DNA from: Acidobacteriota bacterium
GTDB lineage: Bacteria > Acidobacteriota > Thermoanaerobaculia > UBA5066 > Gp7-AA6
DNA: 62,463 nucleotides
Direction of reading: 5' to 3'
NCBI GenBank assembly: GCA_046724475.1
Contig: JBKOVK010000013.1
Location: forward strand, 1-62,463
The position numbers were made by a program, and so were the translations under genes. A model generated the notes under the pieces. That model did not search any database. It had not been told where the DNA came from and saw only the letters and a list, made by a program, of their open reading frames with translations. Below, piece after piece: positions 1 through 62,463 of this stretch (positions within the stretch are counted from its first letter, which is position 1; the number at the start of each line of letters is the position of its first letter).

Positions 1-1469
1 GGGTTGGACGTGTTGGTGCACGACGTGATCGCCGCGATCAGCACGTCTCCGTGGCCGACGTCCACCTGGATCGGCGCCTGGACCTCGAGCGTCTCGACGT
101 TGGGTGTGGGCCGGTTGTTCGCCATCTCCGACTCGGTCCAGACGTTGATGTCCTCTCTTCGGGCCTTCTCGAAGGCCGGGGGCCGCACGCTGCCGCCTCC
201 CGGCATCGCGCGGCCCAGCCTCGCCGGAAAGCGGCGAGAGAGCTCGGCTGGGTCTTTTCCATAGCCGCTTTCCGAAGCCGGGGCCATGAACAGGTTCCGA
301 AACGTCTGCTTCAGCTCGGGCAGCTCGATGCGGTCCTGAGGCCGGCGTGGCCCCGACACGCTCGGCGAGACCTTCGCGAGATCGAGATGCAGGATTTCGC
401 TGTAGTCGCAGTCTCCCTCGCGGGGGATGCCGAACATTCCCTGCGCCTTGTAATACGCGCGGAACGCGTCCACGTGCTCGCGACTGCGGCCGGTGGAAAG
501 GAGGTAGCGACAGGTCTCCTCGTCGATCGGGAAGTAGCCCATCGTCGCGCCGTACTCCGGAGCCATGTTGGCGACCGTCGCCCGGTCGGTGACCGGGAGC
601 GACGCCGCGCCCTCCCCGAAGAACTCGACGAACTTTCCGACGACCTTCGCGCGCCGGAGCATCTCGGTCACGACGAGCACGAGGTCCGTCGCCGTCACAC
701 CCTCGCCGAGCTTGCCCGACAGGCGCACGCCCACGACGTCGGGCGTCAGGAAGTACACGGGCTGGCCGAGCATTCCCGCCTCGGCCTCGATGCCGCCCAC
801 ACCCCAGCCCACGATGCCGAGTCCGTTGATCATCGTCGTGTGGGAGTCGGTTCCCACCAGCGAGTCGGGGTAGTAGACGCCGTTCTCGACGAAGACGCCG
901 CGCGCCAGGTATTCGAGGTTGACCTGGTGCACGATGCCGATGCCGGGCGGGACGACCTCGAAGCCCTGGAACGCCTGCATGCCCCACTTCAGGAACTCGT
1001 AGCGGGCGCGGTTGCGGCGAAACTCGATTTCCATGTTCATCCGCAGGGCGTCCGGGGTGTTCCACTCGTCGACCTGGACCGAGTGGTCCACGACCAGGGC
1101 GACGGGCACGAGGGGCTCGATGCGTTTGGGATCCCGCTGGAGACGGGCGACGGCCGAGCGCATGGCCGCCAGGTCCACGAGAAGCGGCACGCCCGTGAAG
1201 TCCTGCAGGAGGATTCGGGCCACGACGAAGGGGATCTCGGCGGTGCGCTCGCCGCGCGGCTTCCACGTGGCGAGGGCGCGGACGTCGTCTTCCTTGACCC
1301 GTTTGCCGTCGCAGTTGCGGAGGAGCGATTCCAGCACGATGCGAATGCAGACCGGGAGCCGGGAGACCTCCCCGAGGCCCTCTTTCTCGAGCTGCGGGAG
1401 GGAATAGAGAGCGCCGGTCGATCCGCCCGGCAGGGAAAACGGCTGGCGCGCGCGCGCGGAGAAGCTCAT
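1..1469 (-). CDS. acnA: aconitate hydratase (AcnA-type), N-terminal ~489 codons only; the rest lies beyond the window start
   Basis: Absent from the ORF track because the frame has no stop in the window. Reverse-strand ATG (cat at 1467-1469) opens a stop-free frame to position 1. My translation reads [32 protein letters not shown]...VVDHSVQVD...[32 protein letters not shown]...ITSCTNTSN, which are classic aconitase motifs. Confidence 0.9.
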
Positions 1470-1519
1470 CGCCGGTATCGTATTCCACGCGACAGCGGCT
1501 GATAAACTCCCTCTCTCCG

Positions 1520-2329
1520 ATGGGACCGCACGTTCTGGGCTGGCTCGCGGTCGCCTGCTATTGCGGCGCCGAGGCCGTAGCGACCGTTTCCCTGGTGCGC
1601 GGCCGCGGCACTCTCTACCGCCTCGCGCCCGTGCTGGTCGCGGCAGGGCTGGTTCTCCACTTCATGGACCTGATGCAGCGAGCGCGCGCACTCCATTCCG
1701 TTCCCTACCGCACGCTCGGCGGGTCGGTCTCGTTCTTCGGCTGGATGCTCGGGATCGCGTACCTCTTTTTGCTGCTCCGCCACCGCGAGCGCGCGACGGG
1801 GCCGTTTCTCATCCCGTTCATCATTCTCGCTACGGCGGTGGGTCTCATGCTCCCGGACGCCGCGGCCGCTCCCGGGCAGGGTCTCCACGGCTCCGTGTTC
1901 GCCCTTCACGTCACTCTGGCGATCCTGGCCTACGCGGCGTTCGCGCTGTCCTTCGTCCTCTCGGTGCTGTACCTCGTGCAGAGCCGCCAGCTTCGCCGCA
2001 GGCAGACCGGGCTCCTCTTCTCCCGTCTGCCGCCTCTGGACGTCATCGCGCGACTCAATCGCACCAGCGTCACCGTCGGGCTCGCGGTGCTCACATTCTC
2101 GCTGATCCTCGGGATCTTCTGGGCGGAGAAGGTCTGGCCGAGCATCGCGGATCCCAAGGTCGTGTGGGCCGTGATCACGCTCGGTGTCTACGGCTTCCTG
2201 CTATGGATGGATCGACGCGGATGGGAGGGGCCGCGCGTGGCCGTGCTGTCGATCCTCGGATTCGGCGTCGTCCTCTTCTCCTACACCGTGGTCAACCTCT
2301 ACTTCAGCCAGGCGCACAGCTTCCGATGA
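1520..2329 (+). CDS. HemX/CcsA-like cytochrome c assembly family membrane protein
   Basis: 269-aa ORF with about 8 hydrophobic segments. Degenerate CcsA-like C-terminal region ([30 protein letters not shown]). Sits directly before hemA with an ATGA stop/start overlap, as hemX does in Bacillus-type hem operons. Confidence 0.7.
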
Positions 2330-3588
2330 GCGCCGGCGAAGCCCGACTCCTGCTGCTGGGTTGGAGCCTCCGCGGAGGCACCAGCAGCCTGTCGCTGCGC
2401 GAGCGCATCGCTTTCTCGGCCGACGAGACGAAGGAGGCGTTGAACCGCATCCGCGACCAGGGCCTGGTGCGTGAGGGCGTCATCGTCGCGACCTGTCACC
2501 GCAGCGAGATCTACGGCGTCGCCGACGGCGACGCGCCGCGTGAGCAGATCGCCGCGCTGATCTCGGAGTGGCGGGGATTGGATCCGGCCGAGCTCGCCGG
2601 GTCGAGCTTCTATCGCGAGGGCGCCGACGCCGCCCGGCACCTGTTCCGCGTCGCGGCGGGGCTGGACTCGATGGCCCTGGGAGAAAGCGAGGTCCTGGGG
2701 CAAGTGCGCTCCGCGTTGCGCGTGGCCCGCGAGGCGAACGCCACGCGCGCCGTCCTCCACCGCATGTTCGAGAGCGCGGTGGCGGCGGGAAAGCGCGTGC
2801 GGACCGAGACGGAGATCGCACGGCACCCTCTCTCGGTGCCTTCGATCGGAATGGAGCTGGCGAGGAAGGTCTTCGGACGCATGTCCGAGCACACACTGCT
2901 CGTCCTGGGCGCGGGAGAGACCAGCGCGCTCTTCGCCGAGCAGGCCGTCGAGGCCGGCGTCGCCCGCGTCCTCGTCGCCAACCGGAGCCCGGAGAAAGGC
3001 GAGGCGCTGGCCTCGCGCATCGGCGCCACCGCGGTCGACTGGAACGCGGTCCCCGTCACACTCTCGGAAGCCGACGTCGTCGTCGGAGCCACGGCCAGCC
3101 CCGAGCCCGTCGTGCGGCGCGCCGACGTCGAGGCGGCGATGCGCGCGCGGCGCGGTCGCCCGATGTTCTTCCTCGACCTCGCGATCCCGCGCGACGTCGA
3201 GCCGTCGGTCGCCGAGGTCTATAACGTCTATGCCTACGGGCTGGACGATCTCGAGGGCGTCGCGGCGGAGAACCGGCGCCGGCGGGCCCGCGAGATTCCC
3301 GTGGCCGAGGCGATCCTGGAGGAAGAGCTCGCGCGCTTTCTCAACTGGTTCGGGAATCTGGCCGTCGTGCCGACGCTCTCGGACCTGCAGGGGCGGCTCG
3401 CGTCTCTCCGCGACGCGGAGCTGGCGCGGATCCCGGCCGAAGAGCGGGAACGGTTCCGCGCGTTCGCGGACGCGATCGCGAACAAGCTCCTCCACGAGCC
3501 ATTGCGGCGCCTGAAGGCCGAGCCGGACGCGTCGCGCAAGCTCGACCGCGTCGAGGCCATCCGCCACCTCTTCCACCTGGACGAATGA
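2326..3588 (+). CDS. hemA: glutamyl-tRNA reductase
   Basis: Internal ATG at 2326 within the long 1561..3588 frame. Product [31 protein letters not shown]...VATCHRSEIY...LGESEVLGQV...LVLGAGETS is the typical HemA pattern (420 aa). The upstream part of the long ORF is an off-frame overlap with hemX. Confidence 0.93.
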   Translation: MSAGEARLLLLGWSLRGGTSSLSLRERIAFSADETKEALNRIRDQGLVREGVIVATCHRSEIYGVADGDAPREQIAALISEWRGLDPAELAGSSFYREGADAARHLFRVAAGLDSMALGESEVLGQVRSALRVAREANATRAVLHRMFESAVAAGKRVRTETEIARHPLSVPSIGMELARKVFGRMSEHTLLVLGAGETSALFAEQAVEAGVARVLVANRSPEKGEALASRIGATAVDWNAVPVTLSEADVVVGATASPEPVVRRADVEAAMRARRGRPMFFLDLAIPRDVEPSVAEVYNVYAYGLDDLEGVAAENRRRRAREIPVAEAILEEELARFLNWFGNLAVVPTLSDLQGRLASLRDAELARIPAEERERFRAFADAIANKLLHEPLRRLKAEPDASRKLDRVEAIRHLFHLDE

Positions 3589-4490
3589 GACTGCGGCTGG
3601 GCGCACGCGGGAGCGCCCTCTCCCTCGCGCAGGCCGCCCTCGCGGAGCGGGCTCTCGCGCCCCACGCCGAAGTCGAGCGGGTCCTCGTGCGGACGACGGG
3701 CGACCGGCGGTCGGCGCGCGGCGAGCCGATCGGGTGGAAGGGCGACTTCACGAAGGAAATCGACGAGGCGCTTCTGTCGGGACGGATCGACCTGGCCGTG
3801 CACAGCCTGAAGGACGTCCCGTCGCTCCTTCCGGAAGGGCTCGCGCTGGCGGCCGTGCCCGAGCGGGAAGACCCGCGCGACGTCCTCGTGTCGAAGTCGC
3901 GGCTGCCGCTGCTGGGGCTGCCGAAAGGCGCGCGCGTCGGCACGTCGAGCCCGCGCCGCCGCGCCCAGCTTCGAAGGGCGCGCGCAGACCTCGAGGTCGT
4001 CGACGCGCGGGGCAACGTGGATACCAGGCTGAAAAGAGTGGCCGAAGGGAAGTGGGACGCGGTGGTCCTCGCGCGGGCCGGGCTCGCGCGCCTGGGCCGT
4101 CTCGAGGAGATCGTCGAGACGTTCCCGGAGGAGGTACTCCTCCCGGCTCCGGGCCAGGGCGCCCTGGCGATCGTGACGCGCGCCGACGACGCCGAGGTCC
4201 GAGCTCTCGCGCAGCGACTCGACGATGCCGCGTCGCACGCCGAAGTCCTGGCCGAGCGGGGGCTGCTCGCGCGTCTGGAGGCCGGATGCCGGGCGCCGCT
4301 CGCCGCGCGCGCGAAGGCGCGGGGTGGCGCTCTGGTGCTCACCGCCGGCGTGTTCTCCGACGACGGATCCTCGGCGATCCTGGAGACCGGCGAGGGACCG
4401 GTCGAGGCCGCCGAGCAGCTCGGACGCGAAATCGCCGAGAAGCTGCTCGCCCGCGGCGCGGCCGACCTGATCGAGGCGGACGGGGCATGA
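3585..4490 (+). CDS. hemC: hydroxymethylbilane synthase (porphobilinogen deaminase)
   Basis: 301 aa. MRLRLGARGSALSLAQA...GDFTKEIDEALLSGRIDLAVHSLKDVP...GTSSPRRRAQL are HemC signatures. ATGA overlap with hemA. Confidence 0.93.
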   Translation: MRLRLGARGSALSLAQAALAERALAPHAEVERVLVRTTGDRRSARGEPIGWKGDFTKEIDEALLSGRIDLAVHSLKDVPSLLPEGLALAAVPEREDPRDVLVSKSRLPLLGLPKGARVGTSSPRRRAQLRRARADLEVVDARGNVDTRLKRVAEGKWDAVVLARAGLARLGRLEEIVETFPEEVLLPAPGQGALAIVTRADDAEVRALAQRLDDAASHAEVLAERGLLARLEAGCRAPLAARAKARGGALVLTAGVFSDDGSSAILETGEGPVEAAEQLGREIAEKLLARGAADLIEADGA

Positions 4491-5209
4491 GCCCGGCCGT
4501 TCTCGTGGTGCGGTCGGGGTCGAAACCGTTTCCGCCCATGGCCGGGATCACCTTGCGCGAGCTCGTCAGCCACACGATCGCTTCGATTTCTCCGCCGCCC
4601 GGCCCATTCGACGGCTCGCCGGATTTCGTCGTGTTCACGAGCCAGCCGGCGGTCACCCGGGTCGCGAACGATCCGCTCCTGGCGCGAGTCCTGGCCGCGT
4701 CCCGCGTTGCCGCGGTCGGCTCGGCCACGGCGAATGCCCTTCGCCGGAAGGGTGTCGAGCCCGCAGTCGTCGCCTCGGGTTCGGCCGAGTCTTTCCTGGC
4801 AGTCCTGCCGCAGAAGCTGCAGGGAAAGCGGGTTCTCTTGCCGTGCGCGGAAGATGCCGGGCAGGCGCTGCCGCGCGCCCTGACGAACCGCGGAGCGACG
4901 GTCGAACGTGTCGTGGTGTACCGCAAGGATCCCTGCCGCTTCGATCCGGGCGTCAGCGAGGAGCTTCTGGATCGGCCGGTCGGGGCCTTCTGCGCGACCG
5001 CGCCCTCGGCGGCGTCATGGCTCTTCGGAGGGCTCTCGCAGGAGGCGGCACGGCTCCTGCGGACGACTCCGTGCGTCGCGCTCGGTCCGGCGACGCGCCA
5101 TCGCCTCGAATCCCTCGGCGTCTACTCCGTCCGCGTTGCGGAGCCGGCCACCTTCGAAGCCGCGGCCCGGCTGCTCGAGGCGCTTGCGGCCGCGCCGACG
5201 CAGAAATAG
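4487..5209 (+). CDS. hemD: uroporphyrinogen-III synthase
   Basis: ATG at 4487 (ATGA overlap with the hemC stop), 240 aa. HemD-like two-lobe pattern (FTSQPAV..., AVGSATANAL...) and the conserved position between hemC and hemB. Confidence 0.8.
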   Translation: MSPAVLVVRSGSKPFPPMAGITLRELVSHTIASISPPPGPFDGSPDFVVFTSQPAVTRVANDPLLARVLAASRVAAVGSATANALRRKGVEPAVVASGSAESFLAVLPQKLQGKRVLLPCAEDAGQALPRALTNRGATVERVVVYRKDPCRFDPGVSEELLDRPVGAFCATAPSAASWLFGGLSQEAARLLRTTPCVALGPATRHRLESLGVYSVRVAEPATFEAAARLLEALAAAPTQK

Positions 5210-5221
5210 GCTGCCTCGACC

Positions 5222-6214
5222 ATGGCCGGGTTTCCGATCGTCCGTCTTCGCCGCCTGCGCCGCAGCGCGGGCTCCCGGGCGCTCGTGCGGGAGACCCGGC
5301 TTTCACCGGACCGGTTCGTGGCGCCCTTCTTCATTCGGCGCGGAGCCGGCCTGCGCGAGGAGATCGGCTCGCTCCCCGGTGTTTTCCGGCTTTCCCCCGA
5401 CCTCGCTCTCCGGGAAGCCGAACAGCTCTCCTACCTCGGGATTCCTGCCGTGATCCTCTTCGGCATCCCCGACCGAAAGGACGAGACCGGCTCGGAGGCA
5501 TGGGACGACGCCGCCGCCGTCCAGCAGACCGTCAAGCTCCTGAAGAAGGAGTTGCCGCACCTGGTCGTCATGACCGACGTCTGCCTCGACGAATACACGT
5601 CGCACGGGCATTGCGGCGTGGTGCGCGACGGACGCGTGGACAACGACGCCACCCTTCCGCTCCTCGCGCGGACCGCCGTGTCGCACGCCCGTGCCGGCGC
5701 CGACGTCGTGGCCCCCTCCGACATGATGGATGGACGGGTCGCCGCGATTCGCAGAGGCCTGGACGAGGCCGGGTTCCTCGATACCGCGATCCTGGCGTAT
5801 GCCGCGAAGGCGGCGTCAGCGTTCTACGGTCCGTTCCGCGAGGCCGCGGACTCGGCGCCGAAGTTCGGAGACCGGCGCGACTACCAGATGGACGGCGCAA
5901 ACCGCCGAGAGGCCATGCGCGAGATCGCTCTGGACCTCGAGGAGGGCGCCGACGCCGTGATGGTCAAGCCCGCCCTCGCCTATCTCGACTGGATCCGCGA
6001 GGCACGGGCCCGCTTCGACGTTCCGATCGCGGCCTACAACGTCTCCGGCGAATACGCGATGGTCAAGGCCGCCGCTGCGCGCGAATGGATCGACGAGAGG
6101 CGCATCGTGCTGGAGATCCTGACCGGCATCATCCGGGCCGGCGCGGACTTCGTGCTGACGTACCACGCGGCCGACGCCGCGCGGTGGCTGCGCGAAGGCC
6201 ACTCGACGTCGTGA
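5222..6214 (+). CDS. hemB: porphobilinogen synthase (delta-aminolevulinate dehydratase)
   Basis: 330 aa. RLRRLRRS...LVRETRLSPDRFVAPFFI...DVCLDEYTSHGHCG...VAPSDMMDGRV...MVKPALAYLD...YNVSGEYAM is the typical HemB pattern. Confidence 0.95.
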   Translation: MAGFPIVRLRRLRRSAGSRALVRETRLSPDRFVAPFFIRRGAGLREEIGSLPGVFRLSPDLALREAEQLSYLGIPAVILFGIPDRKDETGSEAWDDAAAVQQTVKLLKKELPHLVVMTDVCLDEYTSHGHCGVVRDGRVDNDATLPLLARTAVSHARAGADVVAPSDMMDGRVAAIRRGLDEAGFLDTAILAYAAKAASAFYGPFREAADSAPKFGDRRDYQMDGANRREAMREIALDLEEGADAVMVKPALAYLDWIREARARFDVPIAAYNVSGEYAMVKAAAAREWIDERRIVLEILTGIIRAGADFVLTYHAADAARWLREGHSTS

Positions 6215-7530
6215 AGGATCCGCGCAAGGCGCGCGGCGGGGCGCGCTCGGCGGCGCTCTTTCGCCGCGCGCGCAAGGTCATCCCCGGCGGCGTGAACTCC
6301 CCGGTGCGGTCGTTCGCCTCGGTCGGCGGCGAGCCCTTCTTCGTCGCGGCGGGGAGGGGCTGCCGCGTCCGCGACGCCGACGGACGCTCTTACATCGACT
6401 ACGTGATGTCGTACGGCCCGCATCTCTTCGGCCACGTTCCCGCCTTCCTCCAGCGCGCCCTGTCGAGGGCGATGCGGCGCGGCACTTCCTATGGCGCGCC
6501 GACCGAGCTCGAGGTGCGGCTCGCGGAGAGGGTGGCCGAGATGGTTCCGTCGATCGAAGTCCTGCGCCTCGTCAGCTCAGGCACGGAGGCCACGATGAGC
6601 GCGGCCAGGCTCGCGCGCGCCGCGACCGGCCGTAAGCGTCTCGTCAAGACCGAGGGCGGGTATCACGGCCACGCCGATTCGTTCCTGGTATCGGCGGGCT
6701 CGGGCGTGGCTACGCTGGGAATCGCGGGCAGCCCCGGCGTCCCCGAGGAGCTCGCGGCGCTGACGACCGTCGTGCCGTACAACGACGTGGAGGCGCTCGA
6801 GGCCGTTTTTACGACGTTTCCGGGCGAGATCGCCGCGGTGATCCTCGAGCCCGTCGCGGCCAACATGGGACTGGTCCTGCCGAAACCGGGATATCTCGAG
6901 AGCGTCCGGGAGCGGACGCGCAAGCACGGCGCGCTCCTGATCTTCGACGAGGTCATCACGGGGTTCCGGCTGGCGTCGGGAGGAGCGCAGGCGCTCTTGG
7001 GCGTAACCCCCGATCTGACGACGCTCGGCAAGATCCTCGGAGGCGGCCTGCCGGTGGGCGCATACGGAGGACGCCGCGACCTGATGGAGAAGATGGCGCC
7101 GTCGGGCCCCGTCTACCAGGCGGGTACGCTGTCGGGCAATCCGCTCGCGGTCTCGGCGGGTCTTGCCATGCTCGACGAGCTCCGGCGGCGGCCGCCCTAT
7201 GCGGTTCTGGAGCAAGGGGGAAGCCTCCTCGAGTCGCTCCTGCGCGCTGAGATCGATGCCCGCGGCCTCTCCGACGAGGTCTGCGTCACGCGCCTGGGGT
7301 CTCTGCTGACGCTGTTTTTCACGCCGGGCCCGGCCGTGGATTTCGCGTCCGTGCGCGGAGCGGACACGAAACGCTACGCGGCGTTTTTTCACGCCATGCG
7401 CGAGCGCGGCGTCTTTCTGCCGCCGGCGCAGTTCGAGGCCTGGTTCGTGTCGACGGCGCACGGCGAGCCCGAGATCCGACGGACCGCTCGTGCCGCGGGG
7501 GAGAGCCTCGGCGTCGCGTTCGGCAACTAG
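6211..7530 (+). CDS. hemL: glutamate-1-semialdehyde 2,1-aminomutase
   Basis: GTG at 6211 (GTGA overlap with the hemB stop), 439 aa. LFRRARKVIPGGVNSPVRSF...YGPHLFGH...VSSGTEATMSA...FDEVITGFR...LGKILGGGLPVGAYGG are HemL motifs. Confidence 0.93.
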   Translation: MKDPRKARGGARSAALFRRARKVIPGGVNSPVRSFASVGGEPFFVAAGRGCRVRDADGRSYIDYVMSYGPHLFGHVPAFLQRALSRAMRRGTSYGAPTELEVRLAERVAEMVPSIEVLRLVSSGTEATMSAARLARAATGRKRLVKTEGGYHGHADSFLVSAGSGVATLGIAGSPGVPEELAALTTVVPYNDVEALEAVFTTFPGEIAAVILEPVAANMGLVLPKPGYLESVRERTRKHGALLIFDEVITGFRLASGGAQALLGVTPDLTTLGKILGGGLPVGAYGGRRDLMEKMAPSGPVYQAGTLSGNPLAVSAGLAMLDELRRRPPYAVLEQGGSLLESLLRAEIDARGLSDEVCVTRLGSLLTLFFTPGPAVDFASVRGADTKRYAAFFHAMRERGVFLPPAQFEAWFVSTAHGEPEIRRTARAAGESLGVAFGN

Positions 7531-7533
7531 AAG

Positions 7534-9243
7534 TCAGCTTTCCGGACTTCCCGGGGCCCGGAACCGCCGGAACCCCTCCACCGTCGAGAGCCGCATCTCT
7601 TCGGTCTGGCCGGGAAGCCAGGGCCGCGGCACGCCGAGTCGCTGGATCGCGCGGTCGGCGATCTGAAGAGAGGTCTCGAACTCTTCGGCCACGACCTCAT
7701 CGGCTCCGGCGGCGGAAAACGCCGGGATCTCGGCGATGTAGCGGGCGCGCGCGAGGATGAAAAGTTTCGCGTTGAGCCTCCGGCAGTGCCGGATCGTCTG
7801 CCGCGTCGCCCTGGGATCCGAAAGCAGGACCACCGCTGCCCTCGCGCTTTCGATGCCGTTGCGGCGAAGGACGACGTCGTTGGTCGAGTCGCCGTATTCG
7901 ATCGGCACGCCCTTCTTCATTCCGCGCTTGACGCGGTCGGGATCCAGGTCGATCACCCGAAAGGCGACGCCGGCCTTCTTCAGGACTCGCGCGACGGTCT
8001 CGCCCATATGCCCGAATCCGATGACCAGGACGGTGTTCTCGCCGGGAAGCGGCGGGAAGGATCGCGGAAGACCCGGGGCGCCCCCGGCCACGCGGAAGGC
8101 CACGGCGTGGCTCGCCTCGGAGAGAAACGGGGTGGCGATCATCGTGATGATCGCCGCCGCCAGGAACGTCTGGTAGACCTCGCTCTCGATCAATCCGGAC
8201 AACCGTCCCTGGCGCAGCAGCACGAAGGAGAACTCGCCGATCTGCGCGAGCGACAGGCCGACCACCGTCGCCACGCGGAGGCCGTATCCCAGAGCGAAGA
8301 CCGCGGCCCCGCCGGCGATCGTTTTCCAAACCAGGATGAGGGCGAGGAGAACGCCGACGGGAACCGCCGAGGCGACGACGGTCCGCGCGTCGAAGAGCAT
8401 CCCGATCGAGACGAAGAAGACGGCGCTGAACACGTCGCGAAACGCGGCGACGTCCGCCTGCGCCTGGTGCCCGTACTCGGACTCCGACAGGATCAGGCCG
8501 GCCAGAAACGCTCCGAGCCCGGCCGACAGGCCTGCCCAGGCCGTCGCGATCGAAGAGCCGAGAACGAGGAAGAGGACGGCGACGACGAAGATCTCCTTCT
8601 GCCGCGTACCGGCGAGGGCGCCGATGAAACGCGGCACGAGGAAGCGCGCTGCCACGAACAGAGCAGCGGCGGTGATGGTGGTCTTTCCCGCGGCCGCCAG
8701 CGACGGGACGAGCCCCGAGGACCCCGCTCCGGCCAGGTAGGGAAGGGAGAGCAGCATCGGGACGACCGCGAGATCCTGGAAGATCAGGATCCCGACGAGG
8801 ACTTTCGCGTGCGGCGCGTCGAGCTCCCGCCGGTCCATCAGGAGCTTTAGCACGATGGCCGTGGACGACAGCGCGACGAGGTAGCCGAAGAAGAGGCTCC
8901 GCGAAGCGGGGTATCCAGCCAACGCCGCGACCGCGTAGACGAGCGCGATCGACGCGGCGACCTGTATGGGCCCGGCGACCCAGACGACCTTCCCGAGCCG
9001 GCGCAGGTTCCCCAGCGAGAGCTCGAGGCCGACGGTGAAGAGCAGCAGGACGACGCCGATCTCGGCGAGGATCTCGACGACGTGCACGTCCCGCACGAGA
9101 CCCAGCCCAAACGGACCCAAGATCGCTCCGGACAGAAGAAAGCCGATCAGGGGCGGCTGGCGGAGGCGGTGAAGGACGTAGGCCGTGCCCAGGGCCACCA
9201 GGAAAATCAGGGCCAGGGGCCCGACGAACTCCGGGGCCTGCAT
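7534..9243 (-). CDS. CPA2-family cation:proton antiporter with C-terminal TrkA-N/RCK domain (KefB/KefC-like)
   Basis: ORF 7534..9294. Polytopic N-terminal domain plus VLVIGFGHMGETVARVLKKAGVAFRVIDLDPDRV (Rossmann/RCK). I prefer ATG 9243 (MQAPEFVGPLALIFLV...) because a CATAAT box lies 6 nt upstream; the track start at 9294 is possible. Confidence 0.85.
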   Translation of the reverse strand: MQAPEFVGPLALIFLVALGTAYVLHRLRQPPLIGFLLSGAILGPFGLGLVRDVHVVEILAEIGVVLLLFTVGLELSLGNLRRLGKVVWVAGPIQVAASIALVYAVAALAGYPASRSLFFGYLVALSSTAIVLKLLMDRRELDAPHAKVLVGILIFQDLAVVPMLLSLPYLAGAGSSGLVPSLAAAGKTTITAAALFVAARFLVPRFIGALAGTRQKEIFVVAVLFLVLGSSIATAWAGLSAGLGAFLAGLILSESEYGHQAQADVAAFRDVFSAVFFVSIGMLFDARTVVASAVPVGVLLALILVWKTIAGGAAVFALGYGLRVATVVGLSLAQIGEFSFVLLRQGRLSGLIESEVYQTFLAAAIITMIATPFLSEASHAVAFRVAGGAPGLPRSFPPLPGENTVLVIGFGHMGETVARVLKKAGVAFRVIDLDPDRVKRGMKKGVPIEYGDSTNDVVLRRNGIESARAAVVLLSDPRATRQTIRHCRRLNAKLFILARARYIAEIPAFSAAGADEVVAEEFETSLQIADRAIQRLGVPRPWLPGQTEEMRLSTVEGFRRFRAPGSPES

Positions 9244-9292
9244 TCGAGAATTATGCGCTCCCGGAGTTCTCTGGTAGCCTCCCGGCCACTTC

Positions 9293-10597
9293 ATGAGCGC
9301 ATCCGGAGCCCTCGCCGCTGCGCCGGCGGCCCGCGAACGCCACCCTCGAGGTCTCTACGTTCTCTTCTGCGTCGAGCTGTGGGAGCGCTTCAGCTTCTAC
9401 ACGATGCTCGCGCTGTTCACGCTCTACCTCCAGGACAAGGCCGAAGGCTTCGGCTGGACGGATGCCCAGGCCACCACGCTCCGGGCGAACTACCTGCTGT
9501 TCGTCTTCTTCAGCCCGCTCATCGGCGGATGGCTGGCCGATCGCTTCCTGGGCTATCGCCGCGCGGTCATGATCGGAGGGTTCTTCTTCATCGCCGGGCA
9601 CATCCTGCTCGCCGTCCGGTCGCTGCCCATGGTGTACACGGCGCTCGCGTGCCTGGTCATCGGCAACGGGCTCTTCAAGCCCAACGTCTCGACGATCGTC
9701 GGCAACCTCTATCCCAAGGGCAGCCACCTGCGGGACCGCGCCTACAACATCTTCTACATGGGCATCAACACGGGAGCGACGGCGGGCCCCATCGTCGTCG
9801 AGTTCGTGCACCGCAAGTACGGCTTTCACCCGGCGTTCGCCGTGGCCGCGGTGGGGATGGTGATCTCGGTCGCGACGCTGATCGTTTTCCGCAAGTGGAT
9901 CGAGCCGGGGGACCGAACGCCCGGCGGCCGCGAGGACGTCGAGGACGCCAGCCCTCCGACGGCGATCGACGCCGTTCCGGAGGGCCGACGGATCTTCGCC
10001 CTGATCGTCATCTACCTGGTGTCGATCGTGTTCTGGATGATCTTTTTCCAGAACGGATCGACGTTGACGTACTGGGCCAACGACAATACCGACTGGAACT
10101 TCTCGGGCATCATCTCCAACGCGATCGAGCCCTTCTTCGTAATTGCGTTCTCGCTGCCCTTAGTCTGGCTCTGGAGGGAGCTGGACAAGCGCGGCAAGGA
10201 GCCGGCGACGACGACCAAGATCGCCTTCGGGATGTTCCTGATCTCCGCGGCGTTCTACGTGATGTATTTCGCCGGGAAGGCCGGAGGCGACACGGGCCGC
10301 GTGTCGCCCTGGTGGCTGATCGGCAGCTATGCGCTGGTGGGCCTCGCGGAGATCACCCTGTCGCCCATGGCGCTTTCGCTGGTTTCCAAGGTCGCACCGC
10401 GCCGATACCGAAGCCTGATGATGGGCGCCTGGTTCGTCGCGACCGGCCTCGGCGGCAAGCTGACCCAGATCGGCGTGTACTGGACGCAGTGGAAGCACTC
10501 GACCTTCTTCGGCGTGCTGGGAACGATGGCGCTCGCGACGGCCCTGCTCCTCGTGGTTCTGCTCAAGCCCCTCAAGCGGGCGATGCCCGGCGTCTGA
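9293..10597 (+). CDS. proton-dependent oligopeptide transporter (POT/PTR2, DtpT-like) of the MFS
   Basis: 434 aa. ELWERFSFYTMLALFTLYL...FSPLIGGWLADRFLGYRRAVMIGG matches the PTR2 signature region. About 12 TM segments. Confidence 0.85.
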   Translation: MSASGALAAAPAARERHPRGLYVLFCVELWERFSFYTMLALFTLYLQDKAEGFGWTDAQATTLRANYLLFVFFSPLIGGWLADRFLGYRRAVMIGGFFFIAGHILLAVRSLPMVYTALACLVIGNGLFKPNVSTIVGNLYPKGSHLRDRAYNIFYMGINTGATAGPIVVEFVHRKYGFHPAFAVAAVGMVISVATLIVFRKWIEPGDRTPGGREDVEDASPPTAIDAVPEGRRIFALIVIYLVSIVFWMIFFQNGSTLTYWANDNTDWNFSGIISNAIEPFFVIAFSLPLVWLWRELDKRGKEPATTTKIAFGMFLISAAFYVMYFAGKAGGDTGRVSPWWLIGSYALVGLAEITLSPMALSLVSKVAPRRYRSLMMGAWFVATGLGGKLTQIGVYWTQWKHSTFFGVLGTMALATALLLVVLLKPLKRAMPGV

Positions 10598-10728
10598 ACC
10601 GCTCCTCAAAAGGCTCCTTGCGGGCCGTTTCGCCGGTTATAAGCTTGGCCTCCTTAAGGCATATGTCAGCCACCGGACACGACCGGGCGAAGGTCTTGCA
10701 TGCGGTGTCGAGACAAGGAGGCCGAGCC

Positions 10729-12633
10729 ATGAGACCGGAGCAGCACGTTTTGTCAACGAGTGTACTGTTCGGGCGATTTTCGAGCGCCGGCCGCCTGTTC
10801 ACGCTCTGCCTGGTCATCGCGGCGTGGGCCGCCGTCGGACTCGCCCAGGTGCACACCGACTTTCCGATCACGACGGCCGGCAGCGGCCCGGAGGGAATCG
10901 TGACCGGTCCGGACGGCAACCTGTGGTTCTGCGAGGAGTTCGCCGACAAGATCGGCCGCATCACGCCGGACGGCACCGTCACGGAGTTTCCGATTCCGAC
11001 GGCGGGGGCGCACCCGGAAACCATCATCGTGGGCCCGGACGGCGCGATGTGGTTCACGGAGCTTCTCGGCAACAAGATCGGACGCATCACGACGGCCGGA
11101 GTCATCACCGAGTTCACGATTCCCACGGCCCACAGCGAGCCCGAAGGGGTCGCGCTCGGGCCCGACGGCAACATCTGGTTCCCCGAAACCGATGGCAACA
11201 AGATCGGGAGACTGACCACGAGCGGTGTCTTCACGGAATTCCCCATTCCGACCCCGGCGAGCCACCCGGAAGGCGGCATCGCCGGTCCGGACGGCAATCT
11301 CTGGTTCGTCGAGAACTTCGGGAAGAAGGTCCTTCGCGTGACGACGGCCGGAGCCATGACCGAGTTTCCGATTCCGACGGCCACGGCCGCTCCGTGGAAC
11401 ATCGCGCTCGGCCCGGACGGCAACCTCTGGTTCACGGAGGGAGCGGGGGAAAAGATCGGGCGGATCACGCCGGCGGGAGTCATCACCGAGTTTCCGGTGA
11501 CGACCCCCGGGACGCCGGACTACATCGTGGGTGGTCCCGACGGCAACATCTGGTACACCGAGTACTACGGGAACCTCGTCGGACGGATCACGCCGTCGGG
11601 TGTGATCACCGAGTTTCCCATTGCCGGCAGCAGTCATCCGTACGGGATCGGAACCGGACCCGACGGCGCGGTCTGGTTTTGCGAACAGGGCTTGAACAAG
11701 ATCGGGCGTCTGACCACCGGACCGGCCATCCCCGATTCGATGGACGTCGACGCGAGCGGAAATCACGTGCTCGAAGCGGGGGAGACAGCGGTGGTCGCTC
11801 CGACCTGGACCAACACGCTCGTCACGGGACAGGCCCTGACGGGAGCCGCCACCGGTCTGACGGGGCCTGGCGGTCCGACCTACACGATCAACGACTCGAC
11901 CGCGGACTACGGGACGATCGCCGCGGAATCCTCCGGCAGCTGCGCGACCGGAGGGGATTGCTATGAGATGACGATCTCGGGCTCGCGGCCGGCTCCCCAT
12001 TGGGACGCGACGTTCACCGAGACGCTCACCCCCGGACCCGTGACGAAGAGCTGGAAGCTCCACGTCGGCGGAAGCTTCCCGGACGTCCCGACGTCGCACC
12101 AGTTCTACGCGTTCATCGAGAACCTGTTCCACAATGCCGTGACCGGCGGCTGCACCGGCGGCAATTACTGTCCCGCCAACCCCGTCACGCGGGCCCAGAT
12201 GGCGGTGTTCCTGATGAAGGGAAGACAGGGCGCCACCCTCTACACGCCCCCGCCGGCCACGGGGACCGTGTTCCTCGACGTCCACATCGGGGACTTCGCG
12301 GCCGACTGGATCGAGGCGCTCGCGGGCTTCCAGATCACCGGAGGCTGCGGCAACGGAAACTACTGCCCGTCGAGCTCCGTTACGCGCGCCCAGATGGCCG
12401 TGTTCCTGCTGAAAGCCGAGCACGGGTCGGCGTACACGCCCCCCGGCTGCACGGGCGTCTTCAACGACGTGCCGTGCCCGAGTCAGTTCGCCGACTGGAT
12501 CGAGCAGCTCGCCGACGAGGGAATCACGGGAGGCTGCGGGGGCGGCAACTATTGCCCCAACGATCCCATCACGCGGGGACAGATGGCCGTCTTCCTCGTC
12601 AAGACGTTCAAGCTGCTGCTGTACGGGCCGTAG
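10729..12633 (+). CDS. secreted Vgb-like (virginiamycin B lyase family) 7-bladed beta-propeller protein with three C-terminal SLH-like modules
   Basis: ATG 10729 is preceded by AAGGAGG (10715-10721). Signal peptide ...AAWAAVGLA/QV. Seven repeats of GPDGN(L/I)WF.E...NKIGRIT..G.ITEFPIPT. The C-terminus has three FxDVP...TGGCGxGNYCP...TRAQMAVFL modules. The 1183-aa track ORF (9082..) is an off-frame N-terminal extension over the POT gene. An in-frame alternative ATG exists at 10663. Confidence 0.85.
   Translation: MRPEQHVLSTSVLFGRFSSAGRLFTLCLVIAAWAAVGLAQVHTDFPITTAGSGPEGIVTGPDGNLWFCEEFADKIGRITPDGTVTEFPIPTAGAHPETIIVGPDGAMWFTELLGNKIGRITTAGVITEFTIPTAHSEPEGVALGPDGNIWFPETDGNKIGRLTTSGVFTEFPIPTPASHPEGGIAGPDGNLWFVENFGKKVLRVTTAGAMTEFPIPTATAAPWNIALGPDGNLWFTEGAGEKIGRITPAGVITEFPVTTPGTPDYIVGGPDGNIWYTEYYGNLVGRITPSGVITEFPIAGSSHPYGIGTGPDGAVWFCEQGLNKIGRLTTGPAIPDSMDVDASGNHVLEAGETAVVAPTWTNTLVTGQALTGAATGLTGPGGPTYTINDSTADYGTIAAESSGSCATGGDCYEMTISGSRPAPHWDATFTETLTPGPVTKSWKLHVGGSFPDVPTSHQFYAFIENLFHNAVTGGCTGGNYCPANPVTRAQMAVFLMKGRQGATLYTPPPATGTVFLDVHIGDFAADWIEALAGFQITGGCGNGNYCPSSSVTRAQMAVFLLKAEHGSAYTPPGCTGVFNDVPCPSQFADWIEQLADEGITGGCGGGNYCPNDPITRGQMAVFLVKTFKLLLYGP
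10852..11720 (+). repeat. seven tandem ~42-aa (~126-nt) propeller-blade repeats inside the CDS
   Basis: Repeated units read directly from the translation: GPEGIVTGPDGNLWFCEEFADKIGRITPDGTVTEFPIPTAGAH / PETIIVGPDGAMWFTELLGNKIGRITTAGVITEFTIPTAHSE / ... through GIGTGPDGAVWFCEQGLNKIGRLTT. The nucleotide copies have diverged. Boundaries are approximate. Confidence 0.8.
12075..12630 (+). repeat. three tandem SLH-like modules (~60 aa each) carrying a conserved Cys pair
   Basis: FPDVPTSHQFYAFIENLFHNAVTGGCTGGNYCPANPVTRAQMAVFLMK / FLDVHIGDFAADWIEALAGFQITGGCGNGNYCPSSSVTRAQMAVFLLK / FNDVPCPSQFADWIEQLADEGITGGCGGGNYCPNDPITRGQMAVFLVK. Confidence 0.65.
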
Positions 12634-12650
12634 GCGAACGGGGAGGTTCC

Positions 12651-12836
12651 ATGAGCACGTTCGACAAGAAACCGGATGAGAAGAATCCTCGGGACGAACA
12701 GGGGTTCCGCGAGAACCCCGCCGAGCAGGGGCTGAAGACGCCGCCGAAGGTCCCGTTTGGCGAGGACTCGGGCGAGTGGACCCGCGGCGGCGGAACCGAC
12801 ACGAGCGAGGAACCGGCGAAACCGACGCGCGAGTAG
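12651..12836 (+). CDS. small hydrophilic, probably disordered hypothetical protein (61 aa)
   Basis: ATG 12651 lies 5 nt after GGGAGG. GC-rich third positions. Product MSTFDKKPDEKNPRDEQGFRENPAEQGLKTPPKVPFGEDSGEWTRGGGTDTSEEPAKPTRE. No recognisable family. Confidence 0.45.
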   Translation: MSTFDKKPDEKNPRDEQGFRENPAEQGLKTPPKVPFGEDSGEWTRGGGTDTSEEPAKPTRE

Positions 12837-12844
12837 CGACGTGC

Positions 12845-12921
12845 TGGTGGGCCGTCTGGGACTCGAACCCAGGACCACCGGCTTAAAAGGCCGATGCTCT
12901 AACCAACTGAGCTAACGGCCC
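12845..12921 (-). tRNA. tRNA-Lys (anticodon UUU), CCA encoded
   Basis: The reverse complement gggccgttagctcagttggttagagcatcggccttttaagccggtggtcctgggttcgagtcccagacggcccacca folds as a cloverleaf: 7-bp acceptor gggccgt/acggccc, anticodon loop cuUUUaa, T-loop ttcgagt. Confidence 0.93.
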
Positions 12922-12989
12922 GTCCGTTAGGGCAAAAGAGGATACACTGGCTCTGCGACCCGAATCGCGACGAACCGGCCTGCGTCAAC

Positions 12990-13187
12990 TCACCAGACGG
13001 GGCCGCCCATGTAAACGCCGCCGCCCCAGCCAGATCCCCAGCAACACGGTCCGTACCAGCCGGGGTATCCGTAACTGACGCCGACGTAGGTGGTCGTCTC
13101 GCAACCGACGGTGGCGGTCGCGAGGGCGACGAGCACGAGCAGGACGAGGAGGCGAAGGGGGTTCCGCGAGCGGTTGCGCATGGTCAT
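12990..13187 (-). CDS. small lipoprotein with a Gly/Trp/Tyr/Cys-rich 37-aa mature part
   Basis: 65 aa. GAGGA lies 5 nt before ATG 13187. Signal peptide plus lipobox LATATVG/C. Mature ETTTYVGVSYGYPGWYGPCCWGSGWGGGVYMGGPVW. Confidence 0.6.
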   Translation of the reverse strand: MTMRNRSRNPLRLLVLLVLVALATATVGCETTTYVGVSYGYPGWYGPCCWGSGWGGGVYMGGPVW

Positions 13188-13200
13188 GTTTTCCTCGCGA

Positions 13201-14091
13201 TCAGTACGGGTATTTCTGGAGGGCGACGACGGCGCCGGTCGGGTCGGCCACGACGGCGAGTGTGCCCTTGCGAAGGTTCGGGTGCGGCGCGAGCAGGACC
13301 TTGCCGCCGAGACCCGCGACGCGGGCGGCGAGGGCGGCAGGGTCGCTGACCAAGACGTACGGAAGCCAGTTTGGCGGCACGTCCTTTTTGTCGTCGGGGA
13401 GGCGAAAGACGCCGGCCTTGGCGCCGCCGTGCTTCAACAGGGCGTAGCTCGCTCCCGACTCGCTTTTCGAGACCGTCATCTCGAAGGGGACGAGCCCGTT
13501 GTAGAAGGTGACGGTGGCGTCGAGATCGTGCGTGAGGTACTCGTTCCAGAAGAAAGTGCCTTCGATCGGCGCGGATGGGTCGGCAGGATCTCCCGCGGAG
13601 AGACGGACGAGGCCGAACGGCGCGCCCTGAGGGTCACGAAGGACCGCGGCGCGTCCGTGCGTGTCGATGTCGAGCGGTCCGGCGAGCACTCCGGCGCCTT
13701 CGGCTTTCGCCTTCGCGACCGCGGCATCCACGTCGGCCACCGACATGTACGAGAGCCAGTGGGCGGGAGTCTTGCCGGCTCTGTCCGGATTCGGAGCGTG
13801 GATTCCACCGATAGGAGTCTTTCCCATTCTCGCGACGGTGTAGGGGCGGCCCAAAACCGTCGTGTCGACGTACTCCCAGCCCAGCAACGACGCGTAGAAC
13901 TTCTTGCAGGCCGCGGAGTCTTCGGTGGTCAGGTCGTGCCAGACGAACTTGCCGGGAGTGGTCGCGGCCGGAGCGGCGGCCGGCGCCGTGCCGCCGGTGC
14001 TGCATCCGAAGGGAATTGCGGCGACCGCAGCGAGAACCAGGACGGCGCTGCATCGCGTCCGGAACGAACGACCCGGGCTCGAATGAAACAT
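13201..14091 (-). CDS. lipoprotein with tandem VOC (glyoxalase/bleomycin-resistance fold) domains
   Basis: 296 aa. Lipobox AIPFG/C. Two copies of a VOC-like pattern (KFVWHDLTTEDSAACKKFYASLLGW...GRAAVLRDPQGAPFGL and FFWNEYLTHDLDATVTFYNGLV...GTLAVVADPTGAVVAL). Confidence 0.7.
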   Translation of the reverse strand: MFHSSPGRSFRTRCSAVLVLAAVAAIPFGCSTGGTAPAAAPAATTPGKFVWHDLTTEDSAACKKFYASLLGWEYVDTTVLGRPYTVARMGKTPIGGIHAPNPDRAGKTPAHWLSYMSVADVDAAVAKAKAEGAGVLAGPLDIDTHGRAAVLRDPQGAPFGLVRLSAGDPADPSAPIEGTFFWNEYLTHDLDATVTFYNGLVPFEMTVSKSESGASYALLKHGGAKAGVFRLPDDKKDVPPNWLPYVLVSDPAALAARVAGLGGKVLLAPHPNLRKGTLAVVADPTGAVVALQKYPY

Positions 14092-14137
14092 CCTCGCAGC
14101 ATATCCGACGCCCTCGTCAGAGAGCCGAACGCCCGAA

Positions 14138-15448
14138 CTAGGACTCCGGCGGCAGCCCCGTCAGGAACGGGGTTTCGGGACGCCAGATCGTCTCTTCGCG
14201 GCGAGGACCGGTGGAGATCAGAACCGCGGGCGCGCCGACGGCATCCTCGAGGGCGCGCACGTATCGCTGGGCGGCCGAGGGGAGTTGCTCGTAGCGCGTG
14301 AGGCCCGTGGTCGTCGTCTTCCAGCCCGGAAGCTTTTCATACTCCGGCTCCAGCCGCGCGACGTCCTCGGCGAGCGCGGGCAGGGCCGAAAGGGGCTGAC
14401 CGTCGAGCTTGTAGCCGAGGCTGATGGGAATCTCGTCGAGCTCGTCGAGGCAGTCGAGCTTGGTGATCGCGACGGCGGAGGCGCCCGAGAGCTCGACCGC
14501 GGTCCGGGCCACGACCGCGTCGAACCATCCCGTCCGTCGAGGGCGTCCGGTCGAGGTGCCGTATTCGTTGCCGCGTTTGCGCAGGTACTCGCCGGTGTCC
14601 TCGCGAAGCTCGGTGGGAAACGGTCCCGCGCCGACGCGCGTGGAATAAGCCTTGAGCACCAGGAGGCTCGCGTCGAGGGCTCCGGGAGCGATCTCCAGCC
14701 CCGTCGCGACGGCTCCGGCCGAGCAGTGCGACGACGTGACGAAGGGATACGTGCCGGAGGTTAAGTCGAGCATTGCGCCGTGCGCGCCCTCGGCGAGGAG
14801 CGTCGCCCCGGACTTCAATCGGGTGCGCAGGTATCGTCCGGTGTCGCCGACGTGACCTCGGATCCGTTCGGCGCAGGGGCCGAGATTCGCAATGACGTCG
14901 TCGGCGGTCGGGACCGTCGTCTCGCCCATGCACTGGAGCAGCTTGCCGGTCTCCTCCGCGATGGCGCCGACGCGTGAGGCGAGCGTCGCCGGCCGAAACA
15001 GCTCTGCGACGCGGATGGCGCGACGCGCCGCGACCGACTCGTAAGCCGGACCGATTCCGCGGAGCGTCGTGCCGATCTTTGCGTCGCCGGCGGCCCTCTC
15101 CCGGGCGGCGTCGAGGAGGCGGTGGTAGGGAAGGATCAGCGCGGCGCGATCCGAGATCATGAGGTTCTCGCCGATCGACACGCCGGCGGCCTCCAGCTCG
15201 TCGATCTCCTTCAGCAGCGCATCCAGATCGAGAACGACGCCCGGCCCGATGACGCCCATGCGGCCGCGCACGACTCCGGCCGGCAGCAGGTGGAGCGCGA
15301 AGTGGCGGTTGCCGAACTTGACCGTATGCCCGGCGTTGTGCCCGCCGTGGTAGCGGGCCACGATGTCGAAGCGATTGGCAAAAAGGTCGACGACCTTTCC
15401 CTTGCCCTCATCGCCCCATTGACCGCCCAAGACGGCAACAACCTTCAC
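14138..15448 (-). CDS. purA: adenylosuccinate synthase
   Basis: 436 aa. MKVVAVLGGQWGDEGKGKVVDLF...GGHNAGHTV...TTLRGIGPAYE...GNEYGTSTGRPRRTGWFD are PurA motifs. Confidence 0.96.
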   Translation of the reverse strand: MKVVAVLGGQWGDEGKGKVVDLFANRFDIVARYHGGHNAGHTVKFGNRHFALHLLPAGVVRGRMGVIGPGVVLDLDALLKEIDELEAAGVSIGENLMISDRAALILPYHRLLDAARERAAGDAKIGTTLRGIGPAYESVAARRAIRVAELFRPATLASRVGAIAEETGKLLQCMGETTVPTADDVIANLGPCAERIRGHVGDTGRYLRTRLKSGATLLAEGAHGAMLDLTSGTYPFVTSSHCSAGAVATGLEIAPGALDASLLVLKAYSTRVGAGPFPTELREDTGEYLRKRGNEYGTSTGRPRRTGWFDAVVARTAVELSGASAVAITKLDCLDELDEIPISLGYKLDGQPLSALPALAEDVARLEPEYEKLPGWKTTTTGLTRYEQLPSAAQRYVRALEDAVGAPAVLISTGPRREETIWRPETPFLTGLPPES

Positions 15449-15512
15449 GCGTACGCTCCCTGTCGTTCGGCCAAGCAGCGCAGGCTAACAGAGCCGCGGC
15501 CTGCTGTCAGCT

Positions 15513-15518
15513 TAGAAT
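15513..15518 (+). promoter_or_regulatory. candidate -10 hexamer TAGAAT before hutH
   Basis: TAGAAT lies 9 nt before GTG 15528. The same hexamer recurs at 45239-45244 (prs), 46210-46215 (rplY) and 35355-35350 on the minus strand (MshEN paralog A). Confidence 0.3.
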
Positions 15519-15527
15519 CGGCAGCCG

Positions 15528-17045
15528 GTGACGATCTTAAAGCTCACGGGCCGCGGCCTGACGCTCGACGCGTTGGAGGCGGTGGCCCTCCGGCGCGTCC
15601 GGGTGTCGCTCGATCCACGCGCGCGTCAGGCAATGGCCGCGTCCCGGCGCGTGGTCGACCGCGCGATCCGGAGCGGCGAGAAGGTCTATGGCGTGACGAC
15701 CGGCTTCGGCAAGTTCGCCGACGTCGCGATTCCCCGCGATCAGATCGAGACGCTGCAGCGCAATCTCATCCGCAGCCATGCCGCCGGCGTCGGGGCGCCG
15801 CTCGCCGACGAAGCCGTGCGGGCGATGATGGCCCTCAGGGCCAACGCGCTCGCGCTGGGAAATTCTGGAATTCGCGTTTCCACGGTCGAGACGCTTCTGG
15901 GAATGCTCGCGGCGGACGTTCTGCCGGTCGTTCCGTCCCAGGGCTCCGTGGGAGCTTCCGGAGATCTTGCGCCGCTCTCGCACCTCGCACTCGCCCTGAT
16001 CGGAGAGGGCCTCGTCCGCGTGCGCGGCCGCGAGAAGCCCGCGCGCGAGGCTCTGCGGAAGGCGAGGCTCACGCCCGTGACTCTCGGCGCCAAGGAAGGA
16101 CTGGCGCTGATCAACGGAGTCCAGATGTCGGTCGCCGTCGGCGGTCTCGCGCTGCAGCGCGCGACGCGGCTGGCGAAGATCGCGGACGTCGCAGGCGCCG
16201 CGTCGCTGGATGCGTCAAGGGGCTCGGACGCGGCCTTCGACGCGCGGGTCGTTGGTGCGCGGCCTCACCCGGGCGCGCTCACGAGCGCTGCGAACCTGAG
16301 GGCCCTCATCCGAGGCAGCGCGATTCGCGAATCGCACCGCGGCTGCGGCCGGGTCCAGGACAACTACGCGCTCCGGTGCATGCCGCAGGTGCACGGCGCC
16401 GCGCGGGACGCGTTCGCGCACGCGCGGGACGTCCTGGAGCGCGAGATGAACAGCGCCACGGACAACCCCCTCGTGTTCTCGAAGAGGGGAGACATCGTCT
16501 CCGGCGGAAACTTCCACGGCGCCCCGGTGGGCTACGTGCTCGACTACGCGGCGATCGCCGCCACTGACCTGGCTTCGATCTCCGAGCGGCGGATCGAGAA
16601 GCTGTTGAATCCCGCGCTGTCCGAGCTGCCGGCGTTCCTGGTGCCGTCGGGAGGTTTGAATTCGGGCCTGATGATGGCCCAGGTGGCCGCGGCGGGGCTC
16701 GTGTCGGAGTCGAAGGTGCTGTCGCATCCCGCCTCCGTCGACTCGATCCCGACCTCGGCGGCGAAGGAAGATCACGTCTCGATGTCGCCCATCGCGGCGC
16801 GAAAACTCTCCGCCGTCGTCGACAATCTCGAGCGTGTTCTGGCGATCGAGATGATCGCGGCCTTCCAGGCGATGGAATTCCTGGAGCCCCTGAAGACTTC
16901 GCCGCGCCTCGAGCGCGTGCGCCAGGAGTTTCGCCGCGTGGTGCGGCCCTGGACGACCGATCGGGAGCTTTACCGCGACCTCGACCGCGCCCGGGAATTC
17001 CTCGCGGGAGAGGCGCTCGCGCGGGAGCTCGCGTCCCTGTCGTGA
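15528..17045 (+). CDS. hutH: histidine ammonia-lyase
   Basis: 505 aa with a GTG start. [14 protein letters not shown]...[18 protein letters not shown] (the ASG MIO-forming triad)...QDNYALRC...NFHGAP. Confidence 0.95.
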
Positions 17046-17070
17046 GGGCGACCCAACCTATAATCCGCTC

Positions 17071-18741
<1,671 letters not shown>

Positions 18742-18757
18742 AGAGGGCGACGCGACG

Positions 18758-21700
18758 GTGCTACGCCGGGCGCTTCTGGCCGTTTCGGTCCTGGCGCTTC
18801 TCCCGATCCTCTGGCTCGACGGCTGGTTTCCGTTTCCGTCGGGACGCGTCGACACGGTCGGCCCGCCCGCCGCGGTCTCGACTGCCCTCGCCGGCGTCGC
18901 CGCGGACCTGAAGCGGCGCGTGGACGCTCTGGCTTCCAGCGCGGAGGTGGCGAAGGCGCTGGAAGGCGGCGGGATCGCAGTGCGCCGCCAGGCGCTCTTT
19001 GCGAGCGCGCGCCAGGTGATGGATGGCGTGCCCCCGGGGGCATGGATCGCCCTCGCCGACCCGCGCGGAAACGCCCAGGCGTGGTGGGGCGACGCTCCCG
19101 CGCAGATCCCGAACATCCGAGCCTCCGGAACGCTGGAGGCCCGCTGGTCGGCGACGCGGCTGGAGATCGCGTACTGGCGCATCGTCGGCTCGGGACCGTT
19201 TGCGGGCGTCATCTGCGCCGCGCGGCCGATGCCCGTCGAGGCCCCCGCGTTCGGGGAAGCGCTCGGACTGGAGGGATCCTCGCTGGAGTGGGAGCCGATC
19301 GCTCCGGTACAGGGAAGCCCGGTGGTCCTCTCCGGGGAGGGCAGAACGCCCCTCGTCGCGGCGCGCCGCGAGCCGATCGAGCCTTCCCAGAGTCGCAGTC
19401 TCCGGGCGGCCGTGGTCGCCGGCGTCGTCGCCGCGGCAACCGTCGTCGCCGCCGCCGGACCGGGCTCGCTCGTGGTCGGAGCCGGGCTCGCGGCGGGCTT
19501 TCTCGCCGTCGAGGCCTTTGACGGTGGGGGCCGAAGCCTGTCATCGCCGGTGCCGTGGGTCCTGGCGCTCGGTCTCTTCCTGCTTCCGCGGGCTCTGTCG
19601 AGTCTGCGGCGCCGCGACGCTCCCGGAGCGCCGGCGCGCATCGTTATGGGCTACGCGCTCTTCGCCGGTGCCCTGTACGCGGCGGGTCGGATCGCGGTTC
19701 CCGACCTCGGCGCCGCCTTCTCGGTGTCGAGCGCCGACTTCTGGAAACTCGCCGCACTCTTCGGGCTGACGGCCGCGGCGCTGGCACTGGGAGCCTCGTC
19801 GTTCGGGCGCGAGGCCTCGCCGGCCTGGACGGGCGCGGCTCTCAGCATCACGGGCGCCGGCATCGTGGCGGGTCTTCTCTTCGTCTCGGCGGCGCCGGGT
19901 TATCGGATCGCGATCTTCGCCGTCAGCCTCGTCGCGTTCGAAGCGTGGCGGCGCGCGGTATCGGGGGCCTCCGCTGCCGGCGCCTTCGGGCCTTTTCGGT
20001 TGACGGCCGGCGCCACGCTGCTCGTGCTCCTGTCGGCCGCCGCCCTTCACGAACACCGGCGGACCGCCGAGGCCTTTCGCGTGGCGGACGCCATCCGCCT
20101 CCCGGATCCGACGCGAATCTCGGTCGACGCGGTCGTGGCGGTGCGGCGCGCGGTCGACCGCGTGCAGCGGTTCGACCTCGGCCGGGAGCTGCCGGCGCCC
20201 GTCGCGGACACGGACCTCTCCGACCTTGCCTACCGGCTCTGGAGAGACGGGGAAGAGCAGAGGCCCTCGACGTCGCTGATCGCCTACGAGGTCTTCGACG
20301 GCGAAGGAATGCTGCGCAGCCGCTTCTCGCTGATACCCGAAGCCGACGAGCCCGGCATCGGAGCGCCGGGTGTCCAGATCGAGCGCCACCGTGTCGCCGT
20401 CGTTCGCCAGATCGCCGGGCTCGCCGACTCCGGGAATCTCTGGGGGCGCGTCGTCGTGTCGGTCGCGGACTGGCCGAGCTGGGATCCGCTGCCGCCCAGG
20501 CTGGAGGTCTATCGCCGGCTGGTGGGAGGAGAGGCGACCCAGGCTCCGTCGCCGAGACCGGTTCTCGTCTCCTATGGCCCGGATGGGGCGCGCCGGGAGG
20601 ACGGACCCGAGCTGCCCGTACCCATCTTCGAGAAGGTGCGCGCTTCCGGGCGGCCGCAACGCGTCGACATCCGATACCGCGGCGAGGAGCTCCGGGGAGA
20701 GCTCCGGCCCGCTCCCGAAGGATTTCAGCTCATCGCCATCCCCGGTCCCGACTTTTTGCAGCGTCTGCTGACGGCCGCGCTCCTGCTGCCGGCGGCCGGC
20801 GCGCTGGCCCTCGTCGGGGGAGCCATCGTCTTTCTCCGTTTCCTCGCTTCTCGGCGTTCGGTCGAGGAGCTCCTGCCGCGAAGCGTCCCGACCTTTCGCG
20901 GCCGGCTCCTGGCGCTGTTCGTGCTGTCCGTGATGATTCCGCTCCTGGCGGTGACCTTCTACCTGCGCTCGTCGATCTCCGAGAGGACGAGCCGCGACAC
21001 CTTGGACCACGCGCGGACGGGGCTCGAGACGGCGCGTCGTGTGCTCGACGATTACCTGCTGTCGGCGGCGGCGGGGCGAGGGCGGCTCGAGCTCCTCGAC
21101 GACGCGCTGCTGTCGTGGCTGGCGAACGCCGTCGGCTTCGACCTGTCCGTCTACTCGCCGGAGTCGCGGCTGATCGCGAGCTCGCGGCGCGACCTCTACG
21201 CGGCCGGTCTCCTTCCCGAACGTGTGCCGGGACGAAGCTACGTCTCTGTAGGCCTGGGCGAGGCGCGCGACCTGACGGACGCACGCGTGATCGCGGGCAG
21301 CCCGTTCGAGGAGATCACGACCGCGCTCTCCGCGATGCCGGGTGTGCCCGGGGTGCGCAGCCCGATTCTGCTGTCGCTGCTGATGCTGCCCCAGCAGCGC
21401 ATTGCCGAGGCCGAGGCCGCACAGCTGACCGCGGCCGTCTCGGCGTTCTCGCTGCTCGTGTTCCTGATCTCGGCCGCCATCGCGGGGCGGCTCGCCCTGC
21501 GCGTCGCTCGACCCGTCGCCGACCTCGTCCAGGGCACACGGGCGGTCGCTCGCGGGGACTTCTCGCCGCGGCTCGCCGAGCCTCCCGACGAGGAGTTGCG
21601 AGAGCTCGTGCGCGCGTTCCTGTACATGTCGCGCAGCCTCAAGGAACAGACGGAGGCGCTTTCGCGCGAGAAGGAGCGGCTGGCGACCCTGCTGTCGCAG

Positions 21701-22675
21701 CTGACCGCGGGCGTCGTGGCGTACGGCGAAGACCATCAAGTTCTGCTGGCCAATCCGGCCGCGGCGCGCCTGGGCGGAGGAGTCGCCGAGGGATCCACGC
21801 TCGAGGACGTCTTTCCCGGCGAAGTGATGGCCCCGGTGCGGCGACTCCTCGAGCGACTTGGACCATATCCGGTCTCCGAGGAGCTGGAGCCGCGGCCCGG
21901 CGAACGATGGCGCGTCGTGACGGTTCCACTGCCGCTCGGGGGATCGGGAGCGCGCATGGCGGTCATCGAAGACGTTTCGGACGTCGTCCGCTCCAACCGG
22001 CTGGCGGCGTGGGCGGAAATGGCCCGGATCATCGCGCACGAGATCAAGAACCCGTTGACTCCGATCCGCCTGTCGGTCGAACATCTTCGGGAAGTCTGGA
22101 AACGCCAGTCCCCCGATTTCGATCGCGTTCTGGAGGAATGCGTGACGAACGTGTTGCGCCAGACCGAGGAGCTTCGGCGCTCCGCCGCGGAGTTCTCCGA
22201 TTACGCGAGGCTGCCTCGGCCGGAGACGCGGCCGATCGACGTCGGCGCCCTCGCGGCGGACGCAGCGGCGGCGTTTGCCGGAGCTCCCGGCATAAGCTGG
22301 TCCGTCGAGGCGACGCCGGGTCTCGAGGCCGTCGGCGACCCGCGCCTGATTTCCCGGGTCCTGTCGAACCTCGTCGGCAACTCCGTCGACGCGCTGCAGG
22401 GGCGGGGCATGATTCGAATCCGCGTGGATCGGCGCGACGGGCGCATCGAAACGGCGGTCGAAGACGACGGGCCGGGAGTTTCTCCCGAGATCCTGCCGCG
22501 CCTCTTCGACCCGTACTTCTCGGCCAAGAGCGGAGGCACCGGGCTAGGCCTGGCCATCGCGAAGAAGATCGTCGAGGAGCACGGAGGCACGATCGCCGCC
22601 GGCAACCGGCCGAAGGGAGGATTCCGCGTGGCCTTCGACCTCCCGGCGTCCGACGGCGGGAGCGGAGCCGCATGA
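18758..22675 (+). CDS. 1305-aa multi-pass membrane sensor histidine kinase (large N-terminal sensor, HAMP, PAS, NtrY-like HisKA, HATPase)
   Basis: GTG start 17 nt after hutU. C-terminus: HAMP (RVARPVADLVQGTRAVARGDFSPRL...), PAS-like (LSQLTAGVVAYGEDHQVLLANPAAARL), H-box IAHEIKNPLTPIRLSVEHL, N/G boxes (NLVGNSVDAL, DDGPGVSPE, GGTGLGLAIAKKIVEEHGG). No receiver domain and no response regulator gene nearby. Confidence 0.88.
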   Translation: MLRRALLAVSVLALLPILWLDGWFPFPSGRVDTVGPPAAVSTALAGVAADLKRRVDALASSAEVAKALEGGGIAVRRQALFASARQVMDGVPPGAWIALADPRGNAQAWWGDAPAQIPNIRASGTLEARWSATRLEIAYWRIVGSGPFAGVICAARPMPVEAPAFGEALGLEGSSLEWEPIAPVQGSPVVLSGEGRTPLVAARREPIEPSQSRSLRAAVVAGVVAAATVVAAAGPGSLVVGAGLAAGFLAVEAFDGGGRSLSSPVPWVLALGLFLLPRALSSLRRRDAPGAPARIVMGYALFAGALYAAGRIAVPDLGAAFSVSSADFWKLAALFGLTAAALALGASSFGREASPAWTGAALSITGAGIVAGLLFVSAAPGYRIAIFAVSLVAFEAWRRAVSGASAAGAFGPFRLTAGATLLVLLSAAALHEHRRTAEAFRVADAIRLPDPTRISVDAVVAVRRAVDRVQRFDLGRELPAPVADTDLSDLAYRLWRDGEEQRPSTSLIAYEVFDGEGMLRSRFSLIPEADEPGIGAPGVQIERHRVAVVRQIAGLADSGNLWGRVVVSVADWPSWDPLPPRLEVYRRLVGGEATQAPSPRPVLVSYGPDGARREDGPELPVPIFEKVRASGRPQRVDIRYRGEELRGELRPAPEGFQLIAIPGPDFLQRLLTAALLLPAAGALALVGGAIVFLRFLASRRSVEELLPRSVPTFRGRLLALFVLSVMIPLLAVTFYLRSSISERTSRDTLDHARTGLETARRVLDDYLLSAAAGRGRLELLDDALLSWLANAVGFDLSVYSPESRLIASSRRDLYAAGLLPERVPGRSYVSVGLGEARDLTDARVIAGSPFEEITTALSAMPGVPGVRSPILLSLLMLPQQRIAEAEAAQLTAAVSAFSLLVFLISAAIAGRLALRVARPVADLVQGTRAVARGDFSPRLAEPPDEELRELVRAFLYMSRSLKEQTEALSREKERLATLLSQLTAGVVAYGEDHQVLLANPAAARLGGGVAEGSTLEDVFPGEVMAPVRRLLERLGPYPVSEELEPRPGERWRVVTVPLPLGGSGARMAVIEDVSDVVRSNRLAAWAEMARIIAHEIKNPLTPIRLSVEHLREVWKRQSPDFDRVLEECVTNVLRQTEELRRSAAEFSDYARLPRPETRPIDVGALAADAAAAFAGAPGISWSVEATPGLEAVGDPRLISRVLSNLVGNSVDALQGRGMIRIRVDRRDGRIETAVEDDGPGVSPEILPRLFDPYFSAKSGGTGLGLAIAKKIVEEHGGTIAAGNRPKGGFRVAFDLPASDGGSGAA

Positions 22676-24150
22676 GGCGTTCGGGCCACCTTCTTCTGAG
22701 TCTCCTGACGATCGCCGCCGGCTGCCGAAAGGCGGCGGGACCCGAAGGCCCGGCGGCCGCCGCGCCTCCGAAGGGCGACGCGGTCGAGTTCGTGAATCCC
22801 GCAGCCGCCGCGGAACCCGATCTCGTCGAGCGTCTCCGCCGGCTGGCCGTCGCGACGGTGTTCCTGCCCGCGGGCGAGCTCGCGCGCGACGGCGGGCGAT
22901 GGACCCTGAACGCCGATCCGTATCCGCCCCGGCCCGTCGAGGGTCCGGCCGTGATCCTGGTAGTGCGGTCGAGCGAGGCGCTCTCCGCGCTCCTCTCTTC
23001 CTCGGAGGGCACGGCGGCGGCGGGAGCCTCTCACGCGCTCGCCGCCGGCGTGACCGAAGGCCTGCGCAAGGGAGGTCCGTACGGGAACGTCGTCGGCATC
23101 CACCTGGAGGGACCGTTCTCCGCGGCGACCGCGGCCCGGGGGACCGATCTGCTCGCCGCGTTGCGCAAGGAGTTGCCCCGCGGTCTGCTGCTGTCGTTTC
23201 GACTGGCCTCCGCGCCGGCGAACGACGACGAACGCAAGCGCCTCCGCCCGCTTCTCGAGTCCGCGGACGCCCTGGAGGCGACCGTGTTTGGCGGAAGCGC
23301 GAGGATCGACTCGGTCGCAGCCGACGCCCTCGGCCGTCCATGGTGGGCCGGGTACGACGCCGCGGTCCGATGCGTGGCGACGAGCCCGGAGGGGCAGGTT
23401 CACAGCGAAGTTCCCGAGAAGGCGGTCGACGCCCTCTCGGGCCACCCTCAAGTCGAGTTCGAAAACGATCTGACCGTGACGGATCCCGACGTCGTCGCGT
23501 TTCGCCTGACCGCTCGAGGTCCGGTCCGGGTCGGGGATCTGAACCTCGCGGCCGGCGAGCACGTTGCGTGCCGGATGCCGTCACTGCCGGAGCTGCTCTA
23601 TCGCCTCGGTTCGGCCATGGCGGGACGGCGCCACCTGCTCGGGCGCGTGATCGTCTTCGGAGGAGACAGCGAAAGCGATCGGATCGTGCGCGTCGAGGCC
23701 CTGGAGGACATCCTGCTTGGACGATCACTCGCGCCCGCGCTCGACGTTCGCGTGAACCCCGCGGGCCGCAATGCGATCTCGATCGAGGCGAAGAATCTGT
23801 CGCCCCATCCGTCCACGGCTTCCCGGGTATCGAACTGGGTCGAGGTCGACCTGGCGCCGGCCCACCCGGCCGACGTGGCGCTCGGGGGCTTCGACCGCTA
23901 CGAGGCTTACGATGCCTCGGGTCGCCCCGTCACTCCGGGCCGGGCGACCCGCGTCCGGCTCTACGAGACGCTGGTCGGGCCCCGCGAAGCGATCACGCCG
24001 GCCAGGATCGTGGTGCGCGGGGTGCTGCCGTCGCCGTGCTGCCGCCACCGCTTGCACCTGCTCGCCGCCGCGGGTCCCGAGGAATCGGGAGATTGGATCG
24101 ATCCGCCGCCGCCGACTCCGCCGCCGGCGCCTACGAAGAAGCGGAAGTGA
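22672..24150 (+). CDS. hypothetical lipoprotein (492 aa) translationally coupled to the kinase
   Basis: ATG 22672 forms an ATGA overlap with the kinase stop. MRRSGHLLLSLLTIAAG/C lipobox. Pro-rich, basic C-terminal tail (PPPPTPPPAPTKKRK). No recognisable domain. The 1531-aa track ORF is an off-frame extension over the kinase. Confidence 0.65.
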   Translation: MRRSGHLLLSLLTIAAGCRKAAGPEGPAAAAPPKGDAVEFVNPAAAAEPDLVERLRRLAVATVFLPAGELARDGGRWTLNADPYPPRPVEGPAVILVVRSSEALSALLSSSEGTAAAGASHALAAGVTEGLRKGGPYGNVVGIHLEGPFSAATAARGTDLLAALRKELPRGLLLSFRLASAPANDDERKRLRPLLESADALEATVFGGSARIDSVAADALGRPWWAGYDAAVRCVATSPEGQVHSEVPEKAVDALSGHPQVEFENDLTVTDPDVVAFRLTARGPVRVGDLNLAAGEHVACRMPSLPELLYRLGSAMAGRRHLLGRVIVFGGDSESDRIVRVEALEDILLGRSLAPALDVRVNPAGRNAISIEAKNLSPHPSTASRVSNWVEVDLAPAHPADVALGGFDRYEAYDASGRPVTPGRATRVRLYETLVGPREAITPARIVVRGVLPSPCCRHRLHLLAAAGPEESGDWIDPPPPTPPPAPTKKRK

Positions 24151-24874
24151 CTTCCTTGCGCCGGAAGACCCCGACCAGCTTTCCGACGGGTCCGGACGCC
24201 ACGAAGACCACGGCGATGGCCGCGAGCGCGAGCTGAGGTCTGTAGGCCACGATCGCAAAGAACAGAGCGATCGCCGGCAGGATCCAGGCGGGCCGCCGGC
24301 GCCTCAGGTCGAGGTCCTTGAAGGACCGGTAGCGGATCGTCGAGATCATCAGGTAGGCCAGAACGAACGTCAGGACGAGCAGGCCTCCCATCCACGTCCG
24401 GTTCATGAGGCGCTCCGGCGTGGCCAGCACGACCGCCGCCACCGTGCCCGCGGCTGCCGGGATCGGCAGTCCCACGAAGTAGCGCTTGTCGACGACGTGC
24501 GTCTGGATGTTGAAGCGCGCCAGGCGCATGGATCCGCAGACGACGAAGAGAAACGACACGAACCAGCCCAGCCGGTGAAAGTCCTCGAGGCCCCAGGAGT
24601 ACGCGAGCACCGCGGGAGCCACGCCGAAGGACACCAGGTCGGCCAGCGAGTCGTACTCCTCGCCGAACTCGGAGGTCGAGTGCGTGAGTCGTGCGATGCG
24701 GCCGTCGAGACCGTCGAGGATGCCCGCGGCGATGATCAGAACGGCGGCGATCTCGAAATTCCCCTGGATCGAATACCAGAGCGAAAGGTAGCCGCAGAAC
24801 AGGTTGCCGACCGTGAAGAGCGTTGGCAGGATGAAGAGGCCTCGGGAAAGCCGTTCCCGCGAGAGCCGCGCCAC
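24131..24874 (-). CDS. pssA: CDP-diacylglycerol--serine O-phosphatidyltransferase
   Basis: 247 aa. CDP-alcohol phosphatidyltransferase motif DGLDGRIARLTHSTSEFGEEYDSLADLVSFG. Lies immediately downstream of psd. Confidence 0.9.
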   Translation of the reverse strand: MARLSRERLSRGLFILPTLFTVGNLFCGYLSLWYSIQGNFEIAAVLIIAAGILDGLDGRIARLTHSTSEFGEEYDSLADLVSFGVAPAVLAYSWGLEDFHRLGWFVSFLFVVCGSMRLARFNIQTHVVDKRYFVGLPIPAAAGTVAAVVLATPERLMNRTWMGGLLVLTFVLAYLMISTIRYRSFKDLDLRRRRPAWILPAIALFFAIVAYRPQLALAAIAVVFVASGPVGKLVGVFRRKEVTSASS

Positions 24875-24875
24875 G

Positions 24876-25511
24876 CTATGCGCCTCCCCGCCAGCGGGCG
24901 ATCGGCGACATTCCGGCTTTCAGCTTCTGGCCCTTTCCTACGAGGACCTCGCAGTCGTCGGGGAGAAAGACGTCCACGCGCGAACCGAACTTGATGATGC
25001 CGATGCGTTCCCCGCGCGCGAGCTCCTGGCCCACCGCCGGGTAGAAGACGATCCGGCGGGCGAGCGCGCCCGCGATCTGCTTGAAAGCGAGCCGGCCCTG
25101 CGGGGAGGCCAGCGTCACCCGCGTCTGCTCGTTGTCGGTCGAGGCCTTGTCGTCGAACGCGGCGAGCTTCTTGCCGGGGACGTGGGCGAATTCCGCAATG
25201 CGTCCCGCTGCCGGCGAGCGATTCACGTGGCAGTTGAAGACGGACATGAAGATCGAAAGCCGGCGGCGCGCGCCCGGCGGGGCCTCCGGGGGCTCGGTCA
25301 CGGACAGGACGGTGCCGTCGGCGGGGGACACGATCGTCTCGGGGCCTCCCTCGGGAACGCGGTCGGGATCGCGGAAGAACTGAACCAGGAAGAGCGTGAC
25401 GGCCAGGAGCAGGCCCGCCGCCAGGGGATGTCCGAAAACGGCGGCGAGCCCGCCGGCCACGAGCGGGGGCAGGATGAATACCCACCCCTCCCGGGCGATC
25501 GGGAGCCTCAG
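24876..25511 (-). CDS. psd: phosphatidylserine decarboxylase (short Psd/Asd type); start probably CTG at 25511
   Basis: Track ORF 24876..25460 (GTG). Contains LSIFMSVFNCHVNRSPAAG...IIKFGSRVDVFLP (GS self-cleavage region). The conserved N-terminal IAREGWVFILPPLV segment is encoded upstream of 25460 in the same frame, which has no ATG/GTG/TTG; see findings. Confidence 0.8.
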   Translation of the reverse strand: MRLPIAREGWVFILPPLVAGGLAAVFGHPLAAGLLLAVTLFLVQFFRDPDRVPEGGPETIVSPADGTVLSVTEPPEAPPGARRRLSIFMSVFNCHVNRSPAAGRIAEFAHVPGKKLAAFDDKASTDNEQTRVTLASPQGRLAFKQIAGALARRIVFYPAVGQELARGERIGIIKFGSRVDVFLPDDCEVLVGKGQKLKAGMSPIARWRGGA

Positions 25512-25732
25512 GTCGCGACTCCCTCGCGGTGGGTCCGGGCGATGGCCTCCATGCGGTCCTTCAGAAGGAGCTTCTCCTTCTTCAGCCGCTTCTCCTCCAT
25601 TTCCTCGTCCTCGGAAAGTCGGTTTTTCGCCGCCAGCAACTGCAGGCGTTCCTCGTGATGTCGATGCTCCTCGTGCAGGCGGCGGAACTCCGGGTCGGTC
25701 ACGGCCAGTTCCTCACGGTTCCCGTTTTCCAT
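25508..25732 (-). CDS. DUF465 (YdcH-like) small coiled-coil protein
   Basis: ATG 25732 is preceded by AAGGAGG. MENGNREELAVTDPEFRRLHEEHRHHEERLQLLAAKNRLSEDEEMEEKRLKKEKLLLKDRME is the typical DUF465 pattern. The track start 25789 lacks an SD. Confidence 0.75.
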   Translation of the reverse strand: MENGNREELAVTDPEFRRLHEEHRHHEERLQLLAAKNRLSEDEEMEEKRLKKEKLLLKDRMEAIARTHREGVAT

Positions 25733-25820
25733 CGGGTCAGACCTCCTTGCTTTTTTTTGGATCGAGGAGAGTGCCGGGGGGAGGGTCACGTCCCAAGTCT
25801 AATCCCGCCAAACCGGCCTT

Positions 25821-26306
25821 TCAACCGCGTTCGGTCAGCGGAAGCACCAGCACGAGCGCGTCTTCTCCGTCCTGATAGTAGGCGCGCCGCTTGTAGGCCT
25901 CCCGGAAACCATAGGACCGGTAGAACTGCCGCGCCGCCTCGTTGGACACGCGGACTTCCAGCGTCACGGCGGTCGACGCCATGGCGCGCGCCCGTGACAG
26001 CGCGTCCTCGATCAGAACCCGTCCGTAGCCCTGTTTGCGCAGGCGCAAATCGGTCGCGATCTTGTTGACGTGAAACTCCTCGTACAGGGAGACGGCGAAG
26101 AGATATCCGCCCACGCGCGGCGCGCCTCCGTCGTCGCGGGCGAGGACGCGGATGTAGCGGTGCGCTTCGACCAGCTCGCTCGCGAAGAACTCTCGCCGCC
26201 AGGGCACCGGGAACGCTTCGGATTCGATCCGGACGATCTCGTCGAGGTCGAAGAGGCCCGCCGGGCGAAGCCGGTACGGATCGGGCCGTGGTTCAGGGAG
26301 CGACAT
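25821..26306 (-). CDS. rimI: ribosomal-protein-alanine N-acetyltransferase
   Basis: 161 aa GNAT. IESEAFPVPWRREFFASEL...LRKQGYGRVLIEDAL...TLEVRVSNEAARQFYRSYGF. 14-nt overlap with tsaB, the usual tsaB-rimI pair. Confidence 0.85.
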   Translation of the reverse strand: MSLPEPRPDPYRLRPAGLFDLDEIVRIESEAFPVPWRREFFASELVEAHRYIRVLARDDGGAPRVGGYLFAVSLYEEFHVNKIATDLRLRKQGYGRVLIEDALSRARAMASTAVTLEVRVSNEAARQFYRSYGFREAYKRRAYYQDGEDALVLVLPLTERG

Positions 26307-26925
26307 GCTTCTCCTCGGCCGCGCTCGGGCGCGAGTAGATGGCTTCGAGCGCGCCCCCCGGGCGCGGTTCGCGCGTCACGGCGCGCGCCAGGCTCACCGC
26401 GACCGCCGGCAGGGGAACGTCAGAGGCGCCGGGGACGAGGTCGGCGGGAAGCGAGACGATCGAATCGCCGCTCCGGCTCGCCGCGACGTTGCCGGGGGCC
26501 ACGCGGCGGGACGCGCCGAGAGATCGTGCGCGCGGGGAAGCCAGATCGAACCGCTCCGCGACGACTTCGCCGCGGCCTGCGTCGAGCACGGCGACGACCC
26601 GTTCCGCGCCGAAGCCACGCGCGCCTTCCGCCATCGCCTCGAGTGTCGGCACCGCTTCCACGTCCACGCCGAGGGCGCGTCCGAAGCCCCATGCCGTCGC
26701 GAGACCGACTCGGATTCCCGTGAACGACCCGGGCCCGGAGCAAACCGCGACGCGATCGAGGTCGGCGAGTCGCAGGCCTGCGCGGGAGAGCGCCCGGCCG
26801 ACAGCCGGAAGCAGCTCCTCCGACGCGCGCCGGTCGCCGGACAGAACCTCCTCGAAGATCCGTTCGCCGGAGAGAACGACGATCGAGGGAGTGGGCGTGG
26901 CCGTGTCCATCGCGAGAACGTTCAT
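26293..26925 (-). CDS. tsaB: tRNA threonylcarbamoyladenosine biosynthesis protein TsaB
   Basis: 210 aa. MNVLAMDTATPTPSIVVL...VAVCSGPGSFTGIRVGLATAWG is the typical TsaB/YeaZ pattern. Confidence 0.88.
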   Translation of the reverse strand: MNVLAMDTATPTPSIVVLSGERIFEEVLSGDRRASEELLPAVGRALSRAGLRLADLDRVAVCSGPGSFTGIRVGLATAWGFGRALGVDVEAVPTLEAMAEGARGFGAERVVAVLDAGRGEVVAERFDLASPRARSLGASRRVAPGNVAASRSGDSIVSLPADLVPGASDVPLPAVAVSLARAVTREPRPGGALEAIYSRPSAAEEKHVAP

Positions 26926-26957
26926 GCCGGAACCGCCGGGATTATGCTAGCACCGGC

Positions 26958-29516
26958 GTGAGCGCATCCATCCCCCGCGTGACTCCCATGCTCCGGCAGT
27001 ACTTCGAAATGAAGAGCCGGGTCCCCGACGCCATTCTGCTGTACCGCATGGGCGACTTCTACGAGATGTTCTTCGACGACGCCAAGGACGCCGCGCCGCT
27101 TCTCGGAATCGCGCTGACGGCGCGCCATCGCGACTCCGACATCGAGGCGCCGATGTGCGGCGTGCCTCACCAGGCCGTCGACCATCACGTGGCGCGGCTG
27201 GTCGCGGCGGGACGCAAGGTCGCCATCTGCGATCAAGTCGAGGACCCGAAGGCGTCCCGCGGCCTCGTCCGGCGAGACATCACGCGCGTCGTCACGCCCG
27301 GGACCGTGCTGGACCCGGAATCCCTGATCCCGAACGCGCCGTCCTACCTGGCCTGCCTGGCTCCGGCCGGGGCCGAGTGGGGTGCCGCATTCCTGGACCT
27401 CTCGACCGGGCGGTTCCTGGCGGGTGCGGTCGCGGCCTCGAGGATCGCCGACGCGCTGACGCTGTTTCGCCCGCGCGAGATCCTGCTGCCCGACGACGTC
27501 GAGGCGCCCGTCTTCGCCGCCGCCCTCTCGAGGCGCGCGAAAGACTGGTGGACGCGCGCCGGCGCCGGTCTGGCGGACGCTCCGGATCTTTCGGGGCCCG
27601 CGCGATCCGCCGCCGCCGCGGCTCGCGCGTACGCCCGGGAGATGCGGCCCGGAGGTCCGCTGGCGCACGTCGGACCGCCGTCGCCGCTGGCGTTCGGCGA
27701 GCGGATGGGGCTCGACGCCGCGGCCGTCGCGACCCTGGAGCTCTTCGAATCCTCCGACGGAGCCTCAGCGCGGAGTCTCTGCGCGCTGCTCGACCGCACG
27801 CGCACGCCCCTGGGCGCCCGCGCGCTGCGGGAGGCGCTCGCGCATCCGTCCAGGGATCCGGTGGAGCTCAACGCCCGCTGGGACGCGGTCGAGGAGTTGC
27901 TTCGAAAGTCTGAGACGGCCCTGGCGCTTCAAACCGCGCTGGAGGAGGTCGGAGATCTGGAGAGGCGTTTCGCGCGGGTCGCGACCGGGACCGCAGGGCC
28001 CCGAGAGGTTGCGGCGCTCGCGTCGGGACTCGAGGCCGTGCCCCGCGTCCTGGCGGCGGCGGTCCCCCTGTCGGCGGGGAGGATTCGTTCCCTCGTCGAG
28101 TCGGTGCCGGACACCCTGGATTGCGTCGAGAGAATCCGCCGCACGCTGGCGCCGGATCCCCCGGTCCTGGCCTCGGCCGGCGGTGTCATCCGCGAAGGCG
28201 CCGATGCGGAGCTCGATCAGCTGCGCGCCCTGCGGCGCGACGCGCAGGGTGCGCTGCTTGCGATCGAAGCCGAGGAGAAGCGCCGCTCCGGTATTTCGAC
28301 GCTCAAGGTCCGCTTCAACCGCGTCTTCGGCTATTCGCTGGAAGTCGGCAACGCGCATCGGGAGAAAGTCCCCGCGGACTGGATCCGGAGGCAGTCGCTG
28401 GCCAACGCCGAGCGTTACGTGACGCCCGCATTGAAGGAGCTGGAGGAGAAGATCCTCGGCGCGGAGGATGCGATCGCGGCCATCGAGACGCGGCTGTACT
28501 CGGTGCTCCTCGCCGACCTGGCACACGCCGCGTCCCGCATCGGCCGCACGGCCGCGGTCGTCGGCGAGCTCGACCTTTTCGCGTGCTTTGCCGAGAACGC
28601 GCACGTCGGCCGGTGGGTGCGGCCGGCGCTGTCGGCCTCGCCGCGCCTTCGGATTGTCGAAGGCCGGCACCCGCTCGTCGAGAGTCTGCGCCGCGAAGAC
28701 GTCTTCGTTCCCAACGACACCGATCTGGACCCGGAATGCCGCATCCAGGTGGTGACCGGACCCAACATGGGAGGCAAGTCGACATACCTGCGCCAGGTCG
28801 CGACGATTGTGCTCCTCGCGCAGGCCGGATCCTTCGTCCCGGCCGCGAAGGCGGAGCTCTCGCTCTTCGACCGCATCTTCACGAGAGTGGGAGCGGCGGA
28901 CTACCTCTCGCGCGGAGAGTCCACGTTCATGGTCGAGATGCTGGAGTCGGCGGCGATTCTCCGCGGAGCCACGCCCCGCAGCCTCGTGATCCTGGACGAG
29001 GTCGGACGGGGCACGTCCACGTTTGACGGGCTCTCCATCGCGTGGGCGATCCTGGAGTACCTGCACGACACGCCGGATAAGGCGGCGTTCGTCCTCTTCG
29101 CGACGCACTACCACGAGCTGACGGAAATCGCGCTGGTCAAGCCGGCGGTGGTGAACTCGACGATGGCGGTCCGCGAGTCCTCCGGCCGCGTCGTGTTCCT
29201 CCGCAAGGTGGTGCCCGGCGCGGCCGACCGCAGCTACGGCATCCACGTGGCGGAGCTCGCGAACCTGCCGTCGGAGGTGACCGCGCGGGCCCGCGAGGTC
29301 CTGTCGAACCTCGAGAAGCAGGAGCTCGACGTCCAGGGCGCTCCCGTCATCGCGCGCAAGCAGGGCGAGAGCGCGGGCAGCGGCCAGTTCGTCCTGTTCT
29401 CGGCCGAAGAGGAGCTGGCGCTGGAGAGGCTCCGGGCCGCAGACTTGAACCTGATGACTCCGATCTCGGCCCTGTCGCTCCTCGCGGCGCTGCAGCAGCG
29501 GCTCAAGTTCAAGTGA
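26958..29516 (+). CDS. mutS: DNA mismatch repair protein MutS
   Basis: 852 aa with a GTG start. TPMLRQYFEMK...MGDFYEMFFDDA...TGPNMGGKSTYLRQ...LDEVGRGTSTFDGLSIAWA...ATHYHELT. Confidence 0.96.
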   Translation: MSASIPRVTPMLRQYFEMKSRVPDAILLYRMGDFYEMFFDDAKDAAPLLGIALTARHRDSDIEAPMCGVPHQAVDHHVARLVAAGRKVAICDQVEDPKASRGLVRRDITRVVTPGTVLDPESLIPNAPSYLACLAPAGAEWGAAFLDLSTGRFLAGAVAASRIADALTLFRPREILLPDDVEAPVFAAALSRRAKDWWTRAGAGLADAPDLSGPARSAAAAARAYAREMRPGGPLAHVGPPSPLAFGERMGLDAAAVATLELFESSDGASARSLCALLDRTRTPLGARALREALAHPSRDPVELNARWDAVEELLRKSETALALQTALEEVGDLERRFARVATGTAGPREVAALASGLEAVPRVLAAAVPLSAGRIRSLVESVPDTLDCVERIRRTLAPDPPVLASAGGVIREGADAELDQLRALRRDAQGALLAIEAEEKRRSGISTLKVRFNRVFGYSLEVGNAHREKVPADWIRRQSLANAERYVTPALKELEEKILGAEDAIAAIETRLYSVLLADLAHAASRIGRTAAVVGELDLFACFAENAHVGRWVRPALSASPRLRIVEGRHPLVESLRREDVFVPNDTDLDPECRIQVVTGPNMGGKSTYLRQVATIVLLAQAGSFVPAAKAELSLFDRIFTRVGAADYLSRGESTFMVEMLESAAILRGATPRSLVILDEVGRGTSTFDGLSIAWAILEYLHDTPDKAAFVLFATHYHELTEIALVKPAVVNSTMAVRESSGRVVFLRKVVPGAADRSYGIHVAELANLPSEVTARAREVLSNLEKQELDVQGAPVIARKQGESAGSGQFVLFSAEEELALERLRAADLNLMTPISALSLLAALQQRLKFK

Positions 29517-30517
29517 GCTCGCGGCTGTTCGGCGTCGGCGTGTCAGGGCCGGAGCTGACGGAGGCCGAGCGCGGGATCCTGGCGTCCCAGCCGCCCTACG
29601 GCGTCATCCTGTTCCAGCGCAACATCGAGAGTCCCGGCCAGCTCGGCCGGCTGATCGCGGAACTGCGCGGGCTCGGCGTGAGGTTTCTGTTCCTGGACCA
29701 GGAAGGGGGACCGGTCGACCGCTTGAGGGATCTGATGGCCCCCGCGCCGTCGCTTCGCCGCGCCGCGACACTCGGAGTCGCGCGGCGTGCCGGAGAGCTC
29801 GCGGGAGCGAGCCTCGTGAGTCTCGGGTTCGACGTGGACCTGGCTCCCGTCGTCGATCGCGCCGTGCCCGGGGCAGGCGAGGCGGTCCTGGGCGAGCGCG
29901 CGGTCTCCGCCGATCCGGGCGAGATCGTGCGGTCGGCGGGCGACTTTCTCGCGGGCCTGCATTCGAGGGGAGTGGGGGGGTGCCTGAAGCACTTTCCGGG
30001 ACTCGGCCGCGCCCGCCTCGATACGCACCAGGCCCTGCCGGTGCTCGAGGAAAACCGCCACGAGGAGGCTTTGGACCTCGTGCCGTTCGACGCGCTGATG
30101 GGAACCGCGCGCGCGGTCATGATCTCGCACGCGGCCGGGGAAGACGGACTTCCCGCGTCCCTGGCCGAGGAGTGGGCCACGATCCGCCTGCGCGACATCC
30201 TGAGCTTCGAGGGCGTCGCCTTCTCGGACGATCTCGAGATGGGGGCGCTCGACGCCTTCGGAGATCTTCCCGAACGATGCGTGCGGGCAGCGATGGCGGG
30301 GTGTGACCTGCTGTTCGTCTGCAAACGGATCGACGTCTATCCCCGATGCGTGGAAGCGGTGGAGGCACGGGTCCCCGTACCGCGGCGCACCGAGGCGGCC
30401 GAGCGGCTGGAGGATTACGCGGGCCACCTCGCCCGTCTGCAAAAGGCGGCGCCCGGCGGCGAGACCATTCCCGCTCTCACCGCCGAGCTGCGCTCGCTGG
30501 CCGACTCTGCCGCTTGA
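29513..30517 (+). CDS. nagZ: beta-N-acetylhexosaminidase (GH3, NagZ-like)
   Basis: 334 aa. GTGA overlap with mutS. GVILFQRNI...FLDQEGGPVDRL...KHFPGLGRARLDTH...SDDLEMGA. Confidence 0.85.
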   Translation: MSSRLFGVGVSGPELTEAERGILASQPPYGVILFQRNIESPGQLGRLIAELRGLGVRFLFLDQEGGPVDRLRDLMAPAPSLRRAATLGVARRAGELAGASLVSLGFDVDLAPVVDRAVPGAGEAVLGERAVSADPGEIVRSAGDFLAGLHSRGVGGCLKHFPGLGRARLDTHQALPVLEENRHEEALDLVPFDALMGTARAVMISHAAGEDGLPASLAEEWATIRLRDILSFEGVAFSDDLEMGALDAFGDLPERCVRAAMAGCDLLFVCKRIDVYPRCVEAVEARVPVPRRTEAAERLEDYAGHLARLQKAAPGGETIPALTAELRSLADSAA

Positions 30518-30526
30518 CCCGGTCTC

Positions 30527-30955
30527 TTAGAACGGGACGTCGTCGTCGTAGGCGCCGCCCGCGGTGGTCGCGGCCGGCTCGGGCGTCTCGGCGACCTCGC
30601 GGGGCGCGGACCGGGCGCCATCCTCTCGCCGTCCGAGCATGACGACGTTGGAAGCCTTGATCTCGGTCTTGTAGCGCTTCTGCCCGTTCTGATCCTCCCA
30701 GCTTCGGGTTTGAAGACTGCCCTCGACGTATACCTGTTTGCCTTTCTGCAGGTACTCGCCGCAGATCTGCGCGAGCTTCTCCCAGGCCACGATGTCGTGC
30801 CACTCGGTGCGCTCCTGCTTGGCGCCCGACGCGTCCTTCCAGGCCGTCGTGGTCGCGAGCGTGAAGCGCGCAAGGGTCGTTCCCTGCGGTGTGGTGCGGA
30901 CCTCCGGATCCTTTCCGAGGTTCCCGATCAGAATCACCTTGTTGACGCTGGCCAT
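30527..30955 (-). CDS. ssb: single-stranded DNA-binding protein
   Basis: 142 aa. [22 protein letters not shown]...[14 protein letters not shown]...C-terminal acidic tip DDDVPF. AAGGAGGG SD upstream. Confidence 0.95.
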
Positions 30956-31046
30956 GTATTCGCCCTCCTTTCAGGTGCTGTGACGATATTCCACTTTCCT
31001 CCGGACAAATGATGTCCGAGGGTTGCCGGGCTAAAATCCCCGCAAC

Positions 31047-32624
31047 GTGGCGTCCAACGAGATCGAAGAGACCCGCGGACACCTCGTCCGCTCTGCCTCG
31101 ACGATCACGCCGCTGACGCTGCTCTCCCGGGTCACCGGATATCTCCGGGAGAAGGTCATCGCCGCCACGTTCGGCGCCGGGATGCGGACGGACGCGTTCT
31201 TCGTCGCCTTTCGCATCCCCAACATGCTGCGCGAGATCATCGGCGAGGGGGCGATGTCTTCGGCCGTGATCCCGGTCTACGCCGAGGTCTCAGCGAAGCG
31301 AAGCGCCGAGGAGGCCCGGGCGTTTCTCGGGCGCGTGGTGGCCACGTTCTCCCTGATCCTCGCGGCGCTGACGTGCGCCGGGATCGTCTTCTCTCCATGG
31401 CTCGTCGGTCTTCTGGCCGGACAGTTCCGCCGGACGCCCGGCAAGTTCGAGCTGACCGTCGCGCTGAACCGTTGGATTTTCCCCTACATCTTCCTGGTTT
31501 CGCTCGCGGCGCTCTGCCAGGCGGTCCTCAACGCGCATCGCCGTTTCGCGGCGCCGGCGGCGGCGCCGATCTTTCTGAACGTGTCGATCATCCTGGCCGC
31601 ACTCTTCGTCTCGCCGCGGCTGGCCGAGCCGGCGTACGGTCTGGCGATCGGAGTCCTCGCCGGAGGCGTCCTGCAGATTGCGGTCCAGATTCCACAGCTC
31701 CGGAAGCTGCGCGCGGTCGGGCGGCCGGCGCTGGGTTGGCGAGACCCGGCGGTGCGATCCGTGCTGCTCCTGATGACGCCGCGGCTTCTCGCCTACGGGA
31801 TCAACTCGGTCAACATCGTGGTCTCGACGCGGTTCGCGGCGGGCCTCGGTGACGCCAGCGTCTCGTATCTGAACTACGCCAACCGCCTCAAGGAACTGGT
31901 GCTGGGAGGATTCGCCGTGTCGGTCGCAACCGCGATCCTGCCGCTGCTGTCGAGCCAGGCTCTCGCGGCCGACCGGGAGCCGTTCAAGGAGAATCTCGCG
32001 TTCGCGCTGCGGCTGATCGCGTTCGTGACGGTTCCCGCGAGTGTCGGCCTGATCGTGCTCCAGACGCCGATCGTCCGCGTGCTTTTCCAGGGAGGAAGAT
32101 TCGGTTCCGCGGACACGCTCGCCACGGCCGCGGTGCTCGCCACGCTCTCGGTCGGGTTGTTCTTCTTCGCCGCCGTTCGCGTGATCGTCCCCGCGTTCTA
32201 CGCTCTGAAGAACACGACGCTGCCGGTCGTCGCCGCACTCGCCGACGCCGCGACGTTCGTCTCGCTCTGTCTCCTGTGGACGCGTTCCCTCGGGCTTCCC
32301 GGGATCGGCCTGGCCGCCTCGACGGCCGCCGGAGTCAACGTGGCCGTCCTCGTCGTCGCGCTGCGCCGGCGCGAGGGTCGGCTGCGCGGGCGCCAGATCT
32401 TCGCGTCGCTTCTCCGGATCGCCGGAGCGGCGGCGATCATGGGCGGCTTCCTCTGGGCGATCCTGCGCATGGTCCCCGAGCCGCGGATCGCGGGATGGCG
32501 GGGGGCGGCGATCTTGACGCTCGTGATCGGCGCGGCCGCCGCCGTGTACACGGTGAGCGCGCACCTGCTCGGCGCCCCGGAGCCGGCGGAGTTGAGGCGC
32601 GTGGCGCGCCGGAGACGGCGGTGA
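31047..32624 (+). CDS. murJ: lipid II flippase MurJ (MviN)
   Basis: 525 aa with a GTG start. LLSRVTGYLREKVIAATFGAGMRTDAFFVAFRIPNMLREIIGEGAMSSAVIPV is the MurJ N-terminal signature. About 14 TM segments. Confidence 0.92.
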   Translation: MASNEIEETRGHLVRSASTITPLTLLSRVTGYLREKVIAATFGAGMRTDAFFVAFRIPNMLREIIGEGAMSSAVIPVYAEVSAKRSAEEARAFLGRVVATFSLILAALTCAGIVFSPWLVGLLAGQFRRTPGKFELTVALNRWIFPYIFLVSLAALCQAVLNAHRRFAAPAAAPIFLNVSIILAALFVSPRLAEPAYGLAIGVLAGGVLQIAVQIPQLRKLRAVGRPALGWRDPAVRSVLLLMTPRLLAYGINSVNIVVSTRFAAGLGDASVSYLNYANRLKELVLGGFAVSVATAILPLLSSQALAADREPFKENLAFALRLIAFVTVPASVGLIVLQTPIVRVLFQGGRFGSADTLATAAVLATLSVGLFFFAAVRVIVPAFYALKNTTLPVVAALADAATFVSLCLLWTRSLGLPGIGLAASTAAGVNVAVLVVALRRREGRLRGRQIFASLLRIAGAAAIMGGFLWAILRMVPEPRIAGWRGAAILTLVIGAAAAVYTVSAHLLGAPEPAELRRVARRRRR

Positions 32625-33076
32625 AGCTCGTCATCCAGCGCGTCTCGAGCGCGTCCGTCCGGGTCGGAGACGAGATCGTCGGAGAGATCGGCCGTGGCTT
32701 CCTGGTCCTCTTCGGCGCGGAGAGGGGCGACACCGCAACGCTCGCATCCGAGGCCGCCCGGAAAGTCGCGGGCTTGCGCATCTTCGAGGACGCCGAGGGA
32801 AAAATGAATCTCTCGCTCGCCGACGTCGGAGGCGAGGTCCTCGCCGTCTCGCAGTTCACGCTCGGCGCCGATCTGTCGCGCGGCCGCCGGCCCGGCTTCG
32901 AGCATGCCCTGCGCGGGCCGGAAGCCGAGCCGCTCTACGAGGGATTCGTGGCGGCGCTCCGAGGCGAAGGCCTCTCGGTTTCTACCGGAATCTTCGGAGC
33001 GATGATGTCCGTCGCCCTCGTCAACGAGGGGCCGGCGACTTTTCTTCTCGAGCTGCCACGGCGCGCGTCCGGTTAG
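32621..33076 (+). CDS. dtd: D-aminoacyl-tRNA deacylase
   Basis: GTG 32621 (GTGA overlap with murJ), 151 aa. VKLVIQRVSSASVRV...GRGFLVLFG...KMNLSL...VLAVSQFTL...GRRPGF...GIFGAMMSVALVNEGPATFLLE. Confidence 0.9.
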   Translation: MKLVIQRVSSASVRVGDEIVGEIGRGFLVLFGAERGDTATLASEAARKVAGLRIFEDAEGKMNLSLADVGGEVLAVSQFTLGADLSRGRRPGFEHALRGPEAEPLYEGFVAALRGEGLSVSTGIFGAMMSVALVNEGPATFLLELPRRASG

Positions 33077-33948
33077 AGCACCCGGATCGGCGTCAGCGCG
33101 AAGGACAGCAGGAAGATCGCGATGCACGCGAGCGCGACGAGCGTGCGTCCGAAGTCCAGAGGCTCGTTGTCGTCGGTCATCGGGGGATGGGCGAATCCCG
33201 TCAGCAGCACGGCGAACGCCGCGAAGACCAGCCAGATCGGCGGACCGGAGAAAGCGCCCGCGACGGCCAGGGCCAGAGCCGCGGCGCCGGCCAGCGGCTG
33301 GCGGCGCCCGAGCAGGGCGCGCGTAACGTGCGAGCCGTCGAGCTGTCCCAGCGGAATCAGGTTCATCGCGGTGACGAGCAGGCCGAACCATGCGGCCATG
33401 AAGGTCGGATGCTCGTGCACGCTCGCGCTCGTGTAGGGCTGCACGTGCATCCACTTCTGCGCCCATCGGACGATCATGGGATAGTCGAACAGCACCAGGC
33501 CGGGCTGGAGCGGCGTGGTCGTGGGTCGAGGATGCGCGACGCCGTACAAGAGGAACGGGATCGTCGCGACGAATCCCGCGATGGGGCCGGCCGCTCCGAT
33601 GTCGAGCAGGATCCGCTTGTTCGGGATCGGCTCCTTGATGCGGATGAGGGCGCCGAACGTTCCGAACGAGAGAAAGCCCGGGAAGAGGATCGGCGACGGG
33701 AGGAAGATCGGCAGCGTCGCCGCGAGCCGGTACCGGCGGCACATCAGGTAGTGGCCGGTCTCGTGGACGCCCAGGATGATCATCACCGGGATGGAGAAGG
33801 CGAATCCGTCCGAGAAGCGGCCCTTCGCCAGCCATCCTCCGTTGGTCGTGAACGCCGCGCCGCCGGCCAGCGTCGTCGTGACGAAGGTCAGCAGGAACAG
33901 CGCGAGATGAAAGAGAGGATGCTCGACGAAACGCCGGTAGCCGCTCAA
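33073..33948 (-). CDS. site-2 protease family membrane metalloprotease (peptidase M50)
   Basis: HExxH (GVHETGHYLMC) and the second S2P motif (AMNLIPLGQLDGSH) in a polytopic protein. The track ORF (to 34569) overlaps the upstream gene. My best start guess is TTG 33948 (MSGYRRFVEHPLFHLALFLL...); the start is uncertain. Confidence 0.75.
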   Translation of the reverse strand: MSGYRRFVEHPLFHLALFLLTFVTTTLAGGAAFTTNGGWLAKGRFSDGFAFSIPVMIILGVHETGHYLMCRRYRLAATLPIFLPSPILFPGFLSFGTFGALIRIKEPIPNKRILLDIGAAGPIAGFVATIPFLLYGVAHPRPTTTPLQPGLVLFDYPMIVRWAQKWMHVQPYTSASVHEHPTFMAAWFGLLVTAMNLIPLGQLDGSHVTRALLGRRQPLAGAAALALAVAGAFSGPPIWLVFAAFAVLLTGFAHPPMTDDNEPLDFGRTLVALACIAIFLLSFALTPIRVL

Positions 33949-33992
33949 ACGCGGAGGAGGCTCGGGCGGCGGGGAATCGAGGGAGGGACCGG

Positions 33993-35342
33993 TCAGACGC
34001 TGCTCGCGGGGGCTGCCTTCCGAAGCTCGAGCAGCAGCTTCGCGAGAGCGCTTCCGAGGGAGCTGGCGGCGATCTCGAGAGTTCGGTAGTCGTCTTCGGA
34101 CATCGGCGCGCCGAGCCGGTCCGCGTAGAGGAAAGCGACCAGCCGGTCTTTGATGCGGACCGGGTAGACCGCGCACGACGCCGTGGCGCGCGGGCCCAAC
34201 AGGCGCGCGACCGCCGGCGGCATCAGGACGCGGCTCAAACCGCCGCGGTGCGGAGATCCCGAGAGTTTGACGAACGCGAAGATCGAGGGCTCTCCCCACG
34301 GGATCCGCAGCCGCGACACGCCTTCCCGGCTGATGCCGCCGCCGCGAGCCGTCCAGCCCTGGATGGACTCCTGCGCCGAGACGAAGAGAAGCAGCCGCGG
34401 GAACTGCGTCGCGAGGCTGTCCAGCGCCGCCTCGGCGATCCGGTCGCGCCCCGAGGGGCCCGGCTCGGAAGGCGCGGGCGCGACGACGACGGGGGCGGGA
34501 GCGGGAGGCGGCGCCTGCACCGGAATCGGTACCGGAGTCTCGAACTCCGCGATGTCGTCGTTCTTCCACATCTGCGCCGCGAGCTGCTCGGGCGGCTGCG
34601 GCGGCGCGAAGTCCGGCAGGAGCTCCGCGCTGTCGGCGAGCTCGATCTGCGGGTCCTCCGCGGAGAGGAACGGAGCCGCGTACGCGGATCGCCGGCCCGG
34701 CGGAGTCTCCTCCTCTCCCACCGAGATCGGGATTCGCGTGGCGCGAGTGCGGCGCGGCGGAGCGGGGGCCGCGGAGGGCGCGGGCGCTTCCGTCATGTCG
34801 GGCACCGACGCCGTCGGCGCCGGCGCGTCGGCCGCGGGTCGCGGACGATCTCCCCGCCTCTCCTCGTTGCGCTCAAGCTTGTTCAGAACGCTGCGGAACT
34901 CGATCGGAATCGGACGGCCGTAGAAGAGATGAAGCGCCTGCAGCAGCCGCACCTCCGAGATCACGGCCGGAACGATGGGGCGGCCGGTCAGCGCGGACAC
35001 TTCGTCCACGGCCGCCAGGTTGGACGGGTTCTTGAACGCGACGCGCGCGCCGCGTCCCTCCAGCGCATACGGAATCGCGGCCAGTCGGATCGCTGCGCGC
35101 TCCGGCAGGAGGCGGACGACGTGGGGAGGCGATTTCAAGATTTCCGACCACGTCACGTAGTCGCAGCGGTGGATCGTCGCGAGCGCCTTCAGGAGGCTCT
35201 CTTCTCCGAGCAGATCGCGGTCGAGAAGGATCGTGCCGAGCCGGAACGGTTCGCCGGTGTGCCGCTGAAAGCCGAGTGCGCTTTGAACGGCGCCTTCCGA
35301 GAGAACTCCCTCGGCTACGAGCAGCTCGCCGATGCGAGGCAT
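33993..35342 (-). CDS. ATPase-less MshEN/T2SSE_N-domain protein with Pro-rich linker and GAF-like C-terminal domain (paralog A)
   Basis: 449 aa. MPRIGELLVAEGVLSEGAVQSALGFQ...RLGTILLDRDLLGEESLLKALATI...AAIPYALEGRGARVAFKNPSNLAAVDEVSALTGRPIVPAVISEVRLLQALHLFYG is T2SSE_N-like. The C-terminus ...AVYPVRIKDRLVAFLYADRLGAPMSEDDYRTLEIAASSLGSAL is GAF-like by eye. Confidence 0.7.
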   Translation of the reverse strand: MPRIGELLVAEGVLSEGAVQSALGFQRHTGEPFRLGTILLDRDLLGEESLLKALATIHRCDYVTWSEILKSPPHVVRLLPERAAIRLAAIPYALEGRGARVAFKNPSNLAAVDEVSALTGRPIVPAVISEVRLLQALHLFYGRPIPIEFRSVLNKLERNEERRGDRPRPAADAPAPTASVPDMTEAPAPSAAPAPPRRTRATRIPISVGEEETPPGRRSAYAAPFLSAEDPQIELADSAELLPDFAPPQPPEQLAAQMWKNDDIAEFETPVPIPVQAPPPAPAPVVVAPAPSEPGPSGRDRIAEAALDSLATQFPRLLLFVSAQESIQGWTARGGGISREGVSRLRIPWGEPSIFAFVKLSGSPHRGGLSRVLMPPAVARLLGPRATASCAVYPVRIKDRLVAFLYADRLGAPMSEDDYRTLEIAASSLGSALAKLLLELRKAAPASSV

Positions 35343-35375
35343 CGTCCTTATTCTATTTCGGACCGGGAGGCGAGG

Positions 35376-35645
35376 CTAAGGCAGGTCGCGCAGATCCTTG
35401 CCGGGTTTGAACCGGATCGTGTTGCCCGGAGGAATCGACACCTCGACGCCGGTCTTGGGGTTGCGGCCGATGCCGCGCTTGCGGCGCTTGACCTGAAACA
35501 CCCCGAATCCGCGAAGCTCGATGCGGTCGCCGGCACCGAGCGCGGAGCGCATGGCTTCTATGACCGTTTCCACGGCCGTCGCCGCTTTGGCCCGGGGGAT
35601 CTGGGCGAGATCCACCACGCGATCCACGATGTCCGCTTTGATCAT
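35376..35645 (-). CDS. IHF/HU-family DNA-binding protein (IHF-like)
   Basis: ATG 35645 is preceded by GGAGGA, 89 aa. MIKADIVDRVVD...VETVIEAMRSALGAGDRIELRGFGVFQVKRRKRGIGRNPKTGVEVSIPPGNTIRFKPGKDL. The long 487-aa track ORF is an off-frame extension. Confidence 0.9.
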   Translation of the reverse strand: MIKADIVDRVVDLAQIPRAKAATAVETVIEAMRSALGAGDRIELRGFGVFQVKRRKRGIGRNPKTGVEVSIPPGNTIRFKPGKDLRDLP

Positions 35646-35668
35646 CGGTCCTCCGGGGTACCCCGAAA

Positions 35669-37024
35669 TTATATAACCTGCTTTTTCTTCAGTCGGATGG
35701 ACGCTGCCAGGGCCGCCGCGCAGGCTCCGGCGAGCTCCCGGGCGTAGGTCAGGTCCGCCGGGGTGGCCCCGGTGCTGCCCGAGGACTCCGAGAGGAAGAA
35801 GGCCACCGCCTTCTCGCGCATGAGGACCGGCTGGACCAGGCACTCGGCCGGGACGCCCCCCAGAGCCCGGGTCAGATCGTCGTGGCGGGGCAGGGGAGGA
35901 AGCGCGCCGAGATAGAAGGACCGGGACAGCCGCACGTTGAGAAAGATCGACGGCTCCGACCAGGGAATCTCGAGCTCCTTGAGCGCTTCGGCATCCACGT
36001 CGGGACCGCCTCCGGACCAGCCCGCGACGCCTTCGGGCCTCGCGAGGAAAACGGCATTTCGCACGAAGCGCCGATTGAGAGCCGACAGCGCCGCATCGAG
36101 GATCCCGTCCCGGCCTTTGCTCGACGCGGCCAGGATTCCCTTGAAGTCGGAGGCCTCCGGCATCCCGGGCATGGCGGAGGGCCGGGGCGCCGCTGTCGGG
36201 TTGGCGGTCGTCTCGCGCCAGGCCGGAGGCCTCGGCGCTTTGGGGGGAGGCGCAGAGGGAGGCGGCGCGGCCACCGGCGGCGGCGCCGGACGAGGCTCTT
36301 CGCGCCTGGGAGGACGCGACGCCGCGGAAGGAACCTCTTCCCACGCAATCGATTCGGCCTCGGCTTCGATTTCCTCGGGCGGAGGCGGCAGGCCGCCCCA
36401 GCCGACCGGAGGCTCGTCGGGAATCTTCCAGTTCGAGATCGCCGGGCGATCGTCCGCATCTGATCCGAACCGCGGTTCGCCCGGCAGGAAGGGCGTGTCG
36501 GCCGAGAAGTCGGGCGGAGGAGGCAGATTCTTTCGAATCACGGACGGAGCCGTAGGGCGCGAGAGCTTCTCCGCCAGGATGGCGAACCGCGGCGTCCGAC
36601 GCTCGCCGTAGTACTTCTCGAGCGCCTGGTACAGGCGCACCTCGGGAGCCACCGCCGGCACGATCTTCTTGCCGGTGACGAAGAAGAGCTCGTCGAGGAT
36701 CCGCAGGTTCGCCGGGTCCCGCAGGGCGACGCGGATGAAACCCTCGCCCAGCTCGACTGGGACCGCGGAGTGGCGAATCGCGAATTTCGCGGGAAGCGTG
36801 GCCGTGACGGCCGCCGGCAGCGTCGAGAGCGTCTTCCACGGAATGTAGAGGCAGCCATGCTGCTCGGCCAGAGCCTTCCCGATGTCGTCCTCGGAGGCCG
36901 AGCCCCGCTCGATCAAGAGCGTGCCGATCCGGCCGCCGGCAAAGCTCTGGACGGCGAGAGCACGGTTGACGCTCTCCTCCGTGACGGCGCCGCAGCGCAC
37001 GAGAAGGACCCCCAGTCGCGGCAT
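35669..37024 (-). CDS. ATPase-less MshEN/T2SSE_N-domain protein with Pro-rich linker and GAF-like C-terminal domain (paralog B)
   Basis: ATG 37024 (AAGGGA upstream), 451 aa. MPRLGVLLVRCGAVTEESVNRALAVQ...RIGTLLIERGSASEDDIGKALAEQ...AVPVELGEGFIRVALRDPANLRILDELFFVTGKKIVPAVAPEVRLYQALEKYYG. The C-terminus ...LVQPVLMREKAVAFFLSESSG...ELAGACAAAL. Same plan as paralog A. Confidence 0.7.
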   Translation of the reverse strand: MPRLGVLLVRCGAVTEESVNRALAVQSFAGGRIGTLLIERGSASEDDIGKALAEQHGCLYIPWKTLSTLPAAVTATLPAKFAIRHSAVPVELGEGFIRVALRDPANLRILDELFFVTGKKIVPAVAPEVRLYQALEKYYGERRTPRFAILAEKLSRPTAPSVIRKNLPPPPDFSADTPFLPGEPRFGSDADDRPAISNWKIPDEPPVGWGGLPPPPEEIEAEAESIAWEEVPSAASRPPRREEPRPAPPPVAAPPPSAPPPKAPRPPAWRETTANPTAAPRPSAMPGMPEASDFKGILAASSKGRDGILDAALSALNRRFVRNAVFLARPEGVAGWSGGGPDVDAEALKELEIPWSEPSIFLNVRLSRSFYLGALPPLPRHDDLTRALGGVPAECLVQPVLMREKAVAFFLSESSGSTGATPADLTYARELAGACAAALAASIRLKKKQVI

Positions 37025-37035
37025 GAATCCCTTGA

Positions 37036-37878
37036 TTATCGCGTACCCGGAGAGGCGAGGAGGCGCTCGTCGCCCGGGGCCGTCTTCTCCCAGTAGCGGG
37101 AGCGCAGCGAGGTCTGGAGCTTGAGGGTGCCGCCGTCGCTGCGTTCCCACAGAGCGAGCCGGTGGGGAAAGGCCCTCTCGAACTCGAACGTGTCGCGCCG
37201 GTCGCCGCGGGAGAGCCGGACGCGATAGACGCCGGCCGCCACGCCGGGACGCTCCACCTCGAGAATCGCGTCGTCGACGGGCGGAACCGCGGGTTTGGAG
37301 CCGAAGACCGAGTCGACCACCCGCAGCCGGCCGGAGCGTGTCCGCTCGAAGTCGAGGCTTCGCAGCTCCAGCGGGAGCGCGTCGTAGAAGACGGCCTCGC
37401 GCGGATCGAGCGGTGCGTCCACGTCTCCCGGAGTTTCGAAGTACGACCGGATGGCCATCGTGCCGGTGTCCGATCGCCATTCCACGAAGCTGTTGCCGCA
37501 CCATTCGTGGCTCGTCATCGTGAGCTTGACCGGAGAGAGCCGGTCGGCGTCGGCGAAAAACGACAGCATCTGCTGGTACGTGTACAGCCCGCTCGGAATC
37601 GAGCGGACGTGATTGAACTTCAGAACGCGCCGGCTCTTCGCGCGGGCCGGGTCGTCGGCTTTCACCAGGCGGTCGGCGAGAAGGTCCTCGGCCACGACGA
37701 TGAGAACGGCGCGCGAGGTGCGCAGTCGCCCCTCTCGCTTGTCGGTGGCCTCGTAGACGGACACCTCGGCCTGGCCGTCGTTCCACAGCGCTTCACGGCC
37801 GAATCCCGCCTTCCACACCACTTTTTCTCCGGCTGGGGCCGCGGCAAGGGCGGCGAGCAGCAGGAGTCGAGCGGACAT
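37036..37878 (-). CDS. exported hypothetical protein (280 aa)
   Basis: GAGGAGG SD. Signal peptide MSARLLLLAALAAAPAG. No family recognised. Lies 11 nt upstream of paralog B on the same strand. Confidence 0.6.
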   Translation of the reverse strand: MSARLLLLAALAAAPAGEKVVWKAGFGREALWNDGQAEVSVYEATDKREGRLRTSRAVLIVVAEDLLADRLVKADDPARAKSRRVLKFNHVRSIPSGLYTYQQMLSFFADADRLSPVKLTMTSHEWCGNSFVEWRSDTGTMAIRSYFETPGDVDAPLDPREAVFYDALPLELRSLDFERTRSGRLRVVDSVFGSKPAVPPVDDAILEVERPGVAAGVYRVRLSRGDRRDTFEFERAFPHRLALWERSDGGTLKLQTSLRSRYWEKTAPGDERLLASPGTR

Positions 37879-37933
37879 CGGGACCTCCTCGCCGGCGGCC
37901 CCGGCGATGGCTCGAGCATACTCCGACGCCCCG

Positions 37934-37942
37934 TGCTAGATT
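37934..37942 (+). promoter_or_regulatory. candidate extended -10 element TGCTAGATT for the TPR/LolB-like/ispE/spoVG operon
   Basis: TGnTAnnnT format, 6 nt before the GTG start at 37949, with no SD in between. A pattern call only. Confidence 0.35.
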
Positions 37943-37948
37943 GCTGAG

Positions 37949-39847
37949 GTGAAGCGCGCCGCTTTTTTTGCCGCGCTGCTCCTCGCCGGGACCTTCGCGG
38001 CCGGGGGCGGCGACCTCGCCGAGAGCCGCAAGACCTTTCTCGCCGCGCGAACGGCCGTCGCCGAGGGCCGCTATCAGGAAGCGCTGGCCCTCTACCGCAA
38101 GGTCCTCGAGAAGATGCCGGCCGACCCGGTGGTCCACTTCGAGTACGCGCTCCTGCTTCGGGACCTCAACGTCGCCGAGCAGGCCGAGTCGGAAGCGCGC
38201 GAAGCGGTCCGGCTGGACCCCGACCTCGCCGAAGCTCAGAAGCTTCTGGGCTCGATGGAGCTCGCCGGGGCCGAGTCGGATCCCAAGCGCCTCAACGCGG
38301 CGATCGAGCACCTCTCGGCGGCCCGCCGTCTCGCGCCGGCCGACGTCGGAACCGCCGTGGGCCTGGCGCGGGCGCTCCTGGCGGCAGACCGCGCCGCGGA
38401 AGCGGCGGCGGTTCTGGATGAGCTGCCGGAGCTGGCGGGCCAGCCCTCCGTCCAGCGTCTGACCGCCGAGGCCAAGGCCAAGAGCGGCCAGTCCAAGGAA
38501 GCCGAGGCAATCTACCGGGAGCTCTGGCGCGCCGATCCGTCGGATCGCGAGATCGCGGCGGCGCTGATCGACCTCTATGAGGACGAGGACAAGATGGAGG
38601 AGGCGCTCACCGTGCTGGCAACTCTCGAGCGCCGCGATCCGTCAAACAGCGCCGTCACGGAGAGGATCGTCCTCGATCTCGCGCGCGCCGGACGCTTCGC
38701 CGAGGCCGAGAAGCGAGCCCGTGAGCTCACGGCGAATCGTCCGGAGAACCGCGCCGGCCAGCGGCTCCTCGCGACGGTGCTCTTCGAGCGCGGCCAAACG
38801 CAAGAGGGCGAGAAGGTGCTGCGCGCGCTGATCGAGGCAGACCCGGACGACCTGATCTCGCGGCGGGCCCTCGCATCCGAGCTCGTGCGCGAGCGCCGGT
38901 TCGACGAAGCCAAGACGATGTACGAAGAGATCGGAAAAGCGGCCGGCGACGATCCCCGCCGTGCGGACGCCCGCGTCGCCTCGACCGTCGAGCTCGGATT
39001 CATCGCGTACCTGCAGAAGGACTGGGCGAAGGCGCGTGAGATCCTCGGGCCGGCCGCTCTCGCGGACGGGAAGGTGCAGGGGCGGGCGGCGCGGATCCTG
39101 CTCGCCGCCGACCGCGACGGAGAGGACTTCAACGACGGTCTGACGCGCGCCCGGGCGTACGCGGCGGCCGATCCCAACGATCCCGAATGGACCGCCGCGG
39201 CCGCCGAGTTTGCGGTGCGGACCGGACAGAAGGCGGAAGGCGAGAAGCAGCTCGACGCTCTCGGCGCTTCCGGCGACATCGAGAAGATGATGGCCGCGGC
39301 CGACGCCTACGGAAGACTCAAGAACTACGAGGCCGCCGTACGCATCGCGCGTGCGGCCGTCGCCCTGCGACCCGAGAATGCCGAAGCCAAGTTCCGCCTC
39401 GCGTCGAGCCTCGAGCGGGGAGGCAACCCGGCGGAAGCCGAGAAGGTCTTCCTCGAGCTTCTGACGCAGCGCCCCAACGACGCGGCGTCGCAGAACTACC
39501 TGGGTTACATGTGGGCGGACCAGGGCGTCCAGCTCGAGCGCGCCCGCGAGCTCCTCGAAAAGGCCGTGGCGCGAGAACCCCGCAACGCGGCGTACCTAGA
39601 CTCGCTCGGCTGGCTCTACTTCCGCATGGGCAAGCTGGACTCGGCCGAGAAGAACCTGCGCGAGGCGGCGCGCCGCGAGCCGTCGGATCCCACGATCTCC
39701 GAGCACCTCGGCGACCTCGACATGAAGAACGGCGATCTCGAAGGCGCGGTGCGGCAGTGGGAAAAGGCGCTGGAGCTGAAATCCGAGGACGCCGATCGCG
39801 TCCGGGAGAAGCTCCGCCGCGCGCGCGAGCCCGTCTCGAAGCGTTGA
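37949..39847 (+). CDS. exported tetratricopeptide (TPR) repeat protein
   Basis: 632 aa. Signal peptide MKRAAFFAALLLAGTFAAG. Many 34-aa A/L/Y-rich TPR units (e.g. AASQNYLGYMWADQGVQLERARELLEKAVAREPRNAAYLDSLGWLYFRMGKLDSAEKNLREA). Confidence 0.85.
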   Translation: MKRAAFFAALLLAGTFAAGGGDLAESRKTFLAARTAVAEGRYQEALALYRKVLEKMPADPVVHFEYALLLRDLNVAEQAESEAREAVRLDPDLAEAQKLLGSMELAGAESDPKRLNAAIEHLSAARRLAPADVGTAVGLARALLAADRAAEAAAVLDELPELAGQPSVQRLTAEAKAKSGQSKEAEAIYRELWRADPSDREIAAALIDLYEDEDKMEEALTVLATLERRDPSNSAVTERIVLDLARAGRFAEAEKRARELTANRPENRAGQRLLATVLFERGQTQEGEKVLRALIEADPDDLISRRALASELVRERRFDEAKTMYEEIGKAAGDDPRRADARVASTVELGFIAYLQKDWAKAREILGPAALADGKVQGRAARILLAADRDGEDFNDGLTRARAYAAADPNDPEWTAAAAEFAVRTGQKAEGEKQLDALGASGDIEKMMAAADAYGRLKNYEAAVRIARAAVALRPENAEAKFRLASSLERGGNPAEAEKVFLELLTQRPNDAASQNYLGYMWADQGVQLERARELLEKAVAREPRNAAYLDSLGWLYFRMGKLDSAEKNLREAARREPSDPTISEHLGDLDMKNGDLEGAVRQWEKALELKSEDADRVREKLRRAREPVSKR

Positions 39848-40515
39848 GCCGGCGCGACCTCCTCCGTCTCGCTTCGCCCCTTCTCTCTCTGACCCTGGCC
39901 GCCTGCGCAACGCGCGGAGCCACCCGGCACTTTTCTCCCGCGACGGAAGCCGTTTCCCGCGAGGCGCTGGACGCCTGGGGCGCGATTCGCGAGCGCGCCG
40001 GACGGCTTCCATCCTCCCGGCTCCTCTACGATGCGAAGATGGGCCGCGGTTCCGTCGCCGCGGTTCCCGGAAGCCTCGCCGTGACCTACACCGACGGTGA
40101 GGTGAAGCGGGCGTCGCTGACCGGGCCGTTCGGCAGCCACATCGCCGACTACGCCGGAGGGACCGTCACCGGCGAGGACCGCAAGGCCTTCGTCGTGGAC
40201 CCGGAGGCTCTGCGCTCGGTGCTGGCCGGGACGTGGCCGGGCACGCCCAGCACTGTGGCCGGCTGCGACGGCGATTCGTGCCTCCTCGTCTGGGACGGGC
40301 CTCCCCGGGTCTCGGCCGTCGTGGACCGGATCGCGCGCCAGACGCGCGAGCTCTCGCTCGAGGGCGACGCCGGCAAGCTCGTGGCGGCCTATTCGGGTTC
40401 CGCGTCTCCGTGGCCCGAGCGGATCGGGATCCGCGAAGAGCGCTCGGATCGCACGCTGGCCCTGAAGTTGATCGCCGTCGAGCCTCAGGTTTCGGCTCCG
40501 TCTCCGGGCCGATGA
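39844..40515 (+). CDS. lipoprotein, LolB-like by position (upstream of ispE)
   Basis: TTG 39844 (TTGA overlap with the TPR stop). Lipobox LSLTLAA/C, 223 aa. Function is inferred only from the conserved lolB-ispE-prs type synteny and the size; homology was not verifiable by eye. Confidence 0.5.
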   Translation: MSRRDLLRLASPLLSLTLAACATRGATRHFSPATEAVSREALDAWGAIRERAGRLPSSRLLYDAKMGRGSVAAVPGSLAVTYTDGEVKRASLTGPFGSHIADYAGGTVTGEDRKAFVVDPEALRSVLAGTWPGTPSTVAGCDGDSCLLVWDGPPRVSAVVDRIARQTRELSLEGDAGKLVAAYSGSASPWPERIGIREERSDRTLALKLIAVEPQVSAPSPGR

Positions 40516-41372
40516 GGCTGACGGCCCTCGCTCCGGCCAAGATCAACCGCGAGCTGCGGGTCGGTGGGCTGCGCCCCGACGGTTACCACGAGATCCGCTC
40601 GCGCATGGTTTCGATCGATCTCGCCGATCGCTTGACCGTCGCCTCGTCGGACTCCCTCGAGCTCGTCTGCGACGTCCCGTCGGTTCCGTCGGGAGAGGAG
40701 AACCTCGTCGTCAAGGCGGCGCGGCTACTCGCCGAAGACGCCGGAGTCCCGGCGCGGGCCCGGCTGATTCTCGAGAAGAGAGTCCCCATGGGAGGCGGCC
40801 TCGGGGGAGGCAGCGCGGATGCCGCCATCGCGCTGCGCCTGCTCGCGCGGCTGTGGGAAATCCCCGAGGATCCGGGCCGCATCGAGGCGCTCGCGGCGCG
40901 CCTGGGCAGCGACGTGCCTTTCTTCCTGACCGGCGGCGAGGCCGAGGTGACCGGCCGCGGAGAAGTCGTGAAACCCGTCGAGGACAGCGCGCCGGCCGAC
41001 CTCGTGCTGCTCGTTCCGCCCTTCGGCGTTTCGACGGCGGCCGTCTATCGGGAATTTTCGGGGCAAGGCAAGCTGCCGGAACGGCTCGAGATCGACCTCC
41101 CCGGGCGCCGGGCGTTCCTCGGCCCCAACGATTTGGCACCCTCCGTGCTAGTAACAGAACCGAGGATGGCGAACTACGTCCGATCCGCCGCGGCCCTGAC
41201 CACCGACACGGCGATCAGCGGTTCCGGGGGGACGATCGTCCTGCACGGCGCGCCGGCCGACGCTGTCGCGCGACTCTCGGCGAGACATCCGGAGGCCCTC
41301 GTCGCAACGTGCCGCACGCTCTCTCGCTCGGACTATCGCCGCCACAGCGAACCTGTGAGAGGCACTCCATGA
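40512..41372 (+). CDS. ispE: 4-diphosphocytidyl-2-C-methyl-D-erythritol kinase
   Basis: ATG 40512 (ATGA overlap), 286 aa. APAKINRELRV...RPDGYHEIRS...ENLVVKAARLL...KRVPMGGGLGGGSADAA...LGSDVPFFL. Confidence 0.92.
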   Translation: MRLTALAPAKINRELRVGGLRPDGYHEIRSRMVSIDLADRLTVASSDSLELVCDVPSVPSGEENLVVKAARLLAEDAGVPARARLILEKRVPMGGGLGGGSADAAIALRLLARLWEIPEDPGRIEALAARLGSDVPFFLTGGEAEVTGRGEVVKPVEDSAPADLVLLVPPFGVSTAAVYREFSGQGKLPERLEIDLPGRRAFLGPNDLAPSVLVTEPRMANYVRSAAALTTDTAISGSGGTIVLHGAPADAVARLSARHPEALVATCRTLSRSDYRRHSEPVRGTP

Positions 41373-41707
41373 ACATCACGCAAGTCAAGGTGTTTCCCGT
41401 CGAAGAGGAGAAGCTCAAGGCGTACGTCTCGATCGTGCTCGACGATTGCTTCCTTGTCTCCGACCTGAAGGTGATCCAGGGCCCCAACGGCCTGTTCATC
41501 TCGATGCCGTCGAAGAGAAAGAAGAACGGCGAGTTCAAGGACGTCGCCCATCCGTTGAATCGAGAGACCCGCGAGCGCATGGAGCGCCGCATCCTCGAGG
41601 AGTACGACAAAGTCAAAGCGGCCGGGCCCGCTCCCGCGGCCCGTTCCGCAGCCGCTCCTCAGGAAAGCCGCCTTCCCGACGCAGAGCCCAACGACTCGGC
41701 GCGGTAA
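41369..41707 (+). CDS. spoVG: SpoVG family protein
   Basis: ATG 41369 (ATGA overlap with ispE), 112 aa. MNITQVKVFPVEEEKLKAYVSIVLDDCFLVSDLKVIQGPNGLFISMPSKRKKNGEFKDVAHPLNRETRE. Confidence 0.92.
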   Translation: MNITQVKVFPVEEEKLKAYVSIVLDDCFLVSDLKVIQGPNGLFISMPSKRKKNGEFKDVAHPLNRETRERMERRILEEYDKVKAAGPAPAARSAAAPQESRLPDAEPNDSAR

Positions 41708-41718
41708 AATCGTGGCAC

Positions 41719-41794
41719 TGGGGCGTCGCCAAATTGGTAAGGCACCGGCCTTTGGAGCCGGCATTTCTAGGTTCGAGTCCTAGCGCCCCAGCCA
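41719..41794 (+). tRNA. tRNA-Gln (anticodon UUG), CCA encoded
   Basis: tggggcgtcgccaaattggtaaggcaccggcctttggagccggcatttctaggttcgagtcctagcgccccagcca. Acceptor tggggcg/cgcccca, anticodon stem ccggc/gccgg, loop cuUUGga, T-loop ttcgagt. Confidence 0.92.
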
Positions 41795-41810
41795 GGAGCT
41801 ACCCGGGAGC

Positions 41811-43196
41811 ATGAAGCTCGCCACGCTCGCTCTCCTCCGGTGCAAGTTCTGCGGAGGAACCCTCCAGCCCGCACGGCGAATCCCGGAGTCCGGAGACGAG
41901 ATCGAGTCGGGCACTCTGCGTTGCGTCTGCGGCGAGATCCCGGTGCTCGGTGGAATCCCGATCTGCCGACGGGGGGGTCGGGTCGACCGGATGAAGCAGA
42001 CCTCGGATGCGGCGTCGAGCCCGGGACCGGAAGTGCGCCGCCTCCTGAACCTGATCGAGTCGGGTCGCAGCGAAGAGGCCCTGGGGCTCGTGCTCATGCC
42101 GCCCGGGCGCTGGGTTCGCCGGCAGAACCTGATCGCCGAGATCCTGCCGCGATGGCCGCGAGACCGCCTGCGGCGGATCGCCGAAGACTCCTGGACCCGA
42201 CAGGCGGCCCGCGAGGCGGCCGGTTTCGTCTCGCCGTCGTCGACCATGACGGTGCGCGAGGTGTTCGAGCGCTACTACAGCGGAGACCGTCGGAGCGAGC
42301 TGCGCCACCATTTCTTTCACCGGTTCGCGCAGCCGCGCCACTTGACGAGTCTCTCGCTGGCGACGCTGCTCTGGGACGACGCGGGTCCGGGTCTCGATCT
42401 CGCGTGCGGATTCGGCCACGCGCTGCATATCCTGACCCTGCGCGCGCCCGGCCGAACCTGGATCGGGCTCGACCGAAACTTCTTCAGCCTCTACGTCGCC
42501 CGGCGTTGGGTGGCCCCGCGGGCCGAGTACGTCTGCGCCGAAGCGGACGGCGCGTTTCCGTTCTCGACCGGCGCCTTTTCGGGCGTCCTTTGCGCGGACG
42601 CGTTTCACAACTTTCTTCGCAAGTGCACGTGCGCCGAAGAGCTGCGTCGCGTGACGACCGACGACGGGACGATCGTCCTGTCGAGAGTGGGCAACGCCCT
42701 TCAAGAGCCTCGGGAAGGTTTCGAGCTGCCGCCCGACGCCTATCGGGCGCTCTTTCCCGGCGAGGCCTGTCGACTCGTCGCCGACCGGGAGCTTCTCGAT
42801 CGGTACCTCTCGGGTCGTGGACCCGACTTGAGCCGCGATACGCGCCCCGGCGTTCTGGCCGAGGAGAAGTGGATCTCGCTGGTCGTGAGCCGGAACCCGG
42901 GGGTATTCCGCGACCACGGACCGCTGGAAAGCTGGCCGCACGGTCTCGGGAAGCGCGCGCGGAATCCGTTGTACGTCGCCAATGGGCCGACAGCCGGAAG
43001 GGAAAACGGGTTCACGCTGACGATGCCTTCCGAATGGTTTGAGTTCGAGAACGGCGGGTGCCGCGTCTACATGCCCGAGCACGTCACGCTCGACGACCGC
43101 GCCGAGTCGGACCTGAATTCCGGGAAGGACTCGGCCGAAATCGAAGAGCTCGTGCGCCGCTGCGTCGTGCTCGGATTTCCGGAAAAATACCTCTAA
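41811..43196 (+). CDS. class I SAM-dependent methyltransferase-like protein with an N-terminal Trm112-like Cys4 zinc ribbon
   Basis: 461 aa. LLRCKFCGG...LRCVCGEIPVLGGIP (CxxC...CxC ribbon). SAM motif I GLDLACGFGHAL and FPFSTGAFSGVLCADAFHNF. Confidence 0.65.
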   Translation: MKLATLALLRCKFCGGTLQPARRIPESGDEIESGTLRCVCGEIPVLGGIPICRRGGRVDRMKQTSDAASSPGPEVRRLLNLIESGRSEEALGLVLMPPGRWVRRQNLIAEILPRWPRDRLRRIAEDSWTRQAAREAAGFVSPSSTMTVREVFERYYSGDRRSELRHHFFHRFAQPRHLTSLSLATLLWDDAGPGLDLACGFGHALHILTLRAPGRTWIGLDRNFFSLYVARRWVAPRAEYVCAEADGAFPFSTGAFSGVLCADAFHNFLRKCTCAEELRRVTTDDGTIVLSRVGNALQEPREGFELPPDAYRALFPGEACRLVADRELLDRYLSGRGPDLSRDTRPGVLAEEKWISLVVSRNPGVFRDHGPLESWPHGLGKRARNPLYVANGPTAGRENGFTLTMPSEWFEFENGGCRVYMPEHVTLDDRAESDLNSGKDSAEIEELVRRCVVLGFPEKYL

Positions 43197-43224
43197 GCTC
43201 CCGGCATCGACCACGTCTTAACGC

Positions 43225-44793
43225 ATGAGTCAGTTCGAGGCGATCCTCGGAATCCTTCTCGTCGCGGTTCTGCTCGCGGCGGTGGCGCGCCGCGTGGGGG
43301 CGCCGTATCCGGCGTTCCTGGCGCTCGGGGGGGCGGTGCTGGCGTTTCTCCCGGGAATGCCGACCCTCTCGATCCAACCCGAGGTCGCGCTGGCGCTGTT
43401 CGTTGCGCCGGTTCTGCTGGACGCGGCCTACGACACGTCTCCGCGAGACTTGAGAGACCACTGGGCTCCAGTCACGAGCCTCGCGGTCGTCAGCGTCGTC
43501 CTGACCACGGTCGCCGTCGCCCTGGTTGCGCGCACTCTCGTCCCGGAGATGCCCATGGCTGCGGCCGTCGCGCTCGGCGCGATCGTGTCTCCGCCCGACG
43601 CCGCCGCCGCCATCGCGGTCCTCCGACAGCTCAGACCGCCGCATCGCATCCTGACGATCCTCTCCGGCGAAAGCCTTCTCAACGACGCGACGGCTCTGTT
43701 GATCTACCGGCTGGCGATTGGAGCCGTCGCGGCGAGCGCGTTCTCGATCGGCTCGGTGGCACCAACGCTGCTTCTGGTCGTCGCGGGGAGCGTCCTGCTC
43801 GGCGTGGCGATCGCGCCGCTCGTGCTGCGCATGACCCGAAGCGTGCGCGATGCGCCGACGGCGATCATTTTCCAGTTCATCTTCACCTTCGGCGTCTGGA
43901 TCCTTGCCGATCGACTGGGACTCTCGAGCGTCCTGGCGATGGTGAGCTTCGCCATCGCGGTCGCTCGCCGGGCCCCGGAGAGCACGCCGGCGCGCATCCG
44001 CCTTCCGTCCTACGCCGTCTGGGACACGGCGGTGTTCGTTCTGAACGTGCTGGCGTTCGTGTTCATCGGTCTGCAGATCCGCCCGATCCTGGCGAGCCTC
44101 GAGCCTGGAATTCGCAAGCACTACCTTTTCGTCGCAGGCGCGGTTCTCTTGACGGTCATCGTGGTGCGGATCGCGTGGGTGATGCTCCACGTGAGCGTCG
44201 CCCTCTGGAGGATCCGCCGGTTCGGTTTCCATCCCCGCCGTCCGATCCAGCCGCCGACGCGCGAGGGCGGCATTGTGATCTCGTGGGCCGGCATGCGCGG
44301 GATCATCACTCTCGCCGCCGCGCTCGCCATCCCCGAGACGATCCATGGCGAGCCGTTTCCCTTCCGCGGACTGATCGTCCTGACGGCGTTCTCGGTGGTG
44401 CTCGGGACCCTCGTGCTGCAGGGGCTGACGCTGCGTCCGCTGATCCAGGCGCTCCACCTTAAGGACGACGATCCGGTCGGGCGGGAGGTCGAGGAGGCCC
44501 GGAAGCGAGCCCTCGCCGCTGCGCTCTCCAGTTTCGAGGGAGACACCTCTCCCGCTGCGGAGGCCGTCCGCCAGGAATTCACGAGCCATTTGGGGCGCGC
44601 GGGTGTCGATGCGAGCGCTCGAGAGGAGTCCCACCAGGACATTCACCGGCGCGCACTGGACGCCGCTCGGCGCGTGGTCTTCGACATGCGGGCCCGCGAC
44701 GAAATCGGAGATGACGCCTTCCATCTCCTGGAGGAAGAATTCGACCGGGTCGAGATGGGAAGCGGAGCGCGCGCCGACGCGGAGCCGGCCTAG
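43225..44793 (+). CDS. CPA1-family Na+/H+ antiporter (NhaP-type)
   Basis: 522 aa. ...ALGAIVSPPDAAAAIAVLRQLRPPHRILTILSGESLLNDATALLIYRLA...WAGMRGIITLAAAL are typical Na+/H+ exchanger motifs. Soluble C-terminal tail. Confidence 0.88.
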   Translation: MSQFEAILGILLVAVLLAAVARRVGAPYPAFLALGGAVLAFLPGMPTLSIQPEVALALFVAPVLLDAAYDTSPRDLRDHWAPVTSLAVVSVVLTTVAVALVARTLVPEMPMAAAVALGAIVSPPDAAAAIAVLRQLRPPHRILTILSGESLLNDATALLIYRLAIGAVAASAFSIGSVAPTLLLVVAGSVLLGVAIAPLVLRMTRSVRDAPTAIIFQFIFTFGVWILADRLGLSSVLAMVSFAIAVARRAPESTPARIRLPSYAVWDTAVFVLNVLAFVFIGLQIRPILASLEPGIRKHYLFVAGAVLLTVIVVRIAWVMLHVSVALWRIRRFGFHPRRPIQPPTREGGIVISWAGMRGIITLAAALAIPETIHGEPFPFRGLIVLTAFSVVLGTLVLQGLTLRPLIQALHLKDDDPVGREVEEARKRALAAALSSFEGDTSPAAEAVRQEFTSHLGRAGVDASAREESHQDIHRRALDAARRVVFDMRARDEIGDDAFHLLEEEFDRVEMGSGARADAEPA

Positions 44794-45155
44794 AACACGT
44801 TGACGGGCAACCCGTAGCAACCCGTCCCGTTCCGCGTCGTCACGCAGGCCTGGTAGTCGCCCCCCGGCGTACCACCCGGAATCGTGGCGTCGACCTGGAT
44901 GCGCTCGGGCTTGTCGTCGGCGAGCACCAGCGGTCCCAGCGTCGCCTTGACCTCCCCGTTCTGGCGCAGCGTGAACGTCGCCGTGTCGTCGAAGTTCGTG
45001 CCGATGAAGATGATCATGCTGTCGGCGTGCGTCGGGTTGGGGTTGATCCAGGTGACATCCGGAACGGGACCATTGACGGTCACCTCGTGATTGCTGCACT
45101 GCGTGGCGAGCGCGAGAGCGGCCAGGGCGACGAGGAGGAGCGGGACTCTGCGCAT
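44790..45155 (-). CDS. small lipoprotein with an IPT/TIG-like Ig-fold domain
   Basis: ATG 45155 is preceded by GGAGGTGA. MRRVPLLLVALAALALATQ/C lipobox. PDVTWINPNPTHADSMIIFIGTNFDDTATFTL is IPT-like. The track start 45287 has no SD. Confidence 0.65.
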   Translation of the reverse strand: MRRVPLLLVALAALALATQCSNHEVTVNGPVPDVTWINPNPTHADSMIIFIGTNFDDTATFTLRQNGEVKATLGPLVLADDKPERIQVDATIPGGTPGGDYQACVTTRNGTGCYGLPVNVF

Positions 45156-45238
45156 GAGCTCACCTCCGGATGGGATGACTGGCGTCGCGTCGTGTCGAGG
45201 ATACACCTTCCCGCGCCCGAGCCTCGCCGCGACTCTTG

Positions 45239-45244
45239 TAGAAT
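45239..45244 (+). promoter_or_regulatory. candidate -10 hexamer TAGAAT before prs
   Basis: The context GTAGAATCC is identical to the one before rplY (46208-46217). It lies 8 nt before the TTG at 45253. Confidence 0.3.
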
Positions 45245-45252
45245 CCCCCCGC

Positions 45253-46212
45253 TTGACCACGCACGCCTTCCAGTACGGCGACCTCAAGATCTTCTCGGGC
45301 CGCGCACATACGGCGCTTTCCCAGGAGATCTGCGCGTACCTCGGGATGCCCCTCGGGGAGCTGACCCTCTACAACTTCTCCGACGGCGAGGACTACGTCC
45401 AGATCGACGAGAACGTCCGCGGCGCTGACGTCTTCGTGGTGCAGCCGACCTCGACACCGGTCAACGACCACGTCATGGAGCTCCTGATCCTGCTCGACGC
45501 TTTCCGTCGCTCGTCGGCGTCGCGGATCACGGCGGTGATCCCGTATTTCGGCTATGCCCGCCAGGACAAGAAGGACAAGCCGCGCGTGCCAATCGCCGCC
45601 AAGCTCATGGCCGATCTGCTGACCGCCGCCGGCGCCGACCGGATCCTGACGATGGATCTCCACGCCGCTCAGATCCAGGGCTTCTTCAACATCCCCGTAG
45701 ACCATCTCTTCGCGGCGCCCGTCATCCTCGACGCGATCCGGAAGAAGAACCTGGACGACCTGGTGATCGTCTCGCCGGACGTGGGCGGCATGACCCGCGC
45801 CCGCGCCATCGCCAAGCGGCTCGACGCCTCCCTCGCAGTCATCGACAAGCGGCGCACGGGTAAGAACGAGACCGAGATCTTGAACGTCGTCGGCGAGGTC
45901 GAAGGCCGCGACGTCCTGATCCTCGACGACATCGTCGATACGGCGGGAACTCTGGTCCAGGCCGAGGCCGCTCTTCGGCGTCAGGGGGCCAAGGGTACCT
46001 ACGCGGCAGCCGTGCACGGGGTCTTTTCGGGGCCCGCCCTGGACCGGATCGAGCACTCCAGGCTGGAGAGCCTGCTGGTGACCAACACGATCCCGGTCGA
46101 CGCCGCGATAGCCCGCTGCCCCCGGATCCAGGCGGTTTCCGTCGCCCCCCTCCTAGGGGAGGCCATCCAGCGGATCCACGACGGGGCTTCCGTTTCCTCG
46201 CTTTTTGTGTAG
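45253..46212 (+). CDS. prs: ribose-phosphate pyrophosphokinase
   Basis: Best start TTG 45253 (MTTHAFQYGDLKIFSG..., like the Bacillus Prs N-terminus). FSDGEDYVQIDENVRGADVFVVQPT...YFGYARQDKK...DLHAAQIQGFF...ILDDIVDTAGT. The start is uncertain by a few codons. Confidence 0.92.
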   Translation: MTTHAFQYGDLKIFSGRAHTALSQEICAYLGMPLGELTLYNFSDGEDYVQIDENVRGADVFVVQPTSTPVNDHVMELLILLDAFRRSSASRITAVIPYFGYARQDKKDKPRVPIAAKLMADLLTAAGADRILTMDLHAAQIQGFFNIPVDHLFAAPVILDAIRKKNLDDLVIVSPDVGGMTRARAIAKRLDASLAVIDKRRTGKNETEILNVVGEVEGRDVLILDDIVDTAGTLVQAEAALRRQGAKGTYAAAVHGVFSGPALDRIEHSRLESLLVTNTIPVDAAIARCPRIQAVSVAPLLGEAIQRIHDGASVSSLFV

Positions 46213-46254
46213 AATCCGCCTCTTTGCTCGGGGTTTCCCCGGGCGAGGTAGACC

Positions 46255-46962
46255 ATGAAAACCATCGAACTCGCCGTCGAGAAACGCTCGACAATCGGGA
46301 AGGGTGAGGCTCGCCGCAGCCGCGCCGCCGGCCGGATTCCGGCCGTCGTCTACGGGGCGGGGAAGCCCAATGTCCCGATCTCCGTGGACCGCAAGGCGCT
46401 CTCCGACGCGTTCCGGGGAGGGGCCGGCGACAACGCCATCTTCCTGCTCAAGCTGGCCGGCTCGGACCAGAGCCGTCACGCCATGATCCGTGAGATGCAG
46501 CGCGACCCGGTCTCGCGCAAGCCCGTGCACATCGACTTCGTCCGCGTCCTGATGGACGTGAAGGTCAAGGTCGAGGTGCCGATCGAGATCGTGGGCATCG
46601 CAAAGGGCGTCAAGACCGACCAGGGCATCCTCGACGTCGTGACCCGCGAGATCGAGATCGAGTGCCTTCCGACCGACATCCCGGCTCACATCCCGGTGGA
46701 CGTGACGGAGCTGGCGATCGGCGATGCGATCCGCATCTCGGATCTGAAGCCCGTGGCCGGCGTGGAGATCGTGGACAACCCCGAGAAGGTCGTCGTCCAC
46801 GTGACGCATCCGACGCGCGAGGAGGAGCCCGTGGCCGCCGCGGTCGAGGGCGCCGCCGAGCCGACCGAACCCGAGGTCCTGAAGAAGGGCAAGGCCGCCT
46901 CCGAGGAGGAAGCCCCCGAGGCCGAGAAGCCCGAGAAGAAGGAGAAGGAAAAGGAGAAGTAA
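46255..46962 (+). CDS. rplY: 50S ribosomal protein L25 / general stress protein Ctc (long form with K/E-rich tail)
   Basis: 235 aa. RRSRAAGRIPAVVYGAGK...HAMIREMQRDPVSRKPVHIDFVRV...C-terminal EKPEKKEKEKEK. Confidence 0.92.
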   Translation: MKTIELAVEKRSTIGKGEARRSRAAGRIPAVVYGAGKPNVPISVDRKALSDAFRGGAGDNAIFLLKLAGSDQSRHAMIREMQRDPVSRKPVHIDFVRVLMDVKVKVEVPIEIVGIAKGVKTDQGILDVVTREIEIECLPTDIPAHIPVDVTELAIGDAIRISDLKPVAGVEIVDNPEKVVVHVTHPTREEEPVAAAVEGAAEPTEPEVLKKGKAASEEEAPEAEKPEKKEKEKEK

Positions 46963-46965
46963 CCT

Positions 46966-47565
46966 CTGCGCGCGATCGTCGGCCTCGGGAACCCGGGGGA
47001 CGAGTACGGGGCGACGCGCCACAACGCGGGCTTTCGCGTGGTGGAAAGGCTCGCGGAGGAAGAGGGAATCCGGATTCGGTCGCGCGAGTGCTCCTCGCGC
47101 GTGGGGCGGGGGAGGATCGGGGAGGATGCGGTTCTCCTGGCGCTTCCGCAGACGTACATGAACGCCTCCGGCGAGGCCGTTCGCGCTCTTTGCCAGAAAC
47201 ACAGCGTCGACCCCGAGGGGCTCTGCGTCGTCGTGGACGAGATCGCGCTGCCCCTGGGGACGCTCCGCATGCGCTCGCGCGGCTCGGCCGGCGGGCACAA
47301 CGGGCTGAAGTCGGTGATCGCGCACCTGGGCACGGCCGACTTTCCGCGACTGCGCGTAGGTGTCCGCGGCGAGCGGTACACGCGGGAGCGGGACCTGGCG
47401 GACTACGTGCTCGAACCGTTCGCGAAGGCCGAGCGGGAAACGTTCGAAGACAGTATCGGGAGGGCCGTCGAAGCTCTCCGGACCTGGTTGACGCAAGGTA
47501 TCGACGCCGCGATGCGGCGTGCGAATCAATCACCTTCCTCTCCGGACCGCCTCGATCCGGATTGA
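46966..47565 (+). CDS. pth: peptidyl-tRNA hydrolase; start must be non-canonical (CTG 46966 most likely)
   Basis: (L/M)RAIVGLGNPGDEYGATRHNAGFRVVERLA...LPQTYMNASGEAV...RGSAGGHNGLKS. The track ORF starts at GTG 47038, downstream of the GLGNPG and catalytic RHNAGF motifs. An in-frame TAA lies at 46960-46962. AAGGAG SD at 46951-46956. Confidence 0.85.
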   Translation: MRAIVGLGNPGDEYGATRHNAGFRVVERLAEEEGIRIRSRECSSRVGRGRIGEDAVLLALPQTYMNASGEAVRALCQKHSVDPEGLCVVVDEIALPLGTLRMRSRGSAGGHNGLKSVIAHLGTADFPRLRVGVRGERYTRERDLADYVLEPFAKAERETFEDSIGRAVEALRTWLTQGIDAAMRRANQSPSSPDRLDPD

Positions 47566-47584
47566 CATCCATGAGGAGGAATAC

Positions 47585-48004
47585 ATGAGGCTTTACGACA
47601 TCGTCGTCCTGGTCACCCCGGACCTGTCCGACGAGGAGGCGACGAAAGTCGCCGGGGAATACAAGAAGATCCTGACCGATGGCGGGGCGACCGTCCTCAA
47701 AGACGAGCCGTGGGGCAAGCGGCGGCTCGCCTTCCCGATCCAGCGCAAGAAAGAGGCCCACTATGTCTACTGGCAGGTCGATGCTTCGCCGGCCGCGGTG
47801 GCGGAGGCCGAGCGCCGGTTGGGCCTGTCGGATCAGATCCTGAGGCACCTCGCCGTCCGCGTCGACGAGGAGCTCAAGCGTCAGGCGAAGATGACCGAAC
47901 GCTTGAAGAAGAAGGCGGCCAAGCGTCCGCCGCGACCCCCGGCGCCTCCGGCAGAAGCCGCGGCAGCCGTGGAGTCGGCGCCGGTTGAGAGGAGCGAGTC
48001 ATGA
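47585..48004 (+). CDS. rpsF: 30S ribosomal protein S6 (with basic/Pro-rich C-terminal tail)
   Basis: ATG 47585 is preceded by [38 protein letters not shown]...[21 protein letters not shown]. Confidence 0.92.
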
Positions 48005-48297
48005 GAATGGGCGGCGGGTCCGGGCGCTCCGGCAGTCGCGACGGCAAGGGCCGCGACGGCAAGGGCGGACCGCGCAAGAAGTTCTTCGTCCGGCGGCGCA
48101 AGGTCTGCAAGTTCTGCGCCGAGAAGCTCGAGTACATCGACTGGAAGGACGTCAAGCTCCTCCAGGGCTTCATCCCGGAGCGGGGCAAGATCCTCCCGCG
48201 CCGGATCTCCGGAACCTGCGCGCTCCATCAGCGCAAGCTCCAGACGGCGATCAAGCGCGCGCGGTCGATCGCCCTGCTGCCGTACGCCACGGATTAG
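48001..48297 (+). CDS. rpsR: 30S ribosomal protein S18 (Gly/Arg-rich N-terminal extension)
   Basis: 98 aa. ATGA overlap with rps[63 protein letters not shown]. Confidence 0.95.
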
Positions 48298-48298
48298 C

Positions 48299-49285
48299 GT
48301 GGCCTCGTCCGAGCCCCTTGGCCGCCCGCACGCGGCCTCGGGGCGATTCGAGATTCCGCTGGCCGCGCTCGCGGCCGCGGCGGCGTTCTCGGCGTTCTTC
48401 CTGGTGCCGCTGTTCGGCGCGTTGGGCGTTCCCGCAGGCGCGATTCCGCTGGTTCGCCTGGCGCACCGGCGCGGCCTCGCCTCGGCGCTGATCGGCTGCG
48501 TCGCCGCCGTGGCGATCGTGCTCGGCGCGGCATGGGCCGCGGCGGGCCTCGGCATGGCCATGGCGATGGCGTTCGTCGCGGCCGCGGCGACGGCGATCCC
48601 GGTGGCCGGCGTGGGATTCCTGCGCGCCGGCGCCGATGCCTCGCGCTGCTACCTCGGCATCTGCCTGGCCGGCTGCGCCTTTCTCGCGGCGAGCTTCGCG
48701 GCGTCGACGACGGGCCCGGGTCCGTCCGTCGCGGTCGAGGTCGCGGCTGTCTTCGACCAGATGATTCCCTCGGCCCTGGAGTCGTACGCGCGGTCGGGGG
48801 CGGACGCGGAGACGGTCGCCCGCCTGCGCGAAACGCTCGAGGCGGCGCGGGACTTCTCGCGCCAGTACCTCTGGGGGATCTTCGGGGCGCTCTGGGCGCT
48901 CGGCGGGGCGGTGGCGTTCTACGGGGGAGCCGCCGCGGCTCGGCCGACGTCGACCGCACTGGCCGCCCGCTTCGAGGAGCTGCGGGTCCCGGCGACCGCG
49001 GCGGGGCTCTTCGTGGCCGCCGGCGCCGGTTTCGGCGTCCTTTCGGGGGATGGAAGACGCCTGGCGGGCAACATCCTCCTGCCGCTCGTGGCCTTGTTTT
49101 TTGTGGCGGGCCTCTCTATCATCTGCCACTTCTTCCGGAGGTGGATCCGGGTTCGCATCCTCCGGGCGGGTCTGTACATCCTGGCAGCCTACTTCCCGAT
49201 CAACGTCGGCGTCGTCCTGCTGGGGCTCTTCGACTGGTACGTGGATTTTCGCCGGCGCGGCGAGGGAGTCATCGAGAAGTCATGA
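48299..49285 (+). CDS. DUF2232 (YybS-like) polytopic membrane protein
   Basis: 328 aa with a GTG start. About 8 TM segments. The position between rpsR and rplI is typical of DUF2232 genes. The family call is by architecture and synteny only. Confidence 0.6.
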   Translation: MASSEPLGRPHAASGRFEIPLAALAAAAAFSAFFLVPLFGALGVPAGAIPLVRLAHRRGLASALIGCVAAVAIVLGAAWAAAGLGMAMAMAFVAAAATAIPVAGVGFLRAGADASRCYLGICLAGCAFLAASFAASTTGPGPSVAVEVAAVFDQMIPSALESYARSGADAETVARLRETLEAARDFSRQYLWGIFGALWALGGAVAFYGGAAAARPTSTALAARFEELRVPATAAGLFVAAGAGFGVLSGDGRRLAGNILLPLVALFFVAGLSIICHFFRRWIRVRILRAGLYILAAYFPINVGVVLLGLFDWYVDFRRRGEGVIEKS

Positions 49286-49740
49286 AAGTCATTCTGGCCG
49301 ACGACGTCCGCGGGCTCGGGCACCGCGGGGACACCGTGAACGTCAAGCCCGGCTATGCGCGCAACTACCTCTTCCCGCAGGGCGCCGCCTACGAGGCGAC
49401 CGAGGCGAACACCCGCCGGCTCGGCGAGGAGAAGAAGAAGTACGACGAGAAGATGCTCCGCGAGCAGGCCGTCGCGCAGACCGCGGCTAAGAACGTCGAA
49501 GGCCTGACCGTCGTCGTCACCAAGAAGGCCGGCGAGGAGGGACACCTCTACGGCTCGGTCACTGCCTCCGAGATCGCCGATGCGCTTTCGGCCAAGGGCA
49601 TCGAGGTGGACCGCCGCCGTGTCGAGCTCGCCGAGCCGATCCGCCGCCTCGGCTCCCACACCGTCCACGTCCGACTGCATCGCGACGTCGTGGCCACGCT
49701 GACGGTCGAGGTCCAGGCCGCGGGCGCGCCCCCCGCCTAG
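49282..49740 (+). CDS. rplI: 50S ribosomal protein L9
   Basis: ATG 49282 (ATGA overlap), 152 aa. MKVILADDVRGLGHRGDTVNVKPGYARNYLFPQGAAYEAT. Confidence 0.95.
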   Translation: MKVILADDVRGLGHRGDTVNVKPGYARNYLFPQGAAYEATEANTRRLGEEKKKYDEKMLREQAVAQTAAKNVEGLTVVVTKKAGEEGHLYGSVTASEIADALSAKGIEVDRRRVELAEPIRRLGSHTVHVRLHRDVVATLTVEVQAAGAPPA

Positions 49741-49746
49741 GACTTC

Positions 49747-52140
49747 CTAGGGCGCCTTTGGCGGAGGAGTCGGTTCCGCGGGAGCTGCCGAGGACTCGGG
49801 CAGCTCGCCTTTCTTCGGCATGTAGAAGGGCTGCTGCAGCGACCAGGGCAGACGCGCGATCTCCTTGGACCGCGGAGTCCATTCTTCGGTCGGCTGCGAG
49901 CCGCTGACGAACGCGTCGAGCACGGGCACCGGAGTGTCGGCCGTGGCTTTCAGACCGGTCTCGTAGTCGACGGGCGTGAGGACCACATTGCCCGGGACCT
50001 CGAAGTCCTCCTTCGGGTCGATCAGCCCGCCGTCTTTCATCTTCTCGATGATGCGGATCCAGATGGGAAGCGCGGTGCGCGCGCCGTCGGCCCCCTTCCC
50101 GATCGTTTGCGTCTTCATGTCGTTGCCGACCCAGACGCCGACGGTGTAGCGCGGCGTCATCCCGATGAACCAGGCGTCGGTGAAGTCGTTCGTCGTCCCC
50201 GTCTTGCCCGCGATGTTCAAGTTCAGGCGCGCGGCCGACGCGGCCGTGCCGCGCTGCGTGACGCCCTTCAGGATCTGAAGCAGCTGAAACGCCGTCTGGG
50301 GCGTCTCGACTTCCCGGGGATCCGGGTGCGTCTGCTCGAGCACGTCGCCGTCGGAGTCGGTGATCCGCTCGATCAAGTAGGGCGTGAAGGCGAGGCCTTG
50401 ATTGGCGAACACGGAGTACGCGGAGCACAGCTCGAGGAGGGTGACCTCGAACGCGCCGAGAGCCATCGACGGATATGCGTGGAGTTCCTGCCGCACGCCG
50501 ACCCGGTGCGCGGTCTCGATGACGTTGTGCAGACCGACCATCTCGGCCACGCGAATCGCCGGAATGTTGTAGGAGTGCTCGAGCGCACGTCGAAACGTCA
50601 CGATCCCGTGGAACTTCCCGTCGTAGTTGCTGGGGCGATACGGCGGCTGGCGCGGATCGATCGTGATCGACAGCGGTCCGTCGAACACGGTGTCGGCGGC
50701 GGTGTAGCCCTGCTCCAGCGCCGTCAGGTACACGAACGGTTTGAACGCGGAGCCGGCCTGGCGCAGGGCCTGCGTGGAGCGGTTGAATTTCGAGCCGGTC
50801 CAGTCCGAGCCCCCGATCATCGCGCGAATCGCGCCGGTCGAGTTCTCCAGGATCAGAACCGCGCCTTCCTCGCGGGGCTCCTGGTCGAGCGCCAGGACGA
50901 GCGAGCCGTCCTTGGCCTTCTGCACCGTGGCCAGGACGAGGTCGCCGGTCTTCAGGACTTTCGAGGCCGCGGTCGCGCCGGTCCACGCGACCGACGCGTT
51001 GGTCAGGAGGAACGTCTCCTTGCCCACGCGAACCTCGACGCCCGCCGTTCCCGTCTTCATGACGACGCCCTTGACGACGGCGCCTTCCGCCGGGCGCCCG
51101 GCCTCCCACGAGGGATCGACGTAGGACTCCAGCGAGCGGTACCCCTCGGCGAGGAGATTGCGCGGCCGCTTGAATCCATGACGCCGCGAGATCTGACGCA
51201 GGCCCCATCCGAGGGCTTCCTCGGAGTACGCCTGGAGCTCCGGGTCCAGCGTCGATTCGACTCGCAGCCCGCGCCGGTAGAGGTCCTTTTCTCCGTACGT
51301 CTTCTCGAGGTACTGGCGGATCTCCTCACAGAAGTAGGGGCCCACGATCGACTCCTGAAGCGATGGCGAGGAGGGGAGCGGCTCGGCGTCGGCGGCCTTG
51401 CGCTGCGCTTCGGTGATGAAGCCGGCGGCCTCCATCCGGCGCAGGGCTGTGGCTCGGCGCGCCCGGGCGAGCTGGGGATTGCGGAACGGGGACTGGTCCT
51501 CCGGCCGCTGCACGATGCCAGCGAGGAGCGCGGCCTCGGCGAGCGTCACGTCGCGCACGCTCTTGCCGAAGTAGTAGCGGCACGCGGCCTCGACTCCATA
51601 GTTGCCGTGGCCGAGATAGATCTCGTTGGCGTACATCGTCAGGATCTGCTCCTTCGAGTAGCGCCGCTCGATCTCGAAGGCCACGAGTGCCTCGTTGACC
51701 TTCCGCGAGAGCGTCTTGCGCGGAGACAGGAAGATCGCCCGAGCCAGCTGCTGCGTGAGCGTCGAGCCGCCCTGGGCGTAGCCTCCCTGCTGGACGTTGG
51801 AGACTAAGGCCGAGAGTGTGCGCCGGACGTCGATGCCGCCGTGCTGGAAGAAGTTCTTGTCCTCGGTCGCGACGATCGCGTTGCGGACGACGGCCGGGAT
51901 GTCGGCCCGGGAGATCAGGATCCGCCGCTCGATCGCGTAACGGGCGATCGTCGTCCCGTCGCGGGCGGCGATCTGTGTGATGATGTCGGGCCGGTAGGTC
52001 GCGAGCTCGGAGACGCGGGGCACCCGCACGAAGTTGGTGGCGAACGAGCCGGCGGCTGTGCCGAGGAAAGCCGCGGCGGCCAGAGGCAGGATCAGGGCGG
52101 CCGCGCGGCCGACGGTCTTCACCGCCTGATTGTGAGGCAA
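49747..52140 (-). CDS. class A penicillin-binding protein (PBP1A-type glycosyltransferase/transpeptidase)
   Basis: 797 aa with a TTG start. GT51 motifs ATEDKNFFQHGGID, GGSTLTQQLAR, RKVNEALVAFEIERRYSKEQILTMYANEIYLG. Transpeptidase motifs SAFKPFVY (SxxK), HSYN (SxN), KTGTT (KTG). Confidence 0.93.
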   Translation of the reverse strand: MPHNQAVKTVGRAAALILPLAAAAFLGTAAGSFATNFVRVPRVSELATYRPDIITQIAARDGTTIARYAIERRILISRADIPAVVRNAIVATEDKNFFQHGGIDVRRTLSALVSNVQQGGYAQGGSTLTQQLARAIFLSPRKTLSRKVNEALVAFEIERRYSKEQILTMYANEIYLGHGNYGVEAACRYYFGKSVRDVTLAEAALLAGIVQRPEDQSPFRNPQLARARRATALRRMEAAGFITEAQRKAADAEPLPSSPSLQESIVGPYFCEEIRQYLEKTYGEKDLYRRGLRVESTLDPELQAYSEEALGWGLRQISRRHGFKRPRNLLAEGYRSLESYVDPSWEAGRPAEGAVVKGVVMKTGTAGVEVRVGKETFLLTNASVAWTGATAASKVLKTGDLVLATVQKAKDGSLVLALDQEPREEGAVLILENSTGAIRAMIGGSDWTGSKFNRSTQALRQAGSAFKPFVYLTALEQGYTAADTVFDGPLSITIDPRQPPYRPSNYDGKFHGIVTFRRALEHSYNIPAIRVAEMVGLHNVIETAHRVGVRQELHAYPSMALGAFEVTLLELCSAYSVFANQGLAFTPYLIERITDSDGDVLEQTHPDPREVETPQTAFQLLQILKGVTQRGTAASAARLNLNIAGKTGTTNDFTDAWFIGMTPRYTVGVWVGNDMKTQTIGKGADGARTALPIWIRIIEKMKDGGLIDPKEDFEVPGNVVLTPVDYETGLKATADTPVPVLDAFVSGSQPTEEWTPRSKEIARLPWSLQQPFYMPKKGELPESSAAPAEPTPPPKAP

Positions 52141-52152
52141 ACCGGGCCCTTA

Positions 52153-52161
52153 TGCTATAAG
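52153..52161 (+). promoter_or_regulatory. candidate extended -10 element TGCTATAAG upstream of uvrB
   Basis: TGnTAnnnn format inside the palindrome CTTATGCTATAAG, 14 nt before ATG 52176, in a 35-bp divergent intergenic region. Confidence 0.3.
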
Positions 52162-52175
52162 CGGCTCTCCACCCG

Positions 52176-54248
52176 ATGCCGCGTCCCACCCACCCCGGCC
52201 CGCCGCCAACGGCCACGGCTCTCGGCAAGCCCGAGTCCTACCTGGACGCCCAGGCGCGGGCTTCCGGCCGATTCCGGCTGAAGACCGACTTCACACCGCA
52301 GGGCGACCAGGCCCAGGCCATCGCGAAGCTGGTGGAGGGCCTCGACGAACGACGCTCCGACCAGGTGCTGTTGGGTGTGACCGGCTCGGGCAAGACTTTC
52401 ACGATCGCGAAGGTGATCGAGACGGTCAACCGTCCCACGCTCGTGCTCTCGCACAACAAGACGCTCGCGGCCCAGCTTTACCAGGAGTTCCGGAGCTTCT
52501 TTCCGGAAAATTCCGTCGAGTACTTCGTGTCGTACTACGACTACTACCAGCCGGAGGCCTACGTTCCCCAGACCGACACGTACATCGAGAAGGAGACCTC
52601 CCGCAACGAAGAGATCGACAAGCTGCGGCTCTCGGCCTCCAAGGCGCTCTTCGAGCGCCGGGACGTCATCGTCGTAGCGTCGGTCTCGTGCATCTACGGC
52701 CTCGGAGCGCCCGAGTCCTACTACGACATGCTGGTGTACCTCGAGGTCGGCGACTCCCGGGGGATGCCGGCGCTGCTGTCTCAGCTGGTGGAGATGCAGT
52801 ACGAGCGCACGAACCTGGATCTCGCGCGCGGGACGTTCCGCGTGCGCGGCGACGTCCTCGAGATTCATCCGGCGTACGAGGACACGGCGGTCCGCGTCGA
52901 ATTCTTCGGAGACGAGATCGAGAAGATCACGAAGACCGATCCGCTGCGCGGCACCGCGCTGCAGAGGATGGACCGGCTGGCGCTCTACCCGCGAACCTTC
53001 TACGCGACGCCCCGGGAGACGCTCGAGCGGGCGGTCGGGTCCATCCGCGTCGAGCTCGACGAGAGGCTCGCGGAGCTGACCAACGCCGGGCGCTTGCTCG
53101 AGGCGCAGCGCCTCCACCAGCGCACGATGTTCGACCTCGAAATGATCAAGGAGCTCGGGTACTGCAACGGCATTGAGAATTACTCCCGCCACCTCTCGGG
53201 CCGCGCGCCGGGCGAGCCGCCGCCGACGCTGCTCGACTACTTCCCCGAGGACTACCTGCTGGTCGTCGACGAATCCCACGTCACCCTGCCGCAGGTGCGC
53301 GGCATGTTCCACGGCGACCGCTCACGCAAGCAGGTCCTGGTGGACTACGGCTTTCGGCTGCCCTCGGCGCTGGACAATCGGCCGCTGACCTACGACGAGT
53401 TTCGGGACCGCGTGCACCAGACCATCGCCGTCAGCGCCACTCCCGGAGGCGAGGAGCTCGAGCGCGCCGGGGGAGAGGTCGTCGAGCAGGTCATTCGCCC
53501 TACGGGCCTTCTCGATCCGCAGATCGAGGTCCGCCCGGTCAAAGGGCAGGTGGACGATCTCCTGTCGGTCGTGCGGGAAGCGGCCGCCAGCGGCGAGCGG
53601 GTTCTCGTCACGACGCTGACCAAGCGCATGGCCGAGGAGCTGACCAACTATTTCACCGAGGTGGGAGTGCGCTGCCGGTACCTCCACTCCGACATCGAGA
53701 CGCTCGACCGCGTCGAGATCCTGGGAGATTTCCGGCGCGGGATGTTCGACTGCCTCATCGGCATCAACCTGCTCCGCGAAGGTCTGGATCTTCCGGAGGT
53801 GGCGGTCGTCGCGATCCTGGACGCCGACAAGGAAGGGTTCCTCCGCAGCGAAACCTCGCTCATCCAGACCGCGGGAAGGGCCGCCCGAAATCTGAAGGGA
53901 AGAGTCCTCTTTTACGCCGACGCGATGACCGACTCGATGCGCCGCGCGATCGAGGAGACCGCCCGCCGCCGCACGATCCAGGAGAAGTACAACGTCGAGC
54001 ACGGCATCGTGCCGGCGTCGATCGTCAAGCAGGTCAACTCGCCTCTGGTCCGAATGGGGAATCTCGACTACTACGAAGTGTCTCTGCCGCCGCGCCCGGA
54101 TCTGCCCGACCGCGAATCGATCCACAAGCGCATCGCGGATCTGGAGAAGCAGATGAAGGCGGCCGCCAAGGAGCTCGACTTCGAGAAGGCCGCGGCGCTC
54201 CGCGACGAGATCCGGAGTCTCAGGGAGCTGGAGATCTTCAGGACCTAA
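52176..54248 (+). CDS. uvrB: excinuclease ABC subunit B
   Basis: 690 aa. [11 protein letters not shown]...[12 protein letters not shown]...[12 protein letters not shown]...VVDESHVT...C-terminal UVR motif [17 protein letters not shown]. Confidence 0.96.
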
Positions 54249-54622
54249 TTCGGGGCCGGCGTCGGTCGGGGTGTCGGTACCGGCGTCGGCCCCGGCGTGG
54301 ACGCCGCCGTCGGCGCGGGCGTCCCGGGGACCGGGTTGCGGCGCAGGAAGATGCGCGCGGCACGCTCGGAGGGATCCTCGGACACGGCGCGCGTGTCGAC
54401 CTTCGGCTTGAGGCCATTCTCGATTCCCGCGGAGACCGAGATCGGAACGCCGCTCTGTCCCTGCTTCGAGTCCGGCGTCCAGGCGGCCGCATCTGCCGGG
54501 CGCAGGCCGATCGGGATGTTGCAGGGAATGGCGCCGTTGCAACGCGCGATCGGAACCAGCTGCGCGTGCGCGGCCGCCGCGAACAGCAGCGTCAGCGCGG
54601 CGAGAAGGACACGGCCGGCCAC
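54245..54622 (-). CDS. secreted hypothetical protein with Pro/Thr-rich tail (125 aa)
   Basis: Signal peptide [21 protein letters not shown]. Tail [26 protein letters not shown]. Starts 1 nt after the stop of the zinc-ribbon ORF. Confidence 0.5.
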
Positions 54623-54623
54623 G

Positions 54624-54839
54624 TCACAGCCATTTGCACGCGCGCGCGAAGCCCGCCAGGATCAGAAGGAGCGCCGCGGCGGCCACCAGCCAGACCGCCG
54701 TCCGCGACTTCGGGGCCAGAGGCCTCTGCCGCGTGTAGAAACCCGTCTGCCATCGTTCAATCTCTCGACCGCACTTGGGACAGACCGGCGTGCCGGGCTC
54801 CACCGGTGTGTAGCAGTACGGACACTCGTACATCGGCAC
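54624..54839 (-). CDS. small zinc-ribbon membrane protein (71 aa)
   Basis: MPMYECPYCYTPVEPGTPVCPKCG (CxxC-x10-CxxC) followed by one TM segment (AVWLVAAAALLLILAGFA). Confidence 0.5.
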   Translation of the reverse strand: MPMYECPYCYTPVEPGTPVCPKCGREIERWQTGFYTRQRPLAPKSRTAVWLVAAAALLLILAGFARACKWL

Positions 54840-54895
54840 GGAAGCATCATACCGAAGCGCGAAGCCGTTGACGCGAACCGGGTTAAACTGATTTC

Positions 54896-56701
54896 GTGGT
54901 CGAGCGTCAGGCCCCGAAGGATCTGCCCGATGCGCCAGGGGTGTACCTGTTCCGAGGGGAAAAGGGAAAGCTCCTGTACGTCGGGAAGGCGCTTTCGCTC
55001 AAGAAGCGCATCGCCTCGTACTTCAGCGGGGACACCGACACCAAGACGGCGGCGCTGCTGCGCTCGTATCGCGACATCGAGACCATCGTCACGCGGACGA
55101 ACCTCGAGGCCCTGCTCCTCGAGAACACGCTCATCAAGAAGCACCGTCCCCGGTACAACGTCTGCCTCCGGGACGACAAGACCTATCCCTACATCAAGAT
55201 CACGACGGGCGAGGCCTGGCCACGGGCTCTGGTGACGCGCCGCGTGCAGGAGGACGGACACTCCTATTACGGGCCCTTCTGGGGAGGCCTGGTCCGGCGG
55301 ATCATGCGCCTGATCACGCGCCACTTCCAGATTCGGACCTGCACGATCGAGATCGACGGCAAGCTCCCGCGACCCTGCCTGTACTACGACCTGCACGCGT
55401 GCCTCGGGCCGTGCGTCGCGGGCCTGACGACGAAGGAGGCGTACGCCGACGCCGTGGCCGACGTGGTCCTGTTTCTGGAGGGCCGAAACGCGGAGCTCGA
55501 AGAGCGCCTCGAAGCCCGGATGAAGGCCGCCTCCGACGAGGAGAATTTCGAAATGGCCGCCGCGTACCGCGACGCGCTCCGCACGATCCGCGACGTGGCG
55601 GAACGCCAGGTCGTCCAGTCCATGAAAGGCGAGAACATCGACGTCTTCGGGTTCTTCGAGTCGGGGCAGGACGTCGCCGTCGTGGTGCTGGTCGTTCGGG
55701 GAGGAGTCCTGCAGGACCGGCGCGACTTCTTTTTCGAGAAATCGCAGGAGGTGGATCCCTCCCGCTTCCTCGAGACCTTCCTGCCCCAGTTCTACGATGC
55801 CAACCCGTTCCTCCCCGCCGAGGTCCACCTCCCGGTGGCGATCGAGTCGCGCGAGGTGCTCGAGGAGTTCCTCACGCAGCGCCGGGGTGCGAAGGTCTCC
55901 GTCAAGGTGCCGCACCGCGGCGGGGCGGCGGAACGGGTCCGGATGGCCGGCGTCAATGCGAGCGAGCGGCATCGCATCCGTTTCCGCCGCACCGGGGGAG
56001 AGGAAGCGATCGCCGCCGAGCGTCTGGGACGCGCGATCGGGCTCGCCGCGCCGCCTCACCGGATCGAGGCATTCGACATCTCCCACACACAGGGCACCGA
56101 CAGCGTCGCATCCATGGTGGTCTTCGAGGACGGCAAGCCCCGGAAGTCCGACTACCGCCTCTTCAACATCGCGGCGCAGGGCCTGCTGCAGCCGGACGAC
56201 TTCCGCAGCATGGCCGAAGCGGTCGAGCGCCGGTATCGCCGCGTCCAGGCCGAGGGAGGCGATTTTCCCGACCTCGTCCTCGTCGACGGCGGCCGGGGCC
56301 AGCTCCAGGCCGCGATGACCGCCCTCGACCGCCTGGGTGTGGAGCTTCCGATCGCGGGGCTCGCCAAGCGCGAAGAAGAGATCTGGGTGCCGGGCCGCCC
56401 GGACCCCATCCGACTGTCCCGCAAGGACCCGGCCCTGCAGCTGATCCAGCACGCCCGCGATGAGGCGCACCGCTTCGCGATCTCGCGCCACCGTCAGCGC
56501 CGCGGCAAGCGGATGCGCCAGACCGGACTCACCGACATCCCGGGAGTCGGGCCGGCGAGAGCCCGTCTGCTGCTTCGCCGGTTCGGGTCGGTAAAGGGCC
56601 TGAAAGGGGCCGACCCGGTCGAGATCGAGGCGGCCGTGGGACGCTCGACCGCGCGCGCCGTGGCCGCTTATCTTCAAGGGCAGGATTCGCCGTCGGCATG
56701 A
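54896..56701 (+). CDS. uvrC: excinuclease ABC subunit C
   Basis: 601 aa with a GTG start. GIY-YIG (PGVYLFRGEKGKLLYVGKA...RYNV), UVR motif (ENFEMAAAYRDALRTI), endonuclease region (IEAFDISH...), C-terminal HhH (LTDIPGVGPARARLLLRRFGS). Confidence 0.95.
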   Translation: MVERQAPKDLPDAPGVYLFRGEKGKLLYVGKALSLKKRIASYFSGDTDTKTAALLRSYRDIETIVTRTNLEALLLENTLIKKHRPRYNVCLRDDKTYPYIKITTGEAWPRALVTRRVQEDGHSYYGPFWGGLVRRIMRLITRHFQIRTCTIEIDGKLPRPCLYYDLHACLGPCVAGLTTKEAYADAVADVVLFLEGRNAELEERLEARMKAASDEENFEMAAAYRDALRTIRDVAERQVVQSMKGENIDVFGFFESGQDVAVVVLVVRGGVLQDRRDFFFEKSQEVDPSRFLETFLPQFYDANPFLPAEVHLPVAIESREVLEEFLTQRRGAKVSVKVPHRGGAAERVRMAGVNASERHRIRFRRTGGEEAIAAERLGRAIGLAAPPHRIEAFDISHTQGTDSVASMVVFEDGKPRKSDYRLFNIAAQGLLQPDDFRSMAEAVERRYRRVQAEGGDFPDLVLVDGGRGQLQAAMTALDRLGVELPIAGLAKREEEIWVPGRPDPIRLSRKDPALQLIQHARDEAHRFAISRHRQRRGKRMRQTGLTDIPGVGPARARLLLRRFGSVKGLKGADPVEIEAAVGRSTARAVAAYLQGQDSPSA

Positions 56702-58530
56702 GGACCACGTTCGGTCCGGAGGGAGAGATCCGCGGCACGGACCTGCTCGCGGCGCTCGTCGCGTTGTGGCGCGAGAACGCGAGCGGTTCGCTCCAGTTCT
56801 CCCGCTCCGGAGCGATGGCCGGCTTCGAGCTCGCGGGAGGCGAGGTCGTATCGGCGTCGTCCTCCGACTCGCGCTTCGAGACCGGAGCGATCCTCGTGCG
56901 CGCGGGCAAGCTCGACGCGTCGGCGCTCGAGCGCCTGTCCCCCCAGGAAGGGGGCGATCGCGCGCGGACCGCCCTGCAGGCGGGGCTGCTGACCAAGCGG
57001 GAGTGGCGGTGGGGAGAGAAGATCCGGGCCGTCGAAGTGCTGTCGGATCTGCTGACGTGGCTCGAGGGCGACTACACGTTCTTCCGAACCACGCTGCGGG
57101 AGCCGGGAGAATTTCGACTCACGATTCCGCGCCTGATCCTCGAGCTCTTCCTGCGCTCGCGCGACCGTGGGCTCGTCCTCCACTATCTCGGCGGCGCGGA
57201 CGCTCCGCTGGTGCGCTCGGCGAGCTTCGACACCGAGTTCGCGACGTTCGGGCTGACTTCGGATGCGGAGGCGGTCGTCCGCCTCATCGACGGAAAGTCC
57301 ACGGCGGCCGAGATCGCCAGCGAGGCGCCGGCCGACGCTTTCGCGGTCGAGAAACTGCTGGCGGCGCTGGTCACGCTCGGGCTGATTCATCCCGAGTATG
57401 CCGGCGAAGCGCCGATGCCCCGCCCGACGATTCCAGCGGCGCCGCCGGAAATCGAACCGCCCGAGGCTCCGAGCGACGAGACTCCGGCGGAGGCACTCGA
57501 AGAGGTCCCGGCGGCGCCCGTCGAGCCCGAGGCAGAGGAGGCTCTGGCCGCGGTCCCTCCCGAACCGGAACGGTACGAGCTGGCCGAAAGCACCGATGAG
57601 CCGGCGCCGGAACCTGTCGCGAACCTGGATGAGCCGCCGGAGAAGGAGGAGCCGGAGGAGCCTTCGGCGTCGGAGGAGCCGTCGCTCGACAGTCTGGAGC
57701 CCGAGATCGATCTGACCGAACAGCCACGGTCCGACTACGAATCTCAGATTGCCGGCGGATCGGGTGGACACGAAGCCCAGGAGGACCTCGGCACCGGTCC
57801 GAGTGAGCTCTATGAGGCCTCGCCCTTCGACCGACCTCTCGACACGACGACCGGTGTCGGAGGCCTGGAGCGTCCACGCACCCGCTCACTGTCCCCGATT
57901 CTGTGGCTGCTGGTGCTTCTGGGAGCGGCGCTGGGAGCCATTCTCGTGTTCCGCTCTCGCGCGCATCAGGAGGCGACGGCTGCCGGGCCGGCGCCGGCGA
58001 CCGCGGTCCCCACTCCCGCGGCGGCCGCGGCTCCCGAGGTACGAGTCGCGACGGGTGTTCCAATCGCTGCCGCGACCGCGCTTCCGACCCGCGCCTCCGC
58101 GGCGACGGCCGTTCCGACTGCGGTCGCTACTCGCCGCGCGCCCACCTCCGCGGCCCAATCGCCGCGCCCGACGGCCGCACGTGCACCAGCGCCCGCGAAT
58201 GCTTCGGAGGCGTCGGCATCGAGCACGGCGCGCCAGCCGTGGCTCGATCGCGCCTCGCGGGACCAGAAGCGCCTGGCCGGAGAGGCGAAGACTCGGTACG
58301 CGATCCAGCTCGAGCTCGTCTGCGAAACCCAGTCGCTCGTGGACGCCTTCAAGCACGACCGGCCCTCCGGGACAATGTGGTTGATGACCACCGATTTCCA
58401 TGGCCGCACGTGTTTCAAGGTGCTCTGGGGCCGGTACTCCTCGCTGGAGGCGGCCAAGCGTGTCCAGGGGCGTACACCGGCCTTTTTCTCGACTCCGCAC
58501 AACCGGCCCGCCGTCGTGGCGGTCCGCTGA
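56698..58530 (+). CDS. bitopic membrane protein: cytoplasmic DUF4388/PATAN-like domain, acidic Pro/Glu-rich linker, TM, Ala/Pro/Thr-rich spacer, C-terminal SPOR-like domain
   Basis: 610 aa. ATGA overlap with uvrC. N-terminus GTDLLAALVALWRENASGSLQFSRSGAMAGFELAGGEVVSA...LTWLEGDYTFF (DUF4388 pattern). TM ILWLLVLLGAALGAILVF. C-terminus RYAIQLELV...CFKVLWGRYSSLEAAKRV (SPOR-like). Confidence 0.7.
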   Translation: MRTTFGPEGEIRGTDLLAALVALWRENASGSLQFSRSGAMAGFELAGGEVVSASSSDSRFETGAILVRAGKLDASALERLSPQEGGDRARTALQAGLLTKREWRWGEKIRAVEVLSDLLTWLEGDYTFFRTTLREPGEFRLTIPRLILELFLRSRDRGLVLHYLGGADAPLVRSASFDTEFATFGLTSDAEAVVRLIDGKSTAAEIASEAPADAFAVEKLLAALVTLGLIHPEYAGEAPMPRPTIPAAPPEIEPPEAPSDETPAEALEEVPAAPVEPEAEEALAAVPPEPERYELAESTDEPAPEPVANLDEPPEKEEPEEPSASEEPSLDSLEPEIDLTEQPRSDYESQIAGGSGGHEAQEDLGTGPSELYEASPFDRPLDTTTGVGGLERPRTRSLSPILWLLVLLGAALGAILVFRSRAHQEATAAGPAPATAVPTPAAAAAPEVRVATGVPIAAATALPTRASAATAVPTAVATRRAPTSAAQSPRPTAARAPAPANASEASASSTARQPWLDRASRDQKRLAGEAKTRYAIQLELVCETQSLVDAFKHDRPSGTMWLMTTDFHGRTCFKVLWGRYSSLEAAKRVQGRTPAFFSTPHNRPAVVAVR

Positions 58531-58566
58531 ATCAGGCTTTCTGTTACCCTAGGCGATCACCTTCTA

Positions 58567-60198
58567 GTGCCAATGACGACTCAGGCGAAGCCGGCCGGTT
58601 TTCGGGGCTCCCTGTCCGAGACGCCCCTGCCGCAGGTTCTGCGGAGGATCTTCCTCGAGGGGCTCAAGGGGACCCTTTCGCTCGTCCACGGGGACGAGAC
58701 CCGGCACCTCTTCTTCGAGAAGGGCGAGCTGCGCACGGCCACTTCGTCGCGCGAGGGCCAGCGCATCGGGGCCTTCCTGCGCCGTCGCGGCTGCATCACG
58801 GACACCGATCTCAACTGGGCCCTGGAGACGGTCGCCAAGCAGGGACGGGCGAGGCTCGGAAAGATCCTGGTCGATCGGGGGCTCGTCTCGCGCACGGTCC
58901 TCGATGCTGAGATGCGCCGGCTGGTCGAGGAGATCGTGTTCTCGACGTTCGCCTGGGACACGGGCGAATACCGCTTCCAGGCGTCCACCGGCGTCCTGGA
59001 TCCGGACGTCGCGCTGACCCTTTCGACGGCCGCGATCATCGTCGAGGGGATTCGCCGGCTCCCCGAGAGCGAGGCTTTCCGCGAGAGGCTGGGCGACGGC
59101 CATGGGGTTCCGATCCTGGCCACGGATCCGATGTCGCGCTACCAGTACCTCCCGCTCACGCCGCAGGAGGCGTACCTGTTGTCGCGCATCGACGGCATCC
59201 TCGAAGTGGATTCTCTCCTGAAGATCGCGGGCGCCTCGCGGGCGGCCACGGGCAAGATCCTCTACGGCCTCATTTCGTGCGGGATCGTCGAGTGGAAGCA
59301 GGAAGGCGCGGAGAGGCCGGCCAGCGGCCGCGGCGGTTTCCACGGACTGAACGTGGAAGTCGGCGCCGAGCCGGCGGACCGGTCGCCGGGACACGCCGAG
59401 CTCGTGCGCAACACCTACCGCCGCATCGACTGGCTGACGCACTACGAGCTGCTCGGCGTGCCGAGGGACGCGACGACCGAGAAAATCGCCGAGGCCTATT
59501 TCGAGCGCAGCCGCCTTTTTCACCCCGACCTGCGCCACCGCGAAGATCTCGCCCGATTCGAGAAGGAGCTGGTGGCCGTCTTCGAGAGGATGAAGATCGC
59601 ATACGAGGAGCTCTCGGACGCGGAGCGCCGGGCGCTCTACGATCAGAGCCTGGATGCCGCGCCGGCTTCGCTGCTGATGACCGAGGCGCCGACGACCGAT
59701 CCCGAGATGCGCAAGAAGCTCGCCGCCCAGAATTTCCGGCGCGCACGCCAGCTCATCGAAGAGAAGGACTATCACCCGGCCGTCGAGATGCTCCGCGCTG
59801 CCGTGCGCTTCGTTCCCGACAACGCGGAGTACCGCTATGTCCTGTCCCAGGTCGAGATGAAGAATCCGAACTGGATCGACCAGGGCCTCTCCAACCTGAA
59901 GGAGGCCGCGCGTCTGGACAGCCGGCGCGTGGCGTATTCCGTGGAGGCCGCTCGCGCGCTGGCCGACCACGGCCGTCACCAGGAGGCCGAGCCCTTCGCC
60001 CGCCGCGCCGTGTCGCTGGACCCCTCGCCCGAAAACGAAGAGCTCCTGGCCCGGATCGTCACCGGCGCCTCGCAGCCGGCCCCGGCTCCCGTAGCGGCCA
60101 TGAAAGAACCCGCGAAGGAGATCGAAACGGCCGTGCCCGAGGCCGAGCCCGCGCCCCAGCCGACCGGTCTTCTCTCGCGCCTCTTCCGGAGAGGATGA
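58567..60198 (+). CDS. DUF4388/PATAN-like domain protein with a J-domain (HPD) and TPR-like C-terminus
   Basis: 543 aa. N-terminus GSLSETPLPQVLRRIFLEGLKGTLSLVHGDETRHLFFEKGELRTA...FAWDTGEYRFQ. J-domain THYELLGVPRDATTEKIAEAYFERSRLFHPDL...YEELSDAERRALYD. An alternative ATG start at 58573 is possible. Confidence 0.72.
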   Translation: MPMTTQAKPAGFRGSLSETPLPQVLRRIFLEGLKGTLSLVHGDETRHLFFEKGELRTATSSREGQRIGAFLRRRGCITDTDLNWALETVAKQGRARLGKILVDRGLVSRTVLDAEMRRLVEEIVFSTFAWDTGEYRFQASTGVLDPDVALTLSTAAIIVEGIRRLPESEAFRERLGDGHGVPILATDPMSRYQYLPLTPQEAYLLSRIDGILEVDSLLKIAGASRAATGKILYGLISCGIVEWKQEGAERPASGRGGFHGLNVEVGAEPADRSPGHAELVRNTYRRIDWLTHYELLGVPRDATTEKIAEAYFERSRLFHPDLRHREDLARFEKELVAVFERMKIAYEELSDAERRALYDQSLDAAPASLLMTEAPTTDPEMRKKLAAQNFRRARQLIEEKDYHPAVEMLRAAVRFVPDNAEYRYVLSQVEMKNPNWIDQGLSNLKEAARLDSRRVAYSVEAARALADHGRHQEAEPFARRAVSLDPSPENEELLARIVTGASQPAPAPVAAMKEPAKEIETAVPEAEPAPQPTGLLSRLFRRG

Positions 60199-60797
60199 CT
60201 CCGGTCCTGACCGGCCTCGGCCTCGCGGCCGCGGCCGGCCTGAATGCCTGGGTCGTCCTGCTGCTCGTCAACGGTCTGGCTCTCCTCCTTCCGCAGGAGT
60301 TCCCGGGCACGACGACTGCGTTTCTGACGAGCCACGGAGTGGTCACCGCGGCGTTGGTGCTCTTTCTGGCCGAGTTCGTGGCGGACAAGATCCCCATCGT
60401 GGACCACCTCTGGAACCTGGCGCAGACGCTGCTGCGTCCCCTCGTCGGAGCCCTGCTCGTGCTGGCGTGCGTTCCCGAGGCTTCGGCGATCGAGCGCATC
60501 CTGCTGGCGCTGGCGGGCGCGGCGGTCACCGTCGCCACGCATCTGGCGCAGGTGACCACGCGTCTGACGTCCACCGCGGCGACGCGAGGCCTGGCACAGC
60601 TCGCCGTCTCGCTGGCCGAGGACGTGCTGGCCCTGGCCTTCGCCGCGCTGGTCTTCTTCGTGCCTCCGTTCGCGGTGGTGTTCCTCGGCGCCCTCGCGAT
60701 CCTCTTGATCGCCGACCGCCGACGTGTGCTCCACGGGCTCGCGGTCATGTTCTTCCGGCTCAAGCATCCGCGCCGCCGCGCGCGGGCCGAGACCTGA
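60195..60797 (+). CDS. DUF4126 family membrane protein
   Basis: ATG 60195 (ATGA overlap), 200 aa. GLGLAAAAGLNAWVVLLLV...LAEFVADKIPIVDHLWNLAQTLLRPLVGAL is the typical DUF4126 core. Confidence 0.65.
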   Translation: MTPVLTGLGLAAAAGLNAWVVLLLVNGLALLLPQEFPGTTTAFLTSHGVVTAALVLFLAEFVADKIPIVDHLWNLAQTLLRPLVGALLVLACVPEASAIERILLALAGAAVTVATHLAQVTTRLTSTAATRGLAQLAVSLAEDVLALAFAALVFFVPPFAVVFLGALAILLIADRRRVLHGLAVMFFRLKHPRRRARAET

Positions 60798-61252
60798 TGC
60801 CGTACCTGCTCGACGGCAACAACCTGATTGGTTCCGTCCTCGGCCGGTCGCGGCCGACCGAAGAGGACCGCCAGGCGCTCGTGGCCGAGATCGCCGACCG
60901 GCTTCGACGCAGCCGCGCGACCGCGCGCCTCTACTTCGACGGGCCCGCCGGGAACCGGCCGGCGTCGCTGGGGAGCTTGTCGGTCCAGTCGGCGTCGGCG
61001 GGAGGCGCCGACGATACGATCGTCCGCGACGTCGAGAACGCCGCCGACCCCGCCTCGATGATCGTGGTGACAGCCGACCGCGAGCTCCAGCGTCGCGTGC
61101 GCGCGGCCGGCGGCAAGACCTGCGGTCCGACAGAATTCTTCCAACGCTTCGGGCGCCGCGCGCCGAAGGGGTCGTCGGCACCCGAGGGCCGGATCGACGT
61201 CGAGGAATGGACGCGGTTCTTCGAGGATGAACGGAATAGGACCCGGGATTAG
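60797..61252 (+). CDS. NYN/YacP-like (PIN-related) putative ribonuclease
   Basis: ATG 60797 overlaps the preceding TGA by 1 nt, 151 aa. MPYLLDGNNLIG...YFDGP...GGADDTIVRDV...MIVVTADRELQRRV matches the YacP-like NYN pattern. Confidence 0.6.
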   Translation: MPYLLDGNNLIGSVLGRSRPTEEDRQALVAEIADRLRRSRATARLYFDGPAGNRPASLGSLSVQSASAGGADDTIVRDVENAADPASMIVVTADRELQRRVRAAGGKTCGPTEFFQRFGRRAPKGSSAPEGRIDVEEWTRFFEDERNRTRD

Positions 61253-61321
61253 CCCGTCTCAACAGGGACCGAAGTGGGATACTCGGGCGAGTCGGCCCAC
61301 TGTGCAGAAAGGAGGCTCTCC

Positions 61322-62059
61322 ATGAAGAAGGTGGTCTATACGGCGATCAGTGGTCTCGCCGTGCTCGTTCTCGCGGCGGCGACGAAGCCCAACGGAGCCG
61401 CGGACTGGTCCCTCAACGCCACGATCATCGAGGCGTGCAGCTGCAAGATGTTCTGCACCTGCTACTTCACGACCACGCCCGATCCGGCCCAGAGCGAAGG
61501 CCATCAGGGCCACGGGGAGGGCAAGCACTACTGCCGGTTCAACATGGCCTACAAGGTCAACAAGGGAAAGAGCGGCGACGTCGACCTCGCCGGCGCCAAG
61601 TTCTGGATCGCGGGCGATCTGGGTGATGATTTCGGCGACGGCCAGACCGACTGGGCGGAGGTGACCTTCGACCCCTCCGTCACCAAGGAGCAGCGGGACG
61701 CCATCGCCAAGGCACTGCTGGGGCCGGTCTATCCGTGGAAGTGGAAGTCCTTCACGGTCGGCAAGGATGCTCCGATCGAGTGGAACGGCGGGACGGAAAA
61801 GGCCGCGGCGAAGCTCGACGGCGGGAAGGGCGGCGAGATCGTGCTCGCGCACAACTCCACGGCCATGACTCCCGAGCCGACGGTGATCAAGAACCTGAAG
61901 TACTTCGCGGCGCCGCGCAACGACGGATTCGTGCTGATGCCGAGCCAGCTCGAAGCCTACCGGCGCGGAGACAACGCCTTCGAGTACAAGGGCACGAACG
62001 GATTCATGATCACCGTCGACGTCAAGTCGAGCGACGTGAAGGAGCCGAAGACTCCGTAG
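61322..62059 (+). CDS. exported DUF1326-like protein
   Basis: ATG 61322 is preceded by AAAGGAGG. Signal peptide MKKVVYTAISGLAVLVLAAA. WSLNATIIEACSCKMFCTCYF resembles the Cys-rich N-terminal DUF1326 motif. The track start 61274 lacks an SD. Confidence 0.55.
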   Translation: MKKVVYTAISGLAVLVLAAATKPNGAADWSLNATIIEACSCKMFCTCYFTTTPDPAQSEGHQGHGEGKHYCRFNMAYKVNKGKSGDVDLAGAKFWIAGDLGDDFGDGQTDWAEVTFDPSVTKEQRDAIAKALLGPVYPWKWKSFTVGKDAPIEWNGGTEKAAAKLDGGKGGEIVLAHNSTAMTPEPTVIKNLKYFAAPRNDGFVLMPSQLEAYRRGDNAFEYKGTNGFMITVDVKSSDVKEPKTP

Positions 62060-62071
62060 TAAAATCGACGC

Positions 62072-62460
62072 GGCTCCGAGCGGGCCACGCGATCGCTCCG
62101 GGACGATTCGTTCCGGAGAGGAAAGTCCGAACTCCATACGGGCGGCATGCCGGGTAATCCCCGGTCGCGGCGACGCGAAGGAAAGTGCCACAGAGAACAA
62201 ACCGCCCTCCGAAAGGACGGCAAGGGTGAAACGGTGCGGTAAGAGCGCACCGCTCCTCCGGCAACGGAGGGGGCACGGCAAACCCCATGCGGAGCAAGGC
62301 CAAATAGGGAGGCAGCGGGCGCCCGTCCCGCCTCACGTCACGTGAGCTGCCTCCGGGTCGGCTGCTCGAGCCCGAGGGCGACCTCGGGCCCAGAGGAATG
62401 ATCGCGGCCCCGCCCTCGCGGCGGGGAACCGAATTCGGCTTATCGGCCCGCTCGGGGCTC
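62072..62460 (+). ncRNA. rnpB: RNase P RNA, bacterial type A (complete; P1 closes at both ends)
   Basis: Universal elements read directly: GAGAGGAAAGUCCGAACUCC (62116-62135), AGGGUGAAACGGUGCGGUAAGAGCGCACC, GGCAAACCCCA, and the P4 3' strand GAACCGAAUUCGGCUUAUCGG. The 5' ggctccgagcgggcc pairs with the 3' ggcccgctcggggctc. End coordinates are accurate to a few nt. Confidence 0.9.
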
Positions 62461-62463
62461 TTT

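Follow-up and report, generated by a model that had tools for sequence, protein, structure and literature searches.

The window, a stretch of DNA of 62,463 nucleotides, carries on its minus strand five closely spaced genes between positions 33073 and 37878. In gene order they encode a 280-aa protein (37036..37878), the 451-aa paralog B (35669..37024), an 89-aa protein of the HU/IHF family (35376..35645, hereafter HU), the 449-aa paralog A (33993..35342) and a protease of the M50 or site-2 protease family (33073..33996), which counts 307 residues from a CTG codon or 291 from a TTG codon. GC3 lies between 0.81 and 0.89 in all five, and comparison with the closest relative, locus L093 (91-94% identical), shows mostly synonymous change in the four genes compared codon by codon, the M50 gene being left out. 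Coordinates and Pfam matches thus confirm the observation of an earlier note on this DNA, namely five closely spaced same-strand genes in which two paralogs flank a single HU/IHF-family gene. The gaps of 11, 23 and 33 nt reported between the first four genes are exact, whereas that of about 44 nt between the A and M50 genes holds only if the latter starts at TTG 33948. This TTG is missing in the closest relative, while the peptide encoded upstream of it in the M50 frame is conserved from the CTG at 33996-33994, which overlaps the stop codon of A as CTGA; relatives have a GTG over the A stop at the same position. The M50 start is consequently predicted at, or overlapping, the stop codon of A.

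The identification of the last gene as a site-2 protease with an HETGH motif stands, since its product matches PF02163 with 65.4 bits, has about six hydrophobic segments and, in the 291-aa form, has the motifs HETGH (residue 62) and NLIPLGQLDG (residue 196). It shares with RseP and SpoIVFB, which exemplify site-2 protease signalling, the M50 core with HExxH and NxxPxxxxDG in hydrophobic segments. Unlike those systems, it has no PDZ or CBS domain and no adjacent site-1 protease or recognisable substrate; neither a sigma/anti-sigma pair nor any other substrate of regulated intramembrane proteolysis is present near the cluster, and the neighbours of the M50 gene are dtd, MurJ and SSB. At the opposite end, the 280-aa protein has no match in Pfam, NCBIfam or PDB sequences, and its label as exported refers solely to a hydrophobic, signal-like N-terminal stretch seen by eye and in hydropathy. 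Its gene is found only in the window and in L093 (92% identical, with mostly synonymous change); no other surveyed locus has it at this place. It thus appears to be a recent lineage-specific insertion outside the conserved cluster, and the five-gene unit proposed earlier has to be given up.

The HU-family protein matches PF00216 with 90 bits and has IHF and HU as its PDB relatives, while falling under the cut-offs of the equivalog models for IHF-beta, IHF-alpha and HU. It bears a net charge of +8 and is under extreme constraint: 13 related loci encode a protein of 100% identity, although the proteins adjoining it there are only 63-81% identical, and the nucleotide differences counted in three of these loci (11, 41 and 43) are synonymous without exception. 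The exact protein sequence is on record for 495 contigs.

Paralogs A and B have the three-part plan that had been proposed for them, as profile searches and structure prediction both indicate. In B, an MshEN domain (aa 1-156) is followed by a disordered, acidic, Pro-rich linker (aa ~157-300) and a domain of GAF fold (aa ~301-451); in A, the corresponding parts span aa 1-165, aa 166-296 (disordered, acidic and Pro/Ala-rich) and aa 297-449, so that the linker measures ~130-145 aa in both. The Pfam MshEN profile scores 55.6 bits for B and 44.0 bits for A, above the gathering score of 23.1, and the NCBIfam c-di-GMP motif model NF053729 (cut-off 38) gives 45.8 and 38.1 bits, respectively. Pfam GAF remains below its gathering score in both paralogs; in the wider family, GAF or GAF_2 is found in 10 of 24 members at E<=0.01 (best 3e-07), and the AlphaFold C-domains of A and B align with solved GAF domains at a target TM of 0.70-0.80. 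Both domains are modelled confidently in each paralog, with a mean pLDDT of 79.5 for B and, in A, values below 50 over aa 166-248 and 261-295. Foldseek retrieves for B the structure of MshE with c-di-GMP (5htl) and the GAF domains 5w10 and 3oov; for A it retrieves 9g1w and 5htl with the N-domain, and 3o5y and 2vks with the GAF domain. Both folds can therefore be regarded as established in A and B. The two proteins resemble each other far beyond chance in sequence, with 42% identity over 158 aa of the N-domains (E=8e-31) and 37% over 115 aa of the C-domains (E=1e-21), as expected for paralogs. The reported lack of a GspE/PilB ATPase core is borne out, the T2SSE domain being absent from the reported profile hits of A and B and the PilB/GspE models covering only their N-terminal ~145 residues. 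Neither paralog has a transmembrane segment or a DNA-binding domain. The family to which they belong comprises 921 clusters (at 50% identity) with E<1e-30; among the best 150 of these, most are full-length and the remainder fragments. A net acidic linker occurs in 84-100% of family members, with a proline content of 18-26%.

The c-di-GMP-binding site predicted for B (aa 3-55; 36860..37018, minus strand) is identified by motif fit and retains a near-canonical tandem arrangement: motif I (RLGVLLVRCGAVTEESVNRALAVQ), the spacer SFAGG with its canonical 5 residues, and motif II (RIGTLLIERGSASEDDIGKALAEQ). Motif I matches the relaxed pattern given by Wang et al. 2016 (PMC5013675), from which motif II departs only at position 11, a Ser; Ser and Ala occupy positions of motif II that are usually hydrophobic. 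Paralog A has an intact motif I, a spacer of 7 residues instead of 5 and a motif II in which Asp replaces Gly at position 10 and Ile replaces Gln at position 24; its second half-site is degenerate. Across 125 diverse family members the N-terminal motif is strongly conserved, both in its first half (R/K3 in 95, G5 in 117, L8 in 118 and Q26 in 116) and in its second (R/K34 in 106, G36 in 116, L39 in 118 and L54 in 121). A Pfam scan of the 29 larger ORFs of the window found no diguanylate cyclase or phosphodiesterase gene.

The N-domains resemble those of MshE of V. cholerae (5HTL), PilB and PilF GSPII-B of T. thermophilus (8PDK) in having a four-helix bundle plus an alpha/beta subdomain and the tandem 24-residue motif (target TM 0.67-0.75, identity 24-30%). 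A and B differ from these proteins in that the T2SSE ATPase is replaced by a GAF output beyond the disordered linker, and A also in its longer spacer; moreover, neither the window nor related loci have pilus or secretion genes among the cluster neighbours that were identified. MshEN is already known as a portable c-di-GMP input with varied outputs, some without an ATPase (Wang et al. 2016), for instance in the NfrB glycosyltransferase, PA3740 (MshEN-xT2SSE_N1), M. xanthus FrgA (MshEN-UNK-HEAT) and a Geobacter GAF-MshEN-T2SSE protein. The latter shows that GAF and MshEN may co-occur, but its GAF domain is N-terminal and its ATPase is retained, and MshEN-linker-GAF alone is not in the table of these authors.

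The ~15-kb region around the cluster is syntenic throughout the class Thermoanaerobaculia (Acidobacteriota), with pth, L25, prs, SpoVG, ispE, a TPR gene, the cluster, dtd and SSB. Its single-copy form has the order MshEN-GAF gene, HU, M50 within this housekeeping block: HU follows the MshEN-GAF gene in 68 of the 74 GTDB species loci with sufficient contig, M50 follows HU in 61 of 64, and most of 80 loci have the complete triad. Duplicated-type loci have the order B-HU-A-M50 in 14 of 14 cases, so the neighbourhood survey bears out the conservation of the paralog-HU-paralog order. The B gene adjoins the TPR gene, as does the single-copy gene, and its product scores nearer to the single-copy types than that of A; B would thus be the positional ortholog of the ancestral gene and A a derived copy placed between HU and M50. 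Taken on layout alone, a tandem duplication of [MshEN-GAF + HU] with loss of one HU accounts for the bracketing, which then is what such events would leave; no HU remnant is found between A and M50.

Sequence elements resembling promoters also set HU apart. A TATAAT box (35668..35673, minus strand) overlaps the stop codon of B, 22 nt ahead of the ATG of HU, and is likely to be the -10 element of an HU promoter. In the 14 duplicated-type loci, the last seven codons of B plus the stop and a T (AAG/AGG AAA AAG CAG GTT ATA TAA T) contain one variable base, while codons further upstream vary synonymously. Of 73 single-copy loci, 66 have TTGACn-N17/18-TAnnnT ahead of HU (0.17 expected in shuffles), and in 48 of these 66 the distance between the end of the -10 and the ATG is 21 nt; the TATAAT box occupies the corresponding place. 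HU therefore seems to have its own conserved sigma-70-type promoter, contained here in the last codons of B; the promoter calls are matches to consensus sequences, and promoters of this phylum have been little studied. The family gene itself is preceded by TTTACA-N17/18-TATAAT in 48 of 72 loci (0.02 in shuffles). Ahead of the B ATG, at a distance of 10 nt, a GATAAT box (37035..37040, minus strand) overlaps the 280-aa gene at its stop codon and may act as the -10 element of a transcript with a very short leader; TACG(C/G)GATAATC precedes B in all nine duplicated-type loci with a located B start, including those without the 280-aa gene. Similarly, a TAGAAT box (35350..35355, minus strand) 7 nt upstream of the A ATG may serve a leaderless or short-leader mRNA, such a box being found 6-10 nt upstream of A in 13 of 14 duplicated-type loci amid variable flanks. 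Terminator-like matches number four in total against 3.0 expected by chance; the two on the minus strand lie inside the coding sequences of A and B, the gaps between the genes contain none on the gene strand, and inspection of single-copy loci by eye revealed no obvious terminator from HU to M50. Since the gaps are also fixed and the M50 start overlaps the preceding gene, HU probably shares at least some transcripts with the genes that follow it.

We regard it as probable, if modestly so, that A and B act in the cytoplasm as non-enzymatic receptors or adaptors for a second messenger and belong to an uncharacterised MshEN-linker-GAF family, their genes having been brought into the present layout by duplication. 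The N-terminal four-helix bundle would bind c-di-GMP, likely in B but uncertain in A; the GAF domain may provide dimerisation and/or a second ligand input, and the output would be protein-protein interaction, possibly via short conserved motifs in the linker. Stand-alone PilZ-domain adaptors such as MapZ and YcgR are small cytoplasmic c-di-GMP receptors that act by partner binding. A and B may be compared with them by analogy, having no enzymatic or DNA-binding output either, but fold and binding mode are unrelated and no family membership is implied. An ancestral locus with MshEN-GAF, HU under its own promoter and M50 would have been converted to B-HU-A-M50 in the lineage of the window, the 280-aa gene being inserted upstream of B at a later step. 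The reading that the MshEN-like domain is no longer a c-di-GMP receptor, and has become a protein-interaction domain in proteins that take their input via GAF or are plain scaffolds, seems to us unlikely. Xanthomonas XpsE and the PilZ-binding N-domain of PilB are precedents for MshEN-type interaction domains, and XpsE and PilF GSPII-A have MshEN folds with degenerate motifs that do not bind c-di-GMP. In agreement with these, the best structural match of A is the non-binding GSPII-A (9g1w), nearly all family members meet the relaxed published pattern with only one of the two 24-residue motifs, and the final Gln of motif II is present in only 63 of 125. However, the key Arg/Lys, Gly, Leu and first Gln are conserved at 76-97% among members that share only ~30% identity, which is hard to account for without ligand binding; B also clears NF053729 with a margin, and non-conservative changes affect 2 of 11 key positions of motif II in each paralog, compared with 45% key-position identity in GSPII-A.

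A different question is whether the neighbouring genes have anything to do with these receptors. They may simply be independent housekeeping neighbours without common function, spaced closely in a compact genome, a possibility that we take seriously while giving it somewhat less than even weight. It agrees with the class-wide synteny, the conserved internal promoters, the insertion of the 280-aa gene that left the rest undisturbed and the loss of M50 from some loci, but less well with the overlapping M50 start, the lack of terminator-like sites in the gaps on the gene strand and the B-HU gap, which is unusually fixed at 20-24 nt in 13 loci of the duplicated type, with L098 (6 nt) as the exception. 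The earlier idea of a ligand-responsive regulatory module retains its domains and conserved gene order, but its five-gene unit does not survive, the neighbours belong to housekeeping synteny and no sigma or anti-sigma factor lies in the vicinity. In its strongest form, the MshEN-GAF proteins would sense c-di-GMP and/or a GAF ligand and act directly on the products of their neighbours, for example by sequestering or releasing the basic HU/IHF protein via the acidic linker, or by gating M50 from the cytoplasmic side. The adjacency of family gene and HU is never broken in syntenic loci and is kept with other downstream genes (e.g., L006 and L090) or with M50 missing (L019, L025 and L027); each paralog lies directly upstream of one candidate partner; the acidic linkers face an HU of opposite charge, in which only synonymous changes have accumulated. 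Nevertheless, we find such a dedicated module improbable. Conservation is almost equally high for the TPR gene on the opposite flank and for dtd and SSB downstream, so the signal is one of block synteny and not of a specific pair, and with the whole neighbourhood syntenic, mere adjacency is a weak argument for a functional link. Separate conserved promoters also precede HU and the family gene, members of the family occur in other contexts without HU or M50 (L011, L012, L026, L029 and L032), and known substrates of site-2 proteases are membrane-anchored, unlike A and B.

Coupling of A and B to HU or the protease is possible but stays hypothetical. M. xanthus CdbA, a ribbon-helix-helix nucleoid-associated protein that binds c-di-GMP (PMC7156744), is a precedent for action of this messenger on nucleoid organisation, although CdbA binds the ligand itself, whereas no ligand site is known in the HU-family protein and the candidate sensor is a separate protein. 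In line with the earlier note, we found in the literature neither a characterised system with this layout nor a paper on an MshEN-linker-GAF protein. The MshEN-GAF proteins constitute an unstudied family of predicted sensors and, if these sensors have local partners, the layout suggests that B would be paired with HU and A with M50.

Gene calls confirm the run of five minus-strand genes that the earlier note had described at 33073-37878, namely those of a 280-aa protein (37036-37878), paralog B (451 aa; 35669-37024), an HU/IHF-family protein of 89 aa (35376-35645), paralog A (449 aa; 33993-35342) and an M50 protease, the last ending at 33073. The intergenic gaps of 11, 23 and 33 nt were measured at the same values, and GC3 lies between 0.81 and 0.89 in all five genes, the G+C content of the window being ~69%. 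Judged by the names of its homologs, the source organism belongs to the class Thermoanaerobaculia of the phylum Acidobacteriota. The four genes that were compared with the closest relative of the locus (those of the 280-aa protein, B, HU and A) show mostly synonymous change.

Both paralogs begin with an MshEN domain (PF05157), which scores 55.6 bits in B and 44.0 bits in A against a Pfam cut-off of 23.1 and is matched in all 24 members of the family that were scanned. The NCBIfam model of the c-di-GMP motif, NF053729, gives 45.8 bits for B and 38.1 bits for A (cut-off 38). The published tandem motif comprises two 24-residue units, RLGxx(L/V/I)(L/V/I)xxG(L/V/I)(L/V/I)xxxxLxxxLxxQ, separated by a 5-residue joint (PMC5013675). 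Motif I fits this consensus in A as well as in B and is, in each, the sole match of the published relaxed regular expression. B then has the canonical spacer of 5 residues and a motif II that fits except for Ser and Ala at positions 11 and 12; in A, the spacer comprises 7 residues, and within motif II Asp replaces Gly at position 10 and Ile replaces the final Gln at position 24. Among 125 diverse family members, residues R/K3, G5, L8, Q26, R/K34, G36, L39 and L54 are kept at 76-97%, and the last Gln of motif II in only half of the sequences. On the basis of this motif comparison and conservation, binding of c-di-GMP is likely for B and uncertain for A.

The fold of the N-domain in the AlphaFold models of both paralogs, a four-helix bundle followed by an alpha/beta subdomain, is that of MshEN in PDB 5HTL. 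Its Foldseek matches are c-di-GMP-bound MshE (5htl) and PilF GSPII domains, with a probability of 1.00 and target TM-scores of 0.67-0.75 against 5htl and 8pdk. The window paralogs differ from the secretion ATPases GspE, PilB and MshE in lacking the C-terminal T2SSE ATPase core, to which neither A nor B gave a match, the rest of each protein being linker and GAF domain. Equivalog models of PilB and GspE cover only residues ~4-145 of the paralogs, with 14-38 bits versus cut-offs of 630-676.

The C-terminal domains score below the GAF cut-offs of Pfam: A reaches 18.8 of the 22.4 bits required by PF01590, and B 14 of the 28.6 bits required by PF13185. GAF_2 (PF13185) is detected at E<=0.01 in 10 of 24 relatives, the best value being 3e-07, and a precomputed match to the same model is on record for many B orthologs. 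The AlphaFold models, for which family alignments were used, are confident in the N- and C-domains (block-mean pLDDT of the latter 81-97) and disordered in the middle (residues 166-295 in A and ~159-280 in B). In these models the C-domain has the antiparallel sheet flanked by helices of the GAF fold, with target TM-scores in Foldseek of 0.77 for 3o5y, 0.80 for 2vks, 0.70 for 5w10 and 0.76 for 3oov, and its conserved residues include GW, PSxF, Cys390, Y406 and D408. The paralogy of A and B extends to both domains (E=8e-31 for the N-domain and 1e-21 for the C-domain).

The linkers contain 24-27% proline and carry a net charge of -9 in A and -6 in B; across the family 84-100% of linkers are net acidic. 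Their short motifs differ between the paralog groups, each of which keeps its own set: LPPPPDFS, PPVGWGGLPPP and ESIPWEE(L/M)P are conserved within the B group (linker at 36125-36556), and YAAPF, LADAxDxLPDF and AxxMWK within the A group (linker at 34455-34847). These motifs look like docking sites for partner proteins.

The 89-aa protein encoded between the paralogs, which NCBI names 'HU family DNA-binding protein', scores 90 bits on PF00216 (cut-off 22.4) and has the sequence GRNPKTG, corresponding to the beta-arm with its intercalating Pro (RNPxT). Identification as an IHF alpha or beta subunit was considered and rejected, given that the NCBIfam equivalog cut-offs are not reached (IHF-beta 83 vs 115 bits, IHF-alpha 75 vs 111); since the score for HU-beta is also below its cut-off (61 vs 157), the protein is best called an HU-family protein. 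Its conservation is extreme: it is 100% identical across loci in which the identity of other proteins is 63-93%, all nucleotide differences counted in three of these loci (11, 41 and 43) are synonymous, and the exact sequence occurs on 495 recorded contigs, from species in which identity of the neighbouring proteins is only 63-81%.

The last gene of the cluster encodes an M50 site-2 protease, with 65.4 bits on PF02163 (cut-off 27.2), about six hydrophobic segments and, within such segments, the HExxH and NxxPxxxxDG motifs (HETGH at residue 62, NLIPLGQLDG at residue 196). The gap of 44 nt previously given between A and this gene holds if the protease starts at TTG 33948, but that codon is absent from the closest relative. 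We compared the region (33946-33996, minus strand) with that of the closest relative, L093, and of four other loci of the duplicated type (L003, L097, L100 and L101). Conservation of the peptide in the M50 frame begins at a codon overlapping the stop of A or closely following it, the putative start being CTG in the window (as CTGA) and GTG in the related loci L001, L099 and L103. Several relatives lack a canonical start between the stop of A and the first transmembrane segment of the protease, so that gene callers predict truncated proteases of 236 aa in several assemblies. The conservation of the frame from the stop of A suggests that A and the protease are translationally coupled. Searches of PDB by sequence gave no useful match for the protease or for the 280-aa protein.

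When 1.84 billion representative proteins were searched with the family profile, 921 clusters (at 50% identity) had E<1e-30; most of the best 150, with lengths of 370-560 aa, have the complete MshEN-linker-GAF architecture, the remainder being fragments. One representative, P0326 (1080 aa, named by NCBI as a Nitrospirota TadA-like ATPase), matches the family profile in four stretches; being a long protein of the ATPase type with repeated MshEN, it marks the point at which the profile passes over into ordinary ATPases with several MshEN domains. Apart from the window, 13 related loci have the order B-HU-A-M50, including 10 retrieved via the exact HU sequence. In more distant relatives (~30% identical to A and B) a single family gene precedes HU and then M50. 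A GTDB scan with one genome per species, in which the alignment shared GRLGTCLLE and single-copy types only were sampled, kept 80 loci, nearly all of them from Thermoanaerobaculia/Acidobacteriota MAGs, among which the order Candidatus Multivoradales is represented. Degenerate DNA patterns for the GAF motifs, at about 35 bits or less, were judged too unspecific for this purpose (hundreds to thousands of chance hits expected in 596 Gb), and one for the N-terminal motif would also hit ordinary PilB genes. Of the 74 loci with enough contig, 68 have HU next after the family gene, and M50 comes after HU in 61 of 64. The flanks are equally conserved, with a divergent TPR gene upstream, then ispE, SpoVG, prs, L25 and pth, and with dtd and SSB downstream; annotation of the window at large agrees with such a housekeeping block. 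From these counts and flanks, the triad of family gene, HU and M50 is ancestral and lies within a housekeeping synteny block. Position identifies B as the ortholog of the single gene, to which it is also nearer in score than A; we infer that the B-HU-A-M50 order goes back to a tandem duplication of the family gene together with HU, one HU copy having been lost afterwards. There are also family members with neither HU nor M50 nearby, among them a distant group with the C-terminus 'EVYILKNKIR', both loci of which lack the two genes; the neighbours of such stand-alone members (a xanthine/uracil permease, a SpoU methylase, a DinB-family protein) are uninformative.

Of note, downstream of the TPR gene the window contains an ORF without Pfam match (39187-40515, plus strand) with a lipobox-like LTLAAC; as it occupies the lolB position of the classical cluster order lolB-ispE-prs, it may encode a divergent LolB-like lipoprotein. 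Elsewhere on the plus strand lie genes for a histidine kinase of ~1337 aa with HAMP, HisKA and HATPase domains and a long N-terminal region without Pfam match (18662-22675), for a 555-aa protein combining a DUF4388 (PATAN-type) domain with a DnaJ J-domain (58531-60198) and, at the window end, for a class A bacterial RNase P RNA (62077-62458; 290.8 bits). Two tRNA genes are located at 12848-12921 (minus) and 41719-41791 (plus).

A promoter scan of the window alone found none, and the promoter of HU surfaced only through the comparison of loci. In the single-copy set (L004-L092), TTGACn-N17/18-TAnnnT precedes HU in 66 of 73 loci, versus a mean of 0.17 loci in shuffled controls; it is positioned about 20-60 nt upstream of HU, and in 48 of those 66 loci the distance from the end of its -10 element to the ATG is exactly 21 nt. 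Between B and HU of the duplicated type the gap has shrunk to about 22 nt, and the last seven codons of B plus its stop (AAG AAA AAG CAG GTT ATA TAA) show one variable base across 14 loci, unlike nearby codons of B, which vary synonymously. This stretch (35668-35690, minus strand; at the same place in L001, L003 and L093-L103) includes the rare A/T-ending codons GTT and ATA, in a genome of 69% G+C. It also includes a TATAAT (35668-35673, minus strand) that overlaps the end of B, 22 nt before the HU start, and is equivalent to the -10 of the single-copy loci. A promoter element of HU thus appears to be frozen inside the coding end of B.

Upstream of the single-copy family gene, TTTACA-N17/18-TATAAT is present in 48 of 72 loci (0.02 in shuffles) and is absent from the lineage of the window. 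The leader after this promoter has two conserved blocks, ..TAA(G/A)T.. and ..A(A/G)xxxTTAG.., with about 17 nt between them. No structure was predicted by RNAalifold for 22 single-copy leaders, in which conserved sequence blocks were the only feature; these may therefore represent a second promoter or an operator. In the duplicated type, boxes lie 6-10 nt 5' of the start codons of B and A, in the window a conserved GATAAT (37035-37040, minus strand; 10 nt upstream of B) and a conserved TAGAAT (35350-35355, minus strand; 7 nt upstream of A). A clear Shine-Dalgarno sequence is missing before A in several relatives, and the boxes may indicate leaderless or very short-leader mRNAs.

Given the separate conserved promoter signals, the cluster is not one simple operon, although read-through across it is likely: the intergenic gaps contain no terminator-like site on the gene strand, and matches in the scan of the window were not above chance. 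No Rfam family was found in or near the cluster. A single operon of five genes is further contradicted by the distribution of the 280-aa gene, which among the loci compared is restricted to the window and L093. What the earlier note had proposed, a ligand-responsive module of five genes coupled to a nucleoid protein and perhaps to regulated intramembrane proteolysis, is partly supported: its observation of domains and layout is confirmed, whereas the five-gene picture is best explained as old synteny on which a single duplication and, recently, a single insertion were superimposed. Neither does the locus look like a regulated-proteolysis module. It encodes no substrate or regulator of the protease (anti-sigma, pro-sigma, PDZ/CBS or site-1 protease), its nearby genes being dtd, MurJ, SSB, that of a TPR protein and ispE, and the protease itself has no extra domain.

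The best-supported reading assigns A and B to an uncharacterised family of c-di-GMP receptors or adaptors without enzymatic function. A direct functional link of this family to HU, to the M50 protease or to both is an attractive hypothesis, for the adjacency of family gene and HU is unbroken in syntenic loci, each paralog now stands directly before one candidate partner, and the linker is acidic where HU is basic; the synteny of the whole block and the separate promoters nevertheless call for caution. In a specific form of this link, the MshEN-GAF proteins would act as partners of the adjacent gene products under the control of c-di-GMP. The disordered linker, acidic and carrying short motifs, would bind the highly basic, invariant HU-family protein, and the level of c-di-GMP would set the amount of HU free to shape the nucleoid; after the duplication, A, translationally coupled to M50, would have become the specialised controller of the intramembrane protease, acting on its cytoplasmic face. 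We regard this scheme as improbable as it stands, and retain the receptor or adaptor role as the preferred reading.

The MshEN architectures tabulated by Wang et al. include GAF-MshEN-T2SSE and MshEN-UNK-HEAT (FrgA), with no MshEN-linker-GAF (PMC5013675), and we found no paper describing the latter architecture. Most of the Thermoanaerobaculia species sampled have a copy of this large family at one fixed locus. This class is abundant in soil and sediment and has very few cultured members. Among the c-di-GMP receptor domains that can be predicted, MshEN is one of the two principal ones, and nearly all studied examples that we know of control the ATPases of pili or of secretion systems, or glycosyltransferases. 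In the present family MshEN is joined to a GAF domain only, and hence the output must be a protein partner, for which the fixed position beside an exceptionally conserved HU and an M50 protease offers two concrete candidates. The embedded HU promoter provides, in addition, an example of a coding end frozen by a regulatory signal. We know of no exploration of c-di-GMP signalling to the nucleoid or to proteolysis in the phylum Acidobacteriota. If the proposed partnerships were true, they would connect c-di-GMP with chromosome architecture and proteolysis by a new route; if neither HU nor M50 holds as partner, the family would still be a clean target for finding a new output of c-di-GMP.

Follow-up and report, generated by a model that had tools for sequence, protein, structure and literature searches.

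Genes for two related PATAN-module proteins, one with a SPOR-like C-terminus and one with a J-domain, follow uvrC in an uncultured soil acidobacterium

The DNA analyzed here, referred to below as the window, is a stretch of 62,463 nt from an uncultured soil acidobacterium, and all coordinates are given within it. On the forward strand it carries a string of genes in which uvrC is followed by gene 1 (56698-58530, 610 aa), gene 2, a gene for a DUF4126 membrane protein and a gene for a YacP-like protein (Table 1). As read in the preliminary description, uvrC and gene 1 overlap: the uvrC stop TGA (56699-56701) shares letters with the gene 1 ATG (56698-56700), and the same 4-nt overlap is retained in 52 of 61 related loci. 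The corresponding overlap between gene 2 and the DUF4126 gene is retained in 50/54 loci. Gene 2 had been placed 36 nt downstream of gene 1, which is correct for a GTG start (58567 to 60198, 543 aa), but the alternative ATG at 58573 (541 aa), used in public gene calls and in the orthologues, is the more likely start and lies 42 nt downstream. The spacer between the two genes varies in relatives from 10 to 203 nt, with 33-57 nt in most. In a soil metatranscriptome a single contig of 214 nt mapped to the string (57426-57639), inside the part of gene 1 that encodes the acidic linker.

Table 1. Coordinates of the uvrC string and of the features within genes 1 and 2.
Feature	Coordinates	Strand	Details
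uvrC	54896..56701	+	601 aa; upstream gene of the string; Pfam UvrC_RNaseH_dom (190.7 bits), GIY-YIG, HhH
uvrC/gene 1 ATGA overlap	56698..56701	+	read from the sequence
Gene 1 PATAN (DUF4388), degenerate alpha-clip and winged-helix-like extension	56698..57405	+	residues 1-236; Pfam, hhalign
Gene 1 acidic Pro/Glu-rich linker	57406..57894	+	cytoplasmic, presumably disordered; composition
Gene 1 TM helix	57895..57951	+	residues 400-418, PILWLLVLLGAALGAILVF; Kyte-Doolittle 19-residue maximum 2.57
Gene 1 Ala/Pro/Thr-rich periplasmic spacer	57952..58212	+	composition
Gene 1 C-terminal helix, divergent SPOR domain (supported) and stop codon	58213..58530	+	residues 506-610; profile, model, Foldseek
Gene 1-gene 2 spacer	58531..58572	+	36 nt to GTG 58567; 42 nt to ATG 58573
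Gene 2 PATAN, alpha-clip and winged-helix-like extension	58567..59331	+	residues 1-255; Pfam DUF4388 75-78 bits
Gene 2 tandem MshEN-like motif	58762..58923	+	residues 66-89 and 96-119, 6-residue spacer
Gene 2 J-domain	59437..59643	+	residues 291-359; Pfam DnaJ (PF00226) 51.9 bits, cut-off 27.8
Gene 2 TPR region	59722..60066	+	~residues 386-500; TPR_14 25.0 bits, cut-off 23.5
Gene 2 amphipathic C-terminal tail GLLSRLFRRG and stop	60166..60198	+	hydrophobic moment
Gene 2/DUF4126 ATGA overlap	60195-60198	+	read from the sequence
DUF4126 membrane protein	60195..60797	+	Pfam DUF4126 121.5 bits; translationally coupled to gene 2
YacP-like NYN domain protein	60797..61252	+	Pfam NYN_YacP 26.0 bits, cut-off 24.6; closes the gapless string

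Gene 1 had been described as a DUF4388-like domain followed by an acidic linker, one membrane segment, an Ala/Pro/Thr-rich spacer and a SPOR-like domain, and each of these parts was recovered, the last by profile and fold and not by Pfam. For DUF4388 (PF14332, gathering score 25 bits) the whole protein scored 24.2 bits, the N-terminal 236 aa alone 27.0 bits and gene 1 orthologues 32-62 bits. The linker (residues 237-405) contains 21% Glu and 18% Pro and has a net charge of -36. The hydrophobic stretch at residues 400-418 is the sole TM segment of the protein, which shows no N-terminal signal-like segment, and the spacer beyond it (residues 433-520) consists to 35% of Ala, 15% of Pro and 12% of Thr.

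With Pfam SPOR (PF05036, gathering score 21 bits) the window protein gave no match, even at E<=10. A profile of the gene 1 C-terminus searched against PDB sequences had a sole match, the SPOR domain of DamX (2LFV, E 0.0015), and the AlphaFold model of this region (pLDDT 90.7) shows the order expected of the ~70-residue SPOR fold, strand-helix-strand-strand-helix-strand (E29-36, H39-46, E55-62, E65-75, H78-85 and E100-103). The SPOR domains of DamX, CwlC and DedD were the top three Foldseek matches of the model, each with probability 1.00 and with modest E-values (best 2.6e-3), and the RlpA SPOR domain was matched as well (TM 0.62). One gene 1 orthologue, from family f5 of the relatives described below, exceeds the Pfam cut-off (24.7 bits) and two others reach 20.1 bits; among 61 long representatives with a gene 1-type C-terminal domain, DUF4388 was found in 45 and SPOR in 16 (E<=0.01 for SPOR). 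Taken together, the profile match, the fold model and the Pfam matches of the orthologues support the assignment of the gene 1 C-terminus as a divergent SPOR domain. The Gln in strand 1 of this domain is invariant (Q32, alignment A1) and aligned with Gln in the segment YTLQL of DamX strand 1, and Arg/Lys is retained in strand 3. In FtsN the glycan is bound by the strand 1 Gln and the strand 3 Trp/Arg, and this Trp presumably corresponds to an invariant Cys in the gene 1 alignment. Two Cys of the domain are invariant (537 and 572 by window protein numbering) and sit elsewhere than the disulfide positions of FtsN.

The domains proposed for gene 2 were all found. DUF4388 scored 75.2 bits on the whole protein, and the DnaJ match spans the complete Pfam model (positions 1-63 of 63), with the HPD at residues 319-321 (59521-59529) retained by orthologues from f1 and f2. 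The TPR region was further matched by TPR_16, TPR_2 and a MamA-like model at 35 bits. The C-terminal tail, with a hydrophobic moment of 0.72 (rank 525 of 532 among the 11-mers of the protein), is conserved in f1 and f3.

The two PATAN-like domains had also been thought to match each other, and they do so over more than DUF4388: hhalign aligned the N-terminal modules of genes 1 and 2 over 229 columns with 98.7% probability (E 1.6e-16). By profile alignment, the modules of ~235 residues are paralogous, the winged-helix-like part included. The AlphaFold model of the gene 2 module (pLDDT 87.2) places four helices (residues 67-127) between strands 54-60 and 134-139, that is, an alpha-clip inserted inside a strand-rich core, and gene 1 is aligned across the same columns. 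No solved structural relative of the PATAN core was found in a Foldseek structure search. Genes 1 and 2 thus encode related proteins, unstudied so far, that are assembled from known domains.

In both proteins half of an MshEN motif had been suspected (ETGAILVRAGKLDASALERL, gene 1 residues 61-80; RLGKILVDRGLVSRTVLDAEM, gene 2 from residue 96). This understated gene 2, where the two halves occur together, and overstated gene 1, whose module had no MshEN match in a profile search against PDB sequences and in which the motif was likewise not found. As judged from sequence, the gene 2 tandem motif is the known PATAN alpha-clip and the gene 1 copy is degenerate. The published motif consists of two 24-residue copies of RLGxx(L/V/I)(L/V/I)xxG(L/V/I)(L/V/I)xxxxLxxxLxxQ separated by a 5-residue spacer. 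The gene 2 alpha-clip, a four-helix unit made of two 24-residue R-h-G...G-h-h motifs in tandem, is detectably homologous by sequence and structure to the MshEN/GSPII domains of V. cholerae MshE (5HTL) and T. thermophilus PilF. Gene 2 could be read as a c-di-GMP receptor, in which binding to the tandem would switch PATAN partner binding or J-protein activity, with a tie to the MshEN-GAF genes, which lie at 33-38 kb. Several observations point in this direction. A profile of the gene 2 N-terminus matched PilF (E 2.7e-11), MshE 5HTL (E 4.5e-6) and PilB in the PDB exactly on the binding motif, and the alpha-clip gave a local Foldseek match to the c-di-GMP-bound GSPII-B of PilF (2.4 A, 59 columns, 32% identity). 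Of 120 gene 2 homologues, 119 carry the tandem with R1, G3 and G10 of both copies invariant, and NCBIfam NF053729 matched with E 1.8e-8, although its 34.0 bits fall under the cut-off of 38. However, c-di-GMP binding is doubtful because neither copy ends in Gln: in the 119 tandem-bearing homologues (of 120), residue 24 is V/I in the first motif and L in the second, and GSPII-A of PilF bound measurably only when both terminal Gln were restored (PMC12002112). In addition, motif I has Lys/Arg at its position 7 in the gene 2 homologues, none of the 120 conforms to the motif in the relaxed form given by Wang et al. 2016 (PMC5013675), and the motif is degenerate in the f2 orthologues. Gene 2 also differs from the MshEN proteins by its longer spacer between the copies, by lacking the C-terminal MshEN subdomain and by having the unit inserted within another domain. 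The published motif hence does not predict binding for gene 2, and we consider a receptor role quite improbable.

Relatives were sampled from seven Thermoanaerobaculia families (f1-f7). The order uvrC-gene 1-gene 2-DUF4126 was present in every f1 locus with enough upstream DNA, genes 1 and 2 were adjacent in all f1 and f3 loci examined, and the DUF4126 gene lies 3' of gene 2 in f1, f2 and f3. In f2 (9/9 genomes), f4 and f7, gene 2 is kept with its J-domain, but no gene 1-type SPOR protein was found genome-wide. Conversely, f5 and f6 keep uvrC-gene 1 and have no gene 2 in the adjoining position, and in f3, where both genes are kept, the J-domain of gene 2 has been lost by a clean deletion. Among 11 genomes outside the class the two gene types are adjacent in one, and in G041, from another class, a PATAN-J-TPR gene has the gene for a SPOR-like membrane protein two positions upstream of it. 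Genes 1 and 2 are thus no obligate pair. This bears on the main proposal of the preliminary description, that the two PATAN modules heterodimerise and that SPOR-anchored gene 1 would tether the J-protein, and hence DnaK, to the septum. Paralogy along the whole modules, adjacency in f1 and f3 and the arrangement in G041 would be in line with such a complex. The rarity of adjacency outside the class, the J-domain loss in f3 and the families without gene 1 or without an adjoining gene 2 argue against it, and a SPOR-tethered J-protein is therefore not a conserved unit. We regard the tether as unlikely.

A PATAN gene (gene 1, gene 2 or both) follows uvrC in 7/7 families, and gene 1, where present in the class (f1, f3, f5 and f6), is always directly behind it. 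Most likely, this position is an old operon arrangement of Thermoanaerobaculia with translational coupling. It does not extend outside the class, where 0/11 gene 1-like genes were near uvrC. The position and the retained overlap could also suggest that gene 1 is a division regulator linked to repair. Translational coupling would then keep its amount in constant proportion to UvrC, the SPOR domain would hold it at the septum, and its cytoplasmic PATAN module would slow or remodel the divisome during excision repair. Over-production of DamX, whose layout gene 1 shares, blocks division. The founding PATAN protein, PatA, is an interaction partner of essential division factors and makes the division complex less stable (PMC7380572). 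Against a repair link, 77 aligned uvrC upstream regions showed only a promoter-like TTAAACT, conserved ~8 nt 5' of the uvrC GTG start, and no obvious conserved palindrome, and the linkage is confined to the class as stated above. Moreover, the adjacency may carry no function, because the surrounding block of uvrB, uvrC, rnpB and recG is a conserved housekeeping neighbourhood. Such a regulator therefore seems very unlikely to us.

As a whole, our results are best explained if genes 1 and 2 encode paralogous adaptors of the envelope or division site built on a shared PATAN module, a reading that we hold to be somewhat more probable than its negation. Gene 1 would hold its PATAN module in the cytoplasm and connect it, through the acidic linker, the membrane helix and the periplasmic spacer, to a SPOR domain that, like other SPOR domains, would bind peptide-stripped glycan strands at the division septum. 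Gene 2 would be a specialised J-protein, in which the HPD-containing J-domain would stimulate the DnaK ATPase and the amphipathic tail would anchor the protein on the inner face of the membrane, beside the co-translated DUF4126 protein. Both proteins would work at the membrane or at the site of division and bind partner proteins by their PATAN modules, as cyanobacterial PATAN does with PilB/PilC or ZipN/SepF, and gene 2 would pass such partners to DnaK. The partner binding is proposed by analogy only, because the PATAN core is without a solved structural relative.

The closest precedents for the shared module are the PatA-type cyanobacterial proteins (Anabaena PatA; Synechocystis PixE, PixG and LsiR), which have an N-terminal PATAN/DUF4388 with alpha-clip in common with the window proteins. 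PATAN has been described as a protein-binding output part whose alpha-clip is akin to repeats at the N-terminus of PilB/MshE-type ATPases, and the PATAN of PixE is found at the membrane and has PilB1 and PilC as binding partners (bioRxiv 10.1101/2021.06.11.447907). In contrast to the PatA-type proteins, the window proteins come from the phylum Acidobacteriota, have no receiver domain, carry a winged-helix-like extension, continue either as TM and SPOR or as J-domain, TPR and amphipathic tail, and show no link to a chemotaxis-like system.

For the remainder of gene 1, the bitopic SPOR proteins DamX, DedD and FtsN of E. coli offer the nearest likeness, being likewise N-in with one TM helix, followed in the periplasm by a long linker of low complexity and, at the C-terminus, by a SPOR fold, and the DamX SPOR domain is the best match of the gene 1 C-terminus by sequence and by structure. 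Gene 1 differs from them in its cytoplasmic part, a 236-residue PATAN module and a 160-residue acidic linker, in a SPOR domain too divergent for Pfam and in the translational coupling of the gene to uvrC. Some gene 1 orthologues are annotated as DamX by JGI.

Gene 2 resembles class III J-proteins such as cyanobacterial DnaJ3 (Sll1384), which is linked to motility and has DnaK1 as partner, in that its J-domain contains HPD and is not accompanied by the Gly/Phe and zinc-finger regions known from DnaJ. DnaJ3 probably carries TPR repeats. The J-domain of gene 2 is dispensable in family f3. In cyanobacteria a DnaK1 system makes contact with PATAN regulators and with the pilus motor, as both PixG and PilB are bound by DnaK1 (PMC13710413), and gene 2 puts PATAN and J-domain in one polypeptide.

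In the class Thermoanaerobaculia a PATAN (DUF4388) gene always follows uvrC, and gene 1, where present, is always coupled to uvrC; across the seven sampled families (f1-f7) this is the most robust regularity that we observed. The window derives from an uncultured acidobacterium belonging to this class. The preliminary description had placed uvrC, gene 1 and gene 2 in a gapless string, which is borne out by the ATGA, read from the sequence, where the uvrC stop overlaps the gene 1 ATG, and by the short spacer between gene 1 and gene 2. The start of gene 2 is more likely the ATG, the one in public gene calls and in orthologues, than the GTG. At its other end gene 2 likewise overlaps by an ATGA, here with the start of a DUF4126 membrane-protein gene (Pfam, 121.5 bits), and the DUF4126 gene overlaps a YacP-like NYN gene. 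A scan of 54200-62463 gave zero promoter-like sites and no more terminator-like sites than expected by chance. When 77 upstream regions of related loci were aligned, most of them shared a conserved TTAAACT ~8 nt upstream of the uvrC GTG, which suggests a -10 element and a uvrC mRNA that would be leaderless or near-leaderless. This motif was the only conserved one evident in the alignment, where no palindromic SOS-type box stood out. As to expression, a 214-nt contig from a soil metatranscriptome, with one mismatch to the acidic linker of gene 1, was the sole sign found, and it may stem from DNA carry-over; in this one metatranscriptome no contig spanned the gene junctions of the string.

Coordinates of genes and sites in the window
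Feature	Position	Strand	Remark
uvrC	54896-56701	+	first gene of the string
Gene 1	56698-58530	+	610 aa
Gene 2	GTG 58567 or ATG 58573 to 60198	+	short spacer after gene 1
uvrC/gene 1 overlap	56698-56701		ATGA
TTAAACT region	54871-54898		
Metatranscriptome match	57426-57639		in gene 1
Cys537 codon	58306-58308		gene 1
Cys572 codon	58411-58413		gene 1
C-terminal tail	60166-60195		gene 2
DUF1326 gene	61274-62059		3' of the string

Within f1, all 80 loci, taken from named Thermoanaerobaculia assemblies, show the order uvrB ... uvrC-gene 1-gene 2-DUF4126 wherever the contig flank suffices. The 4-nt overlap between uvrC and gene 1 is kept in 52/61 and that between gene 2 and DUF4126 in 50/54 of the f1 loci, and the spacer separating gene 1 from gene 2 ranges from 10 to 203 nt. 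The other families have gained or lost parts of the string, and this class-wide map, including the lack of gene 1 in every f2 genome, is new.

Gene order downstream of uvrC in the seven families
Family	Order	Elsewhere in the genome
f1	uvrC, gene 1, gene 2 (with J-domain), DUF4126	
f2	uvrC, gene 2 (with J-domain), DUF4126	gene 1-type SPOR domain in 0/9 near-complete genomes
f3	uvrC, gene 1, gene 2 (J-domain cleanly deleted), DUF4126, NYN	separate PATAN-J-TPR paralogue
f4, f7	uvrC, gene 2-like	no gene 1-type domain in the genome
f5 (4/4), f6 (1/1)	uvrC, gene 1 directly	gene 2-like genes (3/4 f5 genomes, f6)

The distribution bears directly on the proposal, made in the preliminary description, that the PATAN domains of gene 1 and gene 2 heterodimerize and thereby tether a DnaK-recruiting J-protein to a septum anchor. 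The gene pair is real and old, and a dimer could form where both proteins are present. However, the pairing is not obligate and we regard the heterodimer as unlikely, since gene 2 exists without gene 1 in three families (f2, f4 and f7), two others (f5 and f6) have gene 1 directly after uvrC but no gene 2 next to it, and a J-domain and a SPOR anchor coincide in f1 alone. A gene 1/gene 2 heterodimer can thus not be the core function. In the f3 orthologue of gene 2 (locus L019, 8669-9961) a clean deletion of ~110 residues has removed the J-domain while the PATAN domain, the TPR part and the tail are kept, and the PATAN-J-TPR paralogue of the same genome lies at locus L018 (~8070-9386).

The whole gene 1 protein scores 24.2 bits with the Pfam DUF4388 model, just below the cut-off of 25, and the score rises to 27.0 bits when only the N-terminal 236 residues are used. 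Profile-profile alignment of the gene 1 orthologues with the N-terminus of gene 2 gave 98.7% probability and E 1.6e-16; its 229 columns take in the PATAN core with its helical insert and also a winged-helix-like piece at the C-terminal end (LTSDAEAVVRLIDG... in gene 1, LTPQEAYLLSRIDG... in gene 2). The Pfam match of the N-terminal piece and this alignment confirm the DUF4388-like domain of gene 1. The acidic linker, single TM segment and Ala/Pro/Thr-rich spacer described earlier are equally evident from composition and hydrophobicity: residues 237-405 contain 21% Glu and 18% Pro with a net charge of -36, residues 400-418 form the only strongly hydrophobic segment of the protein, and residues 433-520 consist of 35% Ala, 15% Pro and 12% Thr.

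The final 105 residues of gene 1 are highly conserved and contain two invariant cysteines. Pfam SPOR matched neither the whole protein nor its C-terminal 109 aa, even at E<=10. When a profile of 32 orthologous C-termini was compared with all PDB chains, the single match at E<=10 was the SPOR domain of E. coli DamX (2LFV, E 0.0015). In the AlphaFold model of this region (mean pLDDT 90.7, pTM 0.83) a long helix precedes elements in the order strand-helix-strand-strand-helix-strand, and the top three Foldseek matches in the PDB were the SPOR domains of DamX, CwlC and DedD (probability 1.00 each), with the RlpA SPOR domain at TM 0.62 and 3.4 Å; the E-values were modest, as expected because the fold is so small. 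More distant orthologues from f5 match Pfam SPOR directly, with 24.7 bits (cut-off 21) and 20.1 bits, so that the SPOR assignment is now confirmed at Pfam level, which is new. The profile match, model, Foldseek and orthologue Pfam matches agree that the gene 1 C-terminus is, as predicted from sequence and model, a divergent SPOR domain, and the SPOR-like domain of the preliminary description is hereby upheld although Pfam misses the window protein. An exhaustive search with the C-terminal profile gave 944 cluster representatives at E<=0.001, and among 61 long representatives with this type of C-terminus DUF4388 was found in 45 and SPOR in 16. Gene 1 is therefore a member of a PATAN-TM-SPOR family that is sizeable and so far undescribed, and it has the same layout as DamX. 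Cys537 and Cys572 are invariant across the family and are located where strand 1 ends and strand 3 begins; these strands should be neighbours in this fold, and a periplasmic disulfide between the two cysteines is therefore plausible from the fold topology.

Gene 2 was recognized by Pfam, in agreement with its earlier description, by DUF4388 (75.2 bits), by DnaJ (51.9 bits over the entire model, with the HPD at residues 319-321) and by TPR_14 above cut-off, with several further TPR models matching at ~residues 386-500. Its last ten residues, GLLSRLFRRG, have an amphipathic pattern with a hydrophobic moment of 0.72 (rank 525/532 among the 11-mers of the protein); the tail is conserved in f1 and f3, and tail variants occur in f3, f4 and f7 orthologues. 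We take this pattern to be similar to the C-terminal membrane-targeting helix of MinD, and by this analogy gene 2 is expected at the inner face of the membrane. The public protein P0198 (658 aa) appeared to be a gene 2-DUF4126 fusion and was rejected, as the sequence across the junction is Arg-rich, as if translated out of frame, and its DUF4126 portion is truncated; the source assembly probably contains a frameshift here.

Each of the two proteins had been described as carrying half of an MshEN motif, MshEN being the c-di-GMP-binding domain of MshE and PilF. The resemblance holds, but gene 2 has a full tandem, with motif I at residues 66-89 (RIGAFLRRRGCITDTDLNWALETV) and motif II at residues 96-119 (RLGKILVDRGLVSRTVLDAEMRRL) separated by a six-residue spacer, whereas the alpha-clip of gene 1, i.e. 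the helical insert in its PATAN core, is degenerate and its profile matched no MshEN chain in the PDB. The NCBIfam model of the MshE-related c-di-GMP motif gave 34 bits on gene 2 (cut-off 38), and the profile of the gene 2 N-terminus matched PilF (E 2.7e-11), MshE (5HTL, E 4.5e-6) and several PilB chains, and these matches coincide exactly with the stretch that binds c-di-GMP (residues 7-52 in MshE). In the gene 2 model (pLDDT 87.2) four helices are inserted between strands, and in a local Foldseek match these superimpose on the c-di-GMP-bound PilF GSPII-B at 2.4 Å over 59 columns with 32% identity. Profile and model thus make homology of the gene 2 tandem with MshEN well supported, and the tandem is the alpha-clip insertion of PATAN. 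Kinship of the alpha-clip with the N-terminal repeats of pilus/secretion ATPases is attributed to Makarova et al. 2006 in bioRxiv 10.1101/2021.06.11.447907, and the resemblance itself is therefore already known. What is new is a residue-level argument against canonical c-di-GMP binding. The last motif position, Gln in MshEN, is V/I (motif I) and L (motif II) in all homologues with the tandem (119 out of 120), position 7 of motif I is Lys/Arg, and 0/120 gene 2 homologues match the relaxed published MshEN motif (PMC5013675). In PilF GSPII-A, binding was measurable only once both terminal Gln were restored (PMC12002112). For these reasons it appears distinctly unlikely, judged by the residues, that the gene 2 alpha-clip binds c-di-GMP in the canonical way. 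The PATAN core had no global fold match; the best hits, to which we give no weight, were GATOR1 NPRL-type chains (E 0.027, TM 0.32) and weak PilM/actin-like pieces.

SPOR domains bind denuded septal glycan and HPD-bearing J-domains activate Hsp70. PATAN is common in environmental bacteria, but work on it has dealt almost exclusively with PatA-type regulators of cyanobacteria, and DUF4388 appeared in five papers in a full-text search. The component domains of gene 1 and gene 2 are all known, and in the literature searched neither PATAN-TM-SPOR nor PATAN-J-TPR was found described as an architecture. PixE uses its PATAN domain to bind PilB1/PilC at the membrane (bioRxiv 10.1101/2021.06.11.447907), PatA acts on the divisome (PMC7380572), and in cyanobacteria DnaK1 binds the PATAN regulator PixG and PilB (PMC13710413). 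That PATAN and a J-domain occur fused in one protein is independent, Rosetta-stone-type support for this last, recently reported PATAN-DnaK connection, and the SPOR fusion points, as a prediction by analogy, to the division site for the PATAN module, consistent with PatA on the divisome. The analysis shows which domains the two proteins contain, their paralogy and folds, and the overlaps and synteny of the string. In the most likely mechanism, gene 1 would position a PATAN module beneath the septum or new pole and gene 2 would be a membrane-peripheral J-protein that chooses clients for DnaK through its PATAN and TPR parts, both acting in envelope or division-site assembly. The linkage to uvrC may be neutral operon inheritance within the conserved uvrB-uvrC-rnpB-recG block, or it may mark a repair-division link; if functional, this placement with conserved start/stop overlaps is predicted to tie excision repair to envelope or division control. 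A joint reading, in which the PATAN and winged-helix unit serves generally as an address module in the envelope of acidobacteria and gene 1 is a new kind of division regulator coupled to repair, is at present very improbable. Gene 1 would then be made stoichiometrically with UvrC, reach the septum through its divergent SPOR domain and act on the divisome via PATAN, and where both genes are kept the paralogous J-protein would add DnaK-driven remodelling, possibly controlled by a ligand that binds the glutamine-less MshEN-like alpha-clip.

In the phylum as a whole, PATAN-J-TPR proteins are present in 34/121 sampled Acidobacteriota (about a quarter) and gene 1-like proteins in 15/24 genomes tested, four of the 15 within Thermoanaerobaculia; in 0/11 outside the class is the gene 1-like gene near uvrC. 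Outside Thermoanaerobaculia only one genome, G041, has both types close together. Its module lacks uvrC (locus L113, 2112-6542) and consists, in this order, of a SPOR-like TM protein (180 aa), a TPR and Peptidase_MA protein (465 aa), a PATAN-J-TPR protein (491 aa) and NYN_YacP. DUF4126 was considered as a universal partner of gene 2 and rejected, as the adjacency is limited to f1, f2 and f3 and was seen in no other part of the phylum. The neighbourhood beyond the string is also conserved across the class: downstream of it, the relatives' loci L019, L107, L109, L110 and L112 have an LD-carboxypeptidase-like gene, a gene for a cNMP-binding and FHA protein, and recG; the window instead has the DUF1326 gene and the RNase P RNA region.
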